Origin: a virus | Strand: one strand, 5' to 3' | Length of the DNA stretch: 14,337 bases | Virus genome (UHGV): UHGV-1688991 | Shown here: positions 1 through 14,337 of the stretch, piece by piece | Layout of the letters: each line of letters starts with the position of its first letter | Numbering within the stretch: the first letter of the stretch is position 1 | Translations under genes and position numbers: made by a program | Notes under the pieces: model-generated | The model's database searches: none | What the model saw: the letters and a program-made list of their open reading frames with translations, nothing else | What the model was told of the DNA's origin: nothing

Positions 1-186
1 ACTGATTCAATTATTATTAGTTTCCGAACGGATAATGAATTTATGCCAGCACGTATGGAAATGGAAGATTCCGAGAAGTCTGCTGCAATCGCGCTAAAAA
101 AAGGACAGCAAGTCACTGTCATTTGCGAAAGAATGTCTCGCATTGTAGGCGCACCATCTGGTCGGGATTGCGTATTTACGCATTAA
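1..186 (+). CDS. 3' end of a plus-strand ORF entering from upstream of the window; product unknown
   Basis: Frame 1 is open from position 1 to TAA at 184-186 (...EDSEKSAAIALKKGQQVTVICERMSRIVGAPSGRDCVFTH*). It converges on the minus-strand tape measure gene. No family recognised. Confidence 0.35.
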   Translation, partial: TDSIIISFRTDNEFMPARMEMEDSEKSAAIALKKGQQVTVICERMSRIVGAPSGRDCVFTH

Positions 187-192
187 TTACCA

Positions 193-212
193 GGGAGGGT
201 AATTACCCTCCC
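193..212. terminator. Perfect 20-bp palindrome GGGAGGGTAATTACCCTCCC, candidate hairpin terminator between convergent genes
   Basis: Exact self-complementarity read directly. It lies 6 nt after the plus-strand TAA and contains the tape measure stop codon (203-205). The following plus-strand sequence is only moderately T-rich, so terminator function is uncertain. Confidence 0.4.
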
Positions 213-1993
213 ATTCCAGTTCTTCCAATTCTTGTATACCCAACATCGTGAATTACATCAATTCCGGATGAACGAGTGTCGGTAACACTCATTCCTTGTG
301 GGGCACCTTTGAACTCAACGGTGATGGTTCCTTTCGGTTGAGTCGCCGTTCCCTGTTTGATCTGATAAGGGTTATATCCTGAACTGGCCACGCCTGTACC
401 ATACGCACCGTAACCGCCAGCCCCCCACTGCGCAGCGTTTGCGGCAGCAACCGTATCGCTGGCACCATCAGAGAACCACTCAATGATGGGCCTCAGCTTT
501 TCCCACATGTCCTGGAACCATTTCACGATTGGGCCCCAGTTATTGATCACCATCCCCAGCGGCGACCAGGCAAAAACTTTCTTAAGGAGTTCCCAGCCAG
601 CCTCAAAATAAGGACCAATGGTTTCCCAGAGTTTCTTAAAATAAGGTCCGACAACATCCCAGTTAGTGATAATTAATCCCGCAGCCAGGGCAATCGCCGT
701 CGCAATCATGCCAATCGGCGTCATCGACATGATCCTGCTGACAATACTGATGGCACCGCCAACGCCCATCAATCCCAGTTTCAGAATCGCAAGACCGGCA
801 GCAAGCCCGACGACGCCGCGAATAACCCGGGGATTTTCATCCGCAAACTTCGTGAATTTCTCCCCCAACTCCCCCAGCCATTGCGTGATATTTTTGGCGT
901 CACCAGAAAATGCGCCGCCAATAGCCGCAAGGCCGTTAGTTGCGGTCCCCGTCATTGCCTCCCACAGGTTGGACAGCGTACCAAGCTGGGCCTGAACACG
1001 TTTATTCAGGCTGGCCTGTTTATTCATCTTCTGCTGGATCTGATCGTAGCCATCCTTTCCTTTATCGATTAGTGCATTGACCACCTGAAGGGTTTCGGCA
1101 TCATCACCAAATATTGCCTTAAGTACACCTGTTCGCTTAACGTCGGTCAGTTTTCGCAGCTTTGCCAGTTGCCTGAACATGTTATCAAGACCGCCAAAAC
1201 TTCCTTTGCCGTCAGTAAAATCGAGCTGTACCCCGAGTTTCTGGCGGGCCATGATTTTATTGACGTCCCTGATTTTCTTAACGCTTAATCCGGACTGGAT
1301 AACTTTTCGCAGGGCATTACCTGCCGACTCCCCGTTCATCCCCATCTGATCCATCATGACGCTGATGGGGGCAAGGCTCTGTGCAGCCTGAAGACCGTCC
1401 TTGTTCACCATCTTCAGAACAGAACTGGTTTTAGTGAAGAAGGACAACATGTTGGTATCGTCAACGCCCAGATAAAACGCCTTCTGGATAGTGTCGAACA
1501 GCCCCATCATGTCTTCTGACGCCGTTCCGGTAGCATCCTGCATCTTTGCAGCAAACTCAGCAGCCGCTTCCGGTGTTTTTTTCAGTTGTACCGCAAGATA
1601 AGCTGTCGCTTTACCCACACCGCCAAGAATGTTTTCTGCCGGGATCCCCTGACGCACCAGCATCTGCATCATGTTCTGGAAATCAGCCGTTGTACCGGGT
1701 AGCTGGTTACCCAGGCCAATAGCCAGTTTATTGATGTCCTGAAAGCTCTTTCCAACCTCGCCATTCGCATCCATCATGGCGACTTTCAGCCCGGTGGCGG
1801 CGTTTTCCTGATCGGCATAAGATTTCAGGGAAAGCGTCAGACCCGCTGCCAGTCCGCCACCAAGCGCCAGCCCACCCTTTGACGCTTCTTCCGCCTGGCG
1901 TTTAAATCCCCGGATTTTCTTTTGCATTTTCGACAGCGCGGGAGAAAGCCTGTCGACACCGGTGATCAACGCCTTAAGCTCAAATTCAGCCAT
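203..1993 (-). CDS. Phage tail tape measure protein
   Basis: 596 aa; Ala/Gly/Met-rich helical N-terminal part, hydrophobic segments near residue 400, Gly/Tyr-rich C-terminus. Sits directly after the chaperone/frameshift gene, as in contractile-tail modules. SD AGGAGA lies 9 nt upstream of ATG 1993. Relatively short for a tape measure, so may be truncated. Confidence 0.75.
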   Translation of the reverse strand: MAEFELKALITGVDRLSPALSKMQKKIRGFKRQAEEASKGGLALGGGLAAGLTLSLKSYADQENAATGLKVAMMDANGEVGKSFQDINKLAIGLGNQLPGTTADFQNMMQMLVRQGIPAENILGGVGKATAYLAVQLKKTPEAAAEFAAKMQDATGTASEDMMGLFDTIQKAFYLGVDDTNMLSFFTKTSSVLKMVNKDGLQAAQSLAPISVMMDQMGMNGESAGNALRKVIQSGLSVKKIRDVNKIMARQKLGVQLDFTDGKGSFGGLDNMFRQLAKLRKLTDVKRTGVLKAIFGDDAETLQVVNALIDKGKDGYDQIQQKMNKQASLNKRVQAQLGTLSNLWEAMTGTATNGLAAIGGAFSGDAKNITQWLGELGEKFTKFADENPRVIRGVVGLAAGLAILKLGLMGVGGAISIVSRIMSMTPIGMIATAIALAAGLIITNWDVVGPYFKKLWETIGPYFEAGWELLKKVFAWSPLGMVINNWGPIVKWFQDMWEKLRPIIEWFSDGASDTVAAANAAQWGAGGYGAYGTGVASSGYNPYQIKQGTATQPKGTITVEFKGAPQGMSVTDTRSSGIDVIHDVGYTRIGRTGMGG

Positions 1994-2404
1994 GTGTGCG
2001 TTTCTCCTGCTCTATCCTGTTTGCCTGACTGACCAGCAAGGGAATTTCACTGATCGGCATATTCAGCAATTCGAAGGGATTAATGCGCCAGTAACTGGCG
2101 CAGTCAAAGAAGCGATCAGTGAGGTATTCAGCCGTCAGGCCTGGAGGAAAAAACCGGCCACAAGCCACGCCGCTGCATTCAGGTCTGCCGGAGACATCTG
2201 GTCGACAGAGCTTTGCGGCACTTTCGCCAGCCGCACGATGTATTTCGATACCACATGCGCCAGAAGTCTGACGGACTCATCCTGATTCATCTGGTAGGGA
2301 TATCCCAGCTCGCGGACATCTTTCCCGGTGGGCTCATCAAACTCCAGTACGGAGAGTGTCTCGCCATGAGCGGTAATCGGTTTCTTTAACTCAAGCTCTT
2401 TCAT
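1986..2404 (-). CDS. Tail assembly chaperone, predicted -1 frameshift fusion product
   Basis: A second ORF in the -1 frame overlaps the chaperone 3' end and stops at 1986-1988, just before the tape measure ATG. The slippery heptamer T_TTT_TTC lies exactly in the overlap. Confidence 0.5.
2135..2404 (-). CDS. Tail assembly chaperone (short, unshifted product)
   Basis: 89-aa ORF between tail tube and tape measure, the conserved chaperone position. Its ATG overlaps the tube stop (2404-2406). Confidence 0.65.
   Translation of the reverse strand: MKELELKKPITAHGETLSVLEFDEPTGKDVRELGYPYQMNQDESVRLLAHVVSKYIVRLAKVPQSSVDQMSPADLNAAAWLVAGFFLQA
2147..2153 (-). promoter_or_regulatory. Candidate -1 ribosomal frameshift slippery heptamer T_TTT_TTC
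   Basis: Plus strand 2147-2153 is gaaaaaa, so the minus strand reads TTTTTTC. In the chaperone frame the codons are GGT TTT TTC; the -1 frame continues as TTT TTT CCT CCA. Confidence 0.5.
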
Positions 2405-2760
2405 TACTGGTAATCCCCTTCTTCACCGTGGAACTCAAGATCGACCGTGCCTTCTTCGGCATTATGGTTCGCTTCGCCGTGCAGCCAGGCAGACGACAGT
2501 ACATAGACCTGACCGTTCGCCAGCTCGGCAGTGATGGTCATCTCATCAGACGAGGTGATTTTGCTCACCGGAAAATTCTTCGGCACCTTGAAGGTCCCTT
2601 TGACATAAGGTGCACGGTGAGTTTCCTTGCGGTCCACTGAACCGTCCAGGCCGATGATGTCATCATTGACCGTCCTGTTCATGGGCACCTCAATGCCGCC
2701 GGTCAGCGATAGCTGCTGACCGTCAATTTTGAAATAACAGGTTCCCCCGATACGGGCCAT
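2404..2760 (-). CDS. Phage tail tube protein (Mu gpM-like)
   Basis: 118 aa, directly downstream of the sheath gene with start overlapping the sheath stop. Size and position match tube proteins of Mu/SfV-type contractile tails. Confidence 0.75.
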   Translation of the reverse strand: MARIGGTCYFKIDGQQLSLTGGIEVPMNRTVNDDIIGLDGSVDRKETHRAPYVKGTFKVPKNFPVSKITSSDEMTITAELANGQVYVLSSAWLHGEANHNAEEGTVDLEFHGEEGDYQ

Positions 2761-4256
2761 TATGCAGACTCCTCTGAATACTGAAGACGGAACTGGTTAA
2801 CCACGGCAAAGACACGCAACTGGTTAACATAGTCAGGCGGGAACAGCGTGTTCAGGCGGTTCGGATCGCTGGCATCACGCTCCACAACCAGGTACTGCTT
2901 AAACAGTTCGTAGTTTTCCACAATCCCCGCACGCTCGAGCTGACGGTAGGTTGCCAGCAGTTCCCCTTTGATCACCGCCGGGGTGACAATCGCCTGACCG
3001 GGACCAAAGCGGGTACCGTCACTGGCAAGCTTGTGACGCCCGTACTTACTGGTAATGACGGATTTCAGTTTGCGCAGTACATACGCGCTGGTATGCAGTG
3101 TCTCACTGTCGAGGTAGCTGTTATCCGCAACCCCGTAAGCGTTTTTCCTGTACGTGGTGACATCACGCTGAGTGCGCAGTACCCCACTTTCGACATACGC
3201 CGTTGCCACGCCATGAGACAGCAGGGTCTGTTGTTCGGTCATCGTGAACCGTTTCCCCTTCGGCGCAGGCAGCATACCCACCAGCTCACCGGTCTGCGTG
3301 GGACGTGCCGGATCGTTGCGAATAAACACCGCTGCGCGGGCGGTACGGCTTGCCGCCAGCTCGTCAGCAGGCGTCTGGGTCTCTTTTTCGTACCCCGCCA
3401 GGGTAATGTGCTGCTGGTTAAACTGGTCACCTGCGGTCACCAGTTCTGACAGCGTGCCGATCTTTGCCGTATACACATGACCATACAGCTGACGCGCATA
3501 GCTCCAGCGACCGCTGGTATCGTTCATCTCGGTCACCAGCGTGTTAACGGAGGCCGTGTCGTTGAATGGCAGGCCGATATAATCAAACGGCTCATCCGCC
3601 ATTGCAGCCACCGCGCCGGTGAGAACAGGAGAGCCCGTTCCGGCGGTCCCCGTCGCCACGGCAATCTGTACGCCCGCTGGCAGCACTTCACCCCCACCAA
3701 AGCCGTAGTAATTGAGGCTGACAGGAATTTCATTCCCGCAAAGCCCCTTATGACGCGCGGTCAGTGTGACCACGCCAGCCGAAGATGAAGCTGTAAACGG
3801 CAGAGTCGGAACGGCATTGATGGCATCTTTGATACTGCTGGCAATCGTCGTGACGTTATCGCCGTTGGTCACCGGAGCCTGCACGCGGGTACGTCCCACA
3901 TAGACATTCACCGTGCCGCTTTCGGTTGCTTCCCCGGTCACCGTCAGCGTAACCGTTGCCGCCGCGCCTGTGGCTTCCGGAACGGCAATCACATACAGCT
4001 CACCAAACGGGTCGGTCTGGCGATAAGCCTCAACCATACGCGCCAGCTGACTTCCCGCACCACAAATCTGGCGTGCATAGTCTGCCGACGGCATCAGCAC
4101 CAGACTGTTGGCAACAATCTCTGCACCGTTATTGGCATGACCAATCAGCAGCGATGCTCCGCTGTCCTGTGCAGTATTCGCCGCCTGGTTATCCATTTCC
4201 GCATAAAACAGCGGAACCAGCGTATTCGACGGAATGGTGTTAAAGCTTATCGTCAT
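2760..4256 (-). CDS. Phage tail sheath protein (Mu gpL-like)
   Basis: 498 aa; size, composition and position upstream of tube match the contractile sheath family. SD AAGGTG lies 6 nt upstream of ATG 4256. Confidence 0.85.
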   Translation of the reverse strand: MTISFNTIPSNTLVPLFYAEMDNQAANTAQDSGASLLIGHANNGAEIVANSLVLMPSADYARQICGAGSQLARMVEAYRQTDPFGELYVIAVPEATGAAATVTLTVTGEATESGTVNVYVGRTRVQAPVTNGDNVTTIASSIKDAINAVPTLPFTASSSAGVVTLTARHKGLCGNEIPVSLNYYGFGGGEVLPAGVQIAVATGTAGTGSPVLTGAVAAMADEPFDYIGLPFNDTASVNTLVTEMNDTSGRWSYARQLYGHVYTAKIGTLSELVTAGDQFNQQHITLAGYEKETQTPADELAASRTARAAVFIRNDPARPTQTGELVGMLPAPKGKRFTMTEQQTLLSHGVATAYVESGVLRTQRDVTTYRKNAYGVADNSYLDSETLHTSAYVLRKLKSVITSKYGRHKLASDGTRFGPGQAIVTPAVIKGELLATYRQLERAGIVENYELFKQYLVVERDASDPNRLNTLFPPDYVNQLRVFAVVNQFRLQYSEESA

Positions 4257-4410
4257 TGGTGTTCACCTTTTTATTCACGCGCCGGATATCACCCGCTGCT
4301 TCACGGCGCAGCCAGTAGTTGTTCTCATCAACATTTCGCCCTTCGGCGGGCAAAAGGTCGCCGCGGGCAGGGTCAGGAACTGACCGCCCTTTAACAGGTT
4401 TCACAAACAT
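4239..4410 (-). CDS. Small hypothetical protein (56 aa) immediately upstream of sheath, possibly a DUF2635-like Mu-tail-module protein
   Basis: Below the ORF-track size cutoff; found by manual translation (MFVKPVKGRSVPDPARGDLLPAEGRNVDENNYWLRREAAGDIRRVNKKVNTNDDKL*). It fills the gap between the gp37-like and sheath genes. No strong SD. Confidence 0.35.
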
Positions 4411-4418
4411 GAAGATTC

Positions 4419-4979
4419 TCAGGAAGGAAGGGTTATTTCGGTGTGATGTTCGATATCGCCGTCAGGCCCGTTACCGGGATCGAGATAATCAACATCAATC
4501 GCCAGCGTTCGCAGTTCATCCAGACTGTTCAGGTCATCCTGCTGGCGGGTATCGTCTTCGGTCAGCTCGCTGATGACCGAAAAATCGAACTGATAAATCA
4601 GCTCATGACGATTCAGATCCAGCAGCGTGCCGCCGTCATAGGTAATCGGGTTACCGCACGCTTCCGGGTTCCAGCCCAGCAGGGCCTTAAAGAGCATCTG
4701 CCGGACATCGTCCACCACATCATACGAAGCAAACTGACCGCGCTCATCACGCCCGTTACTCAGTATGACAACCACGGAGAAACCCTCTTTCAGCTCCTGC
4801 CAGTAGTCGGTCTGGCTTTTGTTTTCTCCCGGAGAATCATCACCCGGTACAACATATGCCGCCGGGAGTTTCAGCTTTCCGACCTCCGGCAGATTTTTGA
4901 ACTGTGCCGCGCCTGCCACCCGGTTTTCAAAATACGGGCAGCGGGCACGCAGCGCAGCAATAACAGGCGTCAGTTTCAT
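4419..4979 (-). CDS. Phage virion protein, Mu gp37-like (DUF1834-like), putative neck/tail completion
   Basis: 186-aa acidic protein positioned between the head-completion genes and the sheath. ATG overlaps the upstream stop (ATGA). Family assignment is from memory. Confidence 0.55.
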   Translation of the reverse strand: MKLTPVIAALRARCPYFENRVAGAAQFKNLPEVGKLKLPAAYVVPGDDSPGENKSQTDYWQELKEGFSVVVILSNGRDERGQFASYDVVDDVRQMLFKALLGWNPEACGNPITYDGGTLLDLNRHELIYQFDFSVISELTEDDTRQQDDLNSLDELRTLAIDVDYLDPGNGPDGDIEHHTEITLPS

Positions 4980-5482
4980 CTGTGTCGTCGCTCCGGCTTC
5001 AGTGATTTACGTAATTCCCGCGCCAGAAAATAGCGTGTCCAGCTGCGGTTCTTTTCAAGAGTTTCCACCATAAAGTTATTACGTGGAGCCAGCCGCCAGC
5101 CGCTGCCACCGGATGCACCACGATGATGACTACGACGACGTTTTGCTCCTCCCCGGACACCAAAAAACAGAAATGCCGGATAGAAGTCACCAGAGATCAT
5201 CCGGTTCCCCTTCCCGTTGCGCTGGTTAGGGGCAATGCGTGTCATAAAACCGGCTCGCTTTTTACTGGCTCTCGGCACCATATAACCAATCGAACGAGCC
5301 AGGCGTCCGGTCTGATAACCGGGGTTTTCACCTGGTACCGACCGCGCACGGCGCATCACCAGCCGACGGGCATCACGCATATGACGCTGCCCAATCGTGA
5401 CAAACGCCCTCCGGACACGGGCGCGGTTAAAGCGCATCTCGGCGGGCTGCTGAACATCAACGTGAAAAAAGGGAGTCGCCAT
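4976..5482 (-). CDS. HK97 gp10-like phage tail-component protein
   Basis: 168 aa, strongly basic, in the conserved position after the head closure gene. SD GGAGG lies 5 nt upstream of ATG 5482. Confidence 0.55.
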   Translation of the reverse strand: MATPFFHVDVQQPAEMRFNRARVRRAFVTIGQRHMRDARRLVMRRARSVPGENPGYQTGRLARSIGYMVPRASKKRAGFMTRIAPNQRNGKGNRMISGDFYPAFLFFGVRGGAKRRRSHHRGASGGSGWRLAPRNNFMVETLEKNRSWTRYFLARELRKSLKPERRHR

Positions 5483-5867
5483 TGCTGCCTCCGTGACTCT
5501 GCCTACATTCGCCCAGCTCCGTACACTCCAGCAGCAGAAAGCGCCGCGCCCCGTTCAGATCACGCTGACGTTTCACCCGGTACACACTGTCATCACAGAC
5601 CACCTCATAATCAGCAGTGATCCCCCGGCGGTAACGAATGGTGATGTAATGGGTGATGGCGTCCCCGGTCTGCGCGGTTTCCTGCCAGGTGGTGGCACTG
5701 GTCTGGATAACCTTCGCCCATGTCCGGAACGTAACCGGGTATTGAGACTCCACGCCAAAGTTATCCGCGGGCATATCCACCCGCTGGCGGATCAGGACGC
5801 GTTTATTCAGTTCACCGGGGTCCGGCAGAATGTAGGTTGCGCTGGTCTGCGCCTGACGAATTTTCAT
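5457..5867 (-). CDS. Head-tail adaptor / head closure protein
   Basis: 136 aa, following the gp6-like connector; N-terminal ...DPGELNKRVLIRQ... resembles head-tail joining proteins. ATGA overlap with the upstream gene. Confidence 0.65.
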   Translation of the reverse strand: MKIRQAQTSATYILPDPGELNKRVLIRQRVDMPADNFGVESQYPVTFRTWAKVIQTSATTWQETAQTGDAITHYITIRYRRGITADYEVVCDDSVYRVKRQRDLNGARRFLLLECTELGECRQSHGGSNGDSLFSR

Positions 5868-6187
5868 TGCGGAAAGTACCTGTACGGGCCGACAAGCCAG
5901 CCAAAACTCTGCGGCATGTCGAGTTTCTCCACTTCCGTAACCGACGAGCGGTTTTCGTAAAAATGGCTGATAAGCATCAGCATCCCCAGACGAATATCAT
6001 CCGGCAGGTGCAGTCCGTCCGGGTCGCTGTCCGGAATGGTTTCATCCGGAGCATAGAGCTTCCGGTTCAGATACGTTTCCGTCCGCTTTTGCGCCGCACA
6101 GGCCAGCAGTTGCAGATGGCGGTCATCAGCATCGAAATCCTCATCCAGCCGGAGTTGGGCTTTAATCTCTTCCATTGTCAGAAGCAT
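5864..6187 (-). CDS. Head-tail connector protein (gp6-like)
   Basis: 107 aa; N-terminal MEEIKAQLRLDEDFDADD... is typical of the gp6-like connector family. Located after the major capsid gene. Confidence 0.7.
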   Translation of the reverse strand: MLLTMEEIKAQLRLDEDFDADDRHLQLLACAAQKRTETYLNRKLYAPDETIPDSDPDGLHLPDDIRLGMLMLISHFYENRSSVTEVEKLDMPQSFGWLVGPYRYFPQ

Positions 6188-6189
6188 AC

Positions 6190-6390
6190 TCAGCCCTCTT
6201 TACAGGTCGTGGCTTTTTTCTCTTTTGCCGCTTTACTGCTTTTTGCACTGATTCCGCGCTCTGCTAACCCGGCCTGAAGTGCAATCTCCTGCACACGGGC
6301 AGGAAGCGCCCCGTCGTCATACTCACCGGCCCGAATGACCTCAACACGCATACCGTCCGGTGACCATTTCAGATCTTGTTTCAGGATCAT
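6190..6390 (-). CDS. Hypothetical small protein (66 aa) between capsid and connector
   Basis: Tightly packed: its TGA (6190-6192) lies 2 nt before the connector ATG. Lys/Ala-rich C-terminus. No family recognised. Confidence 0.4.
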   Translation of the reverse strand: MILKQDLKWSPDGMRVEVIRAGEYDDGALPARVQEIALQAGLAERGISAKSSKAAKEKKATTCKEG

Positions 6391-6439
6391 GATTCTTCAC
6401 CCGTCAGAACAGGGGGCGCGGTTCCGCGCCCATGAATGA

Positions 6440-7645
6440 TTACGCCGCTGCAATCTTCAGCAGTTTGATGGCCTGCGAATCGACCAGCATGCCGCCGGTG
6501 CGCTTGGTGGTATAAAAACCGACAAACGGTTTATTGGTGTACGGATCACGCAGAATGCGGGTACCGATACGGTCAACGATGGTGTAACCCCGCTTGAAGT
6601 TACCAAATGCAATAGCTTTCGCATCAGCGGCGATATCCGGCATCTGTTCGTTTTCAGCGATACCGTAACCCGCCAGAGAGGACGGTTGCCCCAGCTCCAG
6701 CCCCGGACGCCACAGATAGTTACCCTCGGTGTCTTTCAACAGACGGATGGCAAACAGGCTGTTGTTGTTCATCATGAACTTCGCGCCAGTGCGGTGTGCC
6801 TTACGCAGCGTGTAAATCAGTTTGATAATGGCGTCTGCGGTCACCGTCGTCGCTTCACCGGATACAATATGCTGAAGTTTACCGAACGCACGAACCTTAT
6901 CGGTTTCATCGGTGGATTCATACGCCAGGAACCCTTTTGGCTTCTTGGTGCCATCACCGGTGGTAAAGGCAATTTCTTCCTGTTCAGCAAATTCGGTCGC
7001 CAGCTCGCTGTTGATCCAGGCCTCCACGTTGAAGAAGGCATCATCCAGCATTTTCTGAGTGGCCTGCGGGTTACCGTAGATTTCCCCCATGAAAGGTTCA
7101 ATCAGTCCCAGTTTTGAGGTGGCAGTCTGGGAGCGCGCGTCAGTCTCGCCCACCCATCCGGAAGCCGTGCCGCCCAGATTCACCAGTTTTTTGTAGTCGG
7201 AACCGCCAACGGTGATCACCGTGGCTTCCTGACGCATCACCACTTCATCTTTCAGCAAGGTCAGAATGTTGCGATCCAGCGCTTCCGGCACGGCATAGCC
7301 GCCGTCTTCATCGGTGCCCACCTGTAATGCCTTGCGCTCCAGATCGCGCAGACCATCTTCACGGCCTTTACGCAGGAAGCCCACAAACGCTTCTTTATGC
7401 TCGGTGGTCAGTTTATTTTGCGCACCACCTGCCGGACGTTTCAGCTCAAGCAGCTCTTTTTCAAGATCGCTTTTGAGGTTTTCCAGCTCGCTGAGTTTCC
7501 CGTTCAGGGTTTCCACCTGCCCGGCAAGTTTGCCTTTTTCCTGCTCAATCGCATCCACGCGCTTGTCGTTCTTTGCCTTGAAGTCGTCAAACTTCTGCTG
7601 CAGCTCCTGCGCGACCTGTTCCACATCTTTAATATCAACCGCCAT
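6440..7645 (-). CDS. Major capsid protein, HK97 family, with N-terminal coiled-coil delta domain
   Basis: 401 aa; charged helical N-terminal ~100 aa followed by a capsid-fold-sized domain. SD AGGAGA lies 6 nt upstream of ATG 7645. Directly follows the prohead protease. Confidence 0.9.
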   Translation of the reverse strand: MAVDIKDVEQVAQELQQKFDDFKAKNDKRVDAIEQEKGKLAGQVETLNGKLSELENLKSDLEKELLELKRPAGGAQNKLTTEHKEAFVGFLRKGREDGLRDLERKALQVGTDEDGGYAVPEALDRNILTLLKDEVVMRQEATVITVGGSDYKKLVNLGGTASGWVGETDARSQTATSKLGLIEPFMGEIYGNPQATQKMLDDAFFNVEAWINSELATEFAEQEEIAFTTGDGTKKPKGFLAYESTDETDKVRAFGKLQHIVSGEATTVTADAIIKLIYTLRKAHRTGAKFMMNNNSLFAIRLLKDTEGNYLWRPGLELGQPSSLAGYGIAENEQMPDIAADAKAIAFGNFKRGYTIVDRIGTRILRDPYTNKPFVGFYTTKRTGGMLVDSQAIKLLKIAAA

Positions 7646-7659
7646 CGTATTTCTCCTGA

Positions 7660-8310
7660 TTAGAAGTTCAGATTTTTCAGTGCATTCAGTGCAGAGCCCA
7701 CATCCTCAGCGTCGCGCAGGGACAGTGCGCCATAGCCCCCGGCCATGAATGCTTTGGCCTGGGTACGGGAGAGTCCGACATCACGCAGGACTCTTTCGAT
7801 TTTTTTCTGTTCAGGGATTTCCCCGCGGGCCAGCGCGTTCTTGACGTCGCTGATCCGCGCCTCGTCGTTAGACGGAAACGTCACCAGACTGACTTCCCAG
7901 AGGTCGATTTCTTTCAGCAAAAAGGCTTCTTTCGTCCGGTCGTATTCCCAGTCTTTCAGGACGTACCCAATAGAAAGGCCGGTTAACGAACCGGCCTTCA
8001 TGTGTGCATGTGCGCGTTTTGCCAGGGGATCATCATCAATGAGCAATCGCCCCCTGACGTAAAGCCCGACATCGTCTTCCTTCATTTCGGTGTAAACACC
8101 GATGGGCTCATCCATGCGGTGCTGCCAGAGCAGCGCAGGTAACGCTTTTCTGTCACTCCACGCCCGCAGGGAAGCAGCAAATGCCCCGGACATCACCACA
8201 TCATCGTGGCTGTCCTTTACACCAAAGACGGAGCCATACCCTTCAAACTCACCGGAGTCACTGACAGATTTCAGACTCAGCGGTACATCAAGACGTTGTT
8301 TCGTCTGCAT
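7660..8310 (-). CDS. Prohead maturation protease, HK97 family
   Basis: Motifs ...GYGSVFGVKDSHDDVV... and position between portal and capsid. Start revised to ATG 8310 (SD AAGGA 8 nt upstream); the track's ATG 8346 has no SD and overlaps portal by 59 nt. Confidence 0.85.
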   Translation of the reverse strand: MQTKQRLDVPLSLKSVSDSGEFEGYGSVFGVKDSHDDVVMSGAFAASLRAWSDRKALPALLWQHRMDEPIGVYTEMKEDDVGLYVRGRLLIDDDPLAKRAHAHMKAGSLTGLSIGYVLKDWEYDRTKEAFLLKEIDLWEVSLVTFPSNDEARISDVKNALARGEIPEQKKIERVLRDVGLSRTQAKAFMAGGYGALSLRDAEDVGSALNALKNLNF

Positions 8311-9529
8311 TGGCGTTATCCTTCTGCTTACCGGCTTTACTGCCATCGGAGGGTTTCGTGGTCATGTTCATCGGTGTGAGATAGACATCCCCACCGGGAC
8401 GCGGATTCATATCTTCCAGGTCGCGGCAGTCATTGGGAGAGTAAATTCCCCAGTTGATACCGGTGGCGTAGGCTTCAAAACGGGACTTCATATCCCCGCG
8501 CAGTAACGCCCCGGCGTTAAATTTGGCGTAATAAACGCCCTGCTTACTTTTTCGTACCAGTCCGGTGTTGATCCGCTGCTCAATGCGGGTCAGATACGGC
8601 ACCAGTGAATAGTTGATAAATCCCAGCCCCAGCTCTTCGATATTGTTGAAGGTGGCGCGATCGGTGTTCTGCACCATGTGCAATGGCACCCGGAACAGAC
8701 GACAGATTTCTTCAAGCTGAAACTTGCGGGTTTCCAGGAACTGGCTGTCCTCGGCGTTCAGCGCCATCGACTTCCAGTCCAGCCCCATCTCAAGGATCAT
8801 CGGGCGGTGAGCATTGCCAAGCCCGGTGTGACGCTCCTCAAAATCTTTCTTCAGGCGCTCATAAGCCTGATCTGACAGCGTCTGCTCTGTACGCAACACA
8901 CCCGACGTCACCGCGCCATTGCTGAACAGTCTGGCCCCGTGCTCTTCGGTCGCTGCCGCCAGCGATATTGCCTCGCGGGCATAGGCGATGGGATTCAGCC
9001 CCACCAGTCCGTCCATCGTCAGCGTGCGCACATGCCAGATATCCTCCTGGCTCAGTACATCCGTGGAGCCATCCGGGAATGTGACCTGATAGACCGGCTC
9101 CCAGCTACTGTTAAGCTTCGGTACCACACAGCCGGGATCGACGGGCAGCAGTTCAGCCACTTCGCCAAATGCTTTCACTTTGTAGGCGTAAAAGTTTCCC
9201 CGCAGGCACAGACAGGTGACCACCAGCTCCCAGAACTCCTGCGGCGTCATATAGCCATTGGGATGCGTGGAGATCAGCTTATGCAGACGTTCACCAGTGG
9301 CTCTCTGCTTCAGGCTGCCGTTCAGGTGATACAGGTTGCAGGGCAACATCCCGACCGACTCCGCCAGCACCCTGACACAGGAAAAAACCGCCGTCAGTCG
9401 CATGGCCCGCTGGCTGCTGATCTGCTTTCCGGTATAGGTGTCGTAGGACAACCCGATAGCATCCGCCAGCTCTGCTGGCGTGGTCACCGGTGCGTCACTT
9501 TTTCGTTGAAATAATCCCGAAAAGAACAC
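8288..9529 (-). CDS. Portal protein, HK97 family
   Basis: 413 aa; characteristic size and position after terL. GTG start at 9529 with SD GGAGGT 5 nt upstream. Confidence 0.9.
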   Translation of the reverse strand: MFFSGLFQRKSDAPVTTPAELADAIGLSYDTYTGKQISSQRAMRLTAVFSCVRVLAESVGMLPCNLYHLNGSLKQRATGERLHKLISTHPNGYMTPQEFWELVVTCLCLRGNFYAYKVKAFGEVAELLPVDPGCVVPKLNSSWEPVYQVTFPDGSTDVLSQEDIWHVRTLTMDGLVGLNPIAYAREAISLAAATEEHGARLFSNGAVTSGVLRTEQTLSDQAYERLKKDFEERHTGLGNAHRPMILEMGLDWKSMALNAEDSQFLETRKFQLEEICRLFRVPLHMVQNTDRATFNNIEELGLGFINYSLVPYLTRIEQRINTGLVRKSKQGVYYAKFNAGALLRGDMKSRFEAYATGINWGIYSPNDCRDLEDMNPRPGGDVYLTPMNMTTKPSDGSKAGKQKDNANADETTS

Positions 9530-9711
9530 TATTTACCTCCGCCGACAGACGACTGTGTACGGTCGAGATATCGCGCCACCAGCCACGACCAGAACAGGCA
9601 CAACGCCCCGGCAACAACAAACCCCGCCGGGGGATAAATCAGCCAGGCACCATACGCCAGCAAAAGCGCCCCCAGCACGCCCACCAGAGGCGCGAGAATC
9701 AGCATGATCAT
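9529..9711 (-). CDS. Small hydrophobic membrane protein (60 aa, two predicted TM helices)
   Basis: [67 protein letters not shown] lies 4 nt upstream of ATG 9711. Its TAG overlaps the portal GTG by 1 nt. Confidence 0.5.
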
Positions 9712-9722
9712 AATTACCTCAG

Positions 9723-11456
9723 TTAAAGCGAGCGGATCCCATAGGACTCAATGTGGTCAGACAGCGTGTCTTCTTTCTCGTACAGCATGGCTCTGCCAAC
9801 CGCCATAATCAGCGCAACTGCACCATCGATTTTGTTTTCCGCCTGCTCTTTGACGGGCTTCACCACATCATCGTTACCCGGAATGGTTTTGCCGACCACG
9901 TTGCCGATACACCAGGTCATGATGGGATTGCCATCATGATGAAAGCGCCCCGATTCAATTGCCGCTTCCAGCTCTTTCATCGGGTCGGACATGTTGGTGT
10001 AGTTCTGAATGATAGTGATGGGGTTCAGGTCTTCATCAGCAAGGTCATGTGACAACCCGGTCGCCCCGAAGGGGTCGATGGGTGACTCACTGACCGGGCT
10101 GATTTTGTTCGCCGCTTTGGCCTCCTCGAGGATGTAGCGATAATCCACCTCCGCACCATCGGTAACGGTCAGAACGCCCATTTCCACCCATTTCTGAAAG
10201 CGTTCGGCTGTCCGTCGATCTTCATTTTTCTCGACGCTGTACACCGTGTCATACGGTACCCAGAAACGCGGGGCCACACTGTAGTAATGCGTTTTACCGT
10301 CAATCTCGCGGGTATAAAGTCGCGCCATGCTGTTCATATCCAGCTTACGCGCCAGGTCAAAGGCCAGAATGCACGGCTGCCCCTCGAACTGCTCAAGGGT
10401 CAGTGATTTATCCTCGCAGCTCTGCCAGCTTACCAGGTTGAAATACGCCGAACGCGCCGACACCCAGATATTGAGGTGTTTTGTTTTAAAGACGTTTGCC
10501 AGACGGGCGTTATTTTTCGCACGCTGTTGCTGACTTAACAAAAACTCACGGTAAACCGACACCCCGATATTCGGGTTGGCTTTTTCCAGCACCTGTGGGT
10601 TGGTCCAGTCGTCACCTTCGTCAACGGTATAGATGATCCCGAACAGTTCATCGTTAGGCACCGAGCCGTTGAGCATCTCGATGACTTCCCGCCGCTTGTC
10701 GTAGCACGGCCCCTCAATGTTGTACCCGGCGGTGGTGATGGCCCACATCAGTGGCTGACGTCGCGCCCCCATCCCGGTAAGCATTGTGGTATAAAGCGCA
10801 TCGGTGGCATGCTCGTGATATTCATCAACCACGGCACAGTGGGGTGATGAACCATCACCGGGGTTGCCGATCAGCGGTTCAAACCGCGCGCCATCCTCCG
10901 GACGGTTCATGTTTGAGGCGTTAACCTCAATCCCGAACGCTTCCGTCAGCATGGGTGTGCGTTTACACATCAGTCGCGCCGGGCGAAAGACTTCCCACGC
11001 CTGTTTCTCTGTCGTGGCACCGGAATACACTTCCGCGCCAAACTCGTTATCACAGGCAAAACAATACAGGGCAACACCGGCAGAGATTGCCGATTTGCCG
11101 TTCTTACGGGGAATTTCGGTATACACCTCCCGGAAGCGGCGCAATCGGGTGCCTTTATTGACCCAGCCAAACGCACAGCAGATCACAAATAGCTGCCACG
11201 GCTCCAGCGTGATGGGCATCCGTTTGAATGCCCACTCACCCTTGGTATGCGGCAACAGCTGAATAAATTTGGCGGCCCGTTCAGCCAGGTCCTTGTCGAA
11301 GCGGTAACGAAACGACTTACTTTTTTCCGCCATCAGGTCATCAAGATGGCGCTGGCAGGCCTGAATCACAAACTGGCAGGCCACAATCTTTCCGCGCACG
11401 ACATCCCGGGCATACTGATTTGCAGCATTTACGTTGGGGTAAGATTTCCGGCTCAT
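9723..11456 (-). CDS. Terminase large subunit
   Basis: 577 aa with Walker A-like PRKNGKS, Walker B-like AVVDEYHE and C-terminal nuclease-type acidic motifs. ATGA overlap with terS. Confidence 0.92.
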
Positions 11457-11947
11457 GATTCGATAATTTTCAGAAACGGGTTAGTGGCTTTCTTCTGCCC
11501 CGCCAGGCCAATCAGACGCTGGCGGCTGCTGGGGTCGAGTCCGAGCATTGCCCCCGTGCTGCTCATCTCGGACTCCTGTTCTTTTTTGGCGGTCAGCTCC
11601 GGATTTTTGACCCTGCCGCCCATTGCACCGGTGATGGTGTTGCCCTGTATGGCAATATTTTTCACGGCACGTCGCCAGAACTCATAGGCCACGCACCACC
11701 GCTCAAGCACCGCGAGGTCAGTCACGCACAACAGGCCCTGACCGCAGAGTTCTTTGGTTGTCAGTTGCCACATGATCGTGGCGAGAGGGAGATTTTCTTC
11801 TGCGAACCACTCCGGTGGCTCAACACCTTTGATGGGCGTAAAAACAGGTTCATCTTTATTCAGGGCTCGCTTGCCGGGGTTTCCGGCCAGCGCCTTGCGC
11901 GCCGTTGGCTTGGGGCGACGCCCGGAACGCCCCACCGTTCCAGCCAT
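11453..11947 (-). CDS. Terminase small subunit (P27-family-like)
   Basis: About 164 aa, basic N-terminus ([13 protein letters not shown]), immediately upstream of terL. Start revised to ATG 11947 with SD AGGAG 8 nt upstream; the track's GTG 11956 would fall on this SD. Confidence 0.8.
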
Positions 11948-12072
11948 ATGCGGCACTCCTGGTTAAATTTCATTTTTCGCGGGTATAAAAAAACGATGGG
12001 GCGGGCAGTCCGGAAGACGTCAGGCCGCAGGGATTTGACCCGCCCCTCCCCTCAGGCAGTTGAGAATTATTA
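11948..12072. other. Candidate cos / packaging-initiation region
   Basis: The only non-coding gap between HNH and terS. It has a GC-rich core with inverted GGGGCGGG (11999-12006) and CCCGCCCC (12040-12047) arms, next to an AT-rich tract (11975-11995). The position matches HK97-type cos sites. Confidence 0.35.
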
Positions 12073-12423
12073 TCACTTCAACCGTTCACGGGCCGTCTTC
12101 GCCTTATGACACGGCCAGCACAGGCTCTGCAGATTACTGTCGGCATCAGAGCCGCCATGCGCTTTAGGGATGATGTGATCAACGGTTTTCGCTTCACGCA
12201 CCACACCGGCACGCAGACATAACTGACACAGGCCTTTGTCACGCTTCAGCACACGCGCGCGGATAACGTCCCACTTCGAACCATAACCGCGCTGGTGACG
12301 GGACTGACCTGGCTTGTATTGCCTCCAGCCTTCGCTTTTGTGGCTTTCACAATAGCCTGACGGATCTGTGGTGGTATGGCGGCAACCGCGAACACGGCAG
12401 GCTTTTGGGATTCGTGGCGGCAT
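12073..12423 (-). CDS. HNH endonuclease, terminase-associated
   Basis: 116 aa; N-terminal Cys cluster (CRVRGCRH...C) and C-terminal DHIIPKAHGG...NLQSLCWPCH HNH motif. Positioned immediately upstream of terS. Confidence 0.85.
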   Translation of the reverse strand: MPPRIPKACRVRGCRHTTTDPSGYCESHKSEGWRQYKPGQSRHQRGYGSKWDVIRARVLKRDKGLCQLCLRAGVVREAKTVDHIIPKAHGGSDADSNLQSLCWPCHKAKTARERLK

Positions 12424-12835
12424 ATGTACTAATCTCCGATTTATCCAAATTTCACTGCCATAATGCCGACATTCTCTGCCATTATTGGCTCCGTTTATCC
12501 GTTAAAAGGGATATCAGTTAAGTTATCCCGTGTAGGGTATAAGCCATTGTCGAGACCACTCATTGAATGGTCTCTGCAATAACCGATGTCTTTCCATCAG
12601 TCCGCCACCACAAAGAATCTTTTTTGCCATAAGGCAGGAGGTTCATCTTTCAGTGGCTGCCAGTGTTATTTCCCCACTTACTGGCTTGGGTTGCTTCGTG
12701 GTACTGCCGTTAACTGGTGGCGCACAGATTTAGTTAAATCTGTTCTCGCATGATCCAGCTTTTACATACCCGGATTGTGGGGATGCAAATCACGGTTTCA
12801 TTATCAAGCCCACCAGTAGATGGGCTTTGTAATGG

Positions 12836-13093
12836 CTACTTCGCTTTTGCTTCCGCTCGCTTACGCCGGCGCTCTTCTTTCCTCTCGGCTTTTGCCATGT
12901 CCATGAATGCCTGCATGATCGAGTTCCGCATCATGTAGCTAACAAAGTGATGATTGACACAGCCGTTGAGGCGCAGCTGCTCGCCAAACTCATCCACCGA
13001 GGCCAATGCTTCCATCATGCCCTTCTCGCCTTTCATGAACTCTGAGAAGTCGCGCCCCGCTCTGGAGGCGCATTCAATAACACGATCACTCAT
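12836..13093 (-). CDS. Hypothetical protein (85 aa), translationally coupled to the KilA-N gene
   Basis: ATGA start/stop overlap with the upstream gene at 13090-13093. Highly charged C-terminus (ERKEERRRKRAEAKAK). No family recognised. Confidence 0.5.
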   Translation of the reverse strand: MSDRVIECASRAGRDFSEFMKGEKGMMEALASVDEFGEQLRLNGCVNHHFVSYMMRNSIMQAFMDMAKAERKEERRRKRAEAKAK

Positions 13094-13587
13094 CCCGGAA
13101 GCCCGGGGATCGTAATCTGCAGCTGGTTAGCCAGGGAGTTAATCTCAGCGACCAACACTGGCTTCGTATAGCGCCATGCTGCCAGCCCTTGTCCGCAGAA
13201 GCTCGCCATGTCTTTCTTCTGGTCAAACTCATGACATTTCATGTTGAGCTGCGCACTTAAGCTGTTGCGATGCTGAAGTTCTCCGGTGAAGTAGTCATCG
13301 AGGACTTTATAGGCCGCGTACTTGAACCCGGGGTTTAACCAAGCCGCATAATCGTAAGCAACAAACTTCCCGCCATATGTTCCACCGTGTACACCGCGCT
13401 CAGTAAAAACCACAGATTCGTGGTTTTTCTCCAGCTCGGCTAAGAACTCTTTGGTCTGCTTGTTTCGCAGGTAGTGGTAAGGCGATTCAGATTCACTTTT
13501 ACCACTGGCTTTCCACATATCAGTGAGGCAGATCATTCCTGATTCATCAACACGGATCGGTGTATTAAAAAGCGTGATTGCTTTCAT
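13090..13587 (-). CDS. KilA-N domain protein (antirepressor-like)
   Basis: The N-terminal ~100 aa match the KilA-N pattern (...ICLTDMWKASGKSE...RGVHGGTYGGKFVAYDYAAWLNPGFKYAAYKV...). Start set at ATG 13587 (SD AGGT upstream); the track's longer ORF from 13656 has no SD. Confidence 0.6.
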   Translation of the reverse strand: MKAITLFNTPIRVDESGMICLTDMWKASGKSESESPYHYLRNKQTKEFLAELEKNHESVVFTERGVHGGTYGGKFVAYDYAAWLNPGFKYAAYKVLDDYFTGELQHRNSLSAQLNMKCHEFDQKKDMASFCGQGLAAWRYTKPVLVAEINSLANQLQITIPGLPG

Positions 13588-13738
13588 AGCGTCTTTACCT
13601 TTTAGAAAGATGAGCCTGTTCGCACAGAAAAGCCGCCCCGAGATGGTCGCCACCATATACGGCAGTTCTCAGGCTCAACTTTCTGAAAGGCTCGGGTGAT
13701 GTAATATGCGCGTGAGATGCGCTGTGAAATTCAGATGT

Positions 13739-13762
13739 AAAAAAAGCCCCGCATCGCGAGGC
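13739..13762 (-). terminator. Rho-independent terminator downstream of Rz/Rz1
   Basis: The minus-strand RNA would form GCCUCGC-GAU-GCGGGGC (7-bp stem with one G-U pair) followed by UUUUUUU. It lies 33 nt after the Rz stop. Confidence 0.55.
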
Positions 13763-13794
13763 TCATTAAATGGACTTTGTGATTTGCAAAAAAA

Positions 13795-14337
13795 TTATTT
13801 CAGGCATTGCGTCCTGATGTATTCCTGCAGGTAGTTAACCTGCGCGGTTATCTTGTCGATTCCACTTCGGAGACGGTAATAATTGAGTTCAGCATCTGCT
13901 GTAAGTCCTGGGCTTTCTCCATCGCCCATGCCGCTGGCTCCGGTCGTTGACTTTGCACAGGTGGCGGCGACTTGCAGGCGCTTACGCCCAGCAGAAACAT
14001 CAGCACGGAGACTTTCGATAGTCGCGTTAGCATCAGCAAGCTCCTTTGTGTATCTTGCGTCGAGTTCTGCTACATCACGTTGACGCTTCCGCATGTCAGC
14101 GATGGTGGCGTTCGCCTTCTCCAGTTCACTGGCCTTGTTATCGCGCTGCTCTTTGTAGGCGATTGCGTTATCACGGTAATGATTAACAGCCAATGACAGG
14201 CAGAGGGCATTCTTCACACCATCCTCATCCACATGAGTCGTAATGTAATCGGCTACCTGCTTCAATTCATCACCAGCATTGCCCATTGCTACACCTACAC
14301 CTGCCTTCTTGATGATAGAGATGTCGTTGCCGCCATC
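13795..14337 (-). CDS. Rz: Chimeric ORF, 5' end outside window: Cof-type HAD hydrolase C-terminal segment fused in frame to an Rz-like i-spanin lacking its TM anchor
   Basis: From about 14200 downward the protein aligns with lambda Rz along its length ([10 protein letters not shown]...YTKELADA...GRKRL...). Upstream, the same frame reads [45 protein letters not shown], the C-terminal motif of Cof/YidA-type HAD phosphatases. The frame is open to the window edge. Confidence 0.6.
13848..14033 (-). CDS. Rz1: Rz1-like o-spanin lipoprotein, embedded in the Rz frame
   Basis: In the +1 frame inside Rz. Signal peptide with lipobox (LLGVSAC) followed by a Pro-rich region ([13 protein letters not shown]). 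ATG 14033 has SD AAGGAG 7 nt upstream. Confidence 0.7.

Follow-up and report, generated by a model that had tools for sequence, protein, structure and literature searches.

A programmed -1 ribosomal frameshift very probably joins two overlapping reading frames at the tail assembly chaperone locus of an SfV-like prophage

Introduction

Between the tail tube and tape measure genes of an SfV-like prophage, carried on a 14,337-nucleotide stretch of viral DNA (UHGV-1688991) that was analysed as a whole and is referred to below as the window, two reading frames overlap, and the question arises how the second of them is expressed. An initial annotation, made from the sequence of the window, proposed that both frames are linked by a programmed -1 frameshift at a T_TTT_TTC heptamer, in the manner of the conserved chaperone frameshift of tailed phages. 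Three systems serve here for comparison. In phage lambda, gpG and gpGT result from a -1 frameshift at G_GGA_AAG, according to the summary given in PMC5009743 (of Levin et al. 1993; Xu et al. 2004, 2013, 2014). The same text, citing Xu et al. 2004 and Baranov et al. 2006, has the gp41 chaperone of phage Mu reported to use a -2 frameshift. Phage P2, as outlined in PMC3091744 (citing Christie et al. 2002 and Xu et al. 2004), makes a 91-aa E and a 142-aa E+E' protein through a -1 frameshift at TTTTTTG (T_TTT_TTG), within its FETUD tail operon.

Results

The tail genes and the slippery heptamer

The window is an SfV/SfI/SfII-like prophage (nucleotide identity of 98-99.8%) with a Mu-type tail and an HK97-type head, and sequence matching the region was found in 1099 of 5426 complete E. 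coli genomes, that is, in about one-fifth of them. The tail genes considered here lie on the minus strand, and their assignment in the initial annotation was borne out by profile searches. The 498-aa sheath protein (2760..4256) matches PF04984/PF17482/PF17481 and phrog_165 (E=8e-231), and the 118-aa tube protein (2404..2760), encoded immediately upstream of the chaperone, matches PF10618 (E=2e-33) and phrog_185; existing annotations of the SfV type treat the sheath, tube and flanking genes as homologues of Mu gpL, gpM and gp38. The 89-aa tail assembly chaperone (2135..2404) carries PF10109, Phage_TAC_7, over residues 4-86 (E=5e-16; 58.8 bits, the cut-off being 25), matches phrog_166 'tail protein' (E=5e-23) and is labelled 'phage tail assembly protein' in RefSeq E. 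coli records. Next comes the gene of the 596-aa tape measure protein (203..1993; PF10145, E=1e-26; phrog_28 and phrog_17727), whose ATG (1993..1991) is preceded by AGGAG at 2008..2004. A PDB profile search found no relative among solved structures.

Close to the end of the chaperone gene, the minus strand reads TTTTTTC (2153..2147). The zero-frame phasing, GG_T TTT TTC, makes this a true X_XXY_YYZ heptamer, T_TTT_TTC, which occupies codons 85-86 of 89 (Phe-Phe) after a GGT codon. It is located three codons ahead of the chaperone stop, a UGA (2135..2137) situated 9 nt past the heptamer, and the zero-frame product ends with ...VAGFFLQA*. A -1 slip at this site opens an extension of 53 codons and a stop (1986..2147, minus strand; phrog_32181, E=6.5e-41) and gives a 139-aa fusion with the predicted junction ...VAGFFPPGLT... 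(peptide ...AAWLVAGFFPPGLTAEYLTDR). The coordinates and the phase of the two joined frames were as the initial annotation had given them, and the junction that it predicted is identical to that of the computed -1 product. It had also placed the end of the -1 frame just before the tape measure ATG; the two are indeed close to each other, but the ATG (1993..1991) comes first, followed after 2 nt by the -1 stop TGA (1988..1986), and they overlap as ATGGCTGA (1993..1986).

Single heptamers are not rare, as nine in-frame X_XXY_YYZ sequences are present in the 4352 codons of the genes of the window, and the element is a prophage, some copies of which are degraded (e.g., that of Serratia symbiotica L027). 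One could therefore imagine that the heptamer and the open -1 frame met by chance, or are the remains of a decayed gene, and that both are unused, only the 89-aa protein being of importance. Of those nine sequences, the T_TTT_TTC at 2153..2147 is alone in lying within the last five codons of its gene and in giving access to a -1 ORF, 53 codons long, which extends to the start of the next gene.

Conservation of the slippery site

The site was compared in 39 SfV/ST64B-like loci, comprising 36 distinct DNAs with protein identity down to 36%, from Escherichia, Shigella, Salmonella, Edwardsiella, Pantoea, Erwinia, Mixta, Lonsdalea, Burkholderia and other genera. A scan of viral contigs provided only copies with an identical chaperone protein, and little added divergence. 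T_TTT_TTY was found at the same codons (Gly/Asn/Arg/Ser-Phe-Phe) in 38 of the 39 loci, the exception being a pseudogene with an early stop, and the 36 distinct DNAs carried either T_TTT_TTC (21) or T_TTT_TTT (15). The codon preceding the Phe pair encodes Gly, Asn, Arg or Ser, yet it always ends with T, and the first Phe codon is always TTT. Synonymous diversity was 0 at the GGT, TTT and TTC codons, compared to about 0.5 at other Gly and Phe codons. Depending on the homologue, the zero-frame stop follows the heptamer at a distance of 9, 24-30 or 60-78 nt, whereas the position of the heptamer is fixed. The slippery site is conserved beyond what the protein sequence would require. The initial annotation had staked its proposal on the retention of the heptamer and of the -1 protein in homologues, and the first of these expectations was confirmed by the absence of synonymous variation and by all loci but one.

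The same layout was observed in more distant phages bearing PF10109, with T_TTT_TTC in Pseudomonas DVM-2008 and T_TTT_TTG in Pseudomonas PG1 and Bordetella PBb002. In Paraburkholderia phage IPK (an UNVERIFIED record), Gly-Phe-Phe is kept as GGC TTC TTC, without the heptamer at that place. Isolated phages, either plaque-forming or inducible, which share the layout are SfV, SfI, SfII, SfIV, ST64B, phiP27, EPP-1 and AH07.

The same 139-aa fusion would also be produced if RNA polymerase stuttered on the T-run and added one U in some transcripts. The signal is a homopolymer run (T6 in the window, T7 in the ST64B/P27/SfIV clade), and a deficit of UUUUUUU was described in E. coli genes, whichever of the three frames is considered, which may result from transcriptional slippage or indel mutation (PMC4066793). 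The occurrence of a T5 run in two IMG/VR copies shows that this stretch is prone to indels, either in the DNA or in its sequencing. On the other hand, what has been kept is the phased X_XXY_YYZ pattern, including the third-position T of the variable preceding codon, rather than mere run length, and T_TTT_TTG occurs in the same phase in P2 and in more distant relatives. Moreover, E. coli RNA polymerase as a rule slips efficiently only on runs of about 8-9 or longer, which likewise speaks against this mechanism. We consider transcriptional slippage a very improbable source of the long product, and slippage of the ribosome the preferred one.

Conservation of the -1 frame

In all loci, 50-57 codons of the -1 frame follow without interruption, and its end coincides with the tape measure start or lies a few nucleotides from it; in most homologues, the -1 stop and this start overlap in the ATGGCTGA manner. 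The product is also conserved as a protein, as seen in two-frame tblastn matches down to 39% identity and in 36 loci. Relatives with only 36-45% identity have in common the extension motifs [YF]W[RK][ILV]NP[LF]EL and A[NV]RI[NE], and W106, P110, R130 and I131 are invariant in the alignment of the long product. The second expectation set beforehand, namely, conservation of the -1 ORF at the protein level, was thus likewise borne out. A chance juxtaposition or a decayed gene is difficult to reconcile with a -1 ORF that stays free of stops and retains its motifs across genera to 36% identity, always ending at the tape measure start, with frozen synonymous sites in the heptamer, and with the presence of the layout in isolated plaque-forming or inducible phages; we give this explanation almost no weight.

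Another possibility is that the -1 ORF is a separate gene (1986..2168, 60 aa), translated independently from a GTG at 2168. An ORF listing of the window includes this GTG-initiated frame, and the segment is known as a separate CDS in one phage record, as a 'hypothetical protein' and as the stand-alone family phrog_32181. However, the GTG, which lies in the -1 frame 15 nt upstream of the heptamer, is not conserved, and 27 of the 36 distinct homologues have no ATG, GTG or TTG in this frame between the preceding stop and the heptamer, a stretch that in one homologue measures only 15 nt. No Shine-Dalgarno sequence was seen by eye ahead of GTG 2168, and the first in-frame ATG past the heptamer in the window is codon 30 of the extension, beyond the most conserved motif. 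The downstream ORF appears to have no translation start of its own, and its expression as an independent gene is, in our opinion, scarcely credible when compared with the frameshift.

RNA structure around the site

No conserved stimulatory structure 5-9 nt past the heptamer was predicted by RNAalifold in 20 sequences of the SfV clade (clade 1) and 12 of the ST64B/P27/SfIV clade (clade 2), and the first 47 nt past the heptamer fold no better than shuffles (z=0.31). A GGCC/GGCU hairpin of 3-4 bp at +6 was rejected, being only 71% paired and lying under two overlapping reading frames. A terminator-like hairpin just before the T-run (2167..2155) was rejected as well, since such hairpins occur at chance level (2 found vs 1.1 expected) and its third-position partner varies uncompensated. 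There was no obvious Shine-Dalgarno-like stimulator upstream of the heptamer when inspected by eye, and an Rfam search gave no relevant match.

Further downstream lies an inverted repeat pointed out in the initial annotation. Its position (2101..2085, beginning 46 nt after the heptamer) was given correctly, whereas the central A holds for the plus strand only, the mRNA strand reading GCGCCAGT-T-ACTGGCGC. As RNA, the repeat forms an 8-bp stem with a 3-nt rather than a 1-nt loop, i.e., a predicted GC-rich hairpin, UGCGCCAG-UUA-CUGGCGCA (2084..2102, minus strand), inside the -1 extension at the codons Cys-Ala-Ser-Tyr-Trp-Arg. We agree with the earlier opinion that it is too distant from the heptamer for a canonical stimulator. 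As a conserved stimulator, the repeat was rejected; its sequence is conserved within clade 1 alone, without covariation, and the hairpin is absent in the sister clade ST64B/P27/SfIV. Probably, the hairpin is not the frameshift stimulator.

Within clade 1 (20 sequences), its pairing amounts to 89%, covariation being almost absent. In 19 diverged SfV-clade sequences, hardly any change is seen at its four paired synonymous positions, whereas the loop site and the flanking codons are free to vary. Perfect 8-bp inverted repeats with a loop of no more than 8 nt give 17 overlapping matches, at about nine places, in the window vs about 2.2 matches in Markov shuffles. We find it rather unlikely that the hairpin is a selected nucleotide-level element of the SfV clade and not a by-product of the Cys-Ala-Ser-Tyr-Trp-Arg motif. 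It might then act in mRNA processing or stability, setting the sheath/tube/chaperone message, which is abundant, apart from that of the tape measure, which is rare; or it might serve as a pause site for ribosomes, as a DNA palindrome bound by a protein or, least likely, as a long-range frameshift modulator.

In close relatives only, the hairpin is enclosed by an outer inverted repeat (2047..2122, minus strand) composed of UCACUGAUCG (2122..2113) and CGAUCAGUGA (2056..2047). The minimum free energy fold of the 107 nt after the heptamer reaches -32.4 kcal/mol (z=-4.0). In spite of this strong single-sequence fold, the outer repeat was rejected as a conserved structure, only 63.5% of cells being paired across clade 1.

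Discussion

The phase of the heptamer, its deep conservation and the coding conservation of a -1 frame devoid of an independent start make it very probable that the tail assembly chaperone of this SfV-like prophage is subject to programmed -1 ribosomal frameshifting. The site is real and strongly conserved, but it is an ordinary one, a case of the well-known recoding by which tailed phages make a short and a long chaperone. It is an unannotated member of this known class, with P2 E/E+E' as the closest relative. The 89-aa zero-frame product is the equivalent of P2 gpE, lambda gpG and SfV orf13, and the -1 extension that of P2 E' and of the lambda T segment.

P2 is a proven case, and the fact that it shares with the window both the Pfam domain and the position of the slip site supports the interpretation of the locus as a conserved tail-chaperone frameshift. 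PF10109 is matched in both at profile positions 2-78 of 79 (E=5e-16 in the window, E=1.4e-12 in P2 E+E'), and position 78 corresponds to residue 86 in the window and 85 in P2, at the slip site in either phage. The P2 record has the -1 shift annotated at GGT TTT TTG (frameshift site 19685), so that the slip sequence common to both is GGT TTT TT[G/C], with G in P2 and C in the window. Further likenesses are the gene order (sheath, tube, chaperone and tape measure), the sizes of the products (91 and 142 aa in P2, 89 and 139 aa predicted in the window), the overlap of the -1 stop with the tape measure start, and cross-matches between phrog_166 and phrog_103. The account of P2 in PMC3091744 reports no downstream stimulatory structure, and none is conserved in the window either. 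There are also differences: the last base of the heptamer is G (Leu) in P2 but C or T, giving an A-site Phe codon, in the group of the window; the zero-frame stop follows after six codons in P2 and after three in the window; and the rest of the window tail is Mu-like rather than P2-like. Similarity between the extensions themselves is faint. PF06528 (P2 GpE), which P2 E+E' matches at E=1e-21, had no HMMER match in the extensions of the window and ST64B type even at E<=10, and pairwise BLASTP against P2 E+E' was not significant (E=0.56); in hhalign, the long-product alignment was collinear with P2 E+E' over the extensions but weakly so (E=0.004, probability 8%).

The initial annotation had assigned the site to the lambda G/GT type, which holds for the strategy only; the closest relative, by Pfam family and T-run, is P2. 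With lambda, the window shares the gene slot between the major tail protein and tape measure genes and the predicted production of two proteins with a common N-terminus in a fixed ratio. It differs by the lack of detectable sequence similarity, by another heptamer and other tRNAs, and by a contractile, sheathed tail, that of lambda being non-contractile. The Mu chaperone occupies the same slot as well, and the name of the PF10109 family lists 'E, or 41 or 14'; however, gp41 is a 144-aa protein belonging to another PHROG (phrog_508) and contains no in-frame -1 heptamer, and the frame that bridges the gap between it and the Mu tape measure gene without a stop is the -2 (+1) one. As the conserved extension of the window lies in the -1 frame, the site represents the P2-type solution and not that of Mu.

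From the comparisons presented here we infer that slippage takes place and that it is ribosomal, and the following course of events may be proposed. On the chaperone mRNA, ribosomes would arrive at U_UUU_UUC, where tRNA-Phe would occupy the P site as well as the A site. The majority of them would continue and terminate three codons further on, yielding the 89-aa protein, whereas a minority would slip back by one base, re-pair perfectly on UUU UUU and decode the 53 codons of the -1 frame. The resulting 139-aa product would have the N-terminus of the 89-aa protein and a new C-terminal domain. By homology to P2 gpE and analogy to lambda gpG/gpGT, the shared N-terminal domain might coat the tape measure protein, and the extension might recruit the tube protein; if so, the frameshift would set a fixed ratio of both chaperones. 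In lambda and P2, the long chaperone form is essential. As the start codon of the tape measure gene is overlapped by the -1 stop, frameshifted ribosomes could also couple into translation of that gene.

As to the efficiency of such a process, UUY codons in the A site and heptamers with homogeneous X/Z belong to the classes that were reported to shift more readily in E. coli (PMC4066793, section 17). Alone, UUUUUUC is a weak shifter in E. coli reporters, with 0.12% of frameshifting; this value rose to 0.89% when the IS911 stimulators were present and to 7.6% with the IS3 pseudoknot (PMC4066793, supplementary Table S3).

In all the records examined (RefSeq E. coli, SfV, SfIV, ST64B, phiP27 and others), the approximately 140 nt from the chaperone stop to the tape measure start are either a gap or a stand-alone hypothetical ORF, and in none of the database records examined is the 139-aa product annotated. 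A literature search revealed neither an experiment nor proteomic evidence for this product in SfV-like phages and, in the publications that it covered, no description of the site in these phages. The SfI genome paper mentions neither a frameshift nor a chaperone.

The site leaves the knowledge of frameshifting and of tail assembly unchanged, and its main value is for annotation, as the long form of the chaperone can be marked across SfV-, ST64B- and P27-like prophages and related tailocins. A small point concerns the distribution of recoding among tail modules: P2-type T_TTT_TTN slippage very probably operates in phages with Mu-like tails as well, though Mu itself reportedly uses a -2 shift.

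Gene layout around the slippery heptamer

All genes of the window lie on the minus strand, and those surrounding the site encode the tail sheath (4256..2760, 498 aa; Pfam PF04984, PF17482 and PF17481), the tail tube (2760..2404, 118 aa; Tail_tube, PF10618, E=2e-33), the tail assembly chaperone (2404..2135, 89 aa; Phage_TAC_7, PF10109, E=5e-16, a family described as 'tail assembly chaperone proteins E, or 41 or 14') and the tape measure protein (from the ATG at 1993 to 203, 596 aa; PhageMin_Tail, PF10145, E=1e-26). The PHROGs assignments of these genes match those of Pfam, and both agree with the tail functions proposed in the initial annotation. The chaperone gene ends with ...GTG GCC GGT TTT TTC CTC CAG GCC TGA, in which TTTTTTC (2153..2147, minus strand) is phased T_TTT_TTC from the chaperone reading frame; both phase and coordinates of this proposed link between the two overlapping ORFs separating tube from tape measure were confirmed. 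Past the heptamer, the -1 frame contains 53 open codons, giving a predicted product of 139 aa with the anticipated junction ...VAGFFPPGLT.... This frame had been thought to end just before the tape measure ATG (1993..1991), which is preceded by AGGAG at 10 nt; in fact, it overlaps the tape measure start, its stop codon (1988..1986) lying two bases beyond the ATG in the overlap ATGGCTGA.

Over the 901 bases that surround the site, identity is 98-99% with phages SfI, SfV and SfII of Shigella and E. coli, as well as with Escherichia phages SKA5 and vB_EcoM-689R6, and matching prophages (up to 99.8% identity) were found in 1099 of 5426 complete E. coli genomes. A chaperone protein 100% identical to that of the E. 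coli/Shigella-type window is encoded by an Edwardsiella hoshinae NBRC 105699 contig (L011, NZ_BAUC01000041.1), which suggests recent transfer or contamination. The tape measure protein of the closest E. coli prophage has 611 aa, compared with 596 aa in the window; the two are identical to about residue 480, and the subsequent divergence (window 203-600), with a 20-residue gap, points to a mosaic C-terminus. At 184-215, where the tape measure gene ends and adjoins the next gene, perfect 8-bp inverted repeats (GGGAGGGTAA...) form a cluster.

Conservation of the heptamer and of the -1 extension

A single heptamer of this kind is not rare, as nine in-frame X_XXY_YYZ motifs occur in the window's genes (4352 codons); only that at 2153..2147, however, lies within the last five codons of its gene and opens into a long -1 ORF reaching the next start. 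Two-frame tblastn matches to the predicted fusion extended to 39-43% identity (ST64B, phiP27, SfIV, F1055 and Burkholderia BgVeeders33), and 32 further loci, belonging to many Enterobacterales genera, were obtained in a pattern scan in which each species was represented by one genome. The heptamer proved to be kept, as T_TTT_TTC (21) or T_TTT_TTT (15), at the equivalent position in 38 of 39 loci, representing 36 distinct DNA sequences, the sole exception being found in Serratia symbiotica, in a copy whose codon 24 is a premature stop. The codon preceding the Phe pair specifies Gly, Asn, Arg or Ser, always with T as the third base, and the heptamer position is fixed while the zero-frame stop shifts from 9 to 78 nt downstream. 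Among 19 sequences of the TTTTTTC clade, GGT, TTT and TTC show no synonymous diversity at all (exactly 0), against 0.3-0.7 for the remaining Gly and Phe codons of the gene. We consider such comparative evidence decisive in indicating that the site is more than a chance occurrence.

Several variants of the site were encountered. A second in-frame heptamer, G_GGT_TTT, overlaps the main one in homologous loci L015, L020, L026, L028-L031 and L010, where the preceding codon context is GCG GGT or similar, to form a 10-nt tandem G_GGT_TTT_TTY. In Paraburkholderia phage IPK (L126, PV588664.1, 940-1200), Gly-Phe-Phe is encoded by GGC TTC TTC, devoid of a slippery heptamer, and the conserved -1 extension frame becomes open just 9 nt ahead of the stop of the chaperone gene (...GAG GGC GCG TAA); this points to relocation of the shift site to the last codons, or else to an error in the record, which is flagged UNVERIFIED. 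The chaperone C-terminus ...VAGFFFPG of two proteins from Candidatus Hamiltonella defensa and a related contig (P0119 and P0120) suggests that their T-run at this position is longer, by an additional Phe codon.

The -1 ORF is also conserved at the protein level. It is open for 50-57 codons in all 38 loci and closes no more than a few bases away from the tape measure start, in most cases with an overlap of the ATGGCTGA type; the motifs [YF]W[RK][ILV]NP[LF]EL and A[NV]RI[NE] are kept in both the SfV-type clade (clade 1) and the ST64B/P27/SfIV clade (clade 2), and the alignment of the fusions shows no change at W106, P110, R130 and I131.

Independent initiation of the -1 ORF was ruled out as a general mechanism, since 27 of the 36 distinct sequences have no ATG, GTG or TTG in this frame from the preceding stop up to the heptamer. 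The window's own GTG, at 2168, is not conserved among homologues.

Proposed mechanism and RNA structure

On U_UUU_UUC, tRNA-Phe would occupy both the P and A sites and could re-pair perfectly after a slip of one base. In E. coli reporters, UUY A-site codons, and heptamers with homogeneous X and Z, belong to the more shift-prone classes (PMC4066793, section 17), although bare UUUUUUC is weak: its 0.12% alone rose to 0.89% when the IS911 stimulators were present and to 7.6% when the IS3 pseudoknot was (PMC4066793, supplementary Table S3). It is improbable that transcriptional slippage on the T6/T7 run takes the place of ribosomal slippage, as the feature conserved is the phase of the motif and not merely the length of the run. 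The run, homologous to window 2148-2153, is T5 instead of T6 in two (L094 and L100) of 80 otherwise near-identical IMG/VR viral contigs, and indels in or close to the region have left database proteins P0007, P0112, P0001 and P0116 fused or truncated; the run looks like a hot spot of indels or of homopolymer sequencing errors.

No conserved stimulator was found near the heptamer: the following 47 nt folded no better than shuffled sequences, RNAalifold gave no structure within 5-9 nt of the heptamer in either clade, and Rfam yielded no relevant match. The inverted repeat noted previously does occupy 2101..2085 (minus strand), starting 46 nt past the heptamer; its RNA fold (2102..2084), however, is an 8-bp stem with a 3-nt UUA loop, not a single A. 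We agree that it is too far away to stimulate slippage, and the hairpin is probably not part of the frameshift signal. This hairpin, UGCGCCAG-UUA-CUGGCGCA, falls on extension codons Cys-Ala-Ser-Tyr-Trp-Arg, of which four paired third positions are nearly frozen in 19 diverged clade 1 sequences (TGC 18/19, GCC 17/19, xxC 19/19, CGC 15/17), while the loop third position varies (T4/C9/A5/G1) and neighbouring codons are split about evenly; in 32 distinct near-identical IMG/VR copies, the loop base is the only polymorphism within the hairpin. There is almost no covariation, the helix being 89% paired mostly by invariance, and the hairpin is absent from the ST64B/P27/SfIV clade. It is possible that it represents a clade-specific element acting at the nucleotide level. 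A perfect 10-bp outer repeat, UCACUGAUCG / CGAUCAGUGA (2047-2122, minus strand), encloses the hairpin and gives the 107 nt after the heptamer a fold of z=-4.0; as it is only 63.5% paired across relatives, it is probably restricted to close ones.

Relation to P2, Mu and λ

The closest characterized case is that of P2, in whose record the products are E, of 91 aa, and E+E', of 142 aa and marked '-1 frameshift', and the site reads ...GTC GGT TTT TTG TCG...; this frameshift is restated, after Christie et al. 2002 and Xu et al. 2004, in PMC3091744, which reports no downstream RNA structure for P2. P2-type sites were reported in PMC5009743 to shift 2-3 times more efficiently than that of λ. Both P2 E+E' and the window fusion match positions 2-78 of the 79 in the PF10109 profile, to residues 85 and 86, respectively, which places the slip site at the same domain position, and each matches the other's PHROG family. 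Intermediates are provided by more distant PF10109 phages: T_TTT_TTC occurs in Pseudomonas DVM-2008, and T_TTT_TTG in Pseudomonas PG1 and Bordetella PBb002, in every case with a -1 ORF reaching the tape measure start. Homology of the window and P2 extensions is less secure than the match of the N-terminal domains: the window extension did not match Pfam PF06528 (P2 GpE), BLASTP of the window protein against P2 E+E' was not significant, and hhalign returned a collinear, weak alignment (E=0.004, probability 8%).

Sheath and tube of SfV resemble those of Mu. Mu gp41 (144 aa), however, lacks a -1 heptamer; unlike in the window, the frame left open across its gap is the +1/-2 one, in keeping with the -2 shift that PMC5009743 reports for this phage. 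λ G/GT, to which the site had initially been likened, has the strategy in common with it, and not the sequence.

No frameshift is annotated in any of the records examined for SfV-like phages and prophages. In RefSeq, 141 nt stay unassigned between the genes named 'phage tail assembly protein' and 'tape measure protein', the SfV record lists the chaperone gene as 'orf13: unknown', and one phage record gives the -1 ORF as a separate hypothetical protein. Judged from sequence comparison, both the observation made in the initial annotation and its interpretation are correct. It is well supported that the temperate myoviruses of the SfV/ST64B/P27 group possess the tail-chaperone frameshift that is conserved in long-tailed phages, here of the P2 type. 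The site carries no annotation in current records, and its presence would be unsurprising to a specialist.

Follow-up and report, generated by a model that had tools for sequence, protein, structure and literature searches.

The closest described relatives of the gene analyzed here are ymfR of the E. coli K-12 prophage e14, Sb3 of ST64B, and L37 of phiP27, which are the same gene under different names. Nothing material differs between them, and the window, i.e., the whole analyzed stretch of 14,337 nucleotides from the virus genome UHGV-1688991, holds a fuller copy of the head-gene module. The gene lies between terL, encoding the terminase large subunit, and the portal gene, and this order is also found in ST64B, phiP27, phi467, SfI, SfII, and SfIV. 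Two families related to PHROG 502, the family of YmfR, are PHROG 7105 (Ralstonia Dina, Vibrio K270) and PHROG 1142 (phi105 ORF24). Their members are likewise two-transmembrane (TM) hairpins of 54–75 amino acids abutting the portal gene, and they cross-match PHROG 502 with E-values of 2e-4 to 4e-7; they differ by a degenerate turn (FGPGPA in Dina, WSTNIG in phi105) and by N-terminal extensions with basic residues.

According to the current view, HK97-type heads assemble free in the cytoplasm, and they are not known to assemble on a membrane. The T4 portal ring is assembled on the inner membrane, where the portal initiator gp20 is bound, with the help of gp40, a chaperone and small phage membrane factor, and of host YidC (PMC9958956). 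This resembles the role proposed below for YmfR, proven for T4 and putative for YmfR; T4 differs in having another portal family and another head type, and its genes 20 and 40 are not neighbours. Class II holins and pinholins, such as S68 of phage 21, are late-expressed proteins of about 60–70 amino acids with two TM segments, both termini in the cytoplasm (N-in/C-in), and helix faces of small residues. YmfR is similar in all these respects, its topology being predicted, but it has no match to a holin family, is located outside the lysis cassette, and combines two strongly hydrophobic helices with a weakly charged C-terminal tail. HK97 gp15 and T4 Imm are, like YmfR, small phage-encoded inner-membrane proteins. 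Genes of this type occur sporadically and are independently expressed, whereas ymfR is fixed in position, coupled to the portal gene, without a promoter-like site directly upstream, and without a PADLOC hit.

In the window, the gene order is HNH–terS(P27)–terL–ymfR–portal–protease–capsid, as in a P27/SfV/ST64B-type prophage. The features at the ymfR locus are as follows:

9723..11456, minus strand: terL, upstream neighbour, with Pfam domains TerL_ATPase and TerL_nuclease
9725-9723, minus strand: terL stop codon TAA, 11 nt from stop to ymfR ATG
9717..9720, minus strand: Shine-Dalgarno sequence GAGG of ymfR, 5 nt before the ATG, read directly
9529..9711, minus strand: ymfR coding sequence from ATG at 9711 to TAG at 9529, 60 codons plus TAG, encoding a small membrane hairpin protein of PHROG 502
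9536..9540, minus strand: Shine-Dalgarno sequence GGAGG of the portal gene, within ymfR codons G57–G59
9527..9531, minus strand: TAGTG, one-base overlap of the ymfR stop codon (TAG, 9531-9529) and the portal start codon (GTG, 9529-9527), giving translational coupling
8288..9529, minus strand: portal gene, downstream neighbour coupled to ymfR (Phage_portal PF04860, E 4e-108)

An earlier note on this DNA had described a 60-amino-acid ORF with a good Shine-Dalgarno sequence, a polar tail, and a TAG/GTG coupling to the portal gene, all of which the sequence bears out. Furthermore, the same 1-nt overlap is annotated by RefSeq in a prophage 99.9% identical over window positions 8200–11500. A consensus promoter scan of positions 8000–12800, which is weak evidence in itself, revealed nothing promoter-like in the gap between terL and ymfR. 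The sole same-strand site in this region was located about 500 nt upstream of ymfR inside terL, and the number of sites was at the level of shuffled sequence. Two antisense ORFs on the plus strand (9490-9726 and 9555-9707) were found to be without support. Two weak terminator-like hairpins lie within ymfR, one of which merely encodes the conserved PPAG.

YmfR of the window shares 100% identity with YmfR (b1150) of the E. coli K-12 prophage e14, with the protein of K-12-like e14 loci, and with the protein that RefSeq names YmfR. It matched PHROG 502 with an E-value of 2.5e-28, residues 1–55 aligning with positions 3–57 of the 58 profile positions. This family is annotated as "membrane protein" and filed by PHROGs under "moron, auxiliary metabolic gene and host takeover". 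The terL–ymfR–portal stretch matched 1,635 of 5,426 complete E. coli genomes. The gene itself is already known and annotated: ymfR is a K-12 "y-gene" carried by about 30% of complete E. coli genomes. No functional study of ymfR, of phrog_502, or of a small membrane protein interposed between terminase and portal was found in the literature; in the papers examined, ymfR is mentioned only in deletion lists, in an expression table, and as an integration site.

A profile search of a library of 1.84 billion proteins yielded 380 clusters at 50% identity, and the 150 that were listed had lengths of 26–122 amino acids. At E ≤ 0.01, Pfam contained no family for YmfR and none for 42 distant members, the whole family being outside Pfam; NCBIfam and PADLOC gave no match for YmfR. 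Hits of YmfR and the distant members to PHROGs were confined to families 502 and 7105 and did not include any holin family. An apparent homologue from Defluviitaleaceae was discarded as a chance match of YGAWLIY inside an ABC transporter. Long hairpin "fusions" (L166, L172, L097, and others) turned out to be artefacts of high-GC DNA, in which the first start codon had been taken and not the genuine, internal one; a fusion of the hairpin to terL or portal was not seen among the long ORFs inspected.

The protein is organized into four segments:

9637..9708, minus strand: TM helix 1, residues 2–25, from hydropathy and AlphaFold2; family-wide G11, G14 (98%), G21 (98%), and W23 (82%)
9625..9636, minus strand: tight turn Y26-P-P-A29, the most conserved segment (P28 83%, A29 75%, followed by G30 with 90%)
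9571..9624, minus strand: TM helix 2, residues 30–47, with a small-residue ladder G30/A34-G35/C38/S42/A46, ending at R47 (R or K in 90%)
9532..9570, minus strand: polar C-terminal tail, residues 48–60, variable; its last glycine codons hold the portal ribosome-binding site

The two hydrophobic helices noticed earlier were recovered by both methods. Kyte-Doolittle means over 15 residues peaked at 2.7 for helix 1 and 2.2 for helix 2 with a dip at YPPAG, and the AlphaFold2 model (mean pLDDT 76) comprised helices 2–25 and 27–56; the GRAVY of YmfR is 1.22. Over 145 diverse members, G14, G21, and G35 were conserved in 98–100%, and G30, P28, and W23 in 82–90%. YmfR carries every signature residue of the family, namely G14, G21, W23, the x-P-A-G turn, G35, and R/K after TM helix 2, and with 60 amino acids also has the family shape, a two-TM hairpin of 45–90 amino acids. 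Among 135 members, the counts of K/R versus D/E residues were 210:49 at the N-terminal end, 14:12 in the loop, and 233:166 in the C-terminal tail. Throughout the family the turn bears hardly any charge, from which a location outside the cytoplasm is predicted for it, and from the charge distribution both termini of YmfR are predicted to be cytoplasmic. Family tails are short and variable; that of YmfR contains three basic residues and one acidic residue. A sequence profile search of the PDB and a Foldseek search of the AlphaFold2 model against it returned nothing meaningful (best E-values about 1 and 7); such fold searches are uninformative here because a 60-amino-acid hairpin is too simple.

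The order terL–ymfR–portal was found at a fixed position in 90 of 90 Enterobacterales loci (L002–L093; synteny counts based on domain coordinates), and in these related head modules the ORF was intact, conservation having been the check suggested in the earlier note. Among distant viral loci with room for a neighbour, the portal gene followed the small gene immediately in 77 of 78, and stop and start codons overlapped (TGATG or ATGA) in 74 of 78, at −1 in 64 and at −4 in 10. A Shine-Dalgarno core for the portal gene was present in 29 of 81 distant loci versus 2 of 81 in a control window. In 15 loci, terL was displaced by 350–2066 nt upstream, the extra DNA being on the terL side; ORFs of the intervening DNA, inspected in four of these 15 loci, had no Pfam match. 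Homologues precede the portal gene in Azospirillum Cd (gp30), Yersinia PY54, Lactobacillus MLC-A, Bacillus phi105 (ORF24), Ralstonia Dina, Vibrio K270, and Burkholderia vB_PR1, and the phages bearing them span siphovirus and myovirus tail types. At the same place in one actinophage, a similarly built ORF was observed that the family models did not detect.

When 12 phages were sampled by portal similarity alone, five carried the hairpin gene, always at the same site, and seven did not. Where it is missing, terL usually abuts the portal gene, both in the sampled relatives and in HK97, which has no small ORF in between and a 1-nt coupling directly from terL. Since seven of 12 sampled related modules and HK97 do without the gene, heads of this type must be able to assemble in its absence. 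The statement that in canonical HK97-type modules the portal gene directly follows terL thus holds for HK97 itself, but the view of ymfR as an inserted gene does not: it is an old resident of the head-gene module across phages of Proteobacteria and Firmicutes and not a recent insertion. To the known gene ymfR, the present analysis adds a family of membrane hairpins of 50–75 amino acids whose genes are fixed directly 5′ of portal in phages infecting Gram-negative as well as Gram-positive bacteria.

Values of dN/dS of 0.23–0.37 at a dS of about 1 revealed purifying selection on ymfR, which evolves four to six times faster than terL and portal. In comparisons with ST64B, phi467, and L062, dS was 1.6–2.8 for terL, 0.02–0.12 for ymfR, and 0.09–0.14 for portal; phiP27 showed the same combination of high terL and low ymfR values as ST64B, with a partly diverged portal gene (dS 0.83). 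Furthermore, among 86 distant pairs with small proteins at least 80% identical, portal identity was below 70% in none and terL identity below 70% in nine. In mosaic exchange, ymfR travels with the portal gene. The match to PHROG 502, the 380 clusters, and dN/dS below 1 place the ORF beyond chance. These results show that it is a real protein-coding gene, ymfR, in the late head/packaging operon of a P27/SfV/ST64B-type prophage, and its product is with high confidence a conserved, portal-coupled late membrane protein.

The corresponding operon of a close relative is preceded by a Q antiterminator. In K-12, ymfR was upregulated together with other e14 genes under the SOS-inducing treatment LP-600 (log2 4.5) and did not stand out from them (PMC10012262). 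The ymfR copy of K-12 e14 is reported to be deletable without a phenotype (PMC9145139). In the decayed e14, the gene has been kept intact between truncated terL and truncated portal genes.

We tentatively propose that YmfR is a late, portal-coupled hairpin of the inner membrane with an accessory membrane role; together with the mechanism outlined here, this reading falls somewhat short of an even chance. Synthesis of YmfR would be confined to the lytic cycle, with the late transcript as template, and its translation would be coupled to that of the portal gene, linking the output of both. The 11-nt gap to terL, the lack of a promoter-like site in this gap, and the TAGTG overlap are consistent with such late and coupled synthesis. 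The protein would insert into the cytoplasmic membrane, where the small-residue faces (G11/G14/G21 in helix 1; G30/G35/C38/S42/A46 in helix 2) would pack the hairpin and probably drive self-association. YmfR might then serve as an accessory, dispensable membrane partner of the portal or of prohead initiation. The analogy, drawn from role and not from sequence, would be with the membrane-bound T4 portal initiator gp20, which depends on gp40 and YidC. If YmfR works with the portal, this would imply a membrane-associated step in the assembly of HK97-type heads.

The specific role of YmfR at the portal is, taken by itself, possible but doubtful, and the literature yielded no experiment that connects the family with the assembly of portals or proheads. 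The conserved parts are restricted to the membrane and its immediate vicinity, whereas the parts in the cytoplasm are short and variable, with a sequence partly set by the portal ribosome-binding site; they would thus offer little surface to bind a soluble portal. The faster evolution compared to terL and portal and the absence from seven of 12 modules and from HK97 also argue against this role, and the tight adjacency of ymfR and portal could reflect expression control only. A still bolder version, in which YmfR and other PHROG 502 proteins form a glycine-zipper oligomer, possibly matched to the 12-fold portal, that nucleates or holds the portal ring at the membrane, is unlikely; if true, it would reveal an unrecognized, phylum-spanning membrane step in HK97-type head assembly.

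YmfR is probably neither the phage's holin nor a lysogenic-conversion moron, readings of the kind raised in the earlier note, and as a lysis or exclusion factor it would have an unusual fixed position. A broader holin-like or viroporin function, in which the hairpin oligomerizes via its glycine-zipper faces and, late in infection, forms a lesion or modulates the holin, thereby tuning lysis timing or membrane potential, is also improbable. Size, two TM helices, the predicted N-in/C-in topology, and the basic residue after TM helix 2 recall class II holins. Pinholin S21 uses a small-xxx-small helix face, and such a ladder runs along TM helix 2 of YmfR; moreover, ymfR shares its late transcript with the lysis cassette, as seen in the close relative. 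However, neither YmfR nor the 42 distant members matched a holin family of Pfam or PHROG, the gene was never located beside an endolysin but at the portal gene in 77 of 78 distant loci, and the C-terminal tail is short and weakly charged. The close relative possesses a normal cassette with lambda-family holin, GH104 endolysin, and Rz/Rz1. The earlier remark that the element lacks its lysis-cassette holin does fit the window, where the upstream lysis cassette is broken: the Rz gene breaks off at about 14204 and runs into foreign DNA. It looks as if this copy had been truncated or the contig were chimeric, and it is no evidence for YmfR replacing a holin. The reported deletion of K-12 e14 ymfR without a phenotype (PMC9145139) also speaks against a holin-like function.

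Two further explanations are each given a slim chance. In the first, YmfR would be a moron or superinfection-exclusion protein, located in the membrane and carried to benefit the lysogen or infected cell by keeping out the DNA of other phages, in the manner of HK97 gp15 and T4 Imm. The PHROGs category of the family, the small inner-membrane protein itself, its dispensability in many related modules, and its intact state between the truncated genes of e14 are in line with superinfection exclusion. Against this stand the lack of a promoter-like site in the terL–ymfR gap (the nearest lying about 500 nt upstream in terL, with a site count at shuffle level) and the position within a late operon with 3′ coupling to portal. 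The fixed location, shared by every one of the 90 Enterobacterales loci and retained from phylum to phylum, is unlike that of sporadic morons; additionally, ymfR rises with the other e14 prophage genes without standing out, has no PADLOC match, and travels with head modules bearing differing tail types.

In the second, the short ORF would bring ribosomes to the portal start by termination–reinitiation and ensure a low portal dose, the peptide having little or no function. Such an expression device would agree with the stop/start overlap in 74 of 78 loci, with the portal Shine-Dalgarno sequence within the last ymfR codons, which shapes the C-terminal sequence, with the faster evolution of the protein than of its neighbours, and with the 1-nt coupling that HK97 obtains directly from terL. 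It does not account for a two-TM hairpin with glycines conserved in 98–100% and Trp/Pro in 82–83% across Proteobacteria and Firmicutes, nor for a dN/dS of about 0.3 at saturating dS. Besides, where the gene is missing, terL usually abuts portal, so that a spacer ORF is unneeded.

Finally, the chance that YmfR is a random ORF, as its lack of annotation in the SfIV, PY54, and vB_PR1 records might suggest, or an analogue of lambda gpW, a soluble head-tail joining protein of about 68 amino acids, is negligible given its conservation, selection, and family statistics, the absence of any Pfam match including gpW, and a GRAVY of 1.22 together with two TM helices, which a soluble connector could not have. 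The name "head-tail joining protein W" in the records of vB_EcoM-720R4, -689R6, -606R7, and As1 appears to be a positional label.

The late region of a temperate phage occupies the minus strand of the window, and the ORF of interest, ymfR, lies between the genes for the large terminase (terL) and the portal:

14286-13795, minus strand, Rz fragment
13656-13090, minus strand, KilA-N + ORF11CD3 domain protein, between the Rz fragment and the HNH endonuclease
12423-12073, minus strand, HNH endonuclease
11956-11453, minus strand, P27-family small terminase
11456-9723, minus strand, large terminase (terL)
9711-9529, minus strand, ymfR ORF of 60 codons
9529-8288, minus strand, portal
8346-7660, minus strand, S78 prohead protease
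7645-6440, minus strand, HK97-type capsid protein
after the capsid gene, minus strand, connector genes, tail sheath, tail tube and tape measure protein

The sequence was read directly at both gene borders. The terL stop codon TAA (9725-9723) is followed by CT, GAGG (9720-9717), TAATT and the ymfR ATG at 9711, leaving a gap of 11 nt. The 3' end of ymfR reads GGC GGA GGT AAA TAG TG; hence, the GGAGG Shine-Dalgarno sequence of the portal gene lies inside the last glycine codons of ymfR, and the portal GTG begins with the last base of the TAG. The same 1-nt overlap is annotated by RefSeq in a prophage 99.9% identical over window 8200-11500. YmfR has a GRAVY of 1.22, and its hydropathy profile dips at YPPAG between two hydrophobic segments with 15-residue Kyte-Doolittle means of up to 2.7 and 2.2. 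AlphaFold2 with 25 homologues placed helices at residues 2-25 and 27-56 (mean pLDDT 76), and YmfR is thus predicted to form a two-helix membrane hairpin. The earlier note had described a 60-aa ORF with a Shine-Dalgarno sequence, two transmembrane (TM) helices, a polar tail and a TAG/GTG overlap; direct reading, the RefSeq overlap, hydropathy and the AlphaFold2 helices bear out each of these elements, to which the minus-strand location has to be added.

Two terminator-like hairpins with T-rich runs were seen inside the ymfR coding sequence (window 9666-9693 and 9621-9635, minus strand). The second (CCCCCGGCGGGG + TTTGTTGTT) codes for the conserved Y-P-P-A-G-F, and the GenBank record of phage SfII carries a "terminator" annotation at the equivalent place.

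This ORF has been annotated before, both as a gene and as a phage protein family. RefSeq labels it "ymfR: protein YmfR", and the window encodes a protein identical to K-12 YmfR. The protein matched PHROG 502 ("membrane protein", E 2.5e-28) and had no match in Pfam, NCBIfam or PADLOC. By megablast, the terL-ORF-portal stretch was found in 1,635 of 5,426 complete E. coli genomes. The protein is also 100% identical in loci resembling the K-12 prophage e14, where both neighbors of ymfR are truncated, terL to residues 200-577 and the portal to residues 1-139. Cultured phages carry the family gene at the same place (ST64B Sb3, phiP27 L37, phi467, SfI and SfII), and in SfIV (KC814930/NC_022749) it is present without annotation at 2382-2483 (hits H2/H3). 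The label "head-tail joining protein W" in vB_EcoM-720R4, -689R6, -606R7 and Salmonella phage As1 looks like a mis-annotation made by position; we rejected identity with gpW because the protein is strongly hydrophobic and has no Pfam match. In the literature, ymfR appears in lists of e14 deletions, in one expression table and as a neutral integration site. It was upregulated with other e14 genes (log2 4.5) under the SOS-inducing treatment LP-600 (PMC10012262), and its deletion in K-12 is stated to have no phenotype (PMC9145139).

A word-indexed search returned 167 clusters at 90% identity, and all organisms named among the 120 clusters listed were Enterobacterales. Searching 1.84 billion cluster representatives with a profile yielded 380 clusters at E<=1e-3, of which the 150 listed comprise proteins of 26-122 aa, mostly 45-95 aa. 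In the profile alignment of 145 members, G35 (100%), G14 and G21 (98% each), G30 and R/K47 (90% each), P28 (83%), W23 (82%) and G11 (79%) are conserved, and mostly small residues form a ladder along helix 2 at positions 30/34/38/42/46. The turn with its flanking helix ends is the best-conserved part ([SA]-[YF]-G-A-W-L-[IV]-Y-x-P-A-G-[FY]-I-V), and both termini are variable. Among 135 sequences, K/R to D/E counts were 210 to 49 at the N-terminal end, 233 to 166 at the C-terminal end and 14 to 12 in the turn; by the positive-inside rule, both ends are therefore predicted to be cytoplasmic. Four database proteins of 102-122 aa (P0152, P0165, P0171, P0215) carry the whole hairpin duplicated in tandem, with four predicted TM helices, and five others (P0128, P0133, P0140, P0141, P0153) are frameshifted variants. 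In a second copy in Shigella flexneri CP182557 (locus L091), ymfR is one base shorter, aligns only from residue 27 and appears frameshifted; the flanking terL and portal are still 99% identical to the window.

The synteny check proposed in the earlier note came out clearly, as the order terL-ymfR-portal was present in 90 of 90 Enterobacterales loci retrieved. The distant set comprised 80 IMG/VR loci and an Alcaligenaceae MAG contig, on which terL, a 54-aa member and a portal 35% identical to that of the window follow each other with ATGA overlaps on both sides. Among the 78 loci with room downstream, the portal starts right after the small gene in 77, and the stop codon overlaps the portal start in 74 (64 of TGATG type, 10 of ATGA type). 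TerL lies directly upstream in 63 and 350-2066 nt upstream in 15; extra DNA, where present, is on the terL side of the small gene. In 29/81 loci, the final 16 nt of the small ORF contain a Shine-Dalgarno core; a control window contains one in 2/81. Portal-adjoining members were also found in Azospirillum phage Cd (gp30), Lactobacillus MLC-A, Bacillus phi105 (ORF24), Ralstonia Dina (gp25) and Vibrio K270 and, unannotated, in the Yersinia siphovirus PY54 (65 aa, 2295-2492) and Burkholderia vB_PR1 (615-800); these ORFs give matches to PHROG 502 and the related families 7105 and 1142. The gene belongs to the late operon and overlaps the portal start almost everywhere, keeping one position across phyla with siphovirus and myovirus tails alike.

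To avoid selecting on the small gene, we picked 12 phages solely by portal resemblance (27-39% identity). Five have a two-TM ORF of 54-75 aa directly next to the portal; PHROG 502 is matched by four of them, and the ORF of Streptomyces Chymera has the same architecture without a profile match. The other seven lack a small ORF. Unlike in the window, terL and portal of HK97 overlap by one base with no ORF between them. Together with the distant synteny, this pattern points to an ancient, recurrent and dispensable companion of this portal family. Judged from gene order, the small gene is neither universal nor a recent insertion, and the idea of an ORF inserted into a canonical head module is thus not supported.

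Compared with prophages of Mangrovibacter, Scandinavium and Citrobacter, ymfR showed dN/dS of 0.23-0.37 at dS of ~0.9-1.5, and terL and portal 0.02-0.09. Hence, ymfR is a real protein gene under purifying selection, 4-6 times less constrained than its neighbors; much of this difference is probably due to its variable tail. ST64B, phi467 and an Enterobacterales locus (L062) differ from the window by dS of 1.6-2.8 in terL, 0.02-0.12 in ymfR and 0.09-0.14 in the portal; for phiP27, the values are 2.0, 0.11 and, with a partly diverged portal, 0.83. In L062 and in loci L176, L177 and L178, terL (dS 1.6-2.8) has 77-95% or lower amino acid identity to the window, but ymfR and the portal start are nearly identical, which places the exchange junction at or before the terL/ymfR boundary (window 9711-9725). 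Pairwise comparison of 53 distant loci gave 86 pairs in which the small proteins share at least 80% identity. Portal identity is not below 70% in any of them, while terL identity falls below 70% in nine. In nine pairs with portal at least 90% but terL below 70% identical, median small-protein identity was 88%. The small gene is therefore inherited together with the portal gene; many lineages dispense with it. As far as we found, the family breadth, the near-obligatory fusion to the portal start codon and the co-transfer with the portal have no prior description in the literature, which makes ymfR a reasonable and inexpensive knockout target.

We propose that YmfR would be made only during lytic growth, at a level linked to portal output, and would insert into the cytoplasmic membrane with both ends inside, its conserved small-residue faces packing the hairpin and probably permitting self-association. 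It may then act with the portal as an accessory membrane factor, e.g., by keeping the portal ring or the prohead initiator at the membrane or nucleating it there. A precedent comes from T4, where gp40 and YidC help gp20 to assemble on the inner membrane (PMC9958956). We regard this role as tentative since all conserved residues are within or next to the membrane, both cytoplasmic ends are short and differ from member to member, and many related phages lack the gene. The narrower version, a membrane-embedded YmfR oligomer templating or tethering the portal in HK97-type assembly, is rather unlikely.

A holin-like protein, a resemblance that the earlier note drew from the topology, or a viroporin modulating lysis timing is similarly doubtful: neither YmfR nor 42 distant members match a Pfam or PHROG holin family, the gene was never seen beside an endolysin, and a closely related prophage at dusA has its own set of lambda-family holin, GH104 endolysin, Rz (DUF2570) and Rz1 directly upstream of HNH. 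Less probable still is an exclusion or host-directed membrane protein, the moron-like alternative of the earlier note. No promoter-like site was found between terL and ymfR (the nearest on the same strand is ~500 nt upstream inside terL, and the regional count is at shuffle level), the gene is squeezed between its neighbors at one position across phyla and tail types, and PADLOC gave no match. An ORF serving mainly translational coupling is equally improbable, because a specific hairpin is conserved phylum-wide and terL usually abuts the portal where the gene is missing. What probability remains falls to some other late membrane function. A chance ORF is excluded by family breadth, signature, synteny, selection and portal linkage.

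The remark that the element lacks a lysis-cassette holin fits the window. Its 163-aa "Rz" ORF (13795-14337 region, minus strand) is a chimera: a Cof-type HAD hydrolase C-terminus (Pfam Hydrolase_3, E 1.4e-4) is matched by residues 1-28, and Rz (PF03245, E 2e-39) by residues 40-161. No E. coli match extends past 14204, and window 14190-14337 had no match among the 5,426 complete E. coli genomes. Thus, either the prophage was truncated within Rz and fused to foreign DNA, or the contig itself is a chimera; in the former case, holin, endolysin and early genes would be missing on that side. Neither bears on the role of YmfR. In the close relative L001, the position of the KilA-N + ORF11CD3 protein is held directly by Rz1/HNH. 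Furthermore, three records assigned to unrelated taxa, a MAG "Bacillota bacterium" (L083), Edwardsiella hoshinae (L085) and "Enterococcus phage Efm 3-10" (H11, 1,764 nt), carry terL-ymfR-portal with 98-100% protein identity to the E. coli prophage, most simply explained by contamination, mis-binning or very recent transfer.

Follow-up and report, generated by a model that had tools for sequence, protein, structure and literature searches.

The 125-nt non-coding gap at positions 11948-12072 of the 14,337-nt stretch of viral DNA analysed here (the window) is very probably the cos site of a temperate myovirus prophage of the SfV/SfI type, which is very common in E. coli and Shigella. As such it is an already described feature and no new kind of element; its identity with the site of phage SfI suggests that it would act as cos in this prophage too. 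All genes around the gap lie on the minus strand, and the gap extends exactly from the upstream HNH endonuclease gene, whose stop codon ends at 12073, to the downstream small terminase gene terS, whose ATG occupies 11947-11945. The HNH gene (12073..12423, minus strand) encodes a 116-aa protein with an N-terminal zinc ribbon and an HNH domain (Pfam HNH, E = 2.8e-16), which is a packaging accessory nuclease. terS (11453..11947, minus strand; 164 aa, P27 family; Pfam Terminase_4, E = 3.9e-20) has a ribosome-binding site, AGGAG (11956..11960, minus strand), read from the sequence 8 nt ahead of the ATG at 11947, and is followed by the large terminase gene terL (9723..11456, minus strand; 577 aa; Pfam TerL_ATPase and TerL_nuclease). 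The gene order is HNH, terS, terL, portal, S78 prohead protease and HK97-fold capsid; because head-tail connector proteins, tail sheath, tail tube and tape-measure protein were matched in PHROGs further downstream, the element represents the late region of a myovirus prophage. The HNH-terS-terL adjacency, taken from the sequence as HK97-type in an earlier note on this DNA, was borne out by Pfam and by homology to HK97 gp2 and gp74 (see below).

In gene sense the gap reads TAATAATTCTCAACTGCCTGA GGGGAGGGGCGGG TCAAATC CCTGCGGCCTGACGTCTTCCGGAC TGCCCGCCCC ATCG TTTTTTTATACCCGCGAAAAATGAAATTTAA CCAGGAGTGCCGCAT, followed by the ATG of terS. The same note had described a GC-rich core beside an AT-rich stretch, and both are there: the core motifs were all found on the gene-sense (minus) strand in the order given (GGGGCGGG at 12046..12039, GACGTC at 12021..12016, TCCGGA at 12014..12009 and CCCGCCCC at 12005..11998), and the G+C content is 74% in the core (11998-12051) and 26% in the adjoining 11963-11997, with 54% for the whole window.

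The cohesive end of this site can be read from SfI. Direct run-off sequencing of SfI virion DNA termini found 10 nt, 5'-TGCCCGCCCC-3', missing relative to the prophage, and SfI packaging was concluded from this terminus sequencing to be of the cos type (PMC3636060). An identical decamer, the cosN core, is present in the window at 11998..12007 (minus strand) with the same flanks, between the HNH gene and a P27-family terS in an SfV-like late operon. The SfI record ends at window position 11998 and restarts at 11997. The window agrees with SfI throughout the decamer, the preceding GGAC and the sequence between the cut and the terS ATG except at +1, which is A in the window and SfV and G in SfI; in the half from the G-rich box (G box) to the spacer (both described below), SfI-group phages differ from the window by a few substitutions. 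By megablast against phage records, the HNH-gap-terS stretch was 91-98% identical to SfII, SfI, SfIV and SfV, which convert the serotype of Shigella flexneri, as well as to several E. coli and Salmonella phages, and several of the matching linear phage records end within the gap. The gap is 125 nt in SfV as well, split in the record into 58 nt after HNH and 67 nt before terS. According to the SfIV paper, SfI, SfII, SfIV and SfV have one common cos site; in the SfII paper, cos is assigned to bp 59-125 of the phage record, corresponding to window 12014..11948. The proposal that cos lies in the HNH-terS gap is thus supported by comparison with mapped ends of related phages, the check that had been suggested for it: the SfI end is present unchanged at 12007..11998 and includes one arm of the GC-rich core. 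Against the cos reading stands the break of the SfV record at 12015|12014, which disagrees with the SfI end at 11998|11997. The GenBank records of SfV, SfIV and VIT_AJPSC are all broken at this point, 17 nt upstream, with sequences that are the same as that of SfI, and the SfV-style record start is probably not a true genome end.

A cos site of intact appearance could also be a relic in a defective prophage that is never cut in its host. We consider this unlikely. No more than 14 kb of the element is visible, and 1121 of 5426 complete E. coli genomes contain it, many of them necessarily with cryptic copies; on the other side, every packaging or head gene of the window is a full-length open reading frame with a strong family match, and the cos core and the terS-proximal block are identical to those of plaque-forming SfI, SfII and SfV. 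Knowing the exact cohesive-end bases fixes the genome ends for a prophage type carried by roughly one in five complete E. coli genomes.

Conservation of the gap was examined among related loci. A first scan returned only 98-100% identical copies; a second scan, based on a terS alignment with one genome per species, reached divergent relatives and yielded 62 related loci, with hosts that include Enterobacteriaceae, Yersiniaceae, Morganellaceae, Orbaceae and Burkholderiales. Of these loci, 57 have an HNH homologue upstream, encoded on the same strand. When 48 relatives, spanning Enterobacterales to Comamonadaceae with terS identity down to 46%, were anchored on the AT-rich block, ~90 bp, starting at the G box and reaching TTTAA, aligned essentially without indels. 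Three elements (the G box, an AC|YGCC edge and a 29-nt AT-rich block) were ungapped and kept fixed spacing across all 48, far beyond chance. The G box (GGGGAGGGGCGGG, 12039..12051, minus strand) is the upstream conserved cos element, with 82% mean identity to the window over 47 relatives, and adjoins the heptamer TCAAATC (12032..12038, minus strand), which is also conserved in relatives. Then comes a 24-nt spacer (12008..12031) of constant length and variable sequence (44% mean identity); GACGTC and TCCGGA are palindromes within it, and its last four bases are GGAC. On the left side of the overhang that follows, the edge AC|YG was kept almost throughout (A in 46, C in 48, Y in 48 and G in 47 of the 48 relatives), YGCC at the 5' edge of the cohesive end being nearly invariant and the right edge variable; cosN as a whole averaged 67%. 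The 29-nt block (TTTTTATACCCGCGAAAAATGAAATTTAA, 11963..11991, minus strand), at +7..+35 from the cut, occurs once in the window, has 18 invariant columns and reached 94% mean identity over the 47 relatives. By the same measure terS third codon positions stood at 45% and the terS protein at 73% mean amino-acid identity. The comparison gives packaging biochemistry defined targets: a tripartite site with fixed spacing, a 29-bp block whose conservation exceeds that of the terminase protein and, as discussed below, an edge that matches HNH specificity. A strict GAC-N10-GTC dyad around the overhang, seen in SfI, was rejected as a family feature: GTC directly followed the 10 nt in only 17 of the 48 relatives, and GAC also preceded them in 12 of these 17.

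With moderate confidence, we regard the 29-nt block as a candidate recognition site for the small terminase, comparable to cosB. HK97 terS, a nonamer, recognises 15 bp at +15..+29, CTAACCCGATTTTTT, and its binding requires a C:G pair at position 21 with the adjoining A-tract, the N-terminal basic arm of the protein sitting in the minor groove (PMC11331095). The block overlaps this position, and within it the window has ACCCGCGAAAAAT at +14..+26. The terS N-terminus is basic and nearly invariant across the relatives (codons 1-14, 11906-11947). It resembles an AT-hook-like basic arm, and the proteins of phages Gamma (MAGRNKQP) and GVE2 (MGRKAKP) begin similarly. Sequence comparison of terS with HK97 gp1 found no similarity, the Pfam families of the two differ, and a Foldseek search with terS returned no significant match. 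The earlier note had seen the AT-rich stretch as a possible source of terminase or IHF binding sites. Terminase binding is plausible, as no DNA of the locus is more conserved than this stretch, whereas the IHF part fell away: allowing one mismatch or fewer, the IHF consensus WATCAANNNNTTR had no match in 11948-12072.

A block this conserved, 15-45 nt before the start of terS, might instead be a promoter, operator or leader of that gene rather than part of cos. This is improbable. No sigma-70-like promoter was found in the gap, and no Rfam family or tRNA in the window. Loci of Xenorhabdus, Photorhabdus, Providencia and Morganella have the terS ATG 50-70 nt further from the block, but the spacing to the cut and to the G box is unchanged. 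Because the block-to-cut distance is fixed and the block-to-ATG distance is not, the block is tied to cos and not to translation initiation; HK97 terS, moreover, binds at the equivalent position. Viral contigs provided 79 copies whose terS is 98-100% identical; in these the gap hardly varies in its terS-proximal half, downstream of CTTCCGGAC, and has several distinct alleles in its HNH-proximal half. This allele pattern suggests a recombination junction at or near the cos cut.

The GC-rich side of the gap invites a different reading, in which an inverted repeat followed by a T7 run forms an intrinsic terminator or some other hairpin at which the HNH/lysis transcript would end. On the coding strand GGGGCGGG is followed after 33 nt by CCCGCCCC and, 4 nt later, by TTTTTTT, and the minimum-free-energy RNA fold does pair both arms. 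The fold was, however, no more stable than those of shuffled sequences (z = +0.44; 135 of 200 shuffles folded at least as well), and the perfect 8-bp inverted repeat GGGGCGGG/CCCGCCCC was matched or exceeded in 115 of 2000 gap shuffles (5.8%), which is not beyond chance. A terminator scan had no match in the gap. RNAalifold on the 48 relatives predicted 0 pairs, and covariation in the stem was absent (69% of cells paired versus 71% in shuffles, with a partner slid by -1 equally good); in close relatives whose G box is GGGGGAGG the inverted repeat is disrupted, and the T run stays in register with the block downstream and not with the stem. Having neither covariation nor excess folding energy, the repeat is compositional. 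With the stable, conserved hairpin plus U run of an intrinsic terminator not found, we judge a terminator highly improbable. Headful (pac) packaging, in which the gap would play no role in end formation, is extremely improbable: no evidence for it was found, SfI has unique, cohesive ends, the HK97-type terL has an adjoining HNH gene, and the related phages SfII, SfIV and SfV, whose packaging by a pac mechanism would have spoken against the earlier note, were reported as cos phages in contrast to the pac phages Sf6 and SfX.

As a cos site, the gap has the layout of HK97. The window terL (ATPase and nuclease domains) is homologous to HK97 gp2 (26% identity, E = 5e-30), and its HNH protein, encoded next to cos and the terminase genes, is 36% identical to gp74 over 69 aa (E = 2e-10); an HNH gene beside the terminase is the arrangement described for HNH-dependent packaging (PMC13595911, PMC3592412). 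The ends of the HK97 record are 10-nt 3' cohesive ends, and their cleavage is stimulated by the gp74 HNH protein. The right end reads ...GGGCAGGGGGGGGGATCAAATC, 24 nt ending in GAC, then the terminal CGCCGCCAAA, and the left end begins GTTTGAATTTAACGCTAACCCGATTTTTTTAG...; in the window, correspondingly, GGGGAGGGGCGGG-TCAAATC is followed by 24 nt, the last three GAC, and then by the decamer mapped in SfI. The HK97 G box is GGGGGGGGG and the TCAAATC heptamer is identical to that of the window. The HK97 and SfI ends, determined independently, therefore share both the upstream motif and the distance to it. The HK97 overhang CGCCGCCAAA aligns with the window decamer but differs in sequence, the downstream AT-rich sub-elements come in a different order, and the distance from the HNH gene to the end is ~320 bp in HK97 and 66 bp in the window.

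The overhang length of 10 nt is backed by SfI, and HK97 likewise has 10-nt 3' ends. The polarity of the overhang is assigned by analogy with HK97 and from the SfI run-off reads: both reads left a gap rather than an overlap, which points to 3' extensions, the template strands being recessed at their 5' ends. We infer nicks at 11998|11997 on the minus strand and at 12007|12008 on the plus strand (CA^GT), which would leave 10-nt 3' overhangs.

A similar layout appears in HNH phages of Gram-positive hosts. The window HNH protein is 35% identical to the HNH nickase of phage Gamma (N.phiGamma, E = 5e-16), and its best match among solved structures is the GVE2 HNH endonuclease (5H0M, full-length alignment, E = 5.5e-12). 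In Gamma, whose host is Gram-positive, the G box GGTAGGGGCGGG is followed by TCGAAAA, 24 nt ending in GTAC and then CGCC..., the start of the cohesive end CGCCGCCCC; the Gamma box also matches the window arm, as GGGGCGGG-TCGAAAA. This 9-nt sequence has been published as the cohesive end of the Wbeta group (PMC8878798, PMC4113786), to which the Bacillus phages Gamma, Wbeta, Cherry and Fah belong, compared with 10 nt in the window. Its polarity has been given both ways, as a 5' overhang by PhageTerm (PMC8878798) and as a 3' extension (PMC4113786). After the Gamma end comes AT-rich DNA and then a terS annotated in the record as P27 family (TIGR01558); BLASTP found no pairwise similarity between it and the window terS. 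GVE2, with the G box GGGTAGGGGCGG, and phi105 keep the layout with a 23-nt spacer. A G-rich box and a TCAAATC-like heptamer 23-24 nt before the cos cut were thus seen in phages of both Gram-negative and Gram-positive hosts, and no description of a role for them was found in the searched literature. The phiP27 and GVE2 records are not cos-oriented and carry no mapped ends. In the GVE2 record (NC_009552), terS is annotated from 134, so early that its coding sequence would include the G box and the AT-rich block as well as the predicted cut GGGAC|CGGCGGGGGC; translation probably begins at the ATG near 250 (MGRKAKP...).

The conserved edge of the overhang coincides with a known nick site. The HNH proteins N.phiGamma and GVE2 HNH nick CG^GT, which is AC^CG on the other strand (PMC3592412). 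Assuming 3' overhangs, the bottom-strand cut is CG^GT in Gamma, HK97 and the family consensus and CA^GT in the window. The AC|YG edge (window 12007-12011, minus strand, GGAC|T; Gamma; HK97) is the nick site of terminase-linked HNH proteins, and in Gamma the nickase's own site falls on its own cos edge. This match suggests that the HNH protein may cut the bottom strand at AC|YG and terL the other strand. That HNH and terL nick one strand each is an existing proposal, in which the strand assignment was left open (PMC11331095 among its sources). The overhang polarity in the Wbeta group matters here, since it bears on the strand that carries the HNH site. Against the HNH protein as a specific nickase, HK97 gp74 and the lactococcal sk1 HNH protein (HrdP), each assayed alone, were reported as non-specific nucleases (PMC3592412 among the sources). 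Xu and Gupta measured the nick sites without relating them to cos, and a link between the HNH nick site and the cos edge was not found in the papers searched. The overhang edge and the tripartite site bear on how terL and the HNH protein divide the two nicks.

It is conceivable, although we hold it only tentatively and at somewhat less than even chance, that HNH-linked terminases of Gram-negative and Gram-positive hosts share a single cos grammar: a G-/C-rich box, a TCAAATC-like heptamer, 23-24 nt, (G/T)AC|YG as the HNH recognition site, a 9-10-nt C-rich overhang and a CGCG/A-tract terS site. Its examples would be the window with the SfI family, HK97, Gamma, GVE2 and phi105, the last off by one base. 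If so, the HNH protein would make a sequence-specific nick in the bottom strand and terL the top-strand nick at a measured distance. Neither a family-wide tripartite grammar nor the match between overhang edge and HNH specificity was found stated in the searched literature.

The lambda cos site, upstream of the small terminase gene, is also tripartite (cosQ-cosN-cosB) and is cut to a 12-nt 5' overhang. It resembles the site proposed here in that the nicking site lies between an element upstream and a region downstream for terS binding, but it has 5' and not 3' overhangs and no HNH partner, and the terminase families are unrelated. Lambda uses IHF, which stimulates its cos cleavage (PMC13595911), and R-site repeats, whereas no IHF consensus was found in the gap. 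The G box and heptamer are placed where lambda has cosQ, and a shared role could be proposed by analogy. In this cosQ-like position the G box may be a protein-binding or termination element.

Taken with the cos reading, these elements can be ordered into a mechanism. During late growth, concatemeric DNA would be recognised at the 11948-12072 gap, where a terS ring may bind the AT-rich block 7-35 bp past the cut (ACCCGCG, then A/T tracts) and so position terL and the HNH protein on the GC-rich cosN. Binding of the 29-nt block by terS, the division of nicks between HNH and terL and the part played by the G box are all predicted steps. Two staggered nicks, at 12007/12008 on the plus strand (CA^GT) and 11998/11997 on the minus strand, would leave 10-nt 3' cohesive ends, TGCCCGCCCC and its complement. 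Packaging would then proceed from terS through the head and then the tail genes, and the G box with TCAAATC, 24 bp ahead of the cut, would most likely serve cleavage or the termination of packaging.

The region upstream of the HNH gene differs from that of SfV. Between Rz (13795-14286) and HNH the window has ~1.4 kb (12424-13790), compared with 26 nt in SfV. This stretch holds a KilA-N/ORF11CD3 regulator-like gene (13090-13656) and an 85-aa phrog_875 open reading frame (12836-13093); its part at 12424-12835 is poor in open reading frames and has a plus-strand terminator-like hairpin at 12620-12641. The insert looks like a moron cassette.

Follow-up and report, generated by a model that had tools for sequence, protein, structure and literature searches.

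A conserved, hairpin-bearing spacer between the accessory and packaging genes of an HK97-like lambdoid prophage

The window analysed here is a stretch of 14,337 nucleotides from the viral genome UHGV-1688991, and it represents an HK97-like lambdoid prophage whose late operon is encoded by the minus strand. Here we report on a 412-nt gap in that operon (12424-12835), which is probably a conserved, structured intercistronic linker that contributes hairpins to the late mRNA for its stability or processing, holds empty slots for accessory genes and serves as a joint for recombination. The gap is conserved among related phages, several of which carry genes in the slots, and two of its hairpins are paralogous, covary with a clear strand bias and occur in recombinant forms.

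The late-operon gene order around the gap is as follows, in the direction of transcription:
13795-14286, minus strand: Rz spanin
13090-13656, minus strand: KilA-N/ORF11CD3 protein
12836-13093, minus strand: hkbL-like ORF of 85 aa, the upstream neighbour of the gap (PHROG 875, E = 3e-54; HK620 hkbL annotation)
12424-12835: the gap, between the hkbL-like ORF and the HNH endonuclease gene
12073-12423, minus strand: HNH endonuclease, the downstream neighbour, which opens the HK97-type packaging module (Pfam HNH, E = 2.8e-16; HK97 annotation)
11453-11956, minus strand: small terminase (TerS)
9723-11456, minus strand: large terminase (TerL)

The portal, protease and capsid genes come after the terminase genes, and this surrounding order makes the gap the junction between the lysis and accessory genes and the packaging and head module. 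The operon is tightly packed, as had been noticed from the sequence alone: 12836-13093 overlaps or abuts 13090-13656, and the same holds for 9723-11456 and 11453-11956. Further, smaller non-coding gaps in the window lie at 11957-12072 and 13657-13794. The first of these is a short interval from the HNH gene to the small-terminase ORF and is likely the cos region here, since the HK97 cos site sits between the same two genes.

All four inverted repeats that the sequence-only reading had placed in the gap were found at the positions given, and IR1, IR2 and IR4 proved longer than first noted, with arms at 12495-12513/12524-12542, 12546-12562/12564-12580 and 12799-12812/12821-12834, respectively. 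Perfect inverted repeats with a stem of at least 6 bp and a loop of at most 12 nt reached a nested count of 9 in the gap, whereas 2,000 dinucleotide shuffles averaged 1.1; they were thus about eight times commoner than in the null (P about 0.0005-0.001); their density over the whole window is about 2.5 per 412 nt. Folding of the 412-nt gap was compared with shuffles and gave z = -6.4 for the minus strand, which is that of the late mRNA, and z = -3.7 for the plus strand. The hairpins are, in transcription order:
12799-12834, minus strand: IR4, copy 1 of a post-ORF hairpin family, sense CAUUA-CA-AAGCCCAUC-UACU-GGUGGGCUU-GA-UAAUG
12724-12743, minus strand: IR3, inside an optional 62-bp segment, about -10 kcal/mol on either strand
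12546-12580, minus strand: IR2, copy 2 of the post-ORF hairpin family, sense AUUG-CA-GAGACCAUUC-AAU-GAGUGGUCUC-GA-CAAU
12504-12529, minus strand: IR1, sense GGGAUA-N10-UAUCCC followed by UUUUAA, fold of -8.3 kcal/mol

The two members of the family fold better in the sense orientation, by 3.5-6.7 kcal/mol: IR4 gave -19.9 kcal/mol (z -5.3) against -16.4 for the antisense, and IR2 gave -22.0 kcal/mol (z -6.2) against -15.3. The TAG stop codon of the hkbL-like ORF lies 1 nt ahead of the IR4 hairpin span and 2 nt ahead of its A-U pairs. IR1 is weakly terminator-like because UUUUAA comes directly after its sense-strand stem; with a 6-bp stem, a 10-nt loop and four U it is a weak candidate, and the terminator scan did not call it. 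On the sense strand no U-run follows IR2, IR3 or IR4, and the sole consensus terminator match in the gap is a weak plus-strand site. Two of three IR1 variants are sense-strand wobbles, and the common A-to-G variant of IR3 likewise creates a sense-strand G·U pair.

IR2 and IR4 share the sense consensus (C/U)AUU(A/G)-CA-stem-loop-stem-GA-(U/C)AAU(G), the stem consisting of 7 bp plus 2-3 further pairs. The two differ in the inner stem, whereas the outer 4-bp stem, CA/GA internal loop and flanks are conserved. The entire HK620 genome has exactly two copies of the motif, as has the window, and every one of them lies in the gap and on the sense strand. Across loci, hairpins of the IR4 type stand behind at least eight different ORF tails, 2-34 nt past the stop codon. 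Variants were gathered by the conserved flanks and at least 5 of 7 stem pairs, and in the resulting alignment (45 distinct variants) 96.7% of the cells pair, a percentage that the filter inflates. Six of the 13 pairs change on both sides, and the covariation score was 0.383, compared with 0.202 in shuffles (none of 500 reached 0.383) and 0.06-0.17 in slid controls. The filter does not explain these double changes or the strand bias, which is seen in 68 alignment cells: in the sense orientation they hold G·U or U·G, and on the opposite strand they would be C·A mismatches. At one stem position C-G, G-C, A-U and G·U all occur; the IR2 stem runs from GAGACCA/UGGUCUC in the window through GAGGCCA/UGGUCUC in HK620 to GAGGCCA/UGGCCUC in P22, and a single hairpin stem of phage L holds three wobbles. 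Both marks of a cis-acting RNA hairpin are therefore present, namely compensatory pair changes and a strand asymmetry that tolerates G·U. An earlier suggestion that the repeats are RNA processing elements is borne out as far as RNA is concerned, by the compensatory changes and the sense-only G·U pairs, and processing itself is a putative role. At about 15 bp, interrupted by an internal loop, the hairpins are short and would be marginal as RNase III substrates.

The same pattern bears on the suggestion that the repeats are operators, that is, protein-binding DNA sites controlling late or accessory genes. Palindromes do lie upstream of genes here, and anti-defence loci are often under repressors that bind inverted repeats. 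The four repeats are, however, unlike one another in sequence, there is no promoter in the gap to regulate, and stems that covary between constant flanks and tolerate G·U intermediates indicate pairing in RNA and not recognition of a DNA duplex. We therefore hold operator sites to be very improbable.

The spacer recurs at 90-98% identity in more than 200 phage records (megablast, blastn), including HK620, HK97, HK022, many mEp phages, Sf6, CUS-3, P22-like Salmonella phages and Stx phages. A 501-nt query spanning the gap was matched in 2,644 of 5,426 complete E. coli genomes, where the annotation covers the flanking genes only. Its position is constant, always with post-lysis accessory genes on one side and packaging or head genes on the other. 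The sequence-only reading had named a lack of conservation among relatives as grounds for dropping the repeats, and they are in fact conserved. In the curated records of HK620, HK97, Sf6 and phage L the spacer is unannotated or carries only tiny software-predicted ORFs, and our literature search turned up nothing on the spacer as such; what it yielded were the papers on pid, which cover an insert in P22.

Mapping of about 170 homologous loci onto the window gave sharp, recurrent homology boundaries, at 12473 and at 12710-12724. In transcription order the gap consists of IR4, the optional 62-bp segment, a 135-nt core, a gene slot, IR2, IR1 with its UUUU, and a linker. The parts other than the hairpins are:
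12725-12786, minus strand: optional 62-bp segment with IR3, present in HK620 and JEP4 and missing from HK97, HK022 and Dewey
12585-12719, minus strand: core spacer ("B-right"), 135 nt, non-coding, nearly invariant among relatives
12583-12585, strand not assigned: empty gene slot, which holds gene 66 or a 23-codon ORF in relatives
12489-12500, minus strand: linker copy 1, GGAUAAACGGAG, the Shine-Dalgarno context for downstream genes in relatives
12441-12482, minus strand: 13-codon mini-ORF (MAENVGIMAVKFG), a remnant of the hkbM start region, with the homology boundary at 12473
12434-12446, minus strand: linker copy 2 (GGAUAAAUCGGAG), the Shine-Dalgarno sequence of the HNH gene

In P22, CUS-3 and Stx phages the core starts immediately behind the stop codon of rha, and it extends to the gene slot. 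At the other end of the spacer the gene that follows linker GGAUAAACGGAG varies: it is hkbM/DUF2560, directly after the spacer, in HK620-type phages, and elsewhere the small terminase or one of several others. The mini-ORF is the leftover hkbM start at the join of the HNH/packaging module. Within 12434-12500 the linker GGAUAAA(C/U)CGGAG and the start motif AUUAUGGCAG(A/U)GAA each occur twice, about 21-55 nt apart, and a direct repeat (D1) spans the duplicated start region adjoining linker copy 2. The duplicated linker and start motif around the mini-ORF look like the scar of an HNH packaging module joined to an hkbM-type start.

Two places in the spacer take up genes. Gene 66 (Pfam PF13876, Phage_gp49_66) sits exactly at the 12584 slot in Sf6, Huey, 611R6 and Stx2_112991, and in 35 IMG/VR loci the slot holds instead a 23-codon ORF with a strong Shine-Dalgarno sequence. 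In Sf6-type phages the gene 66 stop codon is immediately followed by IR2, which also stands behind the 23-codon ORF where that is present. The latter (MSAEGFNNPSKFRDEWDSSVKSK; L130, L157 and about 33 other IMG/VR loci) has the Shine-Dalgarno sequence GAAGGAG and an Sf6-type hairpin behind it; it matched no family and is a candidate micro-protein. The second place is interrupted in P22, where about 630 bp (P22 nt 40357-40998) are inserted between 12496 and 12524, across IR1. The insert contains an N-terminal fragment of a small terminase and, on the opposite strand, an ORF that is the published pid gene. The fragment, at 793-981 on the minus strand of our P22 locus in the orf80-rha interval, resembles the N-terminus of a Terminase_2-type small terminase (MALTDKQEMFCHEYLIDLNATQAAI...), and next to the pid moron it looks like a relic of module exchange. 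At the P22 pid site, related phages carry either nothing or another insert (Cenens et al. 2013, PMC3573128), and the promoter, long 5' UTR and terminator of pid were mapped by Wolput et al. 2022 (PMC8835761).

The pid moron locus thus occupies the same genomic site as 12496-12524 of the window, which differs from it in having no pid gene, promoter or terminator. In the window, as in HK620 and HK97, neither slot is occupied. Different genes, or none, are found at one point between conserved flanks, as at a moron hot spot; a classical moron with its own promoter and terminator is not present in the window, which has no insert and only the weak IR1 hairpin. Since relatives fill the slots, the locus is a recognised hot spot for accessory cargo, of which the window has the empty form. 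In phage Huey a gene for a Tad2-like protein lies upstream of the spacer, and the Huey genes called "anti-CRISPR" by pharokka (997-1497 and 382-762 of that locus) belong to the Tad2-like (Thoeris anti-defence 2) and the Gp49/Sf6 gene 66 families. These genes suggest that the locus collects anti-defence cargo.

Exchange has also taken place within the hairpins. One locus (L084) has a hybrid hairpin, in which the 5' flank found with the 23-codon ORF is combined with a stem and 3' flank of the IR4 type, and in two others (L259, L263) an IR4-type 5' arm is joined to the IR2 3' flank, with everything between deleted. These hybrid and deleted hairpins show that the hairpins are actual exchange points.

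The level of constraint was estimated on loci gathered through the hkbM protein, independently of the spacer, and chosen for identical protein. Nucleotide diversity in the non-coding 210 nt was about 0.00-0.035, compared with 0.069 at the third codon positions of hkbM; the most conserved part of the gap is the core, with about 0.015-0.03. Because the non-coding diversity is below that of the adjacent hkbM third positions, purifying selection is suggested, and part of the low diversity could come from recent horizontal spread and from the collection of loci by exact-match anchors and filters. No helix in the core was supported, variation being too small for testing most of them; in the only variable one, a hairpin at 12659-12685, a common T-to-C change breaks pairing without compensation. 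The core also holds no ORF that survives indels and no promoter.

These data have to be weighed against the possibility that the spacer is a linker at the DNA level only, or junk, kept as a patch for homologous recombination and with passive hairpins that have no function in RNA. The sharp, recurrent mosaic boundaries and the hybrid and deleted hairpins would fit such a patch, as would the gene remnants nearby (the TerS N-terminus in P22 and the hkbM start here) and the fact that lambdoid modules are often more than 90% identical through recent exchange. Double changes at 6 of 13 pairs and wobbles on the sense strand only are, however, unexpected without selection for structure, and diversity lies below that of neighbouring synonymous sites. 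We consider a purely passive linker rather unlikely.

A species-level scan of genome collections returned only 9 contigs, which are from E. coli, Shimwellia and apparently mis-binned metagenome bins; since the core was found only there, the spacer module belongs to enterobacterial lambdoid phages. Two degenerate viral scans for divergent homologues contributed little. Exact copies of the core lie on short contigs (L249, L250, L251, L254, L255 and L256) binned as Cellvibrionaceae, Nanosynbacter, Bacillota and Collinsella metagenome-assembled genomes, and these contigs are almost certainly DNA of enterobacterial phages that ended up in the wrong bins.

The coding potential of the gap is low. It had been described as free of minus-strand ORFs above about 30 aa, which is roughly right: the longest are 35, 28 and 22 aa, and the first exceeds that limit. 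The gap ORFs gave no real match to PHROG (best E = 0.011), and PGAP called no gene or pseudogene in the gap across E. coli genomes. The 35-aa ORF was rejected as a gene because it is out of frame with gene 66 of Sf6-type phages and a poly-A indel breaks its frame; a plus-strand ORF of 26-56 aa was rejected because its start and stop are unconserved. When protein-level colinearity with an intact homologue was sought in PHROG and PGAP, only the 13-codon hkbM remnant qualified. The idea of a decayed protein-coding gene, also raised at first reading, thus applies to this mini-ORF at 12441-12482, and the P22 version of the spacer has its TerS fragment. For the bulk of the gap it fails on the PHROG result, on the lack of a PGAP pseudogene in thousands of E. 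coli genomes, on the same non-coding form in more than 200 phages, and on poly-A length changes and the gene 66 insertion, which are tolerated and disrupt every candidate frame. That the gap as a whole is a decayed gene is very unlikely.

A small regulatory RNA would be another way to account for a strongly structured non-coding region, either as an independent gene or processed from the late transcript, with its 3' end at IR1 and the four U after it. Lambdoid prophages are known to encode sRNAs (PMC4104026; bioRxiv 10.64898/2026.05.13.724894), which counts for this explanation. In a sigma-70 promoter search of both strands, however, the best score was 6.3, against a window background median of 6.9, and a covariance search with Rfam, as the sequence-only reading had proposed, found no family at the gathering threshold in the window or in 14 related loci. 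The Rfam models of the prophage sRNAs AgvB, AsxR, Esr41 and STnc100 did not match the gap or homologous loci, and ARAGORN found no tRNA or tmRNA in the window. The published Pas sRNAs are located near the Q and holin genes, elsewhere than the gap, and insertion of a gene in the middle of the region (12584) leaves both flanks intact. With no promoter above background, no Rfam family and a single weak terminator-like hairpin, the earlier option of a small-RNA locus has lost ground and we regard it as improbable.

For the structured linker that we favour, the following mechanism can be proposed. The gap would be transcribed on the minus strand within the Q-antiterminated late mRNA, which would fold there into a series of stable hairpins. 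IR4 and IR2 would each sit just past the stop codon of whichever accessory ORF precedes them and would most likely act as intercistronic RNA structures, either as barriers to 3' exonucleases or as processing sites. In this way the hairpins could determine how long the message of the upstream cistron lasts and separate its fate from that of the head-gene message. At IR1, whose stem is followed by four U, transcription by polymerases without the Q modification may be weakly terminated ahead of the packaging genes. At the DNA level, the conserved sequences would offer patches of homology for swaps of cassettes and of whole modules.

Several known systems invite comparison. The operons of E. coli contain intercistronic stabiliser hairpins and REP elements, for example between malE and malF. 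IR2 and IR4 resemble these in being stable stem-loops past stop codons, in a polycistronic RNA, with no U-tract and with a repeated, conserved structure; they differ in having no similarity to the REP consensus and only two copies per genome at one locus, and their stabilising activity is presumed. The lambdoid boundary or linker sequences (the Susskind-Botstein idea; bsq of Sf6) are likewise short conserved sequences at the edges of mosaic modules where exchange occurs, but the present linker is long (about 250-350 bp), mostly non-coding, and covaries at the level of structure; the Sf6 record has no bsq feature in the spacer region. With integron attC sites the gap hairpins share a place directly 3' of each promoterless cassette ORF and the swapping of cassettes at the hairpin. 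Unlike attC, they come with no IntI integrase in the window and no R/L boxes or GTTRRRY core, they are far shorter, their flanks are AUUACA/GAUAAU, and their G·U pattern is that of RNA, not of single-stranded DNA.

A bolder proposal is that the post-ORF hairpin (AUUACA-stem-loop-stem-GAUAAU) is a dedicated cassette-boundary signal recognised by a specific factor, and this we hold to be distinctly improbable. If it were true, every anti-defence or moron ORF would bear the hairpin at its 3' end, the factor would be a protein of RNA processing or stability or one that acts in recombination, exchange would be directed by the signal in the manner of attC, and the 135-nt core could belong to the same device.

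The P22 pid moron site, intercistronic stabiliser hairpins and lambdoid boundary sequences were thus already known. The conserved flanking spacer and the hairpin family are, as far as we found, absent from the pid papers (PMC3573128, PMC8835761), and the family, its paralogy and its covariation appear to be undescribed in the searchable literature. The finding leaves the general understanding of lambdoid phages unchanged. It does show that an unannotated spacer, found in about half of the complete E. coli genomes searched, marks a site of swappable accessory genes (pid, Gp49/gene 66, Tad2-like), and with the conserved flanks and hairpins such cargo can be located easily in prophages. In addition, the hairpin family would be a clean example, from a phage late operon, of RNA structure between cistrons and of a conserved structure with a second use as a joint for recombination.

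Two further likenesses were followed and set aside. A resemblance to CRISPR repeats (GGAUAAACGG to type I-E and TTCACTGCC to type I-F, by eye) was rejected, as it amounts to a match of 8-9 nt with no repeat hairpin. The best Rfam score in our searches was that of Proteo-phage-1 (RF03044) against 12655-12690 on the minus strand, with 16.8 bits and a threshold of 42. Its consensus and this segment have a 5' CCCAAG and a 3' GAAAUAACACUGGCAGCC in common, and both hairpins of the model are missing from the segment; the 3' 17-mer of Proteo-phage-1, AAAUAACACCGGCAGCC, exactly matches a common variant of window 12655-12671. This lead was also rejected, because the true members start the late operons of unrelated phages, and the shared 17-mer was taken as chance. 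A scan for the 3' consensus recovered genuine members (74-82 bits); they belong to other phages, where a tRNA, a Q-like gene or the terminator of that gene precedes them. In IMG/VR they were seen at L134:13372-13451, L156:10353-10433, L161:10242-10319, L146:5030-5109 and others, downstream of NinG-like and Q-like genes and upstream of holin-like and terminase genes, at the start of the late operon in the manner of a late-leader RNA.

Follow-up and report, generated by a model that had tools for sequence, protein, structure and literature searches.

A KilA-N protein gene and an overlapping 85-codon gene behind a structured leader RNA, between the lysis and packaging modules of virus genome UHGV-1688991

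Organisation of the locus

Two overlapping minus-strand genes are found in a 14,337-nt stretch of the virus genome UHGV-1688991 (the whole stretch is referred to below as the window). Gene 1 (13090..13587) encodes a 165 amino acid protein with KilA-N and ORF11CD3 domains and is a homologue of hkbK of phage HK620. Gene 2 (12836..13093) encodes an 85 amino acid protein, modelled as a three-helix bundle and with a basic C-terminal tail, that belongs to the PHROG 875 family and corresponds to HK620 hkbL. An initial annotation of this DNA had described a two-gene unit with an ATGA overlap, inserted at a ‘moron’ position between the lysis and packaging modules and preceded by a terminator, and each of these points holds. 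The ATG of gene 2 overlaps the TGA of gene 1 at 13093..13090. On the lysis side lies the gene for the Rz spanin (14286..13795, minus strand), whilst the first neighbour on the packaging side is an HNH gene (12423..12073, minus strand), with genes for a P27-type small terminase, large terminase, portal, protease and capsid also on that side. The slot is a recognised accessory position. As expected of a moron, the pair is inserted between lysis and packaging genes; its terminator is upstream rather than downstream and the hairpin on its 3′ side has no U-run.

The 5′ boundary of the cassette is formed by the intrinsic terminator located just after Rz (13764..13744, minus strand), which has a 9-bp stem (six G-C pairs) and then TTTTTTT. 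Nearly all copies of the cassette have a terminator in this position, sometimes with a different stem sequence. Between the terminator and gene 1 lies a structured 5′ leader RNA (13588..13740, minus strand). At the other end of the cassette, a stem-loop read from the sequence (AAGCCCA-ucuacugg-UGGGCUU; 12827..12806, minus strand) is located 9 nt beyond the stop codon of gene 2, where the block common to most cassette copies has its 3′ edge. Homology among the copies typically stops at cassette nt 997–1009, about 37–49 nt past the stop. The stem-loop was not called as a terminator by our scan.

The DNA downstream of the pair had been described as about 410 bp of non-coding sequence. The 412-nt spacer (12835..12424) has no minus-strand ORF of at least 40 amino acids and no RefSeq CDS, but it contains a homologue of the P22 small non-coding RNA (sncRNA) P22G (12567..12719, minus strand; 93% identity over 155 nt to the published sequence). 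The non-coding flanks are not inert, with this homologue downstream of the pair and, upstream of it, a covarying leader that is predicted to sequester a Shine–Dalgarno sequence. The P22G-like region, whose fold is no more stable than those of shuffled sequences (z = −1.4), is present in 44 of the 121 loci with a leader, where it comes after the single Bro-network gene, and is a flank common to many phages rather than a part of the two-gene block.

The same two genes are present in HK620 (AF335538/NC_002730), where both encoded proteins are 100% identical to those of the window and nucleotide identity is 97% across the leader, both genes and ~350 nt downstream. There, too, the cassette directly follows Rz. 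HK620 is, however, a P22-like headful packager in which the cassette is followed by hkbM (DUF2560), whereas in the window it is followed by HK97-type HNH and terminase genes. Neither hkbK nor hkbL has an assigned function in the HK620 record, and the pair is a common, catalogued but uncharacterised accessory cassette: the gene for the 85 amino acid protein is found in 427 of 5,426 complete E. coli genomes. In P22 itself the rha (ORF201) locus has the same frame of Rz, terminator, leader, one Bro-network gene and P22G-like region, but the gene is of the Rha type and tblastn finds no homologue of the 85 amino acid protein in this phage. P22 orf80, considered as a candidate, encodes a DUF2560 (hkbM-like) protein.

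The two proteins

Gene 1 lies within a mechanically defined ORF of 188 codons (13656..13090). Its start is likely the ATG at 13587..13585, giving the 165 amino acid protein that begins MKAITLF; RefSeq and the HK620 annotation use the same start, AAAGG stands before it, and the conserved non-coding leader occupies the DNA upstream. The protein, which is also 100% identical to the Dewey protein, had been recognised initially as a KilA-N protein, a call borne out by a Pfam match (PF04383; residues 7–101, E = 6.6e-16, 58.5 bits against a cut-off of 23.8) that covers profile positions 6–106 of 107. What had been missed is a second domain, ORF11CD3 (PF10549), which is matched over its full profile (1–54) by residues 109–161 with 50.5 bits against a cut-off of 25. 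Rha-type alleles also have an ORF11CD3 domain and the ending IPGLP(G/K).

KilA-N and ORF11CD3 are both listed as domains of the Bro network (PMC10111431), alongside Bro-N, Rha, ANT, P63C and T5orf172. The locus likewise shows swaps around a constant position, with an N-terminal DNA-binding module joined to interchangeable C-terminal modules and alternative architectures found in the same slot. Among characterised members of the network, none is known with a coupled small partner like the 85 amino acid protein.

Neither protein contains the antirepressor domains P22_AR_N, P22_AR_C or ANT in Pfam searches, and PDB sequence searches with both returned no match. Searches of NCBIfam and PADLOC gave nothing meaningful for the pair, the PADLOC matches being weak only; one of them was a short match, at the level of KilA-N, to the candidate PDC-S22. 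The sole link to an antirepressor is a distant homologue, P0122, located in an Arc/Arc/P22_AR_N region. An antirepressor made only late in the lytic cycle would be useless against the phage's own repressor, which speaks against reading the pair in this way. We found no functional study of hkbK/hkbL, of ORF11CD3 or of Rha in the literature, nor any experiment or homology that gives a biochemical activity for KilA-N + ORF11CD3 proteins or for the 85 amino acid family.

The second protein had been described as having a strongly basic tail and no recognisable family. The tail is present (KAERKEERRRKRAEAKAK) and there is no Pfam or NCBIfam match, but the protein matches PHROG 875, a family whose function is unannotated, over its full length (1–85 of 85, E = 3.2e-54) and resembles part of a larger protein, as described below. 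It is the product of a real gene and not of a chance ORF, since dN/dS against diverged homologues is 0.06–0.29 and AF2 models the protein, with a pLDDT of 92.4, as a bundle of three helices (3–20, 26–42 and 48–84). The family is tiny, with 19 clusters among 1.84 billion representatives. A candidate zinc site (C8, C45, H48, H49) is invariant in close homologues but was rejected, as neither P0122 nor the T5orf172 fusions retain these residues.

These fusions are T5orf172 proteins encoded at the same locus, found behind the same leader, with an N-terminal domain like the 85 amino acid protein. The 85 amino acid protein has a profile match to PHROG 4284, which comprises T5orf172 fusions, at 4.3e-6; fusion proteins match PHROG 875 at 2.7e-9 and 1.4e-6 over residues 2–60; and a profile search matches the fusion P0132 at 5e-5. 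The joint alignment has four residues without variation (R11, L40, G44 and F50). Judged by these profile matches, the helical core of the 85 amino acid protein is homologous to the N-terminal domain of the fusions and the protein, itself without a T5orf172 domain, may be a free-standing copy of the module.

Could the two ORFs be halves of one frameshifted gene, or the smaller of them no gene at all? The gene 1 protein matches only positions 3–174 of the 273-position profile of PHROG 129, and the database protein P0001 is a read-through fusion of both frames. The explanation is scarcely credible, however. The long KilA-N proteins of mEp235 and HK022 (242 amino acids, likely start MSNIIPIDF) end in P63C, which is unrelated to the 85 amino acid protein, and their genes are themselves followed by the gene for that protein, so that the idea of a broken KilA-N C-terminus is effectively refuted. 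Retention of the two-ORF layout at 471 places in E. coli, together with the low dN/dS and the confident, compact model already mentioned, also argues against an artefact.

Association of the two genes

Co-occurrence of the pair in genomic neighbourhoods had been proposed as a check on the initial annotation. Wherever we looked, whether at 80 IMG/VR loci, in HK620, in Stx phages, in mEp235/HK022, in Klebsiella RAH1 or elsewhere, the gene immediately upstream of that for the 85 amino acid protein is of the Bro network. The KilA-N/ORF11CD3 gene abuts it in all 80 of the IMG/VR loci. Elsewhere the upstream partner can be a KilA-N + P63C gene, separated by a 2-nt gap (mEp235, HK022, Scandinavium, Raoultella and Trabulsiella), or a rha gene, which again overlaps by ATGA and lies within an Arc/Arc/Ant region. 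Leader, gene 1 and the small gene have also been relocated as a block, as seen in the tail module both of Klebsiella RAH1 and of a Raoultella contig. The two genes are a genuine unit that travels together. The relationship is asymmetric: most KilA-N and Rha genes at the locus are without the small gene, which is present at only two of 121 leader-bearing loci and is not found with D3 orf11 or ST104 orf45.

A tight and specific interface between the two products is doubtful, because the 85 amino acid protein is almost unchanged (96% amino acid identity) where gene 1 has been swapped for an unrelated KilA-N + P63C gene, and because it also follows Rha, which has no Pfam domain in common with either KilA-N partner. 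The mosaic junction at the swap lies 15 nt inside the small gene. These observations would suit a small protein that is an independent hitchhiker, with a nucleic-acid or host-protein target of its own, that does not bind the KilA-N protein and simply borrows its gated translation in place of a strong ribosome-binding site; there is no good Shine–Dalgarno sequence before its ATG in the window, and the partner with which the homologous domain operates in cis is T5orf172 and not KilA-N. Yet the upstream neighbour is always of the Bro-network class in the contexts examined, the two genes relocate jointly to unrelated genome positions, and even the T5orf172 fusion P0132 adjoins a KilA-N + P63C gene. 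We consider such independence unlikely. A co-fold of both proteins, run as a single chain with no alignment supplied, gave an unusable model (pLDDT 47.7, pTM 0.28).

The leader RNA and the expression of the pair

The leader is ~150 nt in length and consists of a small hairpin, P0 (~13722..13708), and a long imperfect rod (~13691..13597) in which GCCUUU (13691..13686) is predicted to base pair with the gene 1 Shine–Dalgarno sequence AAAGGU (13602..13597). Its minimum free energy is −51.1 kcal/mol (z = −3.1), and none of 200 shuffled sequences is as stable. The structure covaries. In a MAFFT alignment 79.7% of cells are paired, compared with 38–52% in slid controls, and 16 pairs show double changes; in a CM alignment built from 39 distinct sequences, compensatory changes are seen at 25 of the 38 pairs, compared with 6–13 in slid controls, a level that none of 500 shuffles reaches. 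The CM matches the window at 13582–13740 with 157.9 bits. On thermodynamic prediction, the leader appears to hide the Shine–Dalgarno sequence of gene 1. Rfam gave no match at gathering score in the whole window, neither flank matching a family, and at E ≤ 1 a single spurious snoRNA match was seen in 12300–13900.

Related leaders directly follow an Rz-like gene in 83 of 121 instances and stand before genes of several types (Rha + ORF11CD3, Rha, KilA-N, KilA-N + P63C, T5orf172 and ANT). Leader variant B, found before most cassettes with KilA-N and the 85 amino acid protein, is 100% identical to nt 1–81 of P22F. The leader in the window is variant A, which is of the same family and has structure but little sequence in common with P22F (blastn finds no match). 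P22F and P22G, detected as RNAs in P22 infection, were reported in 2026 with no function given (PMC13397905), and it is only as the unexplained sncRNA P22F that the leader is known so far. With its end 6 nt short of the start codon of rha, P22F could equally be a product of degradation or processing.

No sigma-70 promoter was found by scan on the coding strand of the leader, and none is conserved across the leader variants, so that any expression in a lysogen is hypothetical. A promoter match seen by eye in variant A (TTCACA-16-TATTAC) is not kept in variants B or C, and a candidate LexA box (CTGTGCGAACAG), likewise judged by eye only, has the wrong spacing.

The reading that we tentatively favour, at somewhat short of an even chance, is that the pair encodes a translationally gated, late-expressed DNA-binding regulator and a coupled small partner, and is one allele of a hypervariable accessory locus. 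The locus is part of the late operon in lambdoid and P22-like phages of enterobacteria and has a constant frame, in which the terminator just after Rz is followed by the ~150-nt leader, a swappable Bro-network gene and, often, the P22G-like region. The swappable gene may be of the Rha, KilA-N, ANT/KilAC or T5orf172 type, with KilA-N + ORF11CD3 as the allele in the window. Late transcripts antiterminated by Q would read through the terminator, and gene 1 would be translated only upon opening or processing of the rod. Ribosomes finishing at the UGA of the ATGA could then reinitiate on the smaller ORF, so that its product would be made only when gene 1 is translated and in amounts no greater than those of gene 1. 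The KilA-N protein, possibly antirepressor-like, would act on some biological target through DNA binding, with the 85 amino acid protein as an accessory subunit or modulator in the same pathway, perhaps in a two-protein complex.

A system of this general kind is found in Gifsy-1, where antQ-isrK-orf45-anrP-isrJ includes an antirepressor-like gene that is transcribed but held translationally silent by leader structure (PMC4825925). As in the window, the gene lies after a terminator with small RNAs on both sides; its translation is passed on by coupling from an ORF upstream, much as proposed here for gene 2. In Gifsy-1, however, the small ORF comes before anrP, whereas in the window it follows the KilA-N gene, and no resemblance to IsrK or IsrJ was seen by sequence or in Rfam.

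The anrP/AntQ precedent (PMC4825925) could also be taken to indicate a pair resembling toxin and antidote, in which the KilA-N protein would be harmful, the coupled 85 amino acid protein would temper or neutralise it and the leader, by hiding the Shine–Dalgarno sequence, would silence the toxin. Tight translational gating is typical of toxic genes, coupling would fix stoichiometry, and a modulator would be consistent with a small gene that, in the contexts examined, always accompanies a Bro-network gene. The KilA protein of P1 is reported to be lethal. The gene 1 protein is 30% identical to it over residues 11–127, in the KilA-N domain, although P1 KilA has a different C-terminal half and is encoded in a plasmid replication region. 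Most alleles of the locus have no such partner, however, including that for the ST104 KilA-N + ORF11CD3 protein (~26% identical), no toxin or antitoxin family was found in Pfam, NCBIfam or PADLOC, and a single antidote for three unrelated partners would be unexpected of a specific antitoxin. On balance we judge this arrangement improbable.

Much the same evidence of swapping could point instead to an arms-race arsenal, in which the pair would act as an effector against host defence, prophages or satellites. The domain-shuffled proteins encoded within this one frame are extremely diverse, the locus is in the late operon of temperate phages, and Bro-network proteins are prominent in PICI satellites (PMC10111431). 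Furthermore, the prophage abortive-infection protein BstA has a KilA-N-like N-terminal half, with its activity supplied by a second domain (PMC8585504), but BstA is ~300 amino acids in length, adjoins a repressor and has a C-terminal domain unrelated to the gene 1 protein. No sequence or fold similarity to known defence or anti-defence proteins was found for the pair, and regulators whose DNA-binding specificities change could account equally well for the diversity, which leaves the arsenal distinctly doubtful. A more far-reaching possibility, to which we also assign a low probability, is that the leader represents an undescribed class of cis-regulatory RNA switch gating Bro-network conflict effectors, and that the 85 amino acid protein is a portable targeting module of a new kind, by which the effector encoded upstream is redirected or licensed. 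The conflicts in question could be between phages, between phage and satellite or between phage and host; elsewhere the module is fused to the nuclease-like T5orf172 domain.

The gene pair is common and stands in the databases as hypothetical proteins, and the value of the present analysis lies in the context that it provides. In many temperate phages of E. coli, Salmonella and Klebsiella, the Stx phages included, the lysis genes are followed by a slot in which KilA-N, Rha, ANT or T5orf172 genes replace one another behind one conserved, covarying leader. The 85 amino acid protein can now be identified as an obligate follower of Bro-network genes and a relative of the N-terminal module of T5orf172 proteins. 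The structure of the leader offers a rationale for the two P22 small RNAs reported without a function, and a leader that appears to block translation opens to experiment a large group of ‘antirepressor-like’ proteins, most of them without a clear role.

The gene pair and its surroundings

All of the genes in the window lie on the minus strand. Gene 1 falls within a mechanically called ORF of 188 aa (13656..13090, minus strand), the likeliest start of which is the ATG at 13587; the resulting protein is 165 aa in length (MKAITLF...). This start is used by RefSeq and by the HK620 record, and the bases upstream of it form part of a conserved non-coding leader. The 85-aa ORF, gene 2 (13093..12836, minus strand), overlaps gene 1 by ATGA, formed by its own ATG and the gene 1 TGA. 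The initial annotation was correct in placing two overlapping genes here (12836-13587) with a terminator upstream, which is an intrinsic terminator at 13764..13744 (minus strand), just past the Rz spanin gene (14286..13795, minus strand). It described gene 1 as encoding a KilA-N protein and Pfam does identify a KilA-N domain (residues 7-101), but a second domain, ORF11CD3 (residues 109-161), was overlooked; both score well over the gathering score. The pair is separated by 412 nt from an HNH endonuclease gene (12423..12073, minus strand), beyond which lie HK97-type terminase, portal, protease and capsid genes. The ~410 bp reported as non-coding thus has the right length but contains a homologue of the phage P22 small RNA P22G, and the flanks are not inert.

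Two further features of the window can be mentioned. The large terminase and portal genes flank a 60-aa ORF (9529-9711, minus strand) that corresponds to YmfR, a small protein annotated by RefSeq in the near-identical E. coli prophage. On the opposite strand, a promoter-like hexamer pair (12892-12919, plus strand) and a 62-aa ORF (12750-12938, plus strand) overlap the 3′ end of the 85-aa gene; these are probably due to chance, as a scan found fewer promoter-like sites than shuffles predict.

The region is 97% identical to HK620 hkbK and hkbL across ~1.3 kb, flanking non-coding DNA included, and 99% identical to E. coli prophages. The 85-aa gene is found at 471 places in 427 of 5,426 complete E. 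coli genomes and in 57 phage records, among them Stx1/Stx2 phages, HK022, HK97, mEp phages and Salmonella and Klebsiella phages. No functional study of hkbK or hkbL was found in the literature; this is a widespread, already catalogued but uncharacterised accessory cassette. In HK97 (38403-38564; H99/H100; homologue P0116), the gene is shortened (HK97p61, 77 aa) and the frame is lost past residue ~54, so it appears to be dispensable in this laboratory phage. Cassette DNA is also present in an Actinobacillus phage record (vB_Apl-pPE4, PP818812.1, 19509-20068) and in a Candidatus Nanosynbacter MAG contig (L087); the 99-100% protein identity to the E. coli version in these non-enterobacterial-host records suggests contamination, mis-binning or chimeric assembly.

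A structured leader at a hypervariable locus

The stretch of ~150 nt that separates the terminator from the start of gene 1 (window 13588-13740, minus strand) is conserved across cassettes with differing first genes and genome positions (L099, 1337-1491; L003, phage Dewey, 1832-1971; L090, Scandinavium, 2533-2683; L074, 984-1131). The window leader is predicted to fold into a small hairpin and a long rod (minimum free energy -51.1 kcal/mol, z=-3.1), at the base of which GCCUUU pairs with the Shine-Dalgarno sequence AAAGGU, and diverged variants folded separately give the same fold. In one of these, variant B, an additional 5′ ACCUGC is predicted to pair with a differing Shine-Dalgarno region, GUAGGU. 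When 15 sequences were aligned using MAFFT, 79.7% of cells were paired (38-52% in slid controls) and 16 of 38 pairs showed double changes (6-11 in slid controls). A covariance model (CM)-based alignment of 39 distinct sequences showed compensatory changes in 25 of 38 pairs (6-13 in slid controls), a value reached by none of 500 shuffles; being fitted to the model, this alignment leans towards structure, and of the two results that from MAFFT is more conservative. On the predicted fold, the leader appears to sequester the Shine-Dalgarno sequence. It matches no Rfam family.

Searches with the covariance model also located the leader upstream of ST104 orf45 and before HNH genes placed between leader and KilA-N gene (phage Dewey, Scandinavium), with a weaker form directly past a Q gene and terminator, before an HNH/AP2-like gene. 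At least 120 viral contigs were matched in a pattern scan for one leader helix, the genes downstream being a mixture of Rha+ORF11CD3, Rha, KilA-N, T5orf172 and ANT/KilAC types, and an Rz-like gene lies directly upstream in 83 of 121 leader instances. A conserved, covarying leader unites a hypervariable locus.

The inserted HNH-type genes, which are homing-endonuclease-like, sit exactly between leader and KilA-N gene (L003, 1966-2517; L090, 2678-3229; L074, 1126-1638) and are accompanied by duplication of ~35 nt of the ribosome-binding-site region; a relative lies behind the leader-like element just past the Q gene. It may be that homing targets the leader DNA.

Two sncRNAs of relevance here, P22F and P22G, are listed without known function in a 2026 study that applied RNA-seq to P22 infection (PMC13397905). 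P22F is 89 nt in length and ends 6 nt ahead of the start of rha (ORF201), whilst P22G maps downstream of ORF201. Most KilA-N and 85-aa cassettes are preceded by leader variant B, which is 100% identical to P22F nt 1-81, and the leader appears to offer a structural rationale for this sncRNA. Window 12719..12567 (minus strand), inside the spacer, is 93% identical to P22G; the predicted fold of this region is not significantly stable (z=-1.4). Across loci L007-L086, the spacer (window 12424-12835) is a mosaic: cassette nt ~1010-1071 are absent from some copies and blocks ~1072-1211 and ~1216-1323 occur in varying combinations, with the 85-aa protein 100% identical throughout.

The 85-aa protein and its partners

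The initial annotation found no recognisable family for the 85-aa protein. That holds for Pfam and NCBIfam; there is, however, a full-length match to PHROG 875 (annotated as function unknown). Only 19 clusters were returned when 1.84 billion representative proteins were searched with a profile, and a word-indexed search gave 138 related proteins, every source name among the matches listed being from the Enterobacterales. AlphaFold2 (18 sequences) confidently predicts a three-helix bundle (pLDDT 92.4; helices 3-20, 26-42 and 48-84), the last helix running on into the basic tail. With dN/dS values of 0.06-0.29 against homologues of 54-96% amino acid identity, the ORF is a real gene of a very small family. 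Given these values, the many E. coli occurrences and the long KilA-N+P63C proteins that themselves precede the gene at some loci, a split gene or artefact is effectively excluded.

At all 80 IMG/VR loci where the encoded 85-aa protein is identical, the start of its gene coincides exactly with the end of the KilA-N+ORF11CD3 gene, in line with the proposed pairing. The partner in mEp235, HK022 and loci of Scandinavium, Raoultella and Trabulsiella is instead an unrelated KilA-N+P63C protein (242-251 aa), encoded upstream with its stop 2 nt before the 85-aa ATG, and the gene for P0122, a distant homologue (57% identity) within an Arc/Arc/P22_AR_N (immI-like) region, overlaps a 234-aa Rha-family gene by ATGA. 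Leader, gene 1 and 85-aa gene occur together in the tail-gene clusters of Klebsiella phage RAH1 and a Raoultella contig, and the unit thus moves as a block. Conversely, the distant (~26% identical) KilA-N+ORF11CD3 proteins D3 orf11 (from which ORF11CD3 takes its name) and ST104 orf45 lack the small gene, which was found at just 2 of the 121 leader-bearing loci sampled. Its association with Bro-network genes, those for domain-shuffled phage regulators, is one-sided, and in the contexts covered the 85-aa gene is their obligate follower.

Where gene 1 has been swapped, the 85-aa protein is still 96% identical, the mosaic junction lying 15 nt inside its gene, which speaks against an interface highly specific to any single partner. 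This indifference to partner swaps would also suit an independent hitchhiker, which the 85-aa protein may be.

Further clues come from P0132, a 164-aa protein found by profile search; its first ~60 residues can be aligned to the 85-aa protein, and the remainder is a T5orf172/MUG113 domain. Its gene adjoins a KilA-N+P63C gene and an Arc/Arc/Bro-N region, and the same leader precedes two more clusters of T5orf172 fusions (161-162 aa, PHROG 4284). The matches are reciprocal: the 85-aa protein finds PHROG 4284 (E-value 4.3e-6), and P0132 and a 161-aa fusion find PHROG 875 (2.7e-9 and 1.4e-6, respectively). Four residues, R11, L40, G44 and F50, do not vary in the joint alignment. Judged from these alignments, the core of the 85-aa protein forms a portable module, homologous to the N-terminal module of T5orf172 proteins. 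A zinc site was also considered, but the Cys/His conserved in close homologues are not invariant in the joint alignment and the idea was dropped.

A possible mode of action

We suggest that late transcripts would pass through the terminator and that the leader rod would hold the ribosome-binding site closed until melted or processed. The 85-aa ORF, which in the window lacks a good Shine-Dalgarno sequence of its own, could then be translated through reinitiation by ribosomes that have completed gene 1. Both products might act in one pathway, KilA-N in DNA binding and the 85-aa protein as accessory module or modulator. Such tight gating would equally fit a toxin-antidote-like pair, as would the reported lethality of P1 KilA, although the partner is absent from most alleles and neither protein matches a toxin or antitoxin family. 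The locus may also be an arms-race arsenal: its diversity and the precedent of BstA, a KilA-N-like abortive-infection protein (PMC8585504), point that way, whereas the lack of similarity to known anti-defence proteins does not. For the leader gating and coupling proposed here, a worked precedent is Gifsy-1 isrK-orf45-anrP, where an antirepressor-like gene is transcribed but untranslated owing to leader structure and is switched on via coupling (PMC4825925); no homology to the cassette locus was detected. As the initial annotation held, function cannot be called from sequence alone.

Taken together, these results show a constant frame in the late operon comprising a terminator, a structured leader, an exchangeable Bro-network gene and, in many cases, a P22G-like region; the allele in the window is KilA-N+ORF11CD3, with one additional cistron that overlaps it. 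To a pair that was itself already catalogued, the analysis adds the one-sided follower status of the 85-aa gene, the homology of its product to the N-terminal module of T5orf172 proteins and a leader that unites a hypervariable locus.

Follow-up and report, generated by a model that had tools for sequence, protein, structure and literature searches.

The window analysed here, by which we mean the whole 14,337-nt stretch of the viral genome UHGV-1688991, carries near its right end a lipoprotein gene of the Rz1 type inside an Rz gene that lacks its membrane anchor. An earlier note on this DNA described an intact Rz1, an Rz that had lost its anchor, and the absence of holin and endolysin, and proposed that an orphan outer-membrane lipoprotein might have been retained for some non-lytic role or might be a remnant in decay. 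The question raised by this locus is whether the broken Rz gene reflects an event in a living phage or the way in which the contig was put together.

We examined the Rz1 gene itself by ORF calling and translation, Pfam, PHROG, and exact protein matches. The gene lies on the minus strand at 13848..14033 and encodes 61 amino acids and a stop codon, with the ATG at 14033..14031 and the stop at 13850..13848. A Shine-Dalgarno sequence, AAGGAG, was read directly at 14041..14046 (minus strand), 7 nt upstream of the ATG and within the Rz codons T-K-E. A TTG at 14039, which would give a 63-aa product, was rejected as the start, because the ATG has AAGGAG at 7 nt and is the start used in public records. 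The product matched Pfam PF06085 (Rz1) with an E-value of 2.2e-20 and 72.5 bits against a cut-off of 27.9, as well as PHROG 3198, "Rz-like spanin" (E 9e-29). An identical 61-aa protein is present on 524 public contigs, where the annotation reads "Outer membrane lipoprotein Rz1" or "Rz1 family lipoprotein". Since the Pfam, PHROG, and exact-protein matches agree, the ORF is not a chance one. Scanning Rz1 and Rz against NCBIfam yielded no meaningful family, and no NCBIfam model matched Rz1. Judged from its sequence, the gene at 13848..14033 is an ordinary embedded o-spanin Rz1, already catalogued in public databases.

The lipoprotein signal was assessed by a rule-based check of the PROSITE PS51257 type. 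Codons 1-19 (14033..13977, minus strand) encode the predicted signal peptide, and the next codon (13976..13974, minus strand) encodes the predicted lipidated cysteine, Cys20. The results showed that Rz1 satisfies the rule, with R4 and K7 in the first seven residues, an uncharged hydrophobic core (VLMFLLGV), and the lipobox V-S-A-C ending in Cys20, which fits the consensus [LVI][ASTVI][GAS]C as quoted in PMC6139136. The residue at +2 is Lys, not Asp, and would be compatible with sorting to the outer membrane. The mature part has 42 amino acids with five prolines, including PPP at residues 23-25. The ATG, the AAGGAG Shine-Dalgarno sequence, the lipobox cysteine, and the proline-rich part listed in the earlier note are thus all present; they lie on the minus strand, which the note did not state, and the prolines are fewer than in lambda Rz1.

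We then compared the gene with lambda Rz/Rz1 (PMC5295617, PMC6139136). As in lambda, Rz1 is wholly contained in Rz in the +1 frame, and AAGGAG, a 7-nt spacer, and the ATG occur at the same site of Rz (…YTKELADA…). Both Rz1 proteins have a 19-residue signal peptide ending in a lipobox with Cys20, followed by a mature part with a proline motif and then AW.M…LN.II..SE, and both Rz proteins have coiled-coil regions and a C-terminal Cys. In the 459-nt Rz gene of the relatives, the ATG of Rz1 is at nt 221 and its stop ends at nt 406, so that Rz1 spans ~0.48 to ~0.88 of the Rz length as computed from these relatives; typical embedded spanins start at ~0.4-0.5 and end at ~0.9-1.0 of the i-spanin gene length (PMC6139136). 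The mature Rz1 differs from its lambda counterparts in several respects. It is only 44% identical over 39 residues to the lambda-type RzoR, it has five prolines in 42 aa whereas lambda Rz1 has 10 in 40 aa (PMC5295617), it carries PPP in place of the penta-proline PPPPP, and it has no equivalent of the second cysteine of lambda Rz1, C29. Besides the lipidated Cys20, the mature Rz1 has no cysteine, and Rz keeps two (…AATCAKS… and …RTQCLK). If covalent dimers form at all, the i-spanin would have to supply the cysteines by itself, a point relevant to the general role proposed for spanin disulfides (PMC6139136). Closer matches were found among other phages: the Rz1 proteins of coliphages HK75 and CUS-3 and of many P22-like and SfV-like prophages of E. 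coli and Salmonella fall in the 90%-identity cluster of the window's Rz1, and the gene order is the same, with holin, endolysin, Rz/Rz1, and KilA-N. Compared with the Rz1 genes of HK75, CUS-3, and these P22-like and SfV-like prophages, the gene itself is no different, and only the upstream break sets the window apart.

To assess the conservation of Rz1, we used 80 related IMG/VR phage contigs (L012-L091). The Rz1 ORF is exactly 61 codons long in all 80 and starts with ATG in 79, and the 16-nt string upstream of it, ACAAAGGAGCTTGCTG, which includes AAGGAG, is identical in 73. The amino-acid sequence found in the window is the commonest variant (31/80). In one relative, the Rz1 start codon is ACG, not ATG. 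Another joins a lambda-like signal peptide (MRKLKMKLCALMLPLAVSAC) to a mature Rz1 of the window's type, a sequence hybrid that suggests recombination inside the overlapping genes.

The earlier note had proposed comparing the conservation of the two overlapping frames across relatives. We therefore obtained pN/pS by the Nei-Gojobori method, summing across 44 haplotypes of the shared DNA. With haplotype pairs that are phylogenetically non-independent, the ratio over the mature part of Rz1 was 0.18 in the Rz1 frame vs 0.83 in the Rz frame, while over the Rz1 signal peptide it was 4.5 in the Rz1 frame vs 0.10 in the Rz frame. The values are reversed between the two regions, indicating that each stretch is constrained mainly by one of the two proteins. 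By these ratios, the mature Rz1 is under purifying selection. In lambda Rz/Rz1, sensitive and silent domains were likewise reported to be complementary (PMC5295617), in agreement with this pattern. Of the two outcomes that the note had named as refuting its proposal, neither occurred: a lipoprotein signal is present by the PROSITE-type rule, and the frame is undisrupted in the relatives. Yet neither result addresses whether the truncation of Rz in the window is real. Moreover, the relatives are intact phages, and therefore the selection points to a working spanin gene and says nothing about the retention of an orphan.

To locate the break in Rz, we aligned the frame enclosing Rz1 with its relatives. 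This frame extends over 13795..14286 and matched Pfam Phage_lysis (Rz, PF03245) with an E-value of 2.8e-39. Its phage part, assigned by Pfam, PHROG, and alignments, is the 3' part of the Rz i-spanin gene at 13795..14204 (minus strand), 410 nt that comprise residues 18-152, the stop codon, and 2 nt of codon 17. This remnant covers positions 18-154 of the PHROG 13 profile, and in a protein comparison it was 99% identical to a 152-aa E. coli "lysis protein" (P0004). In the 459-nt Rz gene, position 14204 is nt 50; the window lacks the 49 nt before it, where most of the N-terminal transmembrane domain is encoded. The alignment of the relatives to the window ends exactly at 14204 in 63 of the 80 IMG/VR contigs, at 14202 in 11, and at 14206 in 2. 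All 80 relatives keep the N-terminus of Rz, 79 of them from residue 1 and one from residue 13.

We next placed the lysis genes in their phage context. From 399 to 14204, the window runs colinear with many E. coli prophages, at 96-97% identity, and the range becomes 96-98% when Shigella phages SfII, SfI, and SfV are included. The order on the minus strand is Rz/Rz1, a KilA-N/ORF11CD3 protein, an 85-aa protein, an HNH endonuclease, and the small and large terminase, followed by portal, S78 protease, HK97-type capsid, connectors, sheath, tube, and tape measure. The window thus represents 14.2 kb of a temperate E. coli phage of the SfV/SfII type, with an HK97-type head, a contractile tail, and a lambdoid lysis cassette, and its packaging, head, and tail module is apparently complete. 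The KilA-N/ORF11CD3 gene (13090..13656, minus strand; Pfam) follows the lysis cassette in this phage group and serves here as context, being no part of the spanin.

The same region was then followed beyond the break in other genomes. The colinear prophage of E. coli 042 continues with the rest of Rz (annotated as "lysis protein"), a GH24 endolysin, a lambda-family holin, and the antiterminator Q, and holin and endolysin stand upstream of Rz in all colinear E. coli prophages examined. In all public contigs with the same KilA-N protein, a complete or contig-cut Rz precedes this gene, accompanied by holin and endolysin where the contig is long enough. The Rz/Rz1-KilA-N module was found on P22-like, SfV-like, and Stx-phage backbones. 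Within the 14,337-nt window, neither the ORF list nor Pfam revealed a holin or endolysin ORF, as the earlier note had stated; read as a loss of these genes, the statement is not supported, since every relative examined has them upstream.

The DNA to the right of position 14204 proved to have another source. By Pfam and DNA matches, 14205..14337 (minus strand) comes from the gut anaerobe Segatella/Prevotella (Bacteroidota), where it belongs to the 3' part of a gene for a Cof-type HAD-IIB hydrolase; the last 9 codons of this gene are missing. The fragment matched Pfam Hydrolase_3 (E 4.9e-13) and continues open and in frame into the Rz remnant. Positions 14203-14337 are identical at 134/135 nt (99.3%) to an isolate contig of Segatella sinensis (L010) and to gut-metagenome contigs, and a Prevotella MAG is equally close. 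In the S. sinensis isolate, the HAD gene runs uninterrupted for ~266 codons, and the matching segment is its 3' end. A protein search with the HAD fragment returned a 98%-identical product in metagenome assemblies only. The metagenome contigs with this HAD gene also carry OEP, SusC-like TonB-dependent receptor, and SusD-like genes, and thus have a Bacteroidota gene neighbourhood; the GC content of the Segatella contigs is ~43-45% vs 54% for the window. Separately, we observed that the Segatella HAD gene forms two overlapping ORFs (187 and 70 aa) in several gut-metagenome contigs (L003:3310-4064, L006:3093-3847) and one ORF in the S. sinensis isolate (L010:418-1398); the split may stem from a frameshift or pseudogene in certain strains, or from faulty assembly.

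A three-way alignment and the BLAST end-points defined the junction. The window follows Segatella up to …AATGCCCTC and then phage Rz from TGCCTGTCATTGGCT…, and the only overlap is the dinucleotide TC (minus strand) at 14203..14204, which is common to phage Rz and the Segatella gene. The switch at 14203/14204 is abrupt, from 99.5% identity with E. coli phage to 99.3% identity with Segatella, with no gradient of divergence. The break in Rz therefore coincides exactly with the switch to DNA of another phylum, and Rz residues 1-17 and everything upstream of them are replaced in the window by Segatella DNA. The earlier note was right that the window lacks the Rz anchor, as only residues 18-152 are there; as a biological loss, the claim is not supported, given the switch to Segatella DNA and the full-length Rz of the relatives.

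To determine whether this junction occurs elsewhere, we searched several collections. No E. coli match beyond 14204 was found in 5,426 complete genomes, even with a sensitive word-11 blastn. A 28-mer across the junction was absent from genome_contigs (one genome each of 185,579 species), from viral_contigs (2.9 million viral contigs), and from metagenome_contigs (241 million records). When the 180-aa HAD-Rz fusion was compared with 5.8 billion proteins, the best 120 of 7,201 matches (E <= 1e-10) were all plain Rz without a HAD domain, and an exact look-up of the 180-aa product gave no record. Contigs carrying the window's KilA-N protein were ordinary E. coli or Salmonella prophages and short contigs, none of them with the junction. 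We also considered whether the HAD fragment might be an enterobacterial host gene (yidA- or ybhA-like) fused to Rz by a deletion of the lambda-gal type; this was rejected, as there is no E. coli match past 14204 and the DNA is 99% Segatella.

These results bear first on a deletion within the host, in which the early region, holin, and endolysin disappeared from a defective prophage along with the beginning of Rz, leaving an orphan Rz1, retained for a non-lytic role at the outer membrane or decaying. Such an arrangement has a real precedent in the Rac prophage of E. coli K-12 MG1655, where the annotation lists rzpR as a pseudogene of 300 nt with an intact rzoR (61 aa) inside it. The likeness is close: an intact gene for a 61-aa Rz1-type lipoprotein inside a 5'-truncated Rz, in a prophage without holin and endolysin. 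In addition, Rz1 and its Shine-Dalgarno sequence are undamaged in the window. However, in Rac the DNA next to the truncation comes from an E. coli prophage and the arrangement is stable in the K-12 chromosome, whereas the window has a Segatella flank and a unique junction. A deletion in the host would be expected to leave an enterobacterial flank, yet the flank is 99.3% Segatella with no E. coli match, and the junction was common to no other assembly searched. The rest of the window, at 96-98% identity to the functional phages SfII, SfI, and SfV, is no decayed remnant, and the intact Rz1 reflects selection in complete phages rather than retention as an orphan. The origin of the flank essentially excludes an in-host deletion, and we regard this explanation as extremely improbable. 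The proposal of an orphan lipoprotein, kept or decaying, is accordingly not supported, given the Segatella flank and a junction seen in no other assembly searched.

A second explanation accepts the junction as real and assumes a very recent event between phyla, in which a coliphage fragment entered a Segatella chromosome or Segatella DNA entered an E. coli prophage at the 2-nt microhomology. Both partners inhabit the human gut, illegitimate recombination at 2 nt of microhomology is mechanistically possible, and the join is in frame. Against this, both sides are ~99% identical to their own lineages, so that the event would have to be extremely recent, and no second case appeared among the 185,579 species genomes, 2.9 million viral contigs, 241 million metagenome records, and 5,426 E. 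coli genomes. Furthermore, the foreign DNA amounts to only 133 nt at the extreme end of the window, which is shorter than one short read. An event of this kind is in our estimation highly unlikely. There is an even slimmer chance that a 14-kb coliphage segment and a Segatella gene were joined in a living cell such that Rz1, without a functional partner, is read from a HAD-Rz fusion transcript.

The explanation that we prefer, and consider very probable, is that the right end of the window is a technical chimera, in which coliphage Rz/Rz1 is cut by a Segatella tip of 133-135 nt. The junction most likely arose from a chimeric read or a misjoin at a contig end in a gut metagenome assembly. The foreign 133-135 nt sit at the extreme end of the window, and a segment shorter than one short read would be a typical signature of a chimeric contig tip. 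Two observations count against a chimera. With only 2 nt in common, the two sources could not have been merged by k-mer collapse in a de Bruijn graph, and the artefact would have to come from a chimeric read, from a ligation product, or from an error in scaffolding. The HAD-Rz fusion is in frame, though this has a 1-in-3 probability by chance. With a chimeric tip, the peculiarities of the locus follow from the contig: holin and endolysin are absent because the phage sequence of the contig breaks off 49 nt inside Rz, and the loss of the Rz anchor is an artefact because the contig jumps to the DNA of another organism. In our view, the HAD-Rz fusion exists in no cell.

In the real phage, Rz1 would act as it does in lambda, where genetics established the need for Rz1 in outer-membrane disruption and its complex with Rz (PMC5295617, PMC6139136). 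By homology, Rz1 would be translated from its own Shine-Dalgarno sequence inside the late transcript, exported, lipidated at Cys20, and sorted to the outer membrane, where it would bind the periplasmic C-terminal part of the inner-membrane Rz. After holin and endolysin have removed the peptidoglycan barrier, the Rz-Rz1 complex would fuse both membranes and complete lysis. With the anchorless, cytoplasmic HAD-Rz fusion as written in the window, the spanin complex could presumably not form.

Because the contig is of mixed origin, inferences drawn from the right end of the window, such as gene loss, a fusion protein, or an orphan gene, are unsafe. The main value of this analysis is a quality flag on the contig; Rz1 itself is a textbook embedded o-spanin that databases already name. 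The annotation of the colinear E. coli prophages deserves mention in this connection. PGAP/RefSeq annotates only the outer "lysis protein" (Rz), without the embedded Rz1, at L001:4387-4845 and L113:15419-15856. As RefSeq/PGAP and NCBIfam both miss the embedded gene, readers of the annotated genomes would not see Rz1.

Three further observations concern the phage part of the window. First, a mosaic boundary is present at 13583: positions 13583-14204 are 99.5% identical to one phage contig (L016), and the adjoining KilA-N region (12793-13583) is only ~93-94% identical in the best relatives. Second, a consensus scan detected a 9-bp GC-rich hairpin followed by TTTTTTT at 13744..13764 (minus strand), in the gap between Rz, whose stop lies 30 nt upstream, and the KilA-N gene; by its sequence it looks like a terminator within what is usually one late operon. 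Third, the matches to the genomes of SfII, SfI, SfIV, and SfV begin at or next to position 1 of these records and reach window positions ~12014-12073. An HNH endonuclease gene beside the terminase genes is a usual arrangement in HK97-like cos phages, and the end of the phage genome (cos) is probably located between the HNH endonuclease gene (12073-12423) and the small terminase gene (11453-11956).
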